Positions 1 through 64,000 of a stretch of DNA of 64,000 nt are shown one piece after another (position 1 is the first letter of the stretch; every line of letters starts with the position of its first letter). Below the pieces are notes generated by a model. That model was not told where the DNA came from, ran no database searches, and was given only the letters and a program-made list of their open reading frames with translations. The DNA comes from Octopus vulgaris. Taxonomy: Eukaryota. The stretch lies in the NCBI GenBank assembly GCA_951406725.2, contig OX597829.1, positions 7,936,001 through 8,000,000 on the forward strand, given 5' to 3'. A program made the position numbers and the translations under genes.

Positions 1-493
1 CATGAATGATAGTTTCCACAGACCCGGTACTAATCTTGACCTCATGGGCTATTTGGCAAATAGTTATGCGTCGATCTTCCAAAATGGCAGCCTCAACTTG
101 ACGGACAGATGCCTCATCAATGGCAGAAGGGGGGGGCGACTAGATCTGGGAGCTGTTTCCATACAGTTCCGACCATGTTTGAATTCACGATGCCAGTGTT
201 TTACAAGGTCATATGATGGGGCATCATCACCATAAGTTACTTTCATTTCATCAAAAGTCTCCCGTGGTGTGCGTCCTTTCAAATACAAAACCCAGATCAC
301 TGCTCGACACTCAACAGGCTCCATTTCATACTTGACTCATTTCAAACACCTGTAAATCAGAAACCACAATTAGTTCAGAGCTGTAATTTGCTACTTAATC
401 TATAGATATATAAATAATTGCACATGCAAAATTCCATCAAGATCAAACAACTGCAAGTGGGTCAGGGGCATTACTTACTGAATGTCCCTCGTA
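1..493 (-). mobile_element. mariner-family DNA transposon, 5' end (TIR plus N-terminal HTH of transposase), continuing out of the window
   Basis: ORF 64..324(-) MEPVECRAVIWVLYLKGRTPRETFDEMKVTYGDDAPSYDLVKHWHREFKHGR..PRSSRP resembles the mariner transposase N-terminal HTH; the minus strand starts TA-CGAGGGACATTCAGTAAGTAA at 493, a mariner-like TIR start. Confidence 0.85.
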
Positions 494-734
494 CATTGCA
501 ACATAAAACTACTTTCTACATATAAAGGTAATAAAATTTTGAGTGGATATATCTCATTTCTAGAATAACACGGTTAAAATCTTCCACTTTTGCTGAGAGG
601 TTAATGGCTCACAGTTTTATAGAAAACACTAGCACAAGATGTTAAGCTAATTCACACACAGATATTAATTTGATAGTTGTGAAAAATTATTTCTCATGCA
701 ATATATACAGCATGAAAAAAATACAAAAGTTTAA

Positions 735-1332
735 TAATAATAATCCTTTCTACATTAGGCACAAGGCCTGAAATTTCGGGGGACAGGATAGACGATTACA
801 TTGAACCTCATTTTTCACTGGTACTTAATTTATCAACCCCAAAAGGACGAGAGGCAAAGTCGACCGTGGCAGAATTTGAACTCAAAACTTAAGGACAGAC
901 AAAATGTCACTAACTGCCTTAATAATAATAGTCATGGTTTCAAATTTTGCCACAAGGGCACCAGCTTTGGTGGAGGGAATGAGTTGATTACATTGACCCA
1001 AGTGTTTAACTGGTACTTATTTTATCGACCCTGAAAGGAGGAAAGGTAAAGACAATGTCAGCAGAATTTGAACTCAGAACATAATGACAGGTGACATACA
1101 GCTAAGCATTTTACCCAGCATGCTAACGATTCTGCCAGCTTGCTGCCTTAAATGGTTTGGGGGAGGGAATTAATCAATTACATTAATCCCAATTTACTTA
1201 ATTTATCGACCCCAAAAGGATGAGAGGTAAAGCCAACCTTAGCAGAATTTGAATTCACAACATAAAGATGGATGAAATGCCACTAAGAATTTTGCCTGAT
1301 GTGCTAACAATTCTGCCAGCTTACCACTTTAA
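735..1332 (-). mobile_element. three tandem, partly truncated tRNA-derived SINE copies with a Nin/Deu-like core and (TTA)n tails
   Basis: The motif actggtacttaatttatcgaccc..aaaggatgaaaggcaaagtcgac..ggcagaatttgaactca occurs three times (about 817-885, 1009-1080, 1195-1260); its reverse complement GCCTTTCATCCTTT.GGGGTCGATAAAT resembles the Nin/Deu domain; aataataat tails. Confidence 0.7.
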
Positions 1333-1431
1333 TAATAATAATAATAATAATAATTTTCCTGGCTTAGGTACAATGCCAGTAAATATGAGAGGTGGTTATG
1401 TTGATACTTTCAAGTTTGCAAAACATTTTCT

Positions 1432-2780
1432 TCATCATCAACATCATTTAACATCTGTTTTCCATGCTAGCATGGGTTGGATGGTTTGACTGAAAACTGG
1501 TAAGCCGAGGAGCTGCACCAGGTTCTGATCTGAATTGGCAAGGTTTCTAAGCCTGGATGCCCTTTCTAATGCCAACCACTTCAAGAGTGTAGTGGTTGCT
1601 CTTTACACACCACCAGCATGGGTGCCACTGACCTGACGCCAGCATCAGCCATGACTACAGTCTCACTTAGTTTGACAAGTCTACACAAGCACGGTATATT
1701 CCCAAAGGTCTTGGTCACTTGTCACTGCCTGCATGAGGCCCAACACTTGAACGGTGCTTTTTACATGCCACCGGCAAGGGTACTAGTCAGAGTGCACTAG
1801 CATCAGCCATGACTATGATTTCACTTGGCTTGACAGGTGTCCACAAGTGCAGCATGTCACCCAACGTTTGAAGGGAGCTTTTGATGTGCAAGTTACGCAA
1901 CACTGGCATCAGCCACAACTACAATCTTACTTGGCTTAACAGGCCTTCTCATGCATAGCATATCACCAAAGATCTTGATCACTTGTCATTGCCTTTGTGA
2001 GGCCCAACATTCCAAGATCGTGTTTCACCACCTCATCCCGTGTCTTCCTGGGTCTATCTCTTCACACAGCTGTCCTTGTCCATACACATCACATGACCAT
2101 ACCAGGGCAGTTGTCTCTCTTGCACACCACATATGATGCCTCTTATGCCCAACTTTTCTCTCAAGATGGTTATACTTTGTTGTGTATGCACACTGACATC
2201 ACACATCTAGTGAAGCATACTAACTTCATTTCTTTCAAGCCTGTTTCACTGCTGTGTAACAGGTTGTTCACACGCACGCATCATACATTCTGCCATTCAC
2301 TATGAGTGAGAGACCTTTTGTTACCAGCAGAGGTGGGAGTTCTCTTAACTTTACCCAGCCTACTCTTATGCATCTATGCTCTCGGAGCACATACCTCTGC
2401 TACTGACTTGGTCACCTAGGTAATGGAGCTGTTGGTTACTAATAGTTCCCCCCCACCCACCCAGCATGTAATGGAATCTATTTTCTGTACATTTTTAGTG
2501 TTAATTGTAACTGTGCACCTTCCACACACAAAACCACATCCCTTGTTAACCTTCCTCTGATATTGCAGCACCACTTATGTGCCCATAGCTTACACCGGGT
2601 ACATCTTACGAAGTTTCTACCTATGCCTTTTCTACAGATCACGCAGGACTATCTACCTGAAGGGATTTGTGATTTTTCACCTTTACTAAGACTTTGGTTT
2701 TTTTTTCTAGGTTAACTCTAAGGCCCTTCGATTCTAGACCTTGCTTCCACACTTGAAACCTTCCTCTAGTTCTGGTTCTT
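1432..2780 (-). mobile_element. degenerate RTE-clade LINE, 3' portion (RT C-terminus, 3' UTR, (GAT)n tail)
   Basis: catcatcatttaac..ccatgctagcatgggttgg tail at the left end; 1990-2780 is homologous to the RTE copies at 6618-7640 and 51130-52932; many stops and indels. Confidence 0.8.
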
Positions 2781-2799
2781 CATCTGTCTTTTATTATTT

Positions 2800-3098
2800 A
2801 CTTACTTCAGTAGTGGACTTGCAGCCATGCTGGAGCAGTACTTTGAAGGTGTTAGTCCAATGAAATGAAGTTGAGGGATGTAAACAAACCAACACCAGTT
2901 GTCAAGCAGTGGGCAGGGGACAAACACACATAGATGCATACATATATACAAAGGGCTTCTTTCAGATTCTGTCTACCAAACCCCCACTCACAAGGATTTT
3001 GTTGGCCTAGGGCTAGAAGATACTCTCCCAAAGTGCCACACAGTGGGACTGAACCTAAAGCCACATAGTCAGGAAGTGAACTTCTTAGCACGCAGCCA
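2800..3098 (-). mobile_element. tRNA-derived CORE-type SINE, degenerate
   Basis: Homologous to 49345-49766 in reverse orientation (gcagccatgctggagca; ttctttcag..tctaccaaa..ccactcacaagg; cagtgggactgaacc). Confidence 0.8.
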
Positions 3099-4022
3099 TT
3101 AACAAATCTGCTACAATAATAATAATAATAAAGAGAAAAATGGTCCATGATGACATTAAAATGTCTTCGTTCATGTACTCTTAAGCACAAGCAGTACTTC
3201 AGCTCCAGTACATTCTTGGGTCATGGAATTCTCAAAAGACTTTTGTTGCTTATTATATAAACACGGAAAAATGTCTTCACTCTATAGATGGACAACAGAA
3301 AATAGAAATTAACACATGTGCTGAAGAAACACAGACGTGCATATGGAAACTACCAAAAATACATCTCAAGCACCAAGACAGAATACACATCTCCAACAGA
3401 AACACTCCTAACAACGAACATGTGTGCATAAACACACAGACAAAATATATGTATATACATTATACACAACACTTAGGTGCACACGCATACACAATATATA
3501 TATATATATATATATCTGGTAAACCAAAAGTATTTTTGTGGGCAACAGAAATAGGTAAATTTTGAAGACAGAAAATAAGACAAAAAAGAAATGGTTTTGG
3601 AGACAGAGAGAAAGAGAATATTGACATAACAAATTTACAGTGTGTGTGTGTGTAGACAGATATAGAGTGTTAAGCAGATTGATACATATATTTTTGTTCT
3701 TTTTCTTTTCTTCCAAGAGCTTTCAAATAAATAATTGTATTTTTGTTTTTTTGTTTTTTTTAAAGAGAATACTGTTTTCCTAAAATTCAAGTTGCTTTTG
3801 TTCAAACAACAAGTTTAGTATATGGCTTACTGAAACGTACACACACATGTCACTTTGTTAAGTCATTTTTCTCTTTCTCTGTCTCTAAAACCAATAACTA
3901 TGTTCTTTCTTTCTTTTTTATTATTTTCTATGTATGTGTATATATGAAAAACATGGTAAAGAATTCCAGATTTTCTTTGATCCAGTGAGACAGAACATAA
4001 TGCAGTGTTTATACATACGTAC

Positions 4023-4069
<47 letters not shown>

Positions 4070-4268
4070 CACCCACACCAGCATCAAAGGCAGATGTTAA
4101 ACGATAGTGATGATGATGATAATGCATGTACATAAGCACATATCATTGTCATCAATTTACATATGTTTCCTATTCAGGAAAGGGTTGGGTAACATTTTAA
4201 TCCAGTATTTCAGTTTTGGCATAATATCTGCAGGGGAATGTCCTTCCTAATACCGCCCCCACTACATA

Positions 4269-4605
4269 CATCATCATCATCACCATTTAACGTCCGCTTT
4301 CCAAGCTAGCATGGGTTGGACGGTTCAACTGGGGTCTGGGAAGCCAGAAGGCTGCATCAGGCCCAGTCTGATCTGGCAGTGTTTCTACAGCTGGATGCCC
4401 TAACTAACGCCAACCACTCCGAGAGTGTAGTGGGTGCTTTTTATGTGCCACCAGCACAGGTACCAGACGTGGATGGCAACAGCCACAATTGGATGGTGCT
4501 TTTTACATGCCACCTGCACGGAGGCCAGTCGGGGTAGTGCTGGCAATGGCCACATTCGGAAGGTTCTCTTGCGTGCCACCGGCACTGGTATCACAACTGC
4601 AATTT

Positions 4606-4608
<3 letters not shown>
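4269..4608 (-). mobile_element. RTE 3'-UTR/tail-only copy
   Basis: (CAT)n-ttaacgtccgctttcca..ggatgcccta actaacgccaaccactccgagagtgtagtgggtgcttttt; same tail family as 6618-6880. Confidence 0.85.
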
Positions 4609-4643
<35 letters not shown>

Positions 4644-4772
4644 AATATAAGAGAGTGGTCACTATATGGCTCACTCTAGCACCAGTTAATCCAAAAGGAG
4701 CACTAGGCCACTTGGTGTAGAATAGATATACTATTAAATTAGTATCTAATTCTCTCACCCTTATTAATTAAT

Positions 4773-4856
<84 letters not shown>

Positions 4857-4898
4857 AAGAGAGAGTGTGTACAGGGTGCCATTTTCATGACACCAGTA

Positions 4899-5190
4899 TT
4901 AACCCTTTGTCAACCACAGTCATAAATGTCAATGATTAACAATTTCATTAGCATGTTTCTTTTGAAATGCATTATTCTGTTTTGCTTTTTGTATTGTTTT
5001 TTCTGCTTTTTTTTTTTCAAATTTATTTTGAAAATAATAAAGAATATAGTAATTAGTCATTATTAAGCTGGTGTTTGGAACATAAAATGAGAAACTTTAA
5101 AGGAAGGTTTTTAATTTAGTTTACCTTAAAACAGAAAGTCTGTCAAAAAGTCAGGTGTAGTCTGAGGCAAGTTGGCATTAAGAGAGTTAA
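4899..5190. mobile_element. possible piggyBac-type MITE
   Basis: Bounded by TTAA-CCCT at 4899 and AGAG-TTAA at 5190; the TIR match is short and imperfect. Confidence 0.4.
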
Positions 5191-5249
5191 AGATATCTGT
5201 CATCACCATTTTATATTTCATAAAATAGGGATTCTATTGTGAAACATTC

Positions 5250-5682
5250 CTTTACTCTTTTACTTGTTTCAGTCATTTGACTGTGGCCATGCTGGAGCAC
5301 CACCTTTAGTCAAGCAAATCGACCCCAGGACTTATTCTTTGTTAGCTTAGTACTTATTCTATTGGTCTCTTTTGCCAAACCGCTAAGTTACGGGGACGTA
5401 AACACGCCAGCATCGGTTGTCAAGCGATGTTGGAGGGACAAACACAGACACACAAGCATATACACACACATATATATATATATATAAATATATATATATA
5501 TATGTATGTGTGTATATGTATATATGATGGGCTTCTTTCAGTTTCCGTCTACCAAATCCACTCACAAGGCTTTGGTCGGCCCGAGGCTATAGTAGAAGAC
5601 ACTTACCCAAGGTGCCACGCAGTGGAACTGAACCCGGAACCATGTGGTTTGTAAGCAAGCTACTTACCACACAGCCACTGCT
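5250..5682 (-). mobile_element. tRNA-derived CORE-type SINE with internal (TA)n/(TG)n, near full length
   Basis: Reverse complement of the 49345-49766 family: A-box-like tggctgtgtgg, B-box-like gggttcagttcc, CORE-like accttgggtaagt, tail gactgaaacaagtaaaagagtaaag. Confidence 0.9.
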
Positions 5683-6079
5683 ATGTCTTTCTTAAAAAAA
5701 AAAATCATAAGACATGATTCAGGAGATAAATTCACACTGTCTTCTGCACATTCCTTGAAATACAGCATAAACAAAACCAACAAACTAATCTTCAACAACA
5801 CTGAAGTGATTTTTTTTTATTTCACTCGTCTAGAATTTAATTATAAGTAGAAACTTTGTCAATGGATCCTTCATTGCTGAGCCCTCATTGATACAAAGCA
5901 ATTCTGGTACATTATAAATGAACTTGGCTAATAATGCATCAATAAAAAGAATGGCCAGCAAGGTTATATAATGTTGAAGTCAGTTATGCAACAAGAACAA
6001 AAGTTAAGAGCACAGCAATGCATCAGTACAATAGTATCATTTCAGACCCGAGAATGACTTATGGGGTATGACTTTTGTG

Positions 6080-6240
6080 GAAAGATAGCACTTTGGCTAA
6101 GAAGGTCACTTCCTAACCAGTTGGTTTCAAGTTCAGTTCCACTGCATGCCATTTTCTTCACAACAACTCAAGGCCAGCTAAGACCATATGAGTGATAGAC
6201 CAAAACTAAAAGAAACTTGTGTGTGTGTGTGTGTGTTTGT
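6080..6240 (+). mobile_element. old degenerate CORE-type SINE fragment
   Basis: ttcctaaccagttggtttcaagttcagttccactgcatg resembles the head of the same SINE family. Confidence 0.5.
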
Positions 6241-6325
6241 ATCTATGTGTATACACACACACACACATATATATATACAGACACGCATATTCAAATATGT
6301 ATTAGAAGCAGTGTTAGTGTTGTAA

Positions 6326-6617
6326 ATATTATTGATCGCACATAATGTACGTACTTTGGTTAATTGCTGGTAGGCTAAAGCATTGTGCAGTGGAAATAAC
6401 TCCCTCAAAACAGCCCATCATAGACAAGCGAAACAACTCGCCCTAAATCTCAATCAAGAATGATGGACGTCGATGGAATTTGGGGCAAATTGTCTCACTT
6501 GTTCATAACCTTCAGGTGTTTAATACCCAGCACTCTGAGGGAGTTATCCTCACTGTGCAATATTGCATCCAACCAGCAAATAAGCAAAACCCATACATTG
6601 AGTGTGGTCAATAGTAT
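6326..6617. mobile_element. MITE/foldback element with about 82-bp imperfect terminal inverted repeats
   Basis: 6326-6407 (atattattgatcgcac..attgctggtagg..cagtggaaataactccctca) is reverse-complementary to 6536-6617 (tgagggagttatcctcactg..ccaaccagcaaat..gtgtggtcaatagtat). Confidence 0.7.
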
Positions 6618-7640
6618 CATCATCTTCATCATCATCGTTTAACGTCCGCTTTCCGCGCTAGCACGGGTTGGACGGTTCGACCGGGTCTGGGAAGCCAGGG
6701 GCCGCTCCAGGCTCCAGTCTGAATCTGGCAGAGTTTCTACGGCTGGATGCCCTTCCTAACGCCAACCACTCCGTGAGTGGATTGGGTGCTTTTTACGTGC
6801 CACCTGCACAGGGGCCGGAGGGTCCGGCATCGGTCACGATCGGTTCGAGCTTTTAACGTGTCAGCGGCACGGGGGCAACGAGGTCCGGGGTACTTTGGGG
6901 ATCGGGGTACTTTGGGGATCCGAGGGTACTTAGAATGGGTAGGGGGTATGTGGAATTGCTGCAGAAAGTAGCCCGGGTCTTTGTAGTCACAGCATATCTC
7001 CAGAGATCTCGGTCCTTCGCCATTGCCTCAGTGAGGCCCAATGCTCTGAGGTCATGCTTGACTACCTCATCCCATGTCTTCCTGGGTCTACCTCTCCCCC
7101 TGATACCTTCAACTGTTTGGGAGTGGCACTTCTTCACACATCTCTCTTCATCCATCCGCAGCACATGACCATACCATCGCAAGCGTCGCTCTTGCACACC
7201 ACATCTGATGCTTCTTATATCCAGCATTTCTCTCAGGATGCTTACACTCTGTCTTGCGTGCACACTGACACTACACATCCAGCGGATCATGCTAGCTTCA
7301 TTTCTTTCAAGTCTACGCATGTCTTCTGCAGTCACAGCCCATGTTTCATTACCGTGAAGCATGGCAGTTCGCACACATGCATCATACAATCTACCTTTTG
7401 CTCTGAGGGAGAGACCTTTTGTTGCCAGTAGGGGTAGGAGCTTTCTGAACTTTGCCCAGGCTATTCGTATTCTAGTGGTGATACTCTCTGTGCATCCACC
7501 TCCGCTACTAACTTGGTCACCCAGGTAGCGGAAACTATCAACTACTTCTAGTTTCTCTCCCTGGAGTGTGATGGAATCTGTTTTCTGAGTGTCTGTTGTG
7601 TCTATTGTCCCTGTGCATCTGCCGCACATGAAAGCTATCT
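6618..7640 (-). mobile_element. young 5'-truncated RTE-clade LINE (RT C-terminal region plus 3' UTR)
   Basis: ORF 6853..7716(-) contains LEVVDSFRYLGDQV..RIRIAWAKF..LRWYGHVLRM..RGRGRPRKTW, the typical RTE ORF C-terminus; (GAT)n tail at 6618-6638; the 5' end abuts (TA)n. Confidence 0.95.
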
Positions 7641-7673
<33 letters not shown>

Positions 7674-7894
7674 ATATGTAAATATATATATTATACATAC
7701 ATACACACACACACACACACAGTGAGTGAGTGGTTTGTGATTGTAAACAATGGTTTTACTGAGTGTTGTTCACTTGCAGACCTCTTGTTAGGCTGTGTGA
7801 TTTTTGTAAACAAAAAGCTCATCGATACATTGCCATTTATTTCCCAGTTCTCCAAATAAACATGTCTACATTGTTTGTTCATAGAAAGAAGACT

Positions 7895-8030
7895 ATCACC
7901 TCACTTAGAGACAAGTGTGGGCTGGCAACAGAAAGGGCATCTGGCAGCAGCAAGACTCCATTCCAACATTCTCTCATCTGATTCATGCAAGCATGGAACA
8001 AATACATGATAAAATACAATGATGGTGAGA
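7895..8030 (+). mobile_element. degenerate SINE/RTE-tail fragment
   Basis: ggctggcaacagaaagggcatctggc and catgcaagcatggaa motifs are shared with the RTE tail family. Confidence 0.5.
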
Positions 8031-9701
8031 AATGATTCATTGACTGGACAATCTTAAAACAACATTAACATTCCCGCCCCCCCTGAGATATCTTCTGCAT
8101 AAAGTACATTTAATTAAGTAAGAGTTAATGTACATAATGAAGTAGGCATAAAAAGGCTGAAAAATGTCCAGACACACTCCCTGCTACATAACTTCATTTA
8201 ATTTTTAAACTTTGGAGATGGTTCTCTTGCCTTCTTTGACAAGCATCTTCATTAATGCTAACCCCTTTGCATTGCTGGTGTAAATTACATTGATTAGACA
8301 TTTATTTTCTGGTTCACTACATAATATTAACCTGGTCTTGATTTTATGTTCTTCATGCAGAAAGAATTCCTGGGAATTTTTCCAAATATTACAACTAATA
8401 ATTCATTATGCATAAAGCCCTGATTGTGGCAAATGGTGAGAGCATCAAGTAGGATGAAATCCAACAATTGGAAAATCCTGTTTATAAATTGCTAAATAAT
8501 ATCACAGAGTAGATGAATTTCTCAGATTTTCAAGAATGCGTGAGTAATCTACAAACACTTGTACCTTTCACTTTTAATATCCAGTTGAAAATTTTCAAGT
8601 GAAAAGCCAAGTCATCAGAAGACTTAAAAATAAACTGTGTTTATTCAAATGTTTATAGTATTTTTACTTATGGTCAGATTGTGAAAATTAGTAATATTTT
8701 AGGAAGGATTTAATTTCTCTTTAGTGTTAATAGGCATCTGTACAAAAAATAATACTGTGCATGAGTATTTACTACAAAATAATAACTAGAAAATGAATAC
8801 ACTAAAAAAAAATGAGAAAAGAAAGATGCTAGTAATAAATTAAATGCAACCTGTAACAGATACGGATGCATAAACATCACAATAAAAAAAATGCTTTTTT
8901 TTTTTCTTTTTCTGGCTGTTTGTAGCTTATTCCTTATGAAATCTACAGGTAAGCTAAATTACATTAACAGAAATAACATACTGATTCCTTTTAGCTTTTA
9001 AAACTTTTCTCCAGATAATCATGCTAATGTTTTAGTTCTTTACAACAATTTATATTATCAAGAAAATTCAACAGAAAATGTTAACACTAAAGAGAAGTCC
9101 GCTAAAACTAATTGAGAAAAAGAAAATTTGGGAATTCACACACACACACACAAACACAAAAAATACTAAAACACACACGTGTGTGTGTGTGTGTTTGTAT
9201 GTTTAGATGTGTACACAAACACAAATTCACACTCAGAAAACAGACACATAAAACTATAAATAGATATTTATACAGACATAATTATGATAAAGAACAAAAA
9301 GCCATGCCTTAATTATACATTGTGCTAATATTAGGAGAAATTCCATAAATGCGATAATTTCCTATTTGCTTTCTCTGTGAATCACCTAATTGCTAAGAAG
9401 TTAAAAACTGTAGCTCTGAGAAACTAAAGATAACAATAAGTTTGAAGTGAGGCTATTTCATAAACAAAATAATTGATCAATCTAATTGTTATCAATTGTG
9501 GACAGTTAAAATAGTGGATCGTGAAACAAGGTGTTTCCAGTTCATAACTTGGCAAAGCTAATTCTCATAATAAAAACAAAATAGCCTACTTTCTCTTGTT
9601 CAGGGAGGAAATCCACTCCGTTAGTTTCTGATTCCTAATGATTCAAGTAAATACATAATTTAACATGTATAAGTATCAACTCATAATGCTAAAATTTAAA
9701 A

Positions 9702-10562
9702 TCATCATCATCATCATCATTTAACATCCGTTGTCCATGCTGGTATAGGTTGGACAGTTTGATCAGAGCTGGTAAGCTGGAAGGCTGCACCAGACCCCGT
9801 GTGATTTGGCTGTTTTCTACAGCTAGATGCCCTTCCTTATGCCAACCACTCTGAGAGTGTAATGGATGCTTATGGGTACCATTTGCATGATGCCAGTGCC
9901 TTCCACAATTTTGCTCAGCTTGATGGGTTTTCTTCTCAAGCATGACATGCCAAAGGTCTTGGTCATTGCCTCTGTGAGGCCCATTGCTCAAAAGGAACTC
10001 AGCCACTTTGTCTCCATGCGGACCACTGTTCAAAAGGAACTCAGCCATTAGCCTCTGTGAGGCCCAACACTCAAAAGGTGCTCTTTACGTGCCACCAGCA
10101 CAAGTGCCAGTTACATGGCACCAGCATCAGCCATGACTATGATTTTGCTTGCCTTGATGGGTCTTCTACTCAAGCACAGTATATTGCCAAAGATCTGTCA
10201 CTAGTCATTGCTTCTGTGAGGCTCAAAGATTGAAGATCATGTTTCACCACTTCGTCCCATGTCTTCCTAGGTCTACCTCTATGACAACTTCCCTCCACAG
10301 TTAGAGATGAGCACCTCTTTACACAGCTGTCCTTGTCCATATGCATCACAGGACCACACCAGCACAGTCATCTTTCTTGCACATCACATCTGATGCCTCT
10401 TATGTCTAACTTTTCTCTCAAGGTACTTACACTCTGTCATGTATGCACACTGACATTGCACATCCAGTAAAACATACTGGCTTTATTTATTTTTATTTCA
10501 CAGCCCATGTTTCACTGCCATTTAACATAGCTGTTTGCACACAAACATCATAAATCTACCTT
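9702..10562 (-). mobile_element. degenerate RTE LINE 3' portion
   Basis: (CAT)n tail at 9702-9720; 10210-10560 is homologous to the RT C-terminal coding region of 6618-7640. Confidence 0.8.
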
Positions 10563-10659
10563 TCCAAAATATGAACGTAAATAATCAGAATGGGACAAAC
10601 ACAAGATGATTATTAACAGTACAACAGCTAAAAATTTGCACATGATAGAACGTATATCT

Positions 10660-11035
10660 TTTCTTTGACTTCTTCCAGTTTTCATGCTGCAGGCATGCTG
10701 GGGTACCACCTTGAAGAATTTTGGTCAAATAAATCAACCCCCCCCCAGTCCTTATTTTAAACCTGGTACTTATTCTTTCAGGTTCTATTTACAGAACCAC
10801 TAAATTATGGGGACATAAACACACCAACATCAGTTGTCAAGCAGTAGAGGGACACACACACACATATATATACACACAAGGGGCTTCTTTCAGTTTCTGT
10901 CTACCAAATCCACTCACAAGGCTTTGGTCAGCCAGGTCTATACTAGAAGATACTTTCCCAAGGTGACACACAGTGAGACTAAACCTGGAACCTTGTGGTT
11001 GGGAAGCTAGCTTTTTATCACACAGCCATGTACGT
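10660..11035 (-). mobile_element. CORE-type SINE, degenerate
   Basis: gggcttctttcagtttctgtctaccaaatccactcacaaggctttggtc shared with the other copies. Confidence 0.85.
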
Positions 11036-11593
11036 GCCTATGATAAAATAATCACAAATTACAATCCGGGATAGAGTCAATATAACTGTTATCAAGTACA
11101 ACTGGAAGATAAAAAAAACAACATAAATAATTTTTAAAAAACTGTGTATGAAATAGATATTGTTATTAGTATATCTGACACTGTTTTATAAGTCCCTTTT
11201 TTAAATATGATTCCTTTCACATCATGGCTATTTTATAATTGAATAATTTGACCGGTATCTTGAGTGATGCTTTGTCAAATCAACTTTGGGAGAACAAAAA
11301 GCAAAGCTGATTGTGAATATTAATCTAACTTGAACTGAAATCTCTGACCATGAGCAAGAAAAAAAATTTAGGTTCTTCATAAGCTAAAATCATTAAACAC
11401 ACTAATCAATAATGAAAAGTCAGGCTCAATTTAGGATTCACAAGGCAAGGGTAAAAAAATAGGGTGAATGAAGACTGCTTAAATTAACTCTGAGATACTG
11501 AGATGGAAAAAGGTCATATTGATAAAAAAAAAGAAGATCCAAGAGAGCATAACCAACTGGAGAGTTCTTGCATTTCAAGAGGCAATTGTAAAT

Positions 11594-11868
11594 CAGTGGT
11601 TCCCAAAGTGGGTGGTTCTGCCACCTGGGAGCAGTGGAAAGATCCAGGTGGGCATTGAAGAAAAGTGGGGAGATAATAGGGGGCGGGGCAGAATGGGGCA
11701 ATGAATGTAAAAACAACAAAATAATGGGCCAATTAGGTTAAGTTTTATTTGTGAAATACTGTTGTTTTAAATTTGCAACAGAAAGTGATCTACATTTGTG
11801 GTGGTGACATTAGGAATGTGGTCTGTGTGCCAAGGAGGCAGATGCCTGAAAAAGTTTGGGAACCACTG
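11594..11868. mobile_element. hAT (Charlie-like) MITE, 275 bp, with 8-bp target-site duplication
   Basis: TIRs CAGTGGTTCCCAAA (11594) and TTTGGGAACCACTG (to 11868); perfect TSD TTGTAAAT at 11586-11593 and 11869-11876. Confidence 0.93.
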
Positions 11869-13876
11869 TTGTAAATAAACTAAGATACAGATGTAACACA
11901 TCCCAAATGTATGCTTGTTGGGAAGATATATTTTATTTTCTCTTTACATAGATGCAAGTAAGCAAAATCCAAAATTACATAAAGATATACAACAACAACA
12001 ACAAAAATTGTTAAATTCACATAATTTGTCTCCATGTCAAAAACTTTCAACTATCTGCAACTGTGGTTGTACACCTGATATCTTGTCAAAAGAAAATCTG
12101 TTAATCAATATTGCTATCTCTACCTACCAGACATCTTTCAAACCCACATCAAACTATTAATGCCTCTACAGACACTTTACTCTAGATTGCTCCATTCTTC
12201 TAACTTTAGAAACATTTTTTTTAAATACTATTCTATTCCAAGTTCACAGACATTAAGTGAAATATATTATGATTAGAATAGGATACAAATCCTCATGTCT
12301 GTTTGGAAAAGTCTTCATCTTTTTGTCTACTATTATTTCTGCTTTCTCTCGTTTGGTATAACCAATGCTTCTATCTTGTTACTTAAAAGCATTAAATAAA
12401 TGAGCAACAAATCTCACTCTGGATAAAACTACAAGGAGAGAAACTGAAAAGAGCACTAAAAGTCAACAAAATTACTCAGTTTCACTAACTGATCTTATAG
12501 GCATAAAAGCAAAACCTCTCAGCACAACTTATTATCAATCAATGGCCTTCCACTGAAATGTTCCTATAATTTGCTTCATTCAATCAATACTAAAGTATAT
12601 GCCTCAGAGAACTTTTTGAACCTCAGATTCATTTGGTGTACCTGTTATTCTTCCACCAAAAATTAATCTACACTTTTTTCTGAGAGTTAAGACCACTGGA
12701 ATCTGTTTCTGTTCTGTGTTTTCCATCTTATAACAGTTTGGTTGAAACTGGACATTAGTAACTTTGTGTTGTCATCCTGATTAATCTTCAAGAGGGAAGA
12801 GGAGGAGTAAAGAGAGAAAACAGAATTGTATTTCCCTCTTTGATTAAAAAATATTTTAAAAAATTGAAATAAAAATACTAATGTAAATACTAATAAAAAT
12901 ACTAACGAGGAAAAAAAAAAAAAAACATTCATAAGATCTATTTCTGAAGAGAAAGTGTAGAAGAGAGTGCAGAAACAATATATTTTTAAAGTAGTAGATA
13001 TATGAAGCCATTTTCCATATGTTTTGCATGTATTTTATAAAATATAATCTATGAATCATTTTCTTGTAATTGTTCAATAAGAAATACCAGTAGAATCTGA
13101 ACTTATCTTTCCTAAATATCTTTGGTTATCATCAAACCAGCTGTTAAAGAAGAGCTTGTTTAAGCTTCATTTTGATGTTTGTGATAAACAAAACTGTACA
13201 CACATTACCTAACAATCTCTTTAAAGTCAAATAATGTCACTATAAGACATTTGGGGCTATGTAAGTAAGAGCTGAACTTTGAACAGAAATAAATTTGCAA
13301 CATACTGGTACACATGCAATATTACTAACTTAGATTGGAACGGAAGACAGCTGGAAAAAAAATTCTTTCCTTTTTTACAAGCTCAAAAGCCATGGAATGC
13401 AAGGAAAGTAATTTCTCTAATACAGACATATACATAATGGACAATAGCAATTGTAGGGGACACAGGCACAGATGATAAATGAAGTGGTTACATCAAACTA
13501 AAAGACTGTAAAACTCACATATGACATTAGTACAAAGTTGAAATGGATAAGTTTCAGGAAAATGCTGAAACTATAGCAGCAAAGAGAATCAGATTTAAAT
13601 GATAAAAGTGTATATATTGCTCTGTTTGAGAAATATGTCATTAAAAATTATATTGATGGTAGAAAAGACAAAATAGAATTCAACAGCATCATGTGGAGCA
13701 GGTAATCAAAGATGATATTTTAGAAATTGGAACGTAGTCATTTGATTCAACTTCAAAAATAATATGAATTAAAAGAATCTGGCTATGTGTAGAACAAAAA
13801 TCATAATTCTACAGCAAATTTGCATCATGCAAGAAGGAATGTCTAAAATCTTTAATTCATTCTCCAACAAGAACAA

Positions 13877-16256
13877 AACAAAACATTCCGTTCATCTTGC
13901 TGAGTCAAAACATTTCGTTCGTTTTGCGGAGTCAAAACATTTCGTTCGTTTTGCGGAGTCAAAATATTTCGTTCGTTTTGCTGAGTCAATACATTGCGTT
14001 CCTCTTGCTGAGTCAAAACATTTTGTTCGTCTGGCTGATTCAAAAAATTTCATTCGTTTTACTGAGTCAATACATTTCGTTCGTTTTCCTGAGTCAATAC
14101 ATTTCGTTCATCTTGCAGAGTCAAAACATTCCTTTCGTCTTGCTGAGTCAAAACATTTCGTTTGTTTTGCTGAGACAAAACATTCCGTTCATCTTGCTGA
14201 GTCAAGACATTTCGTTCGTCTTGCTCAGTCAAAACATTTCGTTCGTATTCCTGAGTCAAAACATTTCGTTCGTTTTCCTGAGTCAAAACATTTCATTTGA
14301 TTTCCTGAGTCAAAACATTCCGTTCGTCTTGCTGAGTCAAAACATTTCGTTCATCTGCTGAGTCAAAACATTTCCTTTGTCTTGCTGAGCCAAAACATTT
14401 CGTTCGTCTTGCTGAGTCAAAACATTTCGTTTGTCTTGCTGAGTCAAAATATTTCGTTCATCTTGCTGAGTCGAAACATTTCATTCGTTTTGCTGAGTCA
14501 AAACATTTCATTTGTTTTGCTGAGTCAAAATCTCTCATTCGTCTTGCTGAGTCAAAAAATTTCATTCGTCTTGCTGAGTCAATACATTTCATTCGTTTTG
14601 CTGAGTCAAAACATTTCATTCGTCTTGCTGAGTCAAAACATTTCATTCGTCTTGCTGAGTCAAAACATTTCATTCGTTTTGCTGAGTCAAAACATTTCCT
14701 TTGTCTTGCTGACTCAAAACATTTCATTCTTCTTGCTGAGTCAAAACATTTCATTTGTTTTGCTGAGTCAAAACATTTCCTTTGTCTTTCTGAGTCAAAA
14801 CATTTCATTCGTTTTGCTGAGTCAAAACATTTCATTCGTCTTGCTGAGTCAAAGCATTTCATTCGTTTTGCTGAGTCAAAGCATTTCATTCGTTTTGCTG
14901 AGTCAAAACATTTCATTCGTCTTTCTGAGTCAAAACATTTCATTCGTTTTCCTGAGTCAAAACATGTCATTCGTTTTGCTGAGTCAAAACATCTCATTCG
15001 TTTTGATGAGTCAAAACATTTCATTCGTCTTGCTGAGTCAAAACATTTCATTCATTTTGCTGAGTCAAAGCATTCCTTTGTCTTCCTGAGTCAAAACATT
15101 TCATTCGTTTTGCTGTGTCAAAACATCTCATTCATCTTGCTGAGTCAAAACATTTCCTTTGTCTTGCTGAGTCAAAACATTTCATTCGTTTTGCTGAGTC
15201 AAAACATTTCATTCGTTTTGCTGAGTAAAAACATCTCATTCGTTTTGCTGAGTCAAAACATTTCATTCGTCTTGCTGAGTCAAAACATTTCATTCGTTTT
15301 GCTGAATCAAAACATTTCATTCGTCTTGCTGAGTGAAAACATTTCATTCGTTTTGCTGAGTCAAAACATTTCATTCGTCTTGCTGAGTGAAAACATTTCA
15401 TTCGTTTTGCTGAATCAAAACATTTCATTCGTCTTGCTGAGTCAAAACATTTCATTCGTTTTCCTGAGTCAAAACATGTCATTCGTTTTGCTGAGTCAAA
15501 ACATTTCATTCGTTTTGCTGAGTCAAAACATTTCATTCGTTTTGCTGAATCAAAACATTTCATTCGTTTTGCTGAGTCAAAACATTTCATTCGTTTTCCT
15601 GAGTCAAAATATTTCATTCGTTTTGCTGAGTCAAAACATCTCCTTCGTTTTGATGAGTCAAAACATTCCTTTGTCTTGCTGAGTCAAAATATTTCATTCG
15701 TTTTGCTGAGTCAAAACATCTCCTTCGTCTTGCTAAGTCAAAACATTTCATTCATTTTGCTGAGTCAAAACATTCCTTTGTCTTGCTGAGTCAAAACATT
15801 TCATTCGTTTTGCTGAGTCAAAATATTTCCTTTGTCTTGCTGAGTCAAAACATCTCATTCGTTTTGCTGAGTCAAAATATTTCATTCGTCTTGCTGAGTC
15901 AAAACATTTCATTCGGTTTGCTGAGTCAAAGCATTTCATTCATTTTGCTGAGTCAAAGCATTTCATTCGTCTTGCTGAGTAAAAACATCTCATTCGTTTT
16001 GATGAGTAAAAACATCTCATTCGTCTTGCTGAGTCAAAACATTTCATTCATTTTGCTGAGTCAAAACATTTCATTCGTTTTGCTGAGTCAAAACATTTCA
16101 TTCGTTTTGCTGAGTCAAAACATTTCATTCGTTTTGCTGAGTCAAAACATTTCATTCGTCTTGCTGAGTCAAAACATTTCATTCGTCTTGCTGAGTCAAA
16201 ACATTTCATTCGTCTTGCTGAGTCAAAACATTTCCTTTGTCTTGCTGAGTCAAGAC
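13877..16256. repeat. 27-bp minisatellite, about 88 units, consensus GCTGAGTCAAAACATTTCATTCGTTTT
   Basis: Direct inspection; 9-aa periodicity in ORF translations ([27 protein letters not shown]); copy number estimated as length/27. Confidence 0.98.
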
Positions 16257-16468
16257 ATATATATATACATACATACATATACGTACATATATATACATAC
16301 ATACATATACATACATATATATATATATATATACATATATATATACATACATACATACATATACATACATACATATATATATATATACATACATACATAC
16401 ATATACATACATACATACATATATATATATACATACATATAAATACATACATACATATACATACATAC

Positions 16469-16513
<45 letters not shown>

Positions 16514-16898
16514 CATGTTCATACATACATATATATACATATATATATATACATACACATATATATATACATACACTTATATATACATACATATAAATAC
16601 ATACATATATATACAGATACATATATATATACATATATATACATACATATATATATACATACATATATATATACATATATATACATACATATATATATAC
16701 ATACATATATACATACATATATATATACATACATATATATATACATACATATACATACATATATATATACATACATATATATATACATACATATATATAT
16801 ATATACATATATATACATATATATATACATACATATATATAGATACATATATATATACATACATACATATATATATACATATATATATACATACATAC

Positions 16899-16929
<31 letters not shown>

Positions 16930-16933
16930 CATA
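16257..16933. repeat. compound (TA)n/(TACA)n microsatellite
   Basis: Direct inspection. Confidence 0.98.
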
Positions 16934-18237
16934 CTGGGTGTTGAAACAGCTACTAAATGGCTCAAATGTGGGTGTGATATATCCCGACTTTGTAAAAGCC
17001 TTTGATAAGATCGACCATGGTATGATCTGTCACAAACTGCGTGGTCTCGGCACAGGCGGAAAACTTGGAGAGTGGCTGCACAACTTCCTAAAAGACAGAA
17101 AACAGGCAGTTGTGAGCAATGGAGCCACCTCCAAGGAAACACAAATAACAAGCGGTGTCCCACAGGGCACTGTCTTGGGGCCACTGATGTTCATAGTGTC
17201 CCTTTCAGCCATGCCTTCAGTTGCTACGATGACCACCCTTGCTAGCTATGCAGATGTCACAAATGTCTCCCACGGAATATAAAACCCTGAAAATATTGCG
17301 CATCTGCAACATGAGCTGGACACAATATACAGGTGGGCTGAGGACAACAACATGCAGTTTAATGCAGGTAAGTTCCAGGCCCTGCGTTACTGACACACAA
17401 AGGTAAACGACGTGCAGACTGGATACACTGGCCCAGGAAGAATTGCAGTCCCTGAGTCAAAATCATGCGTGACCTGGGCATTGACATGAGCAATGATGCA
17501 TCTTTCCAAATGCATATTGCTAATCTGGTGATAAAATGCAGACGACTAGCTGGATGGATTCTCCGAACTTTCAGAACAAGAGAGAAGGAGACATTGATGG
17601 TCCTATGGAAAACATTCGTCCTCAGCCGCTTGGACTACTGCTCCCAACTTTGGTCACCACACAATATAAAACTAACAACAGAACTCGAAGCAATTCAGAG
17701 AAGCTACACAAAGAAAATCGTCTCAATGCAAAATATCAGCTACTGGGAAAGACTGAAGGTATTAAACCTCTTCTCCCTAGAGCGGAGGCGAGAGAGATAT
17801 GCGGCGATATACATCTGGAAAATCCTGGAGGGTCTTGTCCCAAACTTTGGCATTCAAAGTTACTCCAACCGCAGAATGGGGCGCCACTGCATGGTGCCAA
17901 GGATTCCAACATCACCATCAAAATACAGGTCCAGATACTGCAACAGCTTGGGTTTCAGAGGACCACAGCTCTTTAACATCCTCCCTAAATGCCTGAGAGA
18001 CTTACATGGTGTGGATGTGGGTTTCTTTAAAACTAAACTGGATCTCTTCTTGTCGGGAGTCCCAGATGAGCCTACCTCACAACAGGAGACGCGGATGCGG
18101 GCTGCAGCATCGAACTCCCTTGTTGATCAAGTGCCACGTATCTGAGGTGGATTAACAAATTAGTGTAGCTCATTCAGCGGTGGTGCCCCAGCATGGCCGC
18201 GGCCCTCGGGCTACAACATTGTTAAGGATTTAGGATT
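16934..18237 (+). mobile_element. 5'-truncated CR1-group LINE, RT domain with stops and frameshift
   Basis: [34 protein letters not shown], then MRDLGI..SRLDYCSQLWSP..SLERRRERY..FKTKLDLFL; in-frame stops near 17280 and 17391; 3' tail ggtggtgccccagcatggccgcggccctcgggct. Confidence 0.93.
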
Positions 18238-18704
18238 TATATACATACATATATATATATACATATATACATACATATATACATACATATATACATACAT
18301 ATATATATACATATATACATACATATATATATATACATATATACATACATATATATATACATATATACATACATATATACATACATACATACATACATAT
18401 ATACATACATACATACATACATATATATATATACATACATACATACATACATATATATATACATACATATATATATATATATACATACATATATATATAT
18501 ATATACATACATACATATATATATATATATACATACATACATACATATATATATATATATACATACATATATATATATATATATATACATACATATATAT
18601 ATATACATACATATATATATATACATACATACATATATACATATATACATACGGCTGAAACAAGTAAAAGAGTAAAAGAGTATAGAGTATACATACATAC
18701 ATAT

Positions 18705-18737
<33 letters not shown>

Positions 18738-18876
18738 CATACATACATACATACATATATATATACATATATACATACATACATATATATATATACATAC
18801 ATATATATATACATATATACATACGGCTGAAACAAGTAAAAGAGTAAAAGAGTATAGAGTATACATACATACATAT

Positions 18877-18909
<33 letters not shown>

Positions 18910-19296
18910 CATACATACATACATACATATATATATATATACATACATACATATATATACATACATACATACATATATACATACATATATATATATATAC
19001 ATACATATATACATACATATATATACATACATACATATATACATACATATATATATATATATACATACATACATACATACATATATATATATATACATAC
19101 ATACATATATACATACATATATATATATATACATACATACATATATACATACATATATATATATACATACATACATATATACATACATATATATATATAC
19201 ATACATACATATATACATACATATATATATATATATACATACATACATATATATATATACATACATACATATATACATACATATATATATATATAT

Positions 19297-19329
<33 letters not shown>

Positions 19330-19724
19330 TATATATACATACATATATACATACATACATACATACATATATACATACATCTATATATATATATACATAC
19401 ATACATATATACATACATATATATATATATATACACATACATACATATATACATACATATATATATATATATATATACATACATACATATATACATACAT
19501 ATATATATATATATATACATACATACATATATACATACATATATATATATATACATACATACATATATACATACATATATATATATATATATACATACAT
19601 ACATATATACATACATATATATATATATATATACATACATACATATATACATACATATATATATATATATATACATACATACATATATACATACATATAT
19701 ATATATATATACATACATACATAT

Positions 19725-19755
<31 letters not shown>

Positions 19756-19860
19756 CATACATACATATATACATACATATATATATATATATATACATAC
19801 ATACATATACACATACATATATATATACATATACATACATATATACATATACATACATAT

Positions 19861-19891
<31 letters not shown>

Positions 19892-19924
19892 CATACATAT
19901 ATACATACATATATATATATATAT

Positions 19925-19967
<43 letters not shown>

Positions 19968-20358
19968 CATACATATATATACATATATATACATACATAT
20001 ATATATATATATATACATATATATACATACATACATACATATATATATATACATATATATACATACATACATATATATATACATATATATACATACATAC
20101 ATATATATATATACATATATATACATACATACATATATATATATACATATATATACATACATACATATATATATATACATATATATACATACATACATAT
20201 ATATATACATATATATACATACATACATATATATACATACATACATATATATATACATATATATACATACATACATATATATATACACATATATATACAT
20301 ACATACATATATATATACATATATATATACATACATACATATATATATACATATATAT

Positions 20359-20391
<33 letters not shown>

Positions 20392-20567
20392 CATACATAC
20401 ATATATATATATACATACATACATACATACATATATATACATATACATACATACATACATATATATACATATACATACATACATACATATATATACATAC
20501 ATACATACATATATATACATACATACATACATATATATATACATACATACATATATACATACATACA

Positions 20568-20599
<32 letters not shown>

Positions 20600-20786
20600 C
20601 ATATATATACATACATACATATATATATATACATACATACATATATATATATATACATACATACATATATATATACATACATACATATATACATACATAC
20701 ATACATATATACATACATACATACATACATATATATATATACATACATACATACATATATATATATACATACATACATACATATAT

Positions 20787-20819
<33 letters not shown>

Positions 20820-20956
20820 TATACATACATATATATATACATATATATATACATACATATATATATACATACATATATATATATACATATATATATACAT
20901 ACATATATATATATACACATATATATATACACATATATATACATATATATATATAC

Positions 20957-21015
<59 letters not shown>

Positions 21016-21016
21016 C

Positions 21017-21111
<95 letters not shown>

Positions 21112-21204
21112 TATATACATATATATATACATATATATATACATATATATATACATATATATATATACATATATATATACATATATATATACATATATAT
21201 ATAC

Positions 21205-21249
<45 letters not shown>

Positions 21250-21363
21250 TATATACATATATATATACATATATATATATACATATATATATACATATAT
21301 ATACATATATATATACATATATATACATACATATATATACATATATATATATATACATATATA
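18238..21363. repeat. 3.1-kb compound (TA)n/(TACA)n microsatellite containing two short SINE-tail inserts
   Basis: Direct inspection; inserts cggctgaaacaagtaaaagagtaaaagagtatagag near 18652 and 18824. Confidence 0.98.
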
Positions 21364-22280
21364 ACTACAAAATTAGAGAATGGAGAAACATACTTAAATC
21401 AGTAAAACATCAACTATCCGATGATACTCAATCCATACTTTAATACACCATTACATATGAGTAAAGGCAATATATAAAATGAAATGAGATATACAGTAAT
21501 AGTAAAAAGATAAAGAGATATAAGTAAAAAATTTCAAATATAATATGCAAATAAATCAAAACTGACAGCTGTTTCGGCAGTGAGGGCAGTCATACCTCAT
21601 TTAACCTATAAGCCATAAAGGCAGGTATAAATGAGGCATTAACAAGGATGCCCCACGGACCTGTTCAGAGAATTAAATTAAATTTGTTATAATAGTGAAA
21701 AATATTATATAATCATATACATATAAATATAAAAATATAAAAATGTATTTATATGTATATGATTATATAATATTTTTCACTATTATAACAAATTTAATTT
21801 AATTCTCTGAAGAGGCCGTGGGGCATCCTTGTTAATGCCTCATTTATACCTGCCTTTATGGCTTATAGGTTAAATGAGGTATGACTGTCCTCACTGCCGA
21901 AACAGCTGTCAGTTTTGATTTATTTGCATATTATATTTGAAATTTTTTACTTATATCTCTTTATCTTTTTACTATTACTGTATAACTCATTTCATTTTAT
22001 GTATTGCCTTTACTCATATGTAATGGTGTATTAAAGTATGGATTGAGTATCATCGGATAGTTGATGTTTTACTGATTTAAGTATATTTCTCCATTCTCTA
22101 ATTTTGTAGTATTAATTTACGGTAATATTATTACCTTTACCCATATAATGCAATAGATGAACTGATTGTTTGACAATTTTTAACATCTATGTATTAATTT
22201 TGTTGGGTACCTATCTAGCAGTATATTGGATATATATTATCCCATGGTGGGTTGAATTTTCAACCCCTATCTCATTTTAT
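21364..22280 (+). mobile_element. ORF-less palindromic element (366-bp inverted arms plus about 170-bp extension), probably a Penelope-like pseudo-LTR derivative
   Basis: 21364-21729 is the reverse complement of 21746-22110 with a few mismatches and a 16-nt spacer; contains a hammerhead motif; homologous to about 28700-29049. Confidence 0.8.
21801..21916 (+). ncRNA. type I hammerhead ribozyme motif with long stem II (family A)
   Basis: CTGAAGA 21807-21813; stem II GGC..GCC extended by gtgggg/cctcac and atgcctcattta/taaatgaggtat; GAAAC 21899-21903; palindromic stem III ACAGCTGT; GUC cleavage triplet ending 21910; stem I short (ct/ag). Confidence 0.75.
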
Positions 22281-23386
<1,106 letters not shown>

Positions 23387-23778
23387 ATATAATATTAATT
23401 AGAGACAAAACCACTATTTTGCAAATCAAACAAGGAAAGACTTAATCAATACATAAAAAAATTTTAATATAAAGTAAATAAATCACCACTACAATTGTTT
23501 CCTGTCTTCAAATGACATTCATAACTTTAAAATTGAATAGAAGATATGAAATCCACCTGATGAATGTCATTTGAAGACAGGAAACAATTGTAGTGGCGAT
23601 TTATTTACTTTATATTAAAATTTTTTTATGTATTGATTAAGTCTTTTCTTGTTTGATTTGCAAAATAGTGGTTTTGTCTCTAATTAATATTATATAATAT
23701 TTTACTATAAAATTGGATTCAATCCTAAATCTGATTTTTCCCTGTAAATTTGGATTTATTCCCTAATATTTATTATTA
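23387..23778 (+). mobile_element. ORF-less palindromic element (136-bp inverted arms, 37-nt spacer, about 80-bp extension), probably a Penelope-like pseudo-LTR derivative
   Basis: 23387-23522 is the reverse complement of 23560-23695; the hammerhead motif spans the spacer/right-arm junction. Confidence 0.8.
23549..23602 (+). ncRNA. type I hammerhead ribozyme motif (family B)
   Basis: Stem I CCAC(23553-56)/GTGG(23593-96); CTGATGA 23557-23563; stem II TGTC/GACA with an A.G opposition next to the core; GAAAC 23581-85; palindromic stem III ACAATTGT; GUA triplet ending 23592. Confidence 0.75.
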
Positions 23779-23800
23779 CATACATACATATATATATATA

Positions 23801-25031
23801 CGAAGAGATCATGCTTGACCAACTTACTAGTAATGGAAGAATTGGTGACGCGCATCCTCGATGATAGTGATGCTGTTGACATCGTTTTACTGGACTTTGC
23901 CAAAGCTTTTGACTCGGTAAACCACCGCCTATTACTTGTCAAGCTTCAAGCCTATAGTTTCCATCCGGATATTGTACGATGGGTTGGTGCCTTCCTCTCA
24001 GATCGCTCCTTCCAAGTCCAAGTTAATGGTTCGCGGTCCGACGTCTCCAGTACGAGCAGTGGCGTGCCTCAAGGTTCAGTGCTTGGGCCCTTGTTGTTCT
24101 TAGTCTTCATAAATGACTTGCCCGACGACCTCACGCAACACACCCTTCAATTTGCCGACGATATCAAACTGGTCGCTCCTCGCGGTAATATAGAGGATCT
24201 TCGTCGATGCCTCCACCAAATTTGGAAGTGGTCTAACGATTGGGACCTGTGTCTGAACGTGTCAAAGTGCTGTCATCTGCCTGTCAGCTCTACTCCTGCA
24301 ACTCAACTTGATTTCGAGCCGGGTCGTCTGCTGCTGGAGAGGACCGATCAGGTAAAGGACCTAGGTATCTTGGTGGATTCCTCCTTTTCGCCTTCGGCCC
24401 AGTGCGTCCATGCTGCCAACAAAACACGCGAAATTCTGTTCTTGATTCGACGGTCATTCGGAATGCTCACAGCAGCCATATTCCTACCACTCTATGTCAC
24501 GCTGGTGAGACCCATATTGGAGTATGGGATTCAAGCCTCTTCTCCTTATCTCCTCAAAGACATACAGCATCTCGAAAGAGTCCAGAAGCTGGCTACCCGC
24601 ATGGTTCATGGTCTCAAATATTTGTCCTACGAAGAAAGGCTGAGGACATTCGACCTTTATTCTCTTGAAAAACGCCGCCGCCGTAGTGATCTCATTCTCG
24701 CCCACAATATCATAAGCGGAAAGTGTAACCTCTCGAAAGAGCTGTTCTTCACTCCTGCTCCAGAGCGTCGGCTGCGGGGTCATTCCGAGAAGCTCTACCT
24801 GCGACGATTTCATCTCAATCGAAGGAGAGGAGCTTTCTCCGTCCAGGTTGCAGATCCGTGGAACAAGCTGCCAGACGAGATGGTAAAGATGCCGACGACC
24901 GCTTTGTTCAAAGCCTCCCTGGACCTCAAGTGGCCTGAACTCTTTACATGAACACCACCCTGTACTTAACTCCATGTCCCCCTACATGGCCTTGCTATTT
25001 GCTTTTGAGCCAAATTAACTAACTAACTAAC
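23801..25031 (+). mobile_element. young 5'-truncated CR1-group LINE with uninterrupted RT reading frame
   Basis: ORF 23815..24951: LDFAKAFDSV, SGVPQGSVLGPLLF, FADDIKL, KDLGI, RPILEY, WNKLP; short 3' UTR ending in (TAAC)n; both flanks are microsatellite. Confidence 0.96.
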
Positions 25032-25119
25032 ATACATACATATACATATATATACATACATACATATATATACATACATACATATATACATACATACATA
25101 CATATATACATATATATAC

Positions 25120-25150
<31 letters not shown>

Positions 25151-25759
25151 CATACATACATATATACATACATATATACATACATACATATATACATACA
25201 TACATATATATACATACATACATATATACATATATATACATACATACATATATATACATACATACATATATACATACATACATATATACATATATACATA
25301 CATACATATATACATATATATATATATACATACATACATATATACATACATACATATATACATACATACATATATACATACATATATACATATATATATA
25401 CATACATATATATATATACATATATATACATACATATATATATATACATATATATATATACATACATATATATATATACATATATATATATACATACATA
25501 TATATATATACATACATATACATACATACATATATACATACATATACATACATACATATATACATACATATACATACATACATATATACATACATATACA
25601 TATATATATATATACATACATACATACATACACATATATATACATACATATACATATATATACATACATACATATACATATATATACATACATACATATA
25701 CATATATATATATACATACATATACATATATATATATACATACATATATATATACATAC

Positions 25760-25792
<33 letters not shown>

Positions 25793-26460
25793 CATACATA
25801 CATACATATATATACATATATATATATATATACACATACATACATACATATATATATATACACATACATACATACATATATATATACACATACATACATA
25901 CATATATACACATACATACACATACATACATACATATATACACATACATACATACATATATATATATATACATACATACATACATATATATATATACATA
26001 CATACATACATATATACACATACATACATACATACATATATATATATACATACATACATACATACATATATATATATACATACATACATATATATATATA
26101 CATATATATATATACATATATATATATATACATACATACATATATATATACATATATATATATACATACATACATATACATACATACATATATATATATA
26201 CATATATATATATACATACATACATATACATACATACATATATATATATACATATATATATATATACATACATACATATATATATATACATATATATATA
26301 TACATATATATATACATACATACATATACATACATATATATATATACATATATATATATATACATACATACATACATATATATATATACATATATATATA
26401 CATACATACATATACATACATACATATACATACATATACATACATACATATACATACATA

Positions 26461-26496
<36 letters not shown>

Positions 26497-26603
26497 TATA
26501 CATATATATATACATACATACATACATATACATATATATATACATACATACATACACATATATATATACATACATACATACATATATATACATACATATA
26601 TAC

Positions 26604-26634
<31 letters not shown>

Positions 26635-27048
26635 CATATATATATACATACATCATATATATACATATATATATATACATACATACATATATATACATAT
26701 ATATATATACATACATACATATATATACATATATATATATACATACATACATATATATACATATATATATACATACATACATATATATACATATATATAT
26801 ACATACATACATATATATACATATATATATACATACATACATATACATATATATATACATACATACATATACATATATATATACATACATACATATATAT
26901 ACATATATATATACATACATACATATATATACATATATATATACATACATACATATATATACATATATATATATACACATACATACACACATATATATAT
27001 ATACATACATACATATACATATATACATACATACATACATATATATAC
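25032..27048. repeat. 2-kb compound (TACA)n/(TA)n microsatellite
   Basis: Direct inspection. Confidence 0.98.
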
Positions 27049-29049
27049 ATTATGTTATTCATCTATTCCTTTTTTGTACTCATTATCTACAGGTATAAAT
27101 TTACATAATATTAGCCTGTATTCTAAGTTTATATTAGTACTTTCTTCAATATATATCTTCACTTTATTTTATGTTATTTATTTACATATATACTCTTTTA
27201 AGCATATATGGATATATGCATATTAGCATTACTACATATTAGGTGTACCTGCACCTATGTATTTATCTGAATTTGTTCTCTAGTGTATCTATCTACTCAT
27301 TTAGGCATCTACTTATTTATTTATTTACTTATTTAAGTGTAGATATATACATATATATCAATTATTTATTTTAATAATTAATATATGGATACACGTATAC
27401 TGGTTTGTACTTATATTATGTATGTAATCTTAACTATTTCTTCTTTCTTATTTATTTTATCACATTTTTAACTTAAGTATTTACAATTTATTAACTTATA
27501 ATTAATTTAATTTCTGTTATTTACTTATATTTAACTGTATTAGTTAGTCCCCCATTGATATTATTGAATGCCAAATCTTGTTAATTATCACATTTGTTAA
27601 CTATGTCTCCACGGTTGCTTAAAAATATATTTTTATATATAAGTACTTTAAATGTTTTCTCGCGAGCCGCATATGAGTATGAACGGTGCGTTTGTTTATA
27701 TCTGATGATACACATGAGTATGTATATCTGAGTGTAATTCTATTAGCTCGTAGGTTAGGTTCCTTGTTGGTTAAATATTAATATTATAATGGCACTGGAT
27801 TTATTACGTAGAAAAGATATATATTTATAATATAAAAAATTAATCTATACTTTTTAACTTAGCGTACATGCGATTATGGCAAATTACGGTGAAATCAGTA
27901 ATCGTTATGTTGACTACAGAAAAAACCGGTGTTCACATACTGAGTGTACCCTGCGAAAATAACATCCGATGTCGTGATATATAATTATATGTATCTTTAA
28001 AACAAATATTTTATGGAAATATATGAGTGGATCTATTTTGTTAATTTTGTGGCATGTTTTTAGTTTTGGTAAGCTGAATGGCTGCATGGATAGGATTATA
28101 CCTCTTTTATTATTTATTTATTTATTTATGTGTTGGACTGGGTTTGTGGATATGTATGGGTATGAGTGTATGTGTGTGTGTATACATATAATTATGTATG
28201 TATGTGCGATTGATCTGTGGATGTGCGTGTGCGTTTCTTGACTAACTAACCGTAAAATTTCTTTTGTGATTCAAATTTTAAACTATAAGCCAATCGAATT
28301 AATCTAGAATAATCAATATTAAGCGGACAGAATAACCAGACTCTTAGTTATGTCGATATCCGGTATCTATTATTATTATTATTATTATTAATATTAATAG
28401 TAATTCTTATTGACTTTTGCAGGTTTATAATTTTATGAACTGAAATGTGGTTTTTTATTATTATTTTTCATGTATAGGTCTGATTTTAATTTAAATGTGA
28501 GTGTGCATATATTTTCCTGTGTGTTAACTTTTAGAACTATTAGCTCAATATGTAGAATAATTTTGCTTACTAATATATATTGATATATATTTTGTTTTAT
28601 TTTGTTTTGTTTATCTTGTATTATTGTATTAATGAATATATATATATGTATGTGTAGTATTATGGTGTCTATGCACACGTTTTTATATTTTACATTTTTA
28701 TATTTATATGTATATGAAAAAACTTTTTTCACAATTATAATTTATTAAATTCTCTGAAGAGGCCGTGGGGCATCCTTGTTAATGTCTCATTTATACCTGC
28801 CTTATATGGCTTATAGGTTAAATGAGGCATGATTGCCCTTACTGCCGAAACAGCTGTCAGATATGATATAATTACATATTATATTTTATATTTTATATTT
28901 CTATTTCCTTGTCTAATTATATTTACAATATATTTTGTATAATGCCTTTACTGTTATGTAATGGTGTAATAAAGTATTGATTGGGTATCATCTGATAGTT
29001 GATGTTTGATTGATTTAAGTATGTTTCTCCATTTTCTAATTTTGTAGCA
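27049..29049 (+). mobile_element. AT-rich non-coding segment ending in a family-A hammerhead/pLTR, probably the 3' remnant of a Penelope-like element
   Basis: 28750-29049 is homologous to 21800-22110 (ctctgaagaggccgtggggcatcc..; gatagttgatgttt..tctccatt.tctaattttgtag); bounded by microsatellite on both sides; whether the upstream 1.7 kb belongs to the element is uncertain. Confidence 0.55.
28748..28864 (+). ncRNA. type I hammerhead ribozyme motif (family A, second locus)
   Basis: tct-CTGAAGA(28754-60)-GGC..GCC-GAAAC(28847-51)-AGCT-GTC(28856-58)-aga; stem I tct/aga; long stem II retained. Confidence 0.78.
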
Positions 29050-29451
29050 TATATATATATACATACATACATATCTATATATATACACATACATACTTAT
29101 ATATATACATACGTATATATATACATATATATATATATACATACATACATACATATCTATATACACATACATATCTATATACATACATATCTATATACAC
29201 ATACATATCTATATACATACATACATATCTATATACACATACATATATATATACATATATACATACATATATACATATATACATACATATATATATACAT
29301 ATATACATACATATATATATACATATATACATACATACATACATACATATATACAAACATACATACATACATATATACAAACATACATACATACATACAT
29401 ACATACATACATACATACATACATACATACATACATACATACATACATACA

Positions 29452-29487
<36 letters not shown>

Positions 29488-29778
29488 TACATACATACAT
29501 ATATACATACATACATATATATATACATACATATATACATACATACATACATATATATATACACATACATACATACATATATATATACACATACATACAT
29601 ACATATATATATACACATACATACATACATATATATATATACACATACATACATACATATATATATACACATACATACATACATATATATATACACATAC
29701 ATACATACATATATATATACACATACATACATACATATATATATATACACATACATACATACATACATATATATATAC

Positions 29779-29841
<63 letters not shown>

Positions 29842-29885
29842 TATAATATACATATGTAATATACGTACTATATGCACACATACAC
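29050..29885. repeat. compound (TACA)n/(TA)n microsatellite
   Basis: Direct inspection. Confidence 0.97.
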
Positions 29886-30009
29886 TCACAGAATATTTAT
29901 ACTAAATTTGTCAGTTTGCATAAAAGGAAAAGAAAACACAAAACCCATCCAAAAACAGAAGTATTTTTAAACAAATCAAAAAATTCCTAGATTATAACTG
30001 GGAGATAAC

Positions 30010-30640
30010 AGTCTACTCAAAGAATCTGCCCTCAGCTTCCACAACAGAATCAAGATGACTTCAGAACCTTGTGCATGCATTCCTCATTGAGTCCTTAGGA
30101 AGGTCTTCGAACACCTCTTTGATACTGGCCACCATCTCAGCCTTCGTGTTACAGTCAGAGTAGTTAGTACCTTTCTCAACCATGCTCCACACATTGTAAT
30201 CCATGCAATTAACCACTGGAGAAACTAAGAGGCTCAAAAGTGTTGGCTAGTGAAGTTGTAGAAGTTCTGCAACAACGACTTCTGATTCTTTACACGCATA
30301 CATGGTCTTCCAGTCACAACCATCTCCAGCCAGGGATTGACCACTGTCTCCAGCAGCTTCACATAATACTCTATTCAAAGATGTGAGGATGAACTCTGGC
30401 ACGTGGACACTATCAGAATGCCTGCCACGTCCTTCCTTGTAGGCCACATCTTTGTAGTCATGATTGCAGTTGTGTATGTGACATCTTGCAGCATTTACAG
30501 GGTTCACAGAGCATTGAGTAGCAATCATGATGCCTGCATTTTGATACCCAGCACGAATCATCATGATAGAGGATAACTCTTCTTTTCTTTTTTTTTCCAA
30601 TATTCAGATGGCTTCCAGTCCGCTATTTCTGCTAACTTTC
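30010..30640 (-). pseudogene. degraded, internally deleted Tc1/mariner (maT/DD37D-like) transposase
   Basis: The minus strand near 30180-30240 gives a degenerate WPPxSPDxNPxDYxVW motif (..MDYNVWS); ORF 30247..30600 resembles the N-terminus of the element at 53211 (RxRHSDSVxxPEFI). Confidence 0.6.
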
Positions 30641-33295
30641 CCTATCTATTCACTAAATATACATATATATACACTATGTATGTATGTACATGAATATGTG
30701 TTTATATATGTATTAAAACACACATATGTATGTATGTACGTATGTATTTACAAATACACCTGCACATATGTTGAATTAAATTTCTATGTTTAAAACATCT
30801 AAAGCTATATACTGAAGGTGACTTTGAAGAAATAACTTCTGAGAGCAAAGTGTCAAATCCTTCAAAATTCTAAATAGCATTTAGATGACTTCCATTACAG
30901 TAATAAGAAGAAACAACCCAGTCAAATTAAGAATGAGTTAAAGTGAATTACTGGTACCTATACAATAAAAACCAAGAAACTATTAGTATACTAACACAAT
31001 ATCAGATTATATAGACATCCCCCACCAAAAAAAGACTTTGGATATATCCACCAAGTTACTATAGCATAGTAAATGTTGTTGCTAGTGTTGTTGTATAGTA
31101 AATATAATTGGGAATATTATTTCCATGCTCTCAAGAGATTCTGAAGAAGATTCAAGACATATGCAGTAGAGTGTGACTCTTCTGCCTTTCCATTTAAACT
31201 GAGAGTCCCAGAAGCACATGTGCTTCACCAGACTCACATAGTACAAAGGGAAAAAATTCAAAGCATTAGTAGAAAGAGTGGTGGTGCTTAAAGATTTTTA
31301 TGTTGTTTCTATAAACCAAAGGTTACTGCTGAAATATGGTCATAGCTGTAAACCCATTCACACTAATGTCTCAAGAGATTAAAACACTCGAATTTTGAGT
31401 GCTGCAGAGAAAAGTAAAGCAATATGTCTGATATTAGTTTGAAAGCAAAGAAATTCAACTGAAGTGCATTGCTGAAAAGCACAATGAAAGGTTCTAAGCA
31501 CTTTTGACCTATATTACTGGGATCCTGTAATTTACCATCCAACAATTTCCTATCCCATATTAGCTGACAAAGTGTGAAATGTATTTATGAATGAGATTCC
31601 TTGTTAATGTATTTAAGTAGTGGAAATTAGAAGTATTTTGATTAAATACGTTACATTAATTTCAGTATTGATGATGGGACAAACAGCATAAGGGATTTAA
31701 TTCCTATTTTTGAATGATGCAAGGTAGTGTAAATTCTATTTAGTTCTACAAAGAGGTCAAAGTTTCATATTTCAAATAGGGCTATGGTGGAATTTGTGAG
31801 TCTATGAAGCTATAATAATTCCAGATTTAAATGTCACATAATATTGAAAGATTATGACAAAAATTTAATTATGAAGGGGAAAAAGGGGGGTAAAAAAATA
31901 GATCAATGGAATATATTTCAAGTATATTATGCAATGAATGAAAATAACTGGAAAAAAAATTAAGCCTCAAAATAGCAGAGAGGAGGAAAGGAAAAGCTTT
32001 TGAAATTATATCAGGAAATGCAGTTTTGAGGAGATAAGCTATAAAAGAGGGAAAAGGAGTTAAAAAATACTGATATAATGAAACACAGAGAAAGACATTA
32101 AAAAAAAAAAAGGCGGGGAACATAGTTTAAGAAAGTAAAATGGAAAAAAAAAAGTATTGCCTGACATAAGAAAATAATCTAGCACTGACTCAGAATACGA
32201 TATTTCATGTAGTCACTGATTTATTAGCAGTCACAAACATGTACATAAAAGTTGCCTTCCTTAGTAGCTAACACATCATCTCCATTAAGAAATTTACACT
32301 AAGTACCTTTTTCTTTAGGCTTACACATCACACTTAGACATTCATTTTTATCTATTAATTCTTGCAATCAGAGATTATAACACTTATGAAAGAATTATTT
32401 CAGCCTAATCTCAAAGAGTGAAACATATTTTAAAATGCTTAGTGAAAAGAGTAAAATAAAATTCAAATGCAATATTATTACGCAAACTGACAATACACTT
32501 TCATATGTATTTATTCCTTCTAAATGTACAGTATACAAAGTTTAGGCACCTTTCAAAGTGTTCTATCATTTTGCTTTCATTTTGATATTATTAGTTCAGC
32601 CACAACTTTAGCAGCTACAAAAACAAAAACAAAAAGGCTACAAAGCAATGAGTCCTGAGGAGAAAATATATATAGTTTTACCAACATCACTACAAGCCTC
32701 TACACCTGAAATTCGAGCAGTGGTAGCAGAACAACAGTAAAATGCTTCTTGAATCATTCTTCCATTTTTAGCAGAACTAGTTGAGAATCAATGGGCCATT
32801 TATCTAGCAATTCGATATCATAGGTGATCACAAAAATTTGTTTCTGTATCAACCACTCTTTACTTTTTGTTTGCCATACTTCTGATTCAAAGTTAAGATT
32901 AACTACATATGAAAGCTGTTAATATCTTAGAATCCATTGAGAAATAGTTCTTTGGATGATGGTAAACATGAATGAGAAGATTCAGTGAGCATGCAGGATG
33001 ATACTCTAAAGAATGTATGTCAGAATGCTATGAAGGAATATCTACAAGAAATACTTCTCTCTTTATAAAATGCTTTGACAAATCAATGGCAAAAACCAAG
33101 GGAGTTAGTAGAAACTTTTGTTTTAAGAAAACTTTTGTTTTCTAATCAATAGAAATCAAAATTAAAATAAAATGGTGTGAGAAAGAGAGAGAAAACATGT
33201 ACACATGCGCAAGCACTTGTGTGTTTATCTAATGACTCAAATTTCAAGCCACTGCAAGTTTCAGGTGTGAACATTAGAGAGAGAGATATTCATAC

Positions 33296-33333
<38 letters not shown>

Positions 33334-33473
33334 GTAGATAAAATACATTTAAGTATGTGTGTGCTTCAGGTGTGAACATTAGAGAGATGGATAACATAAC
33401 TTCATATATGCATATAATACATATAAATGCATTCATGTGTGTGCATGTGCATTTAATATACAGATTCCATATA

Positions 33474-35960
33474 CATCATTACCATTTAACATCCATGTTC
33501 CATGCTCACATGAGTTGCATGGTTTGACAAGATCTGATGGGTCCAAGGACTAAATCATACTCCAGTGTCTGCTTTGATTTCTATGGCTGGATGCCATTCC
33601 TAATGCCAACCACTGTACAGTGTCCTTTTTTTTTTCTTGTCACCAGGACTAGTGAGGTGGTCAAGCAGCTTGCAAGATTATGAAACCCAAGGAGGAAGGA
33701 GCTGGGTTTATAGTAGGAAATGAAAGGTTAGAACAGAATAGAAATGGTTGTAGAGTCGATGGGGAGGACAAGAGAGGGATGACATGCAGTTGGGTAAGCC
33801 ACGGAAGTTGGGGGAGGAAAGAGACAGGCACAATTCATGAGGAGAGGCAATAGAGTGGTTCAGTGGGGAATGGTGAATGAGCACAGAGAGGATGATATTA
33901 ATGGATGAAGAATGGCTAACAAGAAAAAATATGGTATTTAGAGAGACATGCAGTAAGAAGAGATGATGGGTGGTGTGTGATGAGGAGTCGATTGGACAAG
34001 GTGCTCATTTGCATATGTGATCACACACACAGCTTCTAGAAGTCGGTTTTGCCATGGCAGGCAAGTTTTCTTGGAAAACACTTATCGCCAAACATACCAG
34101 TCTTTTGTCATCTCTTCTGTGGGGCTCATGGTCCTGAGATCAGCCTTCACCACTTTATCTCATGTTTTCTGTGATCTTTCTCTCTTACAATCTTCATCCA
34201 CATTAAGCTTTCAACACTTTTTCATACAAGTTTCCTAATCCATATGCATCAGTCTTCTTTCTTGCACACTACATCTGATTCCTCTAATGCCTAGTTTTTC
34301 TCTCAGCATATTTATATTATTCATGCTTACATCCCTTATCCAATAAAGCATGCCTGCTTCATTTTTTTCCAGTTTTCTCAAGTCCTCAGCATTCATGACT
34401 GAAGTCTCATAGCAAAGAGGGTTTTAGTATGTAGGAAAGAAGAGACTTTGGTCCTTCAGAGAAATGAATGGCAGGATTTGCTAAGTGTACTTTTAGACCT
34501 CTCAAATCTAAGTTTAGCTTCCACTCTAATTCCCTTATAGATTCATCAATGAAAACTAAAGCACCAACATACATGAGCTCCTATTGACAGCCAGCCTTAA
34601 GCTCCTCCATGAAAGCCTGTAAGACTATTAGGAACAGGAGGGTCCTGAGCACTGAGTTTTGATGGACTCCCACCTTCACACTAAATTTACCATTGAAGTC
34701 ACCGTTCAGTCACCATTCAGTCTACTTACTGCATCTTGTACATAATTTATAAGCCCTTTGTCAATGGCATATAATAGCTGTACAAGCCATGGACAATGTT
34801 TCTTCAGTGACCATCGGATTACTGTAGTCTTTTTAGTGACCACCACATCATCGTATGTGGTACCTATTCAAACCCCTGCTCCACGTCAGCAAAAGCCAGG
34901 AATAATGACTTACTTTTAGCCAAGTATTTCTCCTGCAGTTGCTTCATTAGGAAGATTGCAACCTTAGGACCTCTTCCCGGCACAAAACCAAACTGTATCA
35001 CATCTTGGGCTACCCTGTCATAAATCAACTATGCTATGACTCTCTGTGATCTTCATAACCTGATATAGTACTTTGATTTCACTTTAGTTGCTTCTCTAGA
35101 AGTCACCACAAGGTAGCTCATCTTGTTCTTCGTGTTCAACAGCCTCTCATACACTGGCACTTACATACCACTTTCTTTTTTTCTACATTGATGGCATGTA
35201 TACCTTCATCAATTCAAATTCACTTCATGACACATCAGTTCTCCCTCACACATTGTCTTGTGTACTCCTGAACATCTCATACCTCTCATCCTCAGGATAC
35301 AAAACATGCACAAATCTCTTCTTCTGTGTCCTTACTCTTAGCCAAATAAACTCATTGCCTAGTAGCTTTTGCAGCCATTTGATAATGCTCCTTACAACCA
35401 CTTTTCTTCCAGGTTTTCCAACTCCGTCTCCTTGCTTTTATTGCCCTACCAGTTGTATCATTTCATCACTATGCTACTTTCAGCTGGGTTCAGGACTTCA
35501 CCACATCCATATATCTGTGATCTATCCCTGAGCAACTTATCTCATAGAAATTCTCAGTTTTCATCTATGCTACACATATCTAAATCCGTCTTGTTACACT
35601 TGTAGCATCAAAATTTCACTAAATCTTTTTTCAATTGCAGGATATTTTTAGTTTCCATATCTTTCTTCTCCATGTCATTTATTTCTGTATCTGCCAAGTT
35701 CTGACTCAGAAATCACTAACCACTAATCTACCTTGTGTATTGTATTCTTTCCAGGAAATGTTTTGGCAGTTACAGCACTTCGGCCCCTTTTCCTCATGAG
35801 AATTTAACCTGTCTGACTTGTGTGTACACCAAATTGGTAAATGATGAGATGGTTGTGCTGCAAATTGTCACACAAGTCAATAAGCCTTACACTCTCCTCA
35901 CTTCTTGTATCACATATGCCACCAGGATGTTAGTCAACATGACTACTAAAGTCAACTAAA
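33474..35960 (-). mobile_element. old degenerate RTE LINE (3' tail, RT region, part of upstream ORF)
   Basis: Tail catcattaccatttaacatccatgttccatgc at 33474; 34520-35100 is homologous to the RT core of 51130-51700 (gatggactcccacc, aagtatttctcctgcagttg, ggcacaaaaccaaactg). Confidence 0.75.
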
Positions 35961-36189
35961 TCACATATACATGTATCGCCATTGTCGTCAGTTTAATGCA
36001 TAAGTTTGATGGAATTTGTTGAGGAGGATTTTCTATGGCTTGATGCCTTTCCTGTTGCAAATCCTCACCAGTTTCAAAGTAAAGTAATATTTCCCCATGA
36101 TCCAACATATTTCTGTGAAAAATTGCACTATGATGATATTCATTTACAGTTATCACATGAAATCTGGGGAGGAAACACACACACACACT

Positions 36190-36305
36190 AGGCTTCTTTC
36201 AGTTTTGGGCAGCTAAAGGCTAAAATAGAAGACACATGTCTAAGGTATCACACAGCAGTACTAAACATGGTGGTTGAGAGGCAAACTTCTTACCATGCAG
36301 CTACA
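36190..36305 (-). mobile_element. CORE-type SINE fragment
   Basis: ggcttctttcagttt..tagaagacac..aaggtatcacacag..cttcttaccatgcagc. Confidence 0.6.
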
Positions 36306-36341
36306 TGTGAAGCTCTAAATTTCACACACACACACACACAC

Positions 36342-36428
<87 letters not shown>

Positions 36429-36829
36429 TTGAAAATATCTTCACATGAGTAAATTTATATTAAAACAAAAATTGAATAATATTCATTGAGAATTTTATCA
36501 TGAATAAAAGAAACAAAGTATTTACATTTTCATCAAAACGAAAAATCATGTGAGCTGTTACTTCAATGACCGAGTAGCTATCAGAGGAAAATGAATATCA
36601 GCTTCATGAGTTGTTTCTTTTTAAGAAAACATAAACTTATGCAACTGATATCATGAAAGATTAATGTAACTAAATTTACTTTAATTTATTTTCATTTTAA
36701 CATGACTAAATCATCATTTTCAAGCAATAGAAATCAGTAGCATGTTTTGATAAACATCTTCATATTTTGTTTTATCCATGAAAAAGATCTCCAATCATTT
36801 TCTTTTTCTTTTTTCAAATATGTATATAT

Positions 36830-38135
36830 ATAGTTAAATTTACAGAAAAACAAAGGGCAAAGACAGGTATAGGAACAACAAGCAGGTGTATTAGTTTAAT
36901 GCTCAGAAAAAATAGAAAAGTCTTTTATGTTTTGAGCCTATGCTCTTCAACGGAAAGGAATAAGAGGGAAAAAATGGAGAGAGAGAGAATGAGAAAAAAC
37001 GGAGAGAGAAAACTGTGTAAAGTTCGGTGGCCCAACATGGCAAGATGACTGGAAAAAAGAAAGTCGAATGAAAGGGAGATAATAATGGTAATCCCAACAA
37101 ACTAAGATGCACAAGCATGAGTGTGTATGGAAGAATGGTGTGTGTGAGTGTTCATGTGTGTATTTGTGAAAGGGGGTGAGTGACGTATATGTGTGTAACG
37201 TGTGTGTGTTATGTGTAGCAGTTGATGTGTGCTTTTTCAATTGGTGTGTGCATATGTATGTGTAACCAAATAGTGTTCATGCTTGTGGGTGAAAATTATC
37301 TTGCATGTGTTTATGCATGTTCCATGTGTTTATGCATGCTGTGTGTGTGTGTGTATTGTCGGTGTTCAGGTATTACGTGCTTGTGATCATGTGGGAGTGT
37401 GCATGATGGTGTATGGTGCGCTAAACAGTGTGTGTGGCTGCTCATATAGTGGTTCATATAGTGGTTCACGCTATTGAAGACTGTGTGAGAGTGTGTGGAT
37501 AACAGTGTTTGGTATGGGTGCTGAGAAGTGGTCAGTGCTAGTGATTGTGGAGTGGGAAGGTGTTATGAAGGTATGTGTGTGTGTGTGTGTATGAAATGAG
37601 TGATGAGTTGGACAGTATGGGTATGTATAGTAGTGTGTGTCTGGTGTGGATACTGAGGTGGGTAGTATGCAAGAGTGTACGTGGAGGGAGCAGTTGACTG
37701 TGGGAGGTGTGTGGGAATCCAAGTGGTGTTGGTGTCAAGAGGAAGTGAGTTGAACCCATATGGTGCAAAGGAACAAAGAGAGGAGGTGGGTTGAGCCCAT
37801 ATGACACAAAGACAAAGGCAGAATCCCAGGTAACCCCTATTCAGAGACAGTCCAAACATAGACAGATGTTGTAGCATATAACCAGTAGAGTGGAAGTGGT
37901 AGAAGATCGGGGTGTCATTGCCAAATCTGATGTTTGAGAGGTACTTTGCGAACCAGTCAGCCAAGTTGAGTCCCATTTGACCAATGTAAAGGGAAGGTCA
38001 GAGAGAGTAAGGGATGCAGTAAATAACATTACTAGAGGTGCAGGTAAAGGAGTCAGTGACATGATAGGGATGGTGATGGGTGCCTGTGAGGATGGTAGAG
38101 TTGGAAAGGTAGAGGAAGGTGCAACAGTGTGGAAG
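36830..38135 (-). mobile_element. Penelope-like retroelement 3' fragment (Neptune-like GIY-YIG endonuclease remnant, 3' UTR and terminal repeat)
   Basis: Minus-strand translation across frames gives DSFTCTSSNVIYCIPYSL..LYIGQMGLNLADWFAKYLSNIR..PIFYHFHSTG..HLSMFGL..APYGFN, matching the PLE GIY-YIG layout; terminal segment 36830-36990 is homologous to 46530-46690. Confidence 0.8.
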
Positions 38136-38139
38136 ACAT

Positions 38140-38500
38140 GCATACAGACAGACAGACAGACACTGACAGATACAGACAGATACAGACAGATACAGACAGA
38201 GACAGACAGAGACAGACAGACAGACAGACAGACATACACACAGACAGACAGACACAGACAGACAGACAGAGAGAGACAGATACATATACAGACACAGACA
38301 GATACAGACATACAGACAGAGACAGATACAGACAGAGACAGACACAGACAGAGACAGACAGACAGATACAGACAGACAGACACATACAGATACAGACAGA
38401 CAGACACAGACAGATACAGACAGACAGACAGACTGAGACAGATACAGACAGACAAACAGAGACAGACAGAGACACACATACACACACACACACATACAGC
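38140..38500. repeat. (GACA)n/(GATACA)n compound microsatellite
   Basis: Direct inspection. Confidence 0.95.
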
Positions 38501-38609
38501 ATGCAAGGGATATTTGAAGACACTCTTTAAATTGAATAAAAGCTTTTCATTTCTTTTAAATCCCCCCAAAACAGATACAATGTTAACACAAAAAAACTAA
38601 ATATGTTAT

Positions 38610-39020
38610 TACTGCCATATTTGCAACACACGGCAATTCAGAAAAATGCCTACTTTCTAAATTTTGCAAGATCTTTTGTACATAAAGTCTAGATATAACT
38701 GGAAGCCTCTGGCAGAAATGTTTCAACTGTATCAAAAACAAAAACAAAAAAAAAACATTCTAAATGGCCACACACAATAAGGACAACCACAATTCATGCA
38801 ACAGGTTGAAAAACTTTATAGATAATGATCCCAGAAAATCACTGAGGTCAATTGCCAAAGAAATTTAGATGCCAGAGTGGGCTAACAGAATTGTACTGCA
38901 TAAAGACATTCAATACAAGTCGTATGTATTGTGCAGAGACGAATTCATATCTGCAAAGACACTGGAAAACTGATCTCTAAGAAGGGGTTACTGAACATGA
39001 TTAAAACGTCATGAACGTTA
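38610..39020 (+). pseudogene. degraded maT/Tc1-like transposase N-terminal fragment
   Basis: Fragmentary translation ARSFVHKV..LEASG..IDNDPRKSLRSIAKE..LHKDIQYKSYVL parallels 53344-53720. Confidence 0.6.
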
Positions 39021-39229
39021 CATGCTAAGGATCTTCTCTGACTGTAAATGCTAACTCACCAGCCTCTGTACAGATTACGAAGGCATGAATAATAGAAGTA
39101 AGGAAAAGTAGAGACATGAATGGTAGTGACAAAAAAAAAGGTTTAACAGAAGCATAAATGTTAGAACTCAGAGTTCTTAGTTTGGTGAATATATTCAAGT
39201 CAATATAACTGAGATGTTATGGCTGTGTG

Positions 39230-39432
39230 ATCATCATCATCATCATCATTTAACATCCACCTTCCATGCCGGCATGGGTTGAATGATTTGACAGGAGCCT
39301 GCACCAGACTTCTGTGTCTGTTTTAGCAGGGTTTTTATGAATGGATGCCCTTCCTAACACTAACTACCCAGCATAGTGCTTTTTATGTGGCACATGCAGC
39401 AGGTGAGGTCAGTTTTGGTAAGGTTTTTACAG
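39230..39432 (-). mobile_element. RTE tail-only copy
   Basis: (CAT)n-ttaacatccaccttccatgccggcatgggttg..ggatgcccttcctaac. Confidence 0.75.
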
Positions 39433-41974
39433 TAATGACAAATGTCCAAGGTGTGTGATCCAGACAAAAGAGTGAATACAATGACTTAGGATATGGAGGC
39501 AGGGGTGCAAGTGTATGATAGCAACCAGAGATAGGAAATTGCAGGCAGTAACATAAAGAACAATGAGCACTACTGGTCGACTGTAGCAACCTATACAGAA
39601 ATGTTGATTGATGAGGATGGTGGGAAAGCAAATGGAAAGTAGGTAGGTCGTGCACCAGTGAGCAGCACAAAGGAATGTTGGTGAAACAATCAGAATAGGA
39701 ACAATAGCATCCTTAGTTACACTGAGAACCATGTAAGGCAAAGAGAAGGGAGTCACTGTCATCCTCAATCACACTAGAAACATTAGTAGGTAAGATTCAG
39801 AAGTGAGAAACTGAGAGAGCTGAGCAATAGGAAGACTTGGGTGTGAGAAGAAGCAAGAGAAGCATGGATATATATATATATATATACAGAGAGAGAGAGA
39901 GAGATGAATGATAGGGATGTGTGATGAGAAAGATGTGAAACAGAGAAGTGTGACTGACAGGGTGAGCAAGTGATAAAGATGTTAAGAGAGAGAGAGAGAG
40001 AGAGAAGATAAAGAAGTTAATGATGTAGACAAGCCGGCAGGCAGGCGCATACATACATACATGCATGCATACACACACACATGTATGTGTGTGTGTGTGT
40101 GTAAACATACACACCCTACAATGTATCATATATACTGTGCTGAAGTTTCTGTGTTTAGGCATATATTACATATATTTTTTTTTTCATGCTCCATTGTCAT
40201 AGAAGTGTATACAACTTGTATAGAGTGTGTTTGAATGAGTGTTATACACACACAAACGAAAATGCATGTGAGTGTATGCATAGCTGATATGCTTTAGAGA
40301 TACTTGCATGATCTTAAAAGAGTGCATGTTGGTGTGGAATATAAAAAACTTAATGCTTGAAGGTGTTTGCAGTTTAAGAAATGGTTAGATGAAGCCAAAC
40401 TCTGTTTGTAAACATAGTTATGCTCTTCAAACATTAAAGCTAGCGTGTTAAAGAAAAATTCAGTTACAGAGGTACATTAAGACAAGAATCAAACTACAGG
40501 GTACTACAGTTATTAATATCTGTTAAGTGAAATGATTTGTTTTTTCCAAAACAAACTCATGAAAAGGAGCAAGTATTCTAGACTCAAAATAATACCTATT
40601 GGAGATTGTCAATTTAAGATGATTTAGTGGATACAGTGTTGGCCTGGCCCTTCTGAAACCATGAGTTCAATTGTGCTATAGTCATTTAAATGTGTTTCTT
40701 GACAGACCACTCAATTCTACATTGCTCGATTTCAATTAGCCATCAGAGACATGTAACAGATCCGAGAATGTCATTTGTAATGGATTAGCATAATAAATAG
40801 AACTAAGTAGTGGAGGAAGGAAGAGGGAACTTCTTTTTTTTTCAACATTTACAATACGTTGACGTCAGCAAGCACTGTACATCAGTTCTGAGACTCTGGA
40901 AAATACCTGTACATAGTTTTGTGCAGAATAGAGTTTTTGTGGATCATTCCTTCCATCCGTTTACTCACCAGTTTTGTCAGTGAACTATCCTGGTACAATG
41001 GTAAGGAACCTAACACCTTTAAACAATTATATGCAATCACACCTATACAATTTATGTAACTGCCACCATCTGTTCCATTAGACTTTGCATAGAAAGAGAG
41101 GTCATTATCATTTATGCAAAATCCTACCTTAAGTCTCCAAAGAAAAGGAAAGACTTAGTATTCATTTCACAATTCTGGGGAGTTTCTTGAACTGAATATG
41201 TACATGATAAATGTTATGGTCATGGAATTCTGATTTAAAAGGCAAATTGAAATCCTGCACGAGACACTGCAATATATTCTGAAATATCTTCAGAATTGAG
41301 CAATGCATAACACAAATAGAGACATTATGTACTGATTCATATAAATATCAATATTTTTGTCTGTGAAGCTAAGTCAAATTTTTAGATGGGGAAGTATCCA
41401 AGAAAATATATAAACTGCTTTCCAACAAGAAAAGGGATATCTAGCTAAGACATAGAGCAAGGATATAAAACTATAGTTAAAAGTTAATGTAAATTTTTTC
41501 TTAATTTTTTTTTTTTTTTACAATATACAACTAATATGATAATCTAAGACAAAAATCTAAATAATAAACTAGTTAAGCATGGGTTTAACTAAAATTGATA
41601 TGAAACTAGGAATTAAGTACATGCTTACTAACAGCCGCAAATTAGATCTTAACTAAACTAAAACTAGGACATATATAATCTTAATTATATTTGTATTAGT
41701 GGAACTAGGATAAAACTGTAATTTAAGTGCAGTCATTTTCATGCAGATATGAGTCTTTAGGTGTGTTGAGTGGTGTAGTAGGCAAAGAAAGCCACAAATA
41801 ACTATCAGACAGCCAGATAAAATATTCTAGCTTATCATGATAATAACTTACCACATTTTCAGATTCTTCCTCAGACTGAAAATAAAATTAAAGGCTTTCA
41901 ACAACTTTCAAAAATAAAATAAAATAAAAAACACAGAATAATCAAGAGCCAGTTTCTCACTTTCTAGTAAACAT

Positions 41975-42019
41975 GAATGTGTGTGTGTGTAGAGTGACAA
42001 ACAAATATATACACATATA

Positions 42020-42054
<35 letters not shown>

Positions 42055-42076
42055 ATACACATATACATATATGTAC

Positions 42077-42108
<32 letters not shown>

Positions 42109-42134
42109 TTACACACACATATACATATATGTAC

Positions 42135-42181
<47 letters not shown>

Positions 42182-42192
42182 TATATATATAT
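41975..42192. repeat. microsatellite with about 58-bp higher-order units
   Basis: catatatgtacatat(at)n-ttaca repeated about three times. Confidence 0.85.
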
Positions 42193-42299
42193 GAATTTAA
42201 GTCCCAATATATGGGACTGGCAGTACTCATCAAAGAAGCTCCTTAATGTATCATTCTACAAAACATAGAATATATATTTAATATTGACAAAAGATTGGA

Positions 42300-42754
42300 A
42301 CCTCTGGAGATATGCTGTGACTGAGAAGACCCGGCAAATAAAGTGAGTTCACAGCTGTAACCTACACCAGCATCGGATAACCAGCCCACTCCAAAGTACC
42401 TTGGATCATAGGGTGACATGCAGTGCTTGACGACAACTATTGAGTCAAGTACATCAATATCAAAATCAAATCAAATTACAATCAAATGTAAATTGTAGTT
42501 GTGACCTCTGTTTCGGTGGCACAAAAAAAAGCACCATCCAAACGTGGCCAATGCCAGCTCCTCTGGCCCTGGTGCTGGTGGCATGTAAAAAACACTCACT
42601 ACACTCTTGGAGTAGTTGGCATTAGGAAGGGCATCCATCTGTAGAAACCTTGCCAGATTAGATTGGGGCCTGGTGCAGCCTTCCGGCTTCCCAGATCCCA
42701 GTTGAACCATCCAACCCATGCCAGCATGGAAAAACAGACGTTAAATGATGATGA

Positions 42755-42756
<2 letters not shown>
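42300..42756 (+). mobile_element. RTE LINE 3' end (last codons, 3' UTR, (GAT)n tail)
   Basis: cctctggagatatgctgtgactgagaagacccggcaaataaagtgag matches 52483-52530; ends acgttaaatgatgatgacgat. Confidence 0.9.
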
Positions 42757-42788
<32 letters not shown>

Positions 42789-42790
<2 letters not shown>

Positions 42791-43140
42791 GGACTCCTCT
42801 CTTCCTACCCCTCGCCATGGCTATGCATACTTAAGCTAGTAACTGCATACTTAAGCTAGTAACCTGCCTCATTCTTGATTCCGAATTCCTTTTGCCAAGT
42901 CTGTCCGTAAACGAAGTGATCCCAAGATAAGAAATCTTTGAACTTTAATTCATCCGTATCTCTATTTATTATTATTATTTATTAATTATTATTATTCTGA
43001 TCCCCCTAGTCGCCACTCTGTTTACTATTTCAGCCTCGCCTCGTTTTCGCATATTCTGTATAATTCACTAGTTATCGTTATAGATATTTAAGATCTATCT
43101 CCCTTACAGGGCTGATTAGAAATTGGCTGCCGATTCTTCG

Positions 43141-43174
<34 letters not shown>

Positions 43175-43526
43175 GGACTCCTCTCTTCCTACCCCTCGCC
43201 ATGGCTATGCATACTTAAGCTAGTAACTGCATACTTAAGCTAGTAACCTGCCTCATTCTTGATTCCGAATTCCTTTTGCCAAGTCTGTCCGTAAACGAAG
43301 TGATCCCAAGATAAGAAATCTTTGAACTTTAATTCATCCGTATCTCTATTTATTATTATTATTTATTAATTATTATTATTCTGATCCCCCTAGTCGCCAC
43401 TCTGTTTACTATTTCAGCCTCGCCTCGTTTTTGCATATTCTGTATAATTCACTAGTTATCGTTATAGATATTTAAGATCTATCTCCCTTACAGGGCTGAT
43501 TAGAAATTGGCTGCCGATTCTTCGCG
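42789..43526. repeat. near-perfect tandem duplication of a 354-bp segment, each copy preceded by (AT)n
   Basis: 42789-43142 matches 43173-43526 with one visible substitution. Confidence 0.95.
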
Positions 43527-43604
43527 GCGCGCCCGCCCTACCCACCCCCACCACCAATACCGGATATCTCTATTTTGCTCCAACTATACCGGATGTCGTT
43601 TCTC

Positions 43605-44448
43605 CCACCACCATTATAGGTGTCTACTCTTTGAACCCCCCTCTTCAATACGCTATTTCACCATGCATTACCCCTCTCTCGATATCCTACGTTCTACTTG
43701 CCTAGAACCTGTCCTCTGAACCACCCCTCCCACTGGTGCTCCCCTATATTTCTGCACCCTCCCACCACCATTATAGGTGTCTACTCTTTGAACCCCCCTC
43801 TTCAATACGCTATTTCACCATGCATTACCCCTCTCTCGATATCCTACGTTCTACTTGCCTAGAACCTGTCCTCTGAACCACCCCTCCCACTGGTGCTCCC
43901 CTATATTTCTGCACCCCCCACCACCATTATAGGTGTCTACTCTTTGAACCCCCCTCTTCAATACGCTATTCACCATGCATTACCCCTCTCTCGATATCCT
44001 ACGTTCTACTTGCCTAGAACCTGTCCTCTGAACCACCCCTCCCACTGGTGCTCACCCCTCCTACTGGTGCTCACCCCTCCCACTGGTGCTCACCCCTCCC
44101 ACTGGTGCTGCCCTATATTTCTGCACCCCCCACCACCACCATTATAGGTGTCTACTCTTTGAACCCCCCTCTTCAATACGCTATTTCACCATGCATTACC
44201 CCTCTCTCGATATCCTACGTTCTACTTGCCTAGAACCTGTCCTCTGAACCACCCCTCCCACTGGTGCTCCCCTATATTTCTGCACCCCCCACCACCATTA
44301 TAGGTGTCTACTCTTTGAACCCCCCTCTTCAATACGCTATTTCACCATGCATTACCCCTCTCTCGATATCCTACGTTCTACTTGCCTAGAACCTGTCCTC
44401 TGAACCACCCCTCCCACTGGTGCTCCCCTATATTTCTGCACCCCCCCA
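43605..44448. repeat. about 156-bp C-rich tandem repeat, five copies, with a nested 19-bp sub-repeat
   Basis: ccattataggtgtctactctttgaacc starts at 43611, 43768, 43924, 44139 and 44295; extra ctggtgctcacccctccca units in the third copy. Confidence 0.97.
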
Positions 44449-44687
44449 TAAAAAGCACCATCCGAACATGGCCGATGCCAGACCCCTCTGGCACCTGTGC
44501 AGGTGGCACGTAAAAAACACCCACTACACTCGCGGAGTGGTTGGCGTTAGGAAGGGCATCCAGCTGTAGAAACACTGCCAGACTAGACTGGAGCCTGGGG
44601 CAGTCCCGAGCTCCCCAGACCCCGGTCGAAACCGTCCAACCCGTGCTAGCGCGGAAAACGGACGTTAAACGATGATGATGATGATGA
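44449..44687 (+). mobile_element. RTE tail-only copy
   Basis: aaaagcaccatccgaac..gtggttggcgttaggaagggcatccagctgtag..ggacgttaaac(gat)n. Confidence 0.9.
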
Positions 44688-45266
44688 TTTTCCTGTGATC
44701 ATGATTTGAGAAGACATACAGAAATATGCTAAAGATCAGACACCATCTCTTGTGGGCAAGAAATGTAAAATAAAGTTTAGTATAAACAAAACAAACATTT
44801 CATAATTTAATACCATTCAATATGATACCTGTTAAACAGAACTTATTTTTATTTTATGAAAATTTAATAGAATCTTATCATAAGAAAGTGAAATTATGCA
44901 AAGTGCAATTAAACCGAAAACCTTTTCCCCCTGACCATAACGGCAATTCTGAAAACTCCTGGATGCAAATTTTTCACGAGTAGAAGCTTTTTTTTAAACA
45001 ATTTTTATCATGGAAAGCACCTGCATAATAAATTACACATGAGTACAAATTACATGGGTTTTTACAGTATATAAATATATAAATATAAAAACTCACATAT
45101 ATAGATATATACATATATACAAATATATATAAATATATAAATATACATATATATATAAATATATAAATATATATATATATAAATATATAAATATATATAT
45201 ATATAAATATACAAATATACACATATATAAATATACAAATATACATATATAAATATATATATATAC

Positions 45267-45307
<41 letters not shown>

Positions 45308-45719
45308 GCATGATAAAGAGAAAACAGTAGGGAGTGTATAAAGTCATAAATGACAAATAAATAGTTTGATGAAATTTTATTTAATAAGAAGAAAATTCTA
45401 ATATCACAGCAAACTGCTTCTTAACTTTAAAACTTGTAAATAATTTATATTTAAAAATAAATAACTTATTGTCTGCATTAATGCAAAATGCAAAAAACTC
45501 CTTCAAAATGATGCAGAAGTTAAGATACATCCTCAGGTGAGGGAAAATCTTTCTTTCACCTGAGGGGAAGAAGTGACAGTGGAGTAGCATAGTACATCTG
45601 TGAAGATGTCACACCACTAACCCTGTTGTCACACCCAAACTCGGTCTGTGACACACACACACACACACACAGTGCATTTAATGCAACTTCATGTGGTAAT
45701 ATGCACACTGAATCACCCA

Positions 45720-46432
45720 TTTGATGCTAAAAATCATGATGGTAAATGTGAAGAAAGTCTTACAATGACAAAAGAAGTACTAACAAAACTGAATCAAGGA
45801 GTTAATATACTTCTGATGGGTGACTTCAACAACCCCAGCATCAAATGAAATGCAAAGAAAGTAACCAAGCAGAATCTCCACTTGACCTCACAAAAATGTT
45901 GTTCATGGACCACAAACAATAACATATTAGACCTCTGCTTCACCAACAATGTAGGTCTTATCCACAATGTGAAGATAGCACCAACAATTTTCTCGGACCA
46001 CAACATGGAAGAACTGACCAGTGTACGGTCCAAAACCAATTAATGATATATTCCACACAGACGGTACCCAAACCCAGTTGAGTCTGAACTTCTACAAGGC
46101 TGACAGGAAATCAATTCAAAAATGGAATTAAAAACTATAATAACATCTTAACTGAACAGCACTACATAATACCAAAGATACCACCTTCTTTATCTCAGAT
46201 AAGGACCCAGTATGGCGACAGTTTCGGTTTCAAGGAACCACAATTGTTTAACATCCTGCCAAGGAGCCTAAGAGATCTGCAAGGTGCAGATGTGGAAAGG
46301 TTCAAATCTCAGATGAGCCCTCATTACTGCAGGTCACAGCTTCATCCAACTTGCTTGTTCACCAAAACAAATACTGAAAGGAAACCCAAAAACACTGAAA
46401 GGTATGGCCCCAGCCCCTGGCTGAAACCACTA
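45720..46432 (+). mobile_element. heavily deleted CR1-group LINE remnant (APE endonuclease and RT C-terminal pieces)
   Basis: ILLMGDFNNPSI, NILDLCFTN, FSDHN (APE motifs); QLFNILPRSLRDL matches the CR1 copy at 17960-18010; tail ggtatggccccagcccctggctgaaacc. Confidence 0.75.
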
Positions 46433-46529
46433 AGGGAATACAAGAAAAGAAAATCTACAAATACATACAACATATATATATATACACACACACACACATG
46501 CATATATATAAATATATATACATATATAT

Positions 46530-46810
46530 ATAGGGAAAGTTTACGAAAAAAACAAAAGGCGAAGACAGGTAGTGTACAAAACAAACAGATGTATTAGTAT
46601 AACGCTCAGGTATAGAAAAAGTCTTTTACATTTCGAGCCTACGCTCTTCTACAGAAAGGTACACAGAAAAAAACAAGGAGAGAAACAAGGCGAGAAAAAA
46701 AAAATGTGTGTAGTGGCTAACAATCTATCATGGCGACTAGTGCCGGACAGAGAGGTCAAACAGGAGAGGGAAAGTAGGGGAGGTAACAAGGTAAAGATGA
46801 CCCCCAACAC
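46530..46810 (-). mobile_element. solo terminal fragment of the Penelope-like family at 36830-38135
   Basis: gaaaaaacaaaaggcgaagacagg..gtattagt.taa.gctcag..gtctttta..gagccta.gctcttc shared with 36845-36960. Confidence 0.7.
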
Positions 46811-46856
46811 AAACACATATATATAAATATACTTATATATAAATATATACATATAC

Positions 46857-48588
46857 TGTAAAAACCCATGTAATTTATGCACTTTTTTTGCATAAACAAA
46901 AATAAACTTTAGGAGGTGCGTAAATTACATGAGTAGTATGTTTTTAGAAATGTTTTTTGTTGAAAAATGACATACAAATTTAAACATTTGTACCAGAAGT
47001 TGACTCATTTAATGTGTGAATAGGTTTTTACAGAAAAAATATAATAAAATTTGAATTTTATTTATGCTGGATGGTATAATGCTTACTTTTTCTGTATAAA
47101 TTTACTAAAACCGTTAAATGGTTAACAATTTTTGAAGTTTGATATTAATGCTGCTAATCATGGTCCGGGCCATATTTTTTATTGCTTGGAGTTTCTACCT
47201 ATCGCAATGGAACCCAGCAATTTCATTAAATAGATCTCCACTTAAGAAATCTATCTTGCGTTTGCCTCCAGGAAACTATTGCTTGCTTTCTCCACATTAG
47301 GACAATGAAATTCATCACAGCCGACATCGCCACTACCAGCTCTTACTGCATCTGACAACAACAACATCATAATTCATCCTTGCACATGTAAATTCACTAA
47401 GTGAATATGGCTTAACATTCCTACAAAAACCTTCATTTAGCTTATACGATGTTTAATGTCATTTCACATTCATGCTGAATTATGCAGCAATCTTATGCTC
47501 TCTTCATAGAACACTTGTATGTATTACCAGTTCTTTTGGTATAGTAGATTTTTGCATTCTTGTCTATGTCTCAGCACAGACGTGTATATTCTAACAAGTC
47601 TCTTCTTAAGTTTCACACCTCTCTTGTCCAATAAACACTGAGTTAAATTTGCAAAGCTGTTTATTTTCTGCTTTTGATTTTTAATGTTTATTTTAGCATG
47701 TTACCAGACTATCAGTTTGTTCTTCCGGCTAAAACGCTAATGTCAAATTTTTAAGTTTGTTTGACATTTTATAAGTGTGAAATGAATTAAAATTTTGATA
47801 CTCTGTATCAAATGTTCTGACAAAAATAGGCAGAAAATCAGAGCTTGAGACAAGACACTTTCGACCAATCAGAATTCTGTTTACATAATCAGTTTGATCC
47901 TCTGTCGGTTGAGTAAACTGTCATCCAAGCTGATGTTTATTGGTAATTCAACTTATTTTGCAATACTTGTGCATATTTATCAGCTTTGTTTTAGTTGATA
48001 AGAATTATCAACAACCTGTGCAGGTGGCACGTAAAAAACACCCACTACACTCGCGGAGTGGTTGGCGTTAGGAAGGGCATCCAGCTGTAGAAACACTGCC
48101 AGACTAGACTGGAGCCTGGGGCAGTCCCGAGCTCCCCAGACCCCGGTCGAAACCGTCCAACCCGTGCTAGCGCGGAAAACGGACGTTAAACGATGATGAT
48201 GATGATGATTTTCCTGTGATCATGATTTGAGAAGACATACAGAAATATGCTAAAGATCAGACACCATCTCTTGTGGGCAAGAAATGTAAAATAAAGTTTA
48301 GTATAAACAAAACAAACATTTCATAATTTAATACCATTCAATATGATACCTGTTAAACAGAACTTATTTTTATTTTATGAATATTTAATAGAATCTTATC
48401 ATAAGAAAGTGAAATTATGCAAAGTGCAATTAAACCGAAAACCTTTTCCCCCTGACCATAACAGCAATTCTGAAAACTCCTGGATGCAAATTTTTCACGA
48501 GTAGAAGCTTTTTTTTTAACAATTTTTATCATGGAAAGCACCTGCATAATAAATTACACATGAGTACAAATTACATGGGTTTTTACAG
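46857..48588. mobile_element. non-autonomous TA-flanked DNA transposon (Tc2/pogo-like TIRs) containing an RTE-tail insertion
   Basis: ta-ctgtaaaaacccatgtaattt at about 46855 is the exact reverse complement of aaattacatgggtttttacag-ta ending at 48590; sub-terminal aaattacatgagta repeats. Confidence 0.7.
48014..48208 (+). mobile_element. RTE tail-only copy, part of a duplicated block
   Basis: Identical by eye to 44493-44687. Confidence 0.9.
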
Positions 48589-48914
48589 TATATAAATATA
48601 TAAATATAAAAACTCACATATATAGATATATACATATATACAAATATATATAAATATATAAATATACATATATATATAAATATATAAATATACATATATA
48701 TAAATATACAAATATACACATATATAAATATACAAATATACAAATATACATATATAAATATATATAAATATATATATATACAAAAATACATATATATAAA
48801 TATATATATATATATATACTAATATACATATATATAAATATACATATATATATATAAATATACATATATATAAATATAAATATACATATATATAAATATA
48901 AATATACATATATA

Positions 48915-49085
48915 GGCGCAGGAGTGGCCGTGTGGTAAGTAGCTTGCTAACCAACCACATGGTTCCGGGTTCAGTCCCACTGCGTGGCATCTTGGGCAAG
49001 TGTCTTCTGCTATAGCCCCGGGCCGACCAATGCCTTGTGAGTGGATTTGGTAGACGGAAATTGAAAGAAGCCTGTCGTATATATG

Positions 49086-49116
<31 letters not shown>

Positions 49117-49287
49117 TTGTGTGTCTGTGTTTAAGTCCCCGTCACTTAGCGGTTCGGCAAAAGAGACCGATAGAATAAGTACTGGGCATACAAAGAATAA
49201 GTCCCGGGGTCCATTTGCTCGACTAAAGGCGGTGCTCCAGCATGGCCGCAGTCAAATGACTGAAACGAGTAAAAGAGAGTAAAAGAG
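48915..49287 (+). mobile_element. young tRNA-derived CORE-type SINE with a small internal deletion
   Basis: Head ggcgcaggagtggccgtgtgg (A-box-like), gggttcagtccc (B-box-like), cttgggcaagt (CORE-like), internal (TA)n(TG)n, tail gactgaaacgagtaaaagag. Confidence 0.92.
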
Positions 49288-49344
49288 TATATATATAAAT
49301 ATATAAATATACATATATATATAAATATATATATATCCATATAT

Positions 49345-49502
49345 AGGAGTGGCTGTGTGTTAAGTAGGTTGCTAACCAACCACATAGTTGCGGGTTCAGT
49401 CCCATTGCGTGGCATCTTGGGTAAGTGTCTTCTGCTATAGTCCCGGGCCGACCAATGCCTTGTGAGTGGATTTGGTAGACGGAAACTGAAAGAAGCCTGT
49501 CG

Positions 49503-49551
<49 letters not shown>

Positions 49552-49766
49552 TTGTGTGTCTGTGTTTGTCCCCCTAGCATTGTTTGACAACCGATGCTGG
49601 TGTGTTTACGTCCCCGTCACTTAGCGGTTCGGCAAAAGAGACCGATAGAATAAGTACTGGGCTTACAAAGAATAAGTCCCAGGGTCGATTTGCTCGACTA
49701 AAGGTGGTGCTCCAGCATGGCCGCAGTTAAAATGACTGAAACAAGTAAAAGAGTAAAAAAAAAGAG
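49345..49766 (+). mobile_element. young tRNA-derived CORE-type SINE
   Basis: Same family as 48915-49287, immediately downstream in tandem. Confidence 0.92.
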
Positions 49767-49931
49767 TAATATATATATATATATATATCTAAAAATATAC
49801 ATATATATAAATATACATATATATAAATATAAAACATACTTGGAAAAGGATGTGTGGCATTCGATCATATAATAATATAAATAATAAATAAATATATGCA
49901 TATATACATTCATATATGTACATACCTACAA

Positions 49932-49981
<50 letters not shown>

Positions 49982-50455
49982 GCATATATGGGTACAGAAC
50001 ATCCTTTTCCAAGTAAGTTTTATGTTAATAATTATGATGCGTACTCTTCTGTACTATTTCTCCTCTGTCTATCTCTCTCCCCCTCTTGTTCTTCATCTTT
50101 TGTTTTTCTCTCCCACCCTTCCCTATTCTTCTCCTCTCCCCTTCACTGTTCCCCCTCTCTTACTCCTCCTCCTCGACTCTCTCGTCACTGACACGTGATC
50201 AGATGGAAGCCATCTTTCCAACTGCTATCTTCACCAAGAAAAGACCGCTTGTCCTCTCTTTCTCATAATTTGTCTCCTCAAGTGTTCAAAATAATTTTTC
50301 CATCGTCTTGGCTTAACAACCCTCATCATTTAATTTTACTGTGTTATTCTCTTTGTTCTGTCTTTTACTGTTTTTATTTTTATTATTTTTACTGTCTTGT
50401 TTTGTTCTTACTGTCCTGTTCTTGTTAACACTTTTAGCCCTCCGTCAAAAACAAA

Positions 50456-50505
<50 letters not shown>

Positions 50506-51129
50506 CACTCACTTTTCTCTCTGAAAATATTAACATTTTTTTTTCCCCGAAAATTCTCTTCCCATGGTTTTGAAATGCAAAAAAAATGGCCAAAATAGGT
50601 CAAGAGTGGGATGATGTGAGAGGGGGTGTAAAAAAAGAGTTTACAAAATTTTTCATGGAAAGATCCCCACTTCCGCCACCAACCCTATCATTTCAAAGGC
50701 CTGTAGTTTACAAAACTGGGGAAAATCCTCGAAAAAATTTTCTTGACGAATTTCTTTATAATTGTAATCTATGCTGTCTGAAGGGATTTGTATAAATTTT
50801 CATGAAAAGATAACCATCTTCCTGAAAGTTATGAGGGGAAAAAAAGTCAGATTATGTGAATTTTCCGAAACCCCTCTATCCACCTCCTTGGAAAAATTCT
50901 TTCCCATAAATCTTTATACACGCTGAAGCCACAACATCTAAACGGTATTTGCAGAAAATGTTAAAAGTATTTATTTTTCTGAGTGTTGTGAGGCAACAAA
51001 GTTGGGGGCATATACATCTGTGGTAATGCCCTTTTATTTATACGGTTTTTTCATTTTATGTTTATTTCATTCATTGTTTGCAATGATCTCTCTCCATGGG
51101 CCTTGTGGCTAGAGTAAAGGTGATGATCT

Positions 51130-52932
51130 AGATAGAAATAACTACAGGGGTATCAAACTGCTGGATCAGGTGATGAAGGTTACGGAGAGGGTCATAGCCC
51201 ATCTAATAGAGAGAGACTCTACTTAGATGAGACGCAATTTGGTTTTGTGCCGAGTAGAAGCACCACTAATGCCATGTTCCTGGTTCGACAACTACAGGAG
51301 AAATACCTAGGTAAAGATATACCCCTGTACATAGCTTTTGTGAACTGGGAGAAAGCTTTTGACAGGGTCCTCCGATCCCTTATCTGGTGGGTGATGCAGA
51401 AACTGGGGATTGACGAATGGTTAATAAGGGCTGTACAGGCCCTGGCAATGCATATAGTGAAGAATTCTGGGTAGAAGTAGAGGTCCACCAAGGTTCAGCC
51501 CTCAGTCCCCTTTTATTCATCATAGTCCTACAGATAATAACAGAGGAATTCAAGACAGGTTGCCCTTTGGAGCTCCTCTATGCTGATAACCTGGCCCCCA
51601 TAGCAGAATCACTACCAGAACTAGAAAAGAAATTTGGGGTGTGGAAGCAAGATTTAGAATTAAAGGGCCTTAGAGTCAATGTAGCAAAGACCAAAGTTCT
51701 AGTAAGTCCGAAAGCAAACACATCATACCCACTGCCTTCAGGTAGATGGCCCTGCTCGATGTGTAGAAAAGGTGTAGGTAGAAACTCCATAAGATGTACC
51801 CAATGTAAGAGATGCAGAAACATCAAAGGGAGATTAACTGTGAAGATAGCTTTCATGTGTGGCAGATGCACAGGGGCAATAAACACAACAGATACTCAGT
51901 AAACAGATTCCATCACACTCCAGGGGAAAAAAACTAGAATTAGTGATAGCTTCCACTACCTAAGTGACCAAGTTAGTAGTGGGGGTGGATGCTCAGAGAG
52001 TGTTACCACTAGAATAAGAATAGCCTGGGTAAAGTTAAACTTTACCCAGGCTTCTACCCCTACTGGTGACAAAAGGCCACTCGCTCAGAATGAAAGGTAG
52101 ATTGTACGATGCATGAGTGCAAACTGCCATGCTTCACGGCAGTAAAACATGGGCCGTGACTGCAGAGAACATGCATAGGCTCGAAAGAAATGAAGCTAGC
52201 ATGATCCGCTGGATGTGTAATGTCAGTGTGCACACACAACTGAGTATAAGTGCCGTGAGATAAATGTTGGACATAAGAAGCATAGATGTGGCATTCAAGA
52301 GAGACATTTGCGCTGATATGGTCATGTACTAAGGATGGATGAGGAGAGATGTGTGAAGAAGTGCCACTCCCAAACAGTTGCAGGAATCCGGAGTAGAGGT
52401 GGACCGAGGAAGACATGGGATGAGGTGGTCAAGGATGACCTTCAAACGTGGGGCCTCACAGAGGAAATGACGGAAAACCAAGACCTCTGGAGATATGCTG
52501 TCACTGCGAAGACCCAGCAAATAAAGTGAGTTCATGACTGTATCCTACACCAGTTTTGCATAACCAGTCCCAGCTCATTCAAAGTACCTTGGATTGTAGG
52601 GCAACCAGGTGTGCTTGAGGTGACCTATTGAGTCAAGTACATCAACAACAAAATAAAAATCAAATGGAAATTGTAGTTGAGATACCCGTGCCAGTGGCAC
52701 GTAAAAAGCACCAACCGTTCATGAATGTTGCCAGCCTCCTCTGGCCCCTGTGCCAGTAGCACGTAAAAAGTACCCACTACACTCACGGAGTGGTTGGCGT
52801 TAGGAAGGGCATCCAGCTGTAGAAACACTGCCAGATCAGACTGGAGCCTGGTGCAGCCTCCTGGCTTCCTAGACCCCGGTCGAACCATCCAACACATGCT
52901 AGCATGGAAAACAGATGTTAAATGATGATGAT
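51130..52932 (+). mobile_element. RTE-clade LINE, 5'-truncated RT pseudogene with complete 3' UTR
   Basis: NYRGIKLLDQVMKV, QFGFVP.RSTT.A.FLVRQLQEKY, EKAFDRV, VHQGSALSPLLF, LLYADNL; multiple stops and frameshifts; (GAT)n tail. Confidence 0.95.
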
Positions 52933-53210
52933 AATAAATATACATACATACATACACATATATATATGTATGTGTGTGTATGTATATATACTTCAAGTGA
53001 CACATACACACCAATATACACTCGCGCACACACATAGATATTCATTCACACAAATGAAAAGCAATGAAAGTATGTGTGTGTATGTGTGCATGTGTGCTAT
53101 TTACTGACAAAATATATATATATACATATACTAATATACATACACCTATCTGTAGATATATGCAAATATATATATATGTATATATATATTTTTGCATACA
53201 CACACACATA

Positions 53211-54516
53211 CAGGGTGCGCTGGGTACATTGTTGCCATTTTCTATTTTTCATTTTGCACATGCACATTGCTTGTTTCAGATTTTGCCGACAACACAGTAT
53301 AGTAGGGTCAGTTGGGAATGGTCTGTGAGAAAAAAAAAGTACTATGACAGAATTCACTCTGCCAGAAATTTGGAAACCACATGCTGTACTGCTTGGCATT
53401 CACTCAGGTAGCTCCAATATGAACATTTCAGAGTGTTTGGGTGCCAATCTGAGAACAGTGCAGAGGATTCAGAAAGAATTAGATAAGTCTCATGGTAATT
53501 ACGAAGGTTCAGTAGCTTGGAAAACTCACTCACATCATTCTGATCAGAAAAAAACTCCTGAAATTGTCAGTGAAATCCTGGCCAGGATTGACAACTAAGT
53601 CAATCAGGTCCATCACCTGGGACATGGGGGTGTCTGAGTTCCTTATCAGGCAGGCAGTGCATGAAGACATGTATTCCTCATAGAGGAAGACATGTATTCC
53701 TCATACAAGATGAAAAAGGGCCAATTTTTATCCCAAGTCATCAAGGACAAAAAAAAAGTAAAAAACAAGACTGCGCTACGAAGCTTTTGAATAAACTCAG
53801 GCATCCCCTGCAATTGACCATCCTTTGGTCTTTCTCAGACGAGAAAAATTTCTGCCAGGATCAGATGGCTTGCTGTGTTCCGAAAACAAGTACCAAGAGT
53901 GATAAAAATCAAACATCCAGTCAATATCATGGTGTTTGCAGTGATCACTAGTAATGGAGATGTTATGCTTCCATTTATCTTCCCACACGGCCTGAGACTA
54001 AACACGGAGAACTATATCAAGTATCTGGAAGAGGTAGTGCTGCCCTGGGTCAAGAGAGTGGTTACTGGAAGACCTTATGTCTGGCAATAGAAGGCTGCAC
54101 CATGCCACACAAGCAGGAGAACCCAGTCATGGCTGTCAGACAATTTCTGCAACCACATCACCCCTAACATCTGGCCACCTAATGCCCCAGACTGCAACCC
54201 CTTTGATTATTATGTTTGGGGCATACTTGAGCAAGAGAGCAACAAAACTCCTTGTAACACCAAAGATGAACTAAAGACAAGGATTATGGCAGCATTCACC
54301 AACTTAAACAAGGAGACCATCCAGAAGAGCTGCAAGAGATTCTACAGTTGTCTGGAGAGTGTGGTTGAAGCCAATAGTGATTTTATTAAGTAAATTTACT
54401 CTTTAAAATTGCAACAACTTTTTATGTAATTTTGGTAAATGTATGTGTTAAAACGAGGTGTCAGTGATATTTTCATTTTTGAGTAATTTAGATGACAACT
54501 TATTCAACGCACCCTG
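53211..54516 (+). mobile_element. full-length but inactivated DD37D (maT) Tc1/mariner-superfamily transposon
   Basis: TIRs cagggtgcgctg.. and ..caacgcaccctg with TA on both sides; FSDEKNF, MVFAVI, YVWQ*KAAPCH..WPPNAPDCNPFDYYVW with 37 residues between the (mutated) second and the third catalytic positions. Confidence 0.92.
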
Positions 54517-54549
54517 TATATGTATGTATGTATATATATATATATATAT

Positions 54550-55125
54550 ATCATCATCATCATCATCATCGTTTAACGTCCGTTCTCCATGCTAGCATGG
54601 GTTGGACAGTTCGACTGGGGATCTGGGAAGCCAGAAGGCTGCACCAGGCTCCAGTCTTATCTGGCAGTGTTTCTACAGATGGATGCCCTTCCTAATGCCA
54701 ACCACTCCGTGAGTGTAGTGGGTGCTTTTTACATGCCACCTGCACAGATGCCAGGCGAGGCTGGCAACGGCCATGGTTGGATTGGTGTATTTTATGTGCC
54801 ACCGGCACGGAAGCCAGACGAGGCGGTGCTGGCATCGGCCACGAGTCGGATGGTGCTTTTTACGTACCACCAGACCAGGGATCCTGGCTGGTTCAATTCG
54901 ATTTCGATTTCGCTTGCCCCAACATGTCTTCGCAAGCAAGGGGGTTGGCATGGGTGCCTGTTTTACGGTCAGATTGGTGTATTTTACGTGCCACCGGCAC
55001 TGAAGCCAGTGGAGGCGGCGCTGGCATCGGCCACGAGTCGGATAGTGCTTTTTACGTACCACCAGACCAGGGAACCTGGCTGGTTCAATTCGATTTCGCT
55101 TGCCCCAACATGTCTTCGCAAGCAA
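54550..55125 (-). mobile_element. RTE 3'-UTR/tail copy with an internal duplication of about 155 bp
   Basis: (CAT)n tail; 54780-54938 is repeated at 54972-55125. Confidence 0.88.
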
Positions 55126-55221
55126 TATATATATATATATATACTCATACACATATGTGTGTGTGTATATATATATATATATATACTCATACAAATAGAA
55201 AAATATATACTCATACACATA

Positions 55222-55263
<42 letters not shown>

Positions 55264-55438
55264 AAATATAAATAATATTAATAGAAATATTTATAATGAT
55301 AATAATAAGGATAATACAAATAGAAATAATATCGGGAATGAGGATAACAATTATATCTATAGCAGTAATAATTATTCGGATATAAATACAAATAATAATA
55401 ATAGCAATACCAATAATGTAGGTAATTGTGATACTGTT

Positions 55439-56026
55439 ATGGTAGATCTAAATGATAGTGTAAACGGATCGATAAATAGTAACCCAATTTTAGATAACAA
55501 TATTACCTTTAATAACGAAAATAATACTCATAATAATTTGAATAGCAGCAATATGAGAGATCTGTCCTTAAATAATTCTAAATCTGAAAATTATCCCCCT
55601 AGTTGCAATTGTAGGATTAAGTCAAAATGTCCGGCATCTGGTCGGTGTTTGGTCCATAATTTAATCAATAAATGTACTATAACAACTTCGAATAGTAACT
55701 TTTTTTACCTGGGTTGTACTATTAATTTTAAACTGAGACTTAACAATCATCTCTCCTCTTTCCGGTTAGATCATAAAGCTGGTTGCACCACACTTTCCAG
55801 TAAAATTTGGGAACTCAAAACTAATAATATTAAATATAACCTAAAATGGGAAATAGTTAGAAGGGCAGTACCTTATAGAAATAATAGGGTGGGCTGTCAA
55901 CTCTGTTCCATGGAGACATATGAGATTCTAAAGCATAGAAAAAATAAAAATCTACTAAATAATTGTATAGAGTTGGATATATCTTGTATTCACTCAAAAA
56001 TCAAAATTTTAAAATATTTCAAATAG
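55439..56026 (+). CDS. C-terminal GIY-YIG endonuclease domain of a Penelope-like element (truncated ORF; the Met is internal)
   Basis: YLG motif, catalytic-type Arg in FKLR, HLSSF, CxLC..E, LLN; the first motif reads LINKC instead of xIYxx. Confidence 0.75.
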   Translation: MVDLNDSVNGSINSNPILDNNITFNNENNTHNNLNSSNMRDLSLNNSKSENYPPSCNCRIKSKCPASGRCLVHNLINKCTITTSNSNFFYLGCTINFKLRLNNHLSSFRLDHKAGCTTLSSKIWELKTNNIKYNLKWEIVRRAVPYRNNRVGCQLCSMETYEILKHRKNKNLLNNCIELDISCIHSKIKILKYFK

Positions 56027-56955
56027 AAATTTTGTAAGTTCTCCTATTGTTGTTCTTTCTAACTGCACCTTTTTAATATAAAAATAAGTACTAATTGTAC
56101 TATGCTAATTTTTAATTGACTTTATAGTCAATTTAATTAACCTTACTGAAATTTAAAAATTGCTAATTTTTCCAAATTCTATTCTAAATTTAACATGTAA
56201 TACTATTCCCTTAGTGATACTTTTGATTTTCACTATAAATTTTGAATAGGTACGATTCTCCTACCATTTGCTATTGATGTTAATTGACCTCTAGATGTTA
56301 ACCTAAATTCCTTCTTACCATATAAAAACAAAAGTTAAAATATAAACTATAATAAATAAATAACCCTCTATTCTAGTGTTAACCTTAATTTTCTTACTGT
56401 ATCTCTCTCTACCGATAACCTATGACTCCTTTAATGTTTTCCTTTGATCTTCCTGTATTCTTAATCCCACTATTAATTCTGTGAGTTTTTCAGTTGAGAG
56501 CTGGTGGTGGTCAAACTTACAGTTCTTTTAAGAATTTAAGATTCCTTCTACACTGACCTAGATTTTCTGTCCCCACAGATATAGACTGACCTTTCTTTGT
56601 AGTATCTTTATTCCTTCTTACATCCCCATTATATTTTTTTCTCCTGCTGTCCTTTGCTCTAGCTAAACCTACCCCGCTGTCTTTCATGCTACTATAGAAT
56701 TTTGTCTGCAACAGTTAGATGCGAACTTAACCATAGACTGACCGGCATCTCTCCTCATGTTTCTTGGAACTTATATCCACATCTTGATGAGTAGATTTAT
56801 CTTCTCTGGCATATCAATAATTAATTTAAAAACTTTGTATTGTTGGAAAACATATATAGTCTGTTTGGAATATTACTTCAAATTCATGGAACTACTCCTA
56901 TAACTTCATAAGGATATTTACACGCTCTAAGAATATATGGAAAACCTATATGAAA

Positions 56956-57042
56956 TTTAGCTGAAGAATACTTGACATTATATTTGGTGTAATATTTGCA
57001 GCTTTAAATAAAATGTTTATAGTATGAAACAATTGTACTAAA
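56956..57042 (+). ncRNA. type I hammerhead ribozyme motif (family C)
   Basis: Stem I TTTAG(56956-60)/CTAAA(57038-42) perfect; CTGAAGA 56961-67; stem II ATACT/AGTAT perfect with a long loop; GAAAC 57026-30; stem III ACAATTGT; GUA triplet ending 57037. Confidence 0.85.
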
Positions 57043-57126
57043 CTACTGATCCATTCTTCTTGCTTTTTTCTTGGTTATATATATATATATATACTCATAC
57101 AAATAGAAAAGTATATGCTCATACAC

Positions 57127-57162
<36 letters not shown>

Positions 57163-57163
<1 letters not shown>

Positions 57164-58016
57164 ACCCGTGGCCTTTACCAGGGATGTAGCCAGCCCACTT
57201 ATGCATACCTTTCCTTCTTTGGACACAAAACTCACTCACCTCCGTTTCGCTGACGACATCGTACTCATCGCTGAAAACATGGATCAGCTTCAGACCATGC
57301 TGACGGAGCTCGACATCAAAAGTTCTGCAGTGGGTCTCAAGATGAACCGCATGGAAACAAAGTTCATGCGGTCAGACAACATACCAACAGGTCGAATGGT
57401 GATCGGCAGTGATGAAATAGAGGAGGTGAGAGAATATGTCTACCTGGGACAGGAAGTAAATATGTGCCAGGATATCAAAAAGAAGATCTCACGGAGAGTA
57501 AGGGCCGGATGGAAGGCGTTCAATGGCATAAGGGATGTGCTCAAGGGAAGGTTGAACAGGACCACCCGCGCCAACCTCATTAACAGTGCAGTTCTGCCTG
57601 CAATGTTATATGATAGTGAAAGAGAGAAGAGCAAAGACTGGTAACGGCTCAAAGAGCCATGGAAAGGTCAATGCTTGGTATCTCGTTGAGAGAGCACATA
57701 AGTAGCAAGATCATCAGAAAGAAGTCCAGCATGAGAGTTGTCATCGCAGAGTATACACGCAGCAATTATAGATGGGCTGGACATGTCGCCCGGCTCACCG
57801 ATAATTGGTGTACGCATGCAGCTGTCGAGTGGTACTCGCGTGAGCGGAAAAGACCACCCAGAAGACCTCCACGACGGTGGAGTGACGATTTCAGGAGGAC
57901 GATTGGGATCACGTGGATGAGAAAGGCGCGATCCAGAGAGGAGTGGACAGCGTGCTGTGACTAGCGGTGTCAAATGGACGCCTGACGGACTGGTCGGTCA
58001 AAGTGATCAAAGTGAT
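57163..58016 (+). mobile_element. second RTE family (BovB-like) LINE 3' portion
   Basis: LTHLRFADDIVLIA..GLKMN..TKFM..EYVYLGQ..MERSMLG..WAGHVAR..RPPRRW; frameshift near 57640; tail (aagtgatc)2. Confidence 0.92.
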
Positions 58017-58131
58017 ATGTATATATATTTATGTGTATATATATATATACACACACACACATGTACATATATATATATACCCACACAAATATATATATAT
58101 ATACATAAATATATATATACATACATATATG

Positions 58132-58300
58132 TGGGCATGGCTGTGTGGTTAGGAAGCTTGCTTTCTAACTACATGGTTTCGGGTTCAGTCCCACTGCGTG
58201 GCACTTTGGGTAGGTGTCTTCCACTATAGCCCTGAGCCGACCGGAGCTTTGTGATTGAATTCGGTAGGCAGGAGTTACTGCCGTTTGTGTATGTGTGCGT
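58132..58300 (+). mobile_element. CORE-type SINE 5' half
   Basis: tggctgtgtggttaggaagcttgc..gggttcagtcccactgcgtggcac. Confidence 0.85.
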
Positions 58301-58319
58301 ATAGCTGCTCAGTGCCTCT

Positions 58320-58573
58320 CCGAGAGAGAGAGAGAGGGATATATATATATATATATATACACATACATATATGTATATATACATACATATACGTATATAT
58401 ATATATATACATACATATATGTATATATATATACATACATATGTATATATATATATATATACACACATACATATATATATATACATACATATGTATATAT
58501 ATATATATACACACATACATATATATATATACATACACACATACATATATATATATACATACATATGTATATA
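58320..58573. repeat. compound microsatellite
   Basis: Direct inspection. Confidence 0.95.
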
Positions 58574-60495
58574 TAACTTAGAATAACTTAGAAAGGTTTT
58601 TGGCCAGTATTGGCCCAGGCCATGTCTAACTTAATAGCACCACCTGGCGAAGTCTTTCAGTTCAGGATTTGGGCACCAAGGCCCATTCGAGCAGAGAGTT
58701 ATTGTTTGCGGAGACATATCCGGGTGTGGATGGTTTGTCCGGTACTGTTTGAAGGAATTTGTCCAAAGACTTCTTGAATTTTGTGTGGTCAGTTTCTTTT
58801 TTGACGTGTCCTGGTGTAATGTTGAAGAGAGCGGGTCCAATTGAGGTGAAATAGTTGTGCCGTATTGTCGTTATGTGATGCGATTTAGATTTTTGTTGTG
58901 GACGGATGGCACGTGGTCCAAGCCTTGGATGCATTTTGAAGGTGATGCCAACATCATTCGGACAGTGCTGATGGAATATTTTCCACATCATACAGATAAT
59001 GTAGCGTTCACGGCGTCGTTGGAGTGAATACAATTTCAGCTTCTCTAGTCTACCCCAGTAGTCAAGGTCTGACATGCCATCTATCTTTTTTGTGATTGAC
59101 CTTTGGGGAGCTTCAATTCTCATAATATTTTGTTTTGTGTAGGGAGACCACAGTGGACAGCAGTATTCAAGGTGGGGTCGGGCAAAAGTGGAGAAGAGAA
59201 GGATAATAGCGTGGGAATCTCTCGACTGGAAGGTTCTGAGAATCCAGGAACACATTCTGCGGGCCATGTCAACTTTGCTGCTTATATGTGTAGCCCAGCT
59301 TATGTTGTTGTCCACTGTTACTCCCAGGTCTCTGATGTTGTTGGATGCCATGAGAATTTCTCCAGAAGGAAGAGAGTATGGGAGTTTCAGAGCGTCCTCC
59401 CTTCCAAAGTGGATCAGTTCGAATTTGTCTTCATTTAGCAACATGTTATTCTTTTCCGCCCATTGGACAACAGCTAGTAGGTCTGACTGAAGGTTTATTC
59501 GGTCATCCACGCCATTGATGACCTTCTGGAGCTTGGAATCATCAGCGAAGGTTCTGATGTTGCTGTGTTTGATGGTGTCAGTAATATCATTTATGTAGAT
59601 GATGAAGAGAAGTGGGCCCAACACAGTGCCTTGTGGGACACCACTGCTGACTTTGGCTGGGCTGGATTTGACTCCTTCGACTACAACATGTTGGGTTCTG
59701 TTAGAGAGGAAGCACTTGATCCATTGCAGCAGCTTTCCAGTGACACCAATATTGGACAGCTTTCTCAGAAGGATCTTATGATCAACCCTGTCAAAGGCCT
59801 TGCTGAAATCAAGGTAGATGACATCAGTGTTGGAACCCTCTCCCAAGGCTCTCAAAATGTCATCAAAATGATGCAGTAGCTGCGTCAAGCAATCTCTCCC
59901 ATTACGGAATCCATGCTGGTTGGGGTTCAGCATATTATGACTCTCAAGGAAGTGAGTCATACGCGATCTCAGCACCCTCTCAAATACCTTGATGGTATAT
60001 ATGAGAGGTGAGTGAGATTGGACGGTAATTCACGGCAAGTGATTTGTTTCCTTTTTTGAAAACTGGGACAACAGACTGGGATAGAAGGTCTTCTGGTATA
60101 TATCCAGCATCCAATGAGTTCCGCCACAGATTGGCTAGAGGGGGTGCAAGTTGGTTTTGACACATCTTCAAGACACAAGCAGGGAACCTATCGGGACCTA
60201 CTGCTGAATTATGCTTCATTTCCTTTATTGCTGCTAAGACATCAGGAGCGCCAAATGTTATGTCCGATAAAGTGTATTGGGGAGTAACATCACTGATACA
60301 GCCCAGATCAGTCATATCAGGATTGCTGAAAACAGAGCAATATTGTTTCTGCAATATTTCTCCCATGGTTTTGGCATTGTCTTGAAGAATACCATTTTCA
60401 TCAATCAGAGGGCCAACAGTAGAACCAGTGACTCTGTGTTTTTTTGCAAATGAAAAGAACACTTTGGGATTGAGTTTGATCTTCTCAATGGCCCA
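58574..60495 (-). mobile_element. young 5'-truncated CR1-group LINE with a complete RT domain and one frameshift
   Basis: [30 protein letters not shown], frameshift near 59990, then ORF 58662..59975 [45 protein letters not shown]; tail (ttctaagtta)2. Confidence 0.96.
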
Positions 60496-62919
<2,424 letters not shown>

Positions 62920-62920
<1 letters not shown>

Positions 62921-63192
62921 TGAAGCTGGATGAAGCTGGATCTCTTAAAATGAAGCTGGATGAAGCTGGATCTCTTAAAATGAAGCTGGATCTCTTCCTG
63001 TCGGGTGTCCCAGATGAACCAACTTCACGGCAGGAGGGGCAGATGAGGGCAGCTGCATCGAACTCTCTCATGCACCAAATAGCAGTTGCTAGAAAGCCTC
63101 CATGAAGTAAAACCAAGTAGCAACACCAAATGGCGGTGCCCCAGCATCCACAGCTCATAGGCTGGAACTGAATCAATCAATCAATCAATCAA
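62920..63192 (+). mobile_element. very short 3' end of a CR1-group LINE with (AATC)n tail
   Basis: [28 protein letters not shown] matches the end of ORF 17465..18145; ggcggtgccccagcat..ggctggaac then (aatc)n. Confidence 0.92.

Positions 63193-64000
<808 letters not shown>

Follow-up and report, generated by a model that had tools for sequence, protein, structure and literature searches.

The window, that is, the whole 64-kb stretch of octopus DNA (64,000 nucleotides) analysed here, contains an insert of 914 nt that is made of two truncated, hammerhead-bearing ends of one repeat family, arranged head-to-head within a TA microsatellite. The arms of this palindrome (21364–21729 and 21746–22110) are inverted copies of each other, with five substitutions and one indel over 366 alignment columns, which corresponds to 98.4% identity. 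These six differences bear out the inverted repeat claimed in an earlier note on this DNA, which had described two arms of 366 bp; this length applies to the left arm, and the right arm is 365 nt long. The microsatellites that the note had placed on both sides were also found, as (TA)/(CATA) arrays at 18238–21363 and from 22278 onwards. The features of the locus and its surroundings are as follows:

18238–21363, no strand: (TA)/(CATA) microsatellite array of ~3.1 kb, left flank and likely target
21364–21745, minus strand: left copy, an inverted, 5′-truncated 3′ end of the element (382 nt, counting the 16-nt 'spacer')
21564–21668, minus strand: damaged hammerhead of the left copy (G8C and a 1-nt insertion)
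21745–21747, no strand: head-to-head junction of both copies, between 21745 and 21746 (from alignments and contig ends)
21746–22110, plus strand: right copy, a 5′-truncated 3′ end of the element, pseudo-LTR-like segment
21799–21918, plus strand: minimal type I hammerhead (from motif scan and fold prediction)
22111–22277, plus strand: 167-nt tail, present in the right copy only (family sequence by contig matches)
22278 to about 23386–23395, no strand: (TA)/(CATA) microsatellite array of ~1.1 kb, right flank
23387–23780, no strand: second hammerhead palindrome of a different family with the same build (from motif scan and alignment)
27051–29048, plus strand: AT-rich 2-kb insert between microsatellites, ending in a solo copy of the family
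55264–57078, plus strand: 5′-truncated Hydra-type Penelope element of another family, with (TA)n on both sides

The insert was compared with contigs from four public runs (X4, X5, X9, and X12; 2036 contig pieces), and all counts of loose contig ends given below are those among the matches listed, which comprise 32 of these pieces; a further 148 loose ends lie beyond the listing. Contigs aligned in each of the four runs tried (1078, 826, 77, and 45) and carried many variants. So many variant contigs indicate a multi-copy family, for which depth gives no copy number. At least two-thirds of the words of the stretch were present in 20 of 24 listed public runs, which came from eight studies.

The 16 nt between the arms, previously taken for a spacer, are element sequence and belong to the left copy. 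Their minus-strand reading matches the sequence upstream of the arm in another copy of the family, located at 28688–29048. Among the matches listed, three contigs of X5 have the 'spacer' sequence ahead of 21746. The minus-sense reading extends beyond 21747 in listed contigs of X12 and X4, which have loose ends at 21746–21747. The family sequence thus runs beyond the centre of the palindrome, as indicated both by these loose ends and by the copy at 28.7 kb. Because the 'spacer' is family sequence from upstream of the arm, two 5′-truncated copies meet head-to-head at 21745/21746. The dinucleotide TA at 21746–21747 suits both copies and represents a 2-nt microhomology at the junction. The 3′ end of the left copy abuts (TA)n without a tail, at a site equivalent to 22110, and the right arm carries a private change of its own at 21985. 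Since the insert lies in (TA)n, a target-site duplication is not readable, an issue that PMC8557442 likewise notes for (TA)n targets.

An assembly or library fold-back artefact in this microsatellite-rich region would be in keeping with the kilobase-long simple repeats on both sides, and among the matches listed no independent contig bridges the junction, the query having included only 16 nt to the left of it. We nevertheless regard an artefact as extremely improbable. The arms differ at six places, some of them with letters that are seen in other copies, and the left copy includes 16 nt of true family sequence that are absent from the right copy. Moreover, only one side has a tail, a natural 3′ end of the family coincides with the left end, and the flanks show no mirroring of unique sequence.

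Hammerhead motif of the right arm and lesions of the left arm

In the right arm, the order CUGANGA ... GAAA ... UH of a type I hammerhead is present at 21807–21910. It comprises the core CTGAAGA (21807–21813), a helix II of 85 nt with 33 predicted pairs (21814–21898), GAAA (21899–21902), a helix III of two pairs around the palindromic loop AGCT (AC-AGCT-GT), and the triplet GTC, with cleavage predicted after 21910. The closing pair of helix II, G10.1–C11.1 (G21814–C21898), had a probability of 0.99 in the isolated fold. Helix I consists of two pairs, a tandem U–U mismatch, and four pairs; its probability was ~0.7 when folded alone and 0.17 in the context of arm plus tail. The pairing probability predicted for helix III of the monomer was 0.00. 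The motif had earlier been called a complete type I hammerhead. The core, GAAA, GTC, and the predicted cleavage site stood, whereas 'complete' was an overstatement, given the interrupted helix I and the predicted absence of helix III pairing.

The strict core at a distance of up to 130 nt from the 3′ half of the palindromic loop occurred four times in the 64-kb window, in three families. By chance, this pattern is expected 0.015 times (mean of 200 locally shuffled windows, three of which contained one match). The fold of 21790–21930 had a z-score of −3.97, and none of 200 shuffles was as good. Rfam returned no hammerhead match at the gathering score over the whole window, and none at E up to 10, where the 64 rows for 21300–23850 were hairpin-type chance matches only; a separate search at 21746–22277 gave one weak row and no hammerhead. 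Because Rfam lists no hammerhead here, the assignment rests on the motif. A stricter descriptor, which demanded at least four contiguous pairs in helix I and a paired base of helix II, found only the hammerhead at 56961 and missed the right-arm ribozyme because its helix I is weak. The ribozyme motif pattern was found at no locus in metagenome and viral contigs. Judged from the sequence, the hammerhead motif is genuine and above chance level, and its capacity for self-cleavage is putative.

The left arm reads CTGAACA on the minus strand. This corresponds to a G8C change at 21663, in agreement with the earlier note. A second lesion that the note had missed, an extra T at 21659, lies at the base of helix II. 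The solo copy at 28.7 kb has an intact G8, and no variant at 21807–21813 with a share of at least 5% was listed in any of the four runs covering this segment, a missing row being no proof of absence. Both lesions, the G8C change and the extra T, probably reflect private errors or subsequent decay rather than parts of a switch.

When the right arm is compared with the 28.7-kb copy, the ribozyme region keeps 106 of 111 letters and its flanks 101 of 149, a contrast that suggests selection on the ribozyme fold in source copies of the family and that is confounded by base composition, as the flanks are AT-rich. All five changes in helix II between these two copies keep the pairing; all are G–C/G–U exchanges, with no double compensatory change among them. 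Of the six variants listed inside helix II, four keep the pair, one is unpaired, and one breaks the pair unless its partner co-varies. Of note, a minority subfamily resembles the 28.7-kb copy in carrying A at 21913 and 21915, which creates a third pair in helix I. The share of A in the depth at 21913 was 6% in X9, 11% in X5, 32% in X12, and 8% in X4, where depth again gives no copy number.

The earlier note had proposed that a read-through transcript could switch between the ribozyme fold and a dsRNA, which would be a substrate for ADAR or RNAi. In an RNA through both arms, 362 of 365 right-arm bases are predicted to pair with the left arm. The predicted energy of this full hairpin is −634.7 kcal/mol, compared to −44.1 kcal/mol for the isolated ribozyme region, and all ribozyme helices have a probability of 0.00 in it. 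Motifs with a palindromic helix III need a dimer partner, which the arms cannot provide, as each transcript contains a single ribozyme in sense orientation. Because the hairpin is predicted to displace the ribozyme fold and this partner is lacking, a ribozyme/dsRNA switch at the locus is unlikely on the folding model. Read-through is instead predicted to yield a hairpin trap that would remove the ribozyme fold. The hammerhead likely serves the tandem transcripts of the parent element, as a dimer or with the help of protein, and is likely idle at the palindrome locus. Among the contig matches listed, no pile-up of ends occurred, contigs being unable to reveal transcript starts, strand, or editing.

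Tail, solo copy, and neighbouring elements

The tail of the right copy is family sequence. A contig of X4 matches 22097–22266 without differences, and a contig of X12 spans 22081–22277. Among the matches listed, at least three contigs (X9 and X4) have loose ends into (TA)n at 22108–22112 and at least six (X12 and X4) at 22274, so that the family has two 3′ ends into (TA)n, at ~22110 and ~22274. The last 70 nt of the tail are predicted to form three hairpins (22200–22277; z-score −2.38, with 4 of 200 shuffles as good). They are common to other repeat families, which differ upstream of 22204–22219 and in the last loop; loose ends at 22204–22254, among the matches listed, mark this common portion. 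It is possible that the three hairpins represent a common 3′ signal. The tail motif pattern was found at no locus in metagenome and prokaryote contigs. The 3′ ends at 22095–22110, 22262–22277, and 23678–23695 are similar: both palindromes have CTCTAATT ahead of the arm end, and the tail end follows a CTCATTT stretch. By eye, the tail had also been considered HDV-like; this reading was dropped, because the pairings of a nested pseudoknot could not be traced in it.

The family is also represented at 28688–29048 by a solo copy without a tail. This copy is 83% identical, has an intact core (28754–28760), and runs into (TA)n at the position that corresponds to 22110. The 1.6 kb of AT-rich sequence preceding it (27051–28687) contain no ORF over 102 aa and may belong to the interior of a non-autonomous element, constitute a long UTR, or have no relation to the family. 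A comparison of 150 Hydra-type proteins and their profile with the 1.7 kb that precede the solo copy revealed no endonuclease remnant. In the literature search, which covered papers rather than repeat libraries such as Repbase and Dfam, no description of this hammerhead family was found.

The second palindrome lies 1.1 kb away from the first. Its arms (23387–23522 and 23560–23695) differ at two of 136 positions, and its tail of ~85 nt is likewise one-sided. The core CTGATGA (23557–23563) is complete in the right copy only, because the left copy is truncated inside the core. The right copy of this palindrome includes 37 extra nucleotides, and both arms have A–G as the first pair of helix II.

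The element at 55 kb contains a GIY-YIG frame (55265–56026; Pfam E-value 0.0049, below the curated cut-off) with an Asn-rich stretch and with CxCX5C linker, CxxC, and CxH motifs. About 930 nt separate its stop codon from the core of its hammerhead (56961–57037), which has a helix II of 58 nt, a helix I of five pairs, and a palindromic helix III. A full scan with the 55-kb endonuclease yielded 3611 relatives at E up to 0.001, and a word-based homologue search against longer proteins yielded none among 110 candidates. All four long relatives that were checked carry the RT-type motif YRDD together with the same cysteine motifs, and one of them also carries RWK. The CxCX5C linker, CxxC, CxH, and RWK are motifs that PMC8557442 (section 11) gives for proteins of the Hydra clade. 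Pfam matched only two of eight long homologues, both as GIY-YIG, and did not recognise the RT. The DNA of the 55-kb element shows no similarity to the palindrome family. Comparison of the 150 Hydra-type proteins and their profile with the window gave matches at 55–56 kb only, and no RT/GIY-YIG frame sharing the 3′ end of the family was detected within the 64-kb window. A frame on the minus strand at 37563–37997 with a YIG-like start looked like a decayed GIY-YIG remnant; it matched neither Pfam nor the Hydra proteins. Truncated LINE reverse transcriptase fragments are located between (TA)/(CATA) arrays at 16935–18235, 23800–25030, and 58662–60484 (Pfam RVT_1 for two of them), and a satellite array at 13879–16258 repeats a 27-nt unit 88 times.

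Origin of the palindrome

We consider, with a probability of roughly 85%, that a single event of Penelope-like retrotransposition left truncated ends head-to-head in a TA microsatellite and that the palindrome is its dead-end product. The link to Penelope-like elements (PLEs) and the targeting of microsatellites that the earlier note had suggested are supported by the head-to-head build, the one-sided tail, and the (TA)n ends. The insert displays an inverted, 5′-truncated copy in head-to-head orientation, a tail at one end, two 3′ ends, and a hammerhead in the terminal repeat, all of which are traits of Penelope insertions. According to the legend of Fig. 2 and section 6 of PMC8557442, an inverted 5′-truncated copy lies beside the 5′ end of such elements, and the tail is often present at one end only. 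Head-to-head is the most frequent inverted arrangement reported in PMC3846280. Section 11 of PMC8557442 describes insertion of nearly all Hydra families in (TA)n and hammerheads at their 3′ ends, several with a CTGAAGA core, and File S2 of the same paper lists the motif on both strands of Penelope-13_HM through its inverted copy. The solo copy, the second palindrome of the same build, the Hydra-type endonuclease upstream of a similar hammerhead at 55–57 kb, and the better preservation of the ribozyme region likewise speak for this origin. Judging by the neighbouring elements and the target, our guess is that the parent is most likely a member of the Hydra clade.

In the proposed mechanism, the RT/GIY-YIG protein of an autonomous element would cut the AT-rich target and would then prime cDNA on element RNA from both DNA ends of the cut TA tract. 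One cDNA would start near 22110, without the tail, and the other near 22277, with the tail. Both would stop early and would be joined at the 2-nt microhomology. We infer the priming from both ends and the joining from published Penelope biology. The PAc protein characterised in PMC11167929 cuts AT-rich DNA and extends both strands, with two RNA start sites that define the tail. Several findings stand against the proposed origin. No RT or endonuclease is linked to the family, and the 55-kb element is unrelated in DNA. Furthermore, the tail measures 167 nt versus the published 30–40 nt, and helix II has 33 pairs versus 4–8 (PMC4209133). The unreadable target-site duplication, the lack of a bridging contig among the matches listed, and the compositional bias in the conservation contrast also count against it.

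As a variant that does not exclude this origin, the family could be a dedicated non-autonomous Penelope parasite of ~2 kb without an ORF, and the palindrome its truncated insertion product. The 2-kb insert at 27051–29048, which ends in family sequence and has no endonuclease remnant detected in it, points in this direction, as do the last 70 nt of the tail, which are common to other families, and published non-autonomous PLE derivatives (PMC8557442, section 10; bioRxiv 10.64898/2026.07.22.740005). However, this insert is one copy only and may itself be 5′-truncated with a long 3′ UTR, comparable to the ~930 nt at 55 kb, and its upstream part may be unrelated DNA. We therefore entertain a dedicated parasite only tentatively.

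A quite different reading builds on that of the earlier note: the palindrome itself would be a mobile MITE- or retrozyme-like unit that amplifies as a hairpin, with one dead ribozyme enabling the switch. Near-perfect arms, one intact core beside a broken one, and two hammerhead palindromes within 2 kb would fit this reading. Since the family extends beyond the centre, is also present as a solo copy, and showed no head-to-tail tandem, a dedicated unit of this kind is not supported; nor does the one-sided tail of the palindrome agree with a fixed MITE unit, which is bounded by terminal inverted repeats and amplified as such. Among the matches listed, the one opposite-strand joint lies elsewhere (21916/22201, one contig), and G8C is absent from the variants listed at 5% or more in four runs, where a missing row is no proof. 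In addition, the ribozyme helices vanish from the predicted read-through fold, and the second palindrome comes from another family and breaks inside its core. We thus consider a mobile palindromic unit very unlikely.

For the preferred origin by Penelope-like retrotransposition, the step that produces the inverted arm can be envisaged in two ways, and the formation of PLE inverted repeats is named as unresolved in PMC8557442. The arm may have arisen by fold-back self-priming on a single template, a published model for head-to-head PLE junctions (PMC3846280), with the arm differences acquired later or via gene conversion. This would change a step of the mechanism, not the identity of the insert. 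The 98.4% identity of the arms and the microhomology at the centre agree with self-priming. On the other hand, the 3′ ends at which the two copies begin are not the same, and two of the five substitutions (21888 and 22001) show both letters among the contigs of the family. At 21888 both letters occur in all four runs; at 22001 the right-arm letter occurs only in X5 and X4. Self-priming is possible, and we lean somewhat against it. Alternatively, each arm could have been copied from a different RNA, with a dimeric Penelope protein priming two cDNAs whose start sites lie 167 nt apart. The chance of such shared-site differences is 0.002–0.054 under assumed hit rates of 1.4–8%. These differences hint at two templates; mutation hot spots or gene conversion would give the same picture, and we regard copying from two RNAs as rather doubtful.

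The locus would represent one more truncated Penelope-type insert, and hammerhead palindromes in microsatellites would be routine products of such elements. Comparing haplotypes between arms could discriminate models in which one template yields the inverted repeat from those that require two. With its long helix II and its long, structured tail, the family also broadens the spectrum of PLE ends known so far. If two templates were indeed used, palindromes would be fossil records of twin-template insertion, and haplotype counts over thousands of copies would settle the origin of the inverted repeat. Similarly, the three-hairpin tail end common to several families, if it is a true signal, would be an RNA element recognised by the protein.

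Comparison with known systems

The palindrome shares with the insertion units of endonuclease-positive PLEs (PMC8557442, Fig. 2; PMC3846280, Fig. 2) the head-to-head inverted 5′-truncated copy, the tail at one end, the hammerhead near the 3′ end, and the AT-rich target. It differs from them in keeping no ORF and in its longer tail (167 nt versus 30–40 nt in these units). With PLEs of the Hydra clade (Penelope-13_HM, Hydra-1_Obim; PMC8557442, section 11, Files S1 and S2), it has in common the (TA)n target, the type I hammerhead at the 3′ end, with CTGAAGA in several of them, and the inverted copy that places the motif on both strands; moreover, the window includes a Hydra-type fragment. In contrast, the Hydra hammerheads listed in PMC8557442 have a helix II of ~3–7 pairs, compared to 33 pairs here, and the motif GAAACAGCTGTC was not found in the PMC8557442 supplement.

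Non-LTR retrozymes (PMC7229834; bioRxiv 10.64898/2026.07.22.740005) resemble the octopus family in having no ORF, a type I hammerhead, and a proposed PLE origin. However, they are organised as head-to-tail tandem units of 150–450 nt that release circular RNAs, whereas the copies described here are inverted or solo. No array of head-to-tail tandem hammerhead units lies in the window, and no tandem-type joint occurred among the matches listed.

The in vitro system of PAc (Poseidon, Anolis; PMC11167929) likewise has an AT-rich target, and its tail is delimited by two RT start sites. Its hammerhead is dispensable for insertion, and G8C abolishes cleavage, not insertion. PAc differs in belonging to another clade and in its short tail, which is located in the ORF start. 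The minimal PLE hammerheads described in PMC4209133 are also of type I; their short, palindromic helix III is predicted to require a dimer, and their helix I is short (two pairs in D. virilis); the octopus motif departs from them in its helix II of 85 nt with 33 predicted pairs. The same paper reports pairs of minimal hammerheads on opposite strands, 100–700 bp apart, in Schistosoma, an arrangement that resembles that of the palindrome.

Follow-up and report, generated by a model that had tools for sequence, protein, structure and literature searches.

A hammerhead-bearing palindrome in an Octopus vulgaris microsatellite, read as a probable 5'-truncated PLE insertion

What kind of element leaves, inside a microsatellite of the octopus genome, a palindrome of ~390 nt with one complete hammerhead motif and a tail at one end only, and how did its mirrored half arise? 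The element in question (23387-~23777) lies in a 64-kb stretch of Octopus vulgaris DNA (contig OX597829.1), referred to here as the window, and is made of two inverted arms, a spacer and a one-sided extension, with microsatellite on both sides (Table 1). The reading favored here, at a probability of roughly 0.8, is that it is a heavily 5'-truncated insertion of a Penelope-like element (PLE), a retrotransposon, probably of the Hydra clade, comprising the last ~170 nt of a pseudo-LTR (pLTR) and the tail that follows, joined head-to-head with a shorter mirror copy. How the mirror was made, and whether the hammerhead is active, are separate matters that call for lower confidence.

A one-tailed palindrome and its repeat family

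The first-pass annotation of this DNA had described 136-nt arms around a 37-nt spacer, a 3' extension of ~80 bp and microsatellites on both sides. All of this was borne out: the arms are complementary at 134 of 136 positions, the extension runs 82-83 nt beyond the right arm, and the flanks are a 1.1-kb TRF array on the left and a run of ~23 nt on the right. The two mismatches between the arms (23435/23647 and 23485/23597) are each C/T on the element sense strand, that is, two transitions. The final 100 nt of the left flank hold 19 C and no G on the + strand, and positions 23776-23799 of the right flank hold 3 C and no G, so the flanks read as a single interrupted array and not as mirror images of each other. 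Within the spacer lie ATATGAAAT, one strand of stem I (the 5' one) and three bases at the start of the hammerhead core. The left arm reaches on the outside to the mirror of 23695/6, where family contigs enter (TA)n, and on the inside to that of 23560, a position within the hammerhead core. A perfect A/T palindrome of 16 nt, noticed after the fact and equaled in length in 6 of 500 shuffles, is a candidate internal (TA)-like site of cutting or priming. The whole element is predicted to fold into one long hairpin (-209 kcal/mol), and the tail taken separately folds no better than shuffled sequence (z -1.3). There is no second copy of the element within the 64-kb window, and no ORF is attached to it.

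Table 1. Coordinates of the palindrome, its flanks and related features, in window positions.
Feature	Position	Strand	Basis or remark
Left flank, (TA)n/(TACA)n microsatellite, likely insertion target	22278-23386		TRF array 22278-23395, 1.1 kb
Inverted arm, tail-less 5'-truncated mirror of the element's 3' end	23387-23522	-	134/136 complementary to 23560-23695
Spacer, 37 nt, extra 5' sequence of the direct copy	23523-23559	+	
Type I hammerhead motif	23553-23596	+	own descriptor; predicted cut after 23592
Direct arm, 3' part of a pLTR-like end	23560-23695	+	covered by family contigs in 4/4 runs
Perfect A/T palindrome, 16 nt, centre 2 nt from tail-less end	23686-23701		longest perfect palindrome in unit
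One-sided tail, 82-83 nt, (ATT)n at its end	23696-~23777	+	family contigs
Right flank, ~23-nt (TACA/TA) run, strand polarity as left flank	23778-23800		
5'-truncated LINE reverse-transcriptase fragment, open frame	23800-24951	+	PF00078, E 5e-24
Third copy of the 21364 family	28688-29047	+	83% identical
Hydra-clade-like PLE 3' fragment, separate from the palindrome	55265-57078	+	CxCX5C, GIY-YIG, hammerhead 56957-57044

Other repeats are scattered through the window. The LINE fragment to the right starts 23 nt after the tail, and fragments akin to it, interrupted by microsatellites, lie at 16.9-18.1 kb and 58.7-60.4 kb. A 27-bp satellite occupies 13879-16258 (88 copies, 88% matches), and two inverted 290-nt copies of another repeat (52686-52967 and 54518-54810; 83% identical) lie 1.5 kb apart.

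Contigs from public sequencing runs were compared with positions 23500-23785. This sequence was found, whole or in part, in 20 of 24 listed runs (13 of them with at least half of its words), from 10 studies and under four organism labels. No RNA run is listed among those that contain it, which has no bearing on expression. Four of the 20, one per label, were analyzed; they yielded 7572, 1337, 2521 and 430 matching contigs. One contig of run X1 (record 1) spans 23549-23624, which makes spacer and ribozyme family sequence, and two contigs (X2-19 and X3-29, 2 of 32 among the pieces listed) bridge the boundary between arm and tail with at least 31 nt on each side, which makes the tail family sequence as well. 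The family ends at two places on its 3' side. Behind 23696, which mirrors the outer limit of the left arm, loose ends continue into (TA)n in at least 34 contigs of X1, 9 of X2 and 19 of X3, with none among the matches listed for X12. Loose ends running into (ATT)n/(TA)n begin behind 23770-23782 in all four runs (at least 26 in X1, 19 in X2, 20 and 17 in X3, and 6 in X12).

Contig depth, zero at 23500-23509, climbs strongly in the 3' direction; contigs can neither rank parts of the element nor show absence. The central junction is bridged by no contig of the four runs, to be read with the same restriction, and neither the cut site nor 23560 has a listed pile-up of contig ends, which in any case cannot show RNA ends. 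Eight family positions carry another letter at 3% of depth or more, and the less-common letters at 23599 and 23656 occur in both arms, a weak sign of common descent from one template. In X2 and X3 there are contigs with a different sequence 5' of 23624, which suggests a sister subfamily with the same 3' end and tail and another hammerhead region. No description of the family was found in the open literature, a scope that excludes most subscription papers as well as Repbase and Dfam, and three DNA motifs of the element have no match in the accessible Craig supplement (PMC8557442), a text whose line breaks can hide matches. The family is apparently unlisted, yet of a known kind.

Probable kinship with PLEs and proposed origin of the mirrored arm

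PLE insertions are described as strongly 5'-truncated, frequently provided with an inverted 5'-truncated copy and a tail of 30-40 bp at one end, biased toward microsatellites, and carrying hammerheads in the pLTR (PMC8557442). The same source ascribes the tail to endonuclease resolution and calls the formation of inverted ends and tails open; for the Hydra clade it lists (TA)n as the target of 26 of 27 families, next to canonical hammerheads and a CxCX5C linker. Cervera and de la Pena in 2014 reported pairs of PLE motifs on opposite strands, separated by 100-700 bp (PMC4209133). In Adineta Pen2a the inverted pLTR is 37 bp shorter than the direct one and a 31-bp tail is present (PMC3846280). 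With Anolis PAc in vitro, the protein cuts and extends both strands of the target, and reverse transcription begins at two start sites flanking the tail, mainly with uncut RNA as template (PMC11167929).

Full-length endonuclease-bearing PLEs have an ORF for RT plus GIY-YIG and direct pLTRs in partial tandem, and Hydra-clade proteins a C-terminal GIY-YIG devoid of CCHH and a DKT motif. The octopus palindrome shows several traits of an endonuclease-bearing PLE, namely a hammerhead in the pLTR, a 5'-truncated inverted copy that meets the direct one at the 5' end, and an optional tail with two 3' ends; its own flanks and the (TA)n loose ends of other copies add the insertion into (TA)n that marks the Hydra clade. 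With Hydra-clade entries such as Hydra-1_Obim of Octopus bimaculoides and Penelope-13_HM it shares a type I hammerhead, placed 30-200 nt from the 3' end in that clade, with a short palindromic stem III, a GUA site (11 of 25 entries), the (TA)n target and an unpaired base of stem II; an inverted 5'-truncated copy is recorded in one of those entries, Penelope-13_HM (PMC8557442). Unlike them, it has no ORF, an A.G opposition in place of U.U or U.C, and a tail of 82-83 nt, and by eye its hammerhead and 3' end differ from those of Hydra-1_Obim. Pen2a and PAc likewise offer a shorter inverted copy, a tail at one end only, an AT-rich target and copies that pass through the hammerhead cut site (PMC3846280, PMC11167929), whereas the octopus element consists of the two ends alone, its tail exceeds 31-40 nt, and no target-site duplication can be read inside its microsatellite. 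Among the points that weigh against a PLE stump are the missing ORF, a tail longer than the usual 30-40 nt, a sub-threshold Rfam score and an A.G opposition seen in 0 of 25 Hydra entries.

A second feature of the window bears on the clade. The fragment at 55265-57078 has, in order, an asparagine-rich stretch, CxCX5C, GIY-YIG, a long 3' region, a hammerhead and a (TA)n end. Its ORF (55265-56026, + strand; CxCX5C and GIY-YIG within 55595-56023) gives a weak Pfam GIY-YIG match, below cut-off (E 0.005), is assigned to Atlas GIY-YIG clusters at 0.96, and by eye resembles the Hydra-1_Obim endonuclease in alignment. The closest database protein, with 79% identity over 62%, comes from Octopus sinensis, where it bears the name 'myelin gene regulatory factor-like A', and is probably a misnamed transposon fragment. 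The hammerhead of this fragment (56961) and that of the palindrome have 9 identical nt in register 5' of stem I, a post hoc observation matched in 1 of 200,000 random draws; they share an identical GAAACAATTGTA and keep the same stem I pairing even though three of the four pairs are changed on both sides. The base of stem II is A-U in the former and A.G in the latter. Alignment of the whole units is not significant (p 0.37), so the likeness is a clade hint and does not identify an autonomous partner. Taken on sequence, Hydra-clade membership is somewhat better than an even bet. Neither a tblastn search of the window, which turned up no second endonuclease, nor the three DNA motifs sought in the accessible Craig supplement (PMC8557442) revealed the autonomous partner, and the 133 candidates examined include no longer homologue of the 55265-56026 endonuclease.

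The other hammerhead palindrome of the window, the 21364 element, is 1109 nt away, in agreement with the ~1.1 kb given by the first-pass annotation, which also saw no obvious similarity between the two. That too stands: the best local score, a single 50-nt in-register likeness, has p=0.025 as one of 12 comparisons, and kinship of the two families was not accepted on that basis. The annotation's wording, in which 'again' ties the single complete strand to an arm that stops in the core, does not fit the neighbour. The mirror arm of the 21364 element continues ~70 nt beyond the core, and its minus-strand motif is spoiled because of a core G>C change and one inserted base within 5 nt (21655-21662 on the minus strand), not by truncation; elsewhere its arms differ at ~4-5 of 365 positions. 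The idea that an arm end within the core carries some meaning of its own was rejected, as the neighbour does not share it. Ownership of the spacer differs as well: in the 23387 element it belongs to the tailed copy, and in the 21364 element the 16-nt spacer (21730-21745) is family sequence on the mirror strand, that is, of the tail-less arm (12/16 against 5/16, with the 28688-29047 copy as reference). Since the neighbour differs in both arm stop and spacer strand, the common layout reflects general PLE anatomy and not a shared core stop. The earlier proposal that two families with one layout point to a common insertion mechanism is supported to that extent; the mechanism had already been published for PLEs, which the proposal did not name.

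The 21364 tail (167 nt) folds well (z -4.0), and Rfam gives no hammerhead match for that element. The 28688-29047 copy of its family has an intact hammerhead with a long stem II and a GUC site, and neither tail nor mirror arm; 1.6 kb of AT-rich sequence (27047-28687) lies upstream of it. Two short AT-rich motifs were noticed after the fact: in both elements CTCTAATT precedes the tail-less end by 6-10 nt (23678-23685, and 22096-22103 for the 21364 family), and CCCTA precedes the tail end by 10-15 nt in each.

A way in which such mirrors might form can be drawn from the PAc and Hydra data. In a (TA)n target, each strand would be nicked by the RT-GIY-YIG protein of an autonomous element. Reverse transcription would then have two starting points on the RNA, the source of the tailed end (~23777) and of the tail-less end (23695), respectively. 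A single uncut RNA would serve as template for the two cDNAs, which would read across the position of ribozyme cleavage, halt near a common 5' point and be joined there, so that the mirror would likely be made in the same insertion as the direct copy, and the hammerhead would be a passenger of the pLTR. The distance between the two 5' ends is no more than 37 nt in the 23387 element and ~20 nt in the 21364 element; with exponential lengths of 100-1000 nt assumed, independent truncation would give both distances with a probability of 0.06-0.001. The less-common letters shared by the arms, the close 5' stops and the fact that either arm may be the longer one favor double copying, a step that is drawn from two elements. 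A mirror made in this way, by copying one RNA twice and joining the products where both stop at the 5' side, is given about even odds.

Its nearest competitor keeps the PLE origin and has the first cDNA fold back and copy itself, an endonuclease then trimming one arm at the AT palindrome where pLTR and tail meet. Self-priming was proposed for Pen2a from palindromes at inverted junctions (PMC3846280), and trimming would accord with the endonuclease resolution to which the tail has been attributed (PMC8557442). The short spacers of both elements (37 and 16 nt), the rare letters common to both arms of the 23387 element and the 16-nt AT palindrome at its tail-less end are all in keeping with such a course. 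Two facts tell the other way. The 21364 spacer, being on the mirror strand, is not explained by plain fold-back from a tailed copy, since the strand made first would then need to shed its tail afterwards; and two start sites of reverse transcription, as known for PAc (PMC11167929), account for both ends without any trimming. We regard fold-back as a serious contender, at odds of about one in three.

The hammerhead motif and the base of stem II

The hammerhead at 23553-23596 is as the first-pass annotation wrote it, including the predicted cut after 23592. Stem I is formed by CCAC (23553-56) and GTGG (23593-96; 4 bp), the core is CTGATGA (23557-63), stem II is TGTC/GACA (4 bp), GAAA follows at 23581-84, and stem III is the palindromic ACAATTGT, with cleavage predicted behind GUA. 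All core elements (C3-A9, G12-A14, A15.1-U16.1 and H17) and all three stems are present, and the motif sits 100 nt from the tail-less end, in the 3' pLTR. At the mirror position the minus strand reads AAGTTATGA and lacks core and stem I, which confirms, for this element, both that the inverted arm ends inside CTGATGA (at the mirror of 23560) and that the + strand alone encodes a complete motif. In a control with 100 dinucleotide shuffles of the window outside its microsatellites (49 kb), the hammerhead descriptor matched four times in the window and never in the shuffles; stem III is palindromic in three of the four matches (23557, 28754 and 56961). At 27702-27740 (+) there is also a CTGATGA followed by a TACAC/GTGTA stem with no adjoining GAAA, possibly a decayed hammerhead, possibly chance.

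Minimal PLE hammerheads are said to conserve the G10.1-C11.1 pair strongly (PMC4209133); in the octopus motif this pair, which would form the base of stem II, is absent, and A23564 stands opposite G23580. The earlier description of this A.G as non-canonical is right insofar as the canonical pair is missing and no A.G occurs among the 25 Hydra-clade entries; what it did not take into account is that an unpaired base here is common in that clade. By our own count in Craig File S2 (PMC8557442), the position is an unpaired U.U or U.C in 15 of 25, the remainder being 2 G.U, 7 G-C and 1 A-U behind a bulge. A paired base of stem II is thus typical and not required. No other letter reaches 3% of depth at 23564 or 23580 in any of the four runs, with the proviso that contigs drop rare variants, and this, together with the frequency of unpaired bases in the clade, speaks against a defect of one copy. 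No report of A.G at 10.1-11.1 was found in the open literature, a scope that takes in few subscription papers.

By score the motif is not a member of Rfam RF00163 (Hammerhead_1): the whole model aligns, with 10.8 bits (E 7.8) against a gathering threshold of 34. As a monomer, its minimum-energy fold (-5.6 kcal/mol) differs from the hammerhead fold (-3.6 kcal/mol), with z 0.8-1.1 relative to shuffles. None of the eight variant positions falls among the 37 positions of core and stems, an outcome expected by chance with P 0.29, so that conservation is not significant; the family variants at 23569 and the inserts at 23573-75 all lie in loop II. It could be argued from this low score, the unremarkable monomer fold and the level of conservation that the hammerhead motif arose by chance or is dead, with A.G marking a family that has lost cleavage, the more so as PAc inserted in vitro without needing ribozyme cleavage (PMC11167929). 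Chance is hard to reconcile with a complete core, three stems and a palindromic stem III, matched in none of the 100 shuffles, and with a position and form found again in two other families of the window, and loss of function is no necessary consequence of an unpaired stem II base when 15 of 25 Hydra hammerheads have one (PMC8557442). We judge a dead or accidental motif improbable, at perhaps one chance in five.

The minimal metazoan PLE hammerheads resemble the octopus motif in being type I, with a 4-bp helix I and a palindromic helix III that predicts dimeric cleavage; the octopus motif differs from them in lacking G10.1-C11.1, in a helix II of 4 bp and in having a helix III (PMC4209133). 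A minimal PLE form was inactive in vitro as a monomer (PMC4209133), and the PAc hammerhead cuts only with its protein (PMC11167929), for which reason an inactive RNA, proposed earlier as a refutation, would be an ill-posed one. Cleavage is predicted to need dimerization via ACAATTGT or the help of a protein, and in a transcript spanning both arms the hammerhead would be buried in the 136-bp hairpin of -209 kcal/mol. Taken whole, a model in which one uncut RNA is copied twice by a dimeric RT-endonuclease and the hammerhead is active with its fixed A.G appears doubtful, falling between fold-back and a dead or accidental motif in probability.

Some matches were set aside. The 15 Rfam matches on the element are all sub-threshold and mostly hairpin miRNAs, which were rejected as an identity for it, and Rfam matches over the whole window are swamped by miRNA models hitting microsatellites. 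A scan with the motif pattern found nothing in metagenome contigs and nothing in viral contigs. In a Dehalococcoidia genome (L001) a CTGATGA-ATGTC...GACAG-GAAAC pair was rejected, as no matching stems I and III were seen by eye; its two members (5001-5029 and 8180-8208, minus strand) belong to a more extended duplication and are spaced 3179 nt from each other.

Remaining alternatives and significance

There remains the view that ~390 nt is about the full length of a short non-autonomous element, retrozyme- or MITE-like, that is mobilized in trans and whose unit may itself be palindromic. The lack of an ORF and the high copy number under four organism labels would suit it, and so would the non-LTR retrozymes, which are described as non-autonomous PLE derivatives occurring in many cases as monomers and which are, like the octopus element, short, non-coding and provided with a type I hammerhead (bioRxiv 10.64898/2026.07.22.740005). 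Those retrozymes are defined by tandem units (same source), however, and the octopus element shows no head-to-tail arrangement and one complete ribozyme. The 28688-29047 copy of the neighbouring family has no mirror arm. A MITE or foldback DNA element was rejected on the tail, which is family sequence, optional and outside the inverted repeat; an element with terminal inverted repeats would give neither such a tail nor many tail-less copies. The non-autonomous alternative is accordingly held to be a long shot, around one in eight. A fold-back artefact of sequencing or assembly, to which arms of 98.5% complementarity inside long microsatellites and a central junction known from this assembly alone might point, is scarcely credible given flanks that are not mirrored (both C-only on the + strand), a tail on one side only, a left arm end that coincides with the family's tail-less end in other runs, and two transitions between the arms.

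If the PLE reading is correct, hammerhead palindromes in (TA)n should be recognized by annotators as PLE stumps, and not as miRNA hairpins, MITEs or a new ribozyme system. Three points keep a particular interest: the fixed A.G, the length of the tail, and the value of PLE stumps as a test of how PLE inverted ends form. The A.G opposition, should the ribozyme be active, would be one more tolerated variant of the hammerhead core. Transcription through palindromes of this kind is predicted to yield long double-stranded RNA. Were one RNA indeed copied twice, the many mini-palindromes of several families in this genome would be a large natural data set in which double copying can be set against fold-back, and junction statistics over many PLE stumps could test the formation of inverted ends without an in vitro system.
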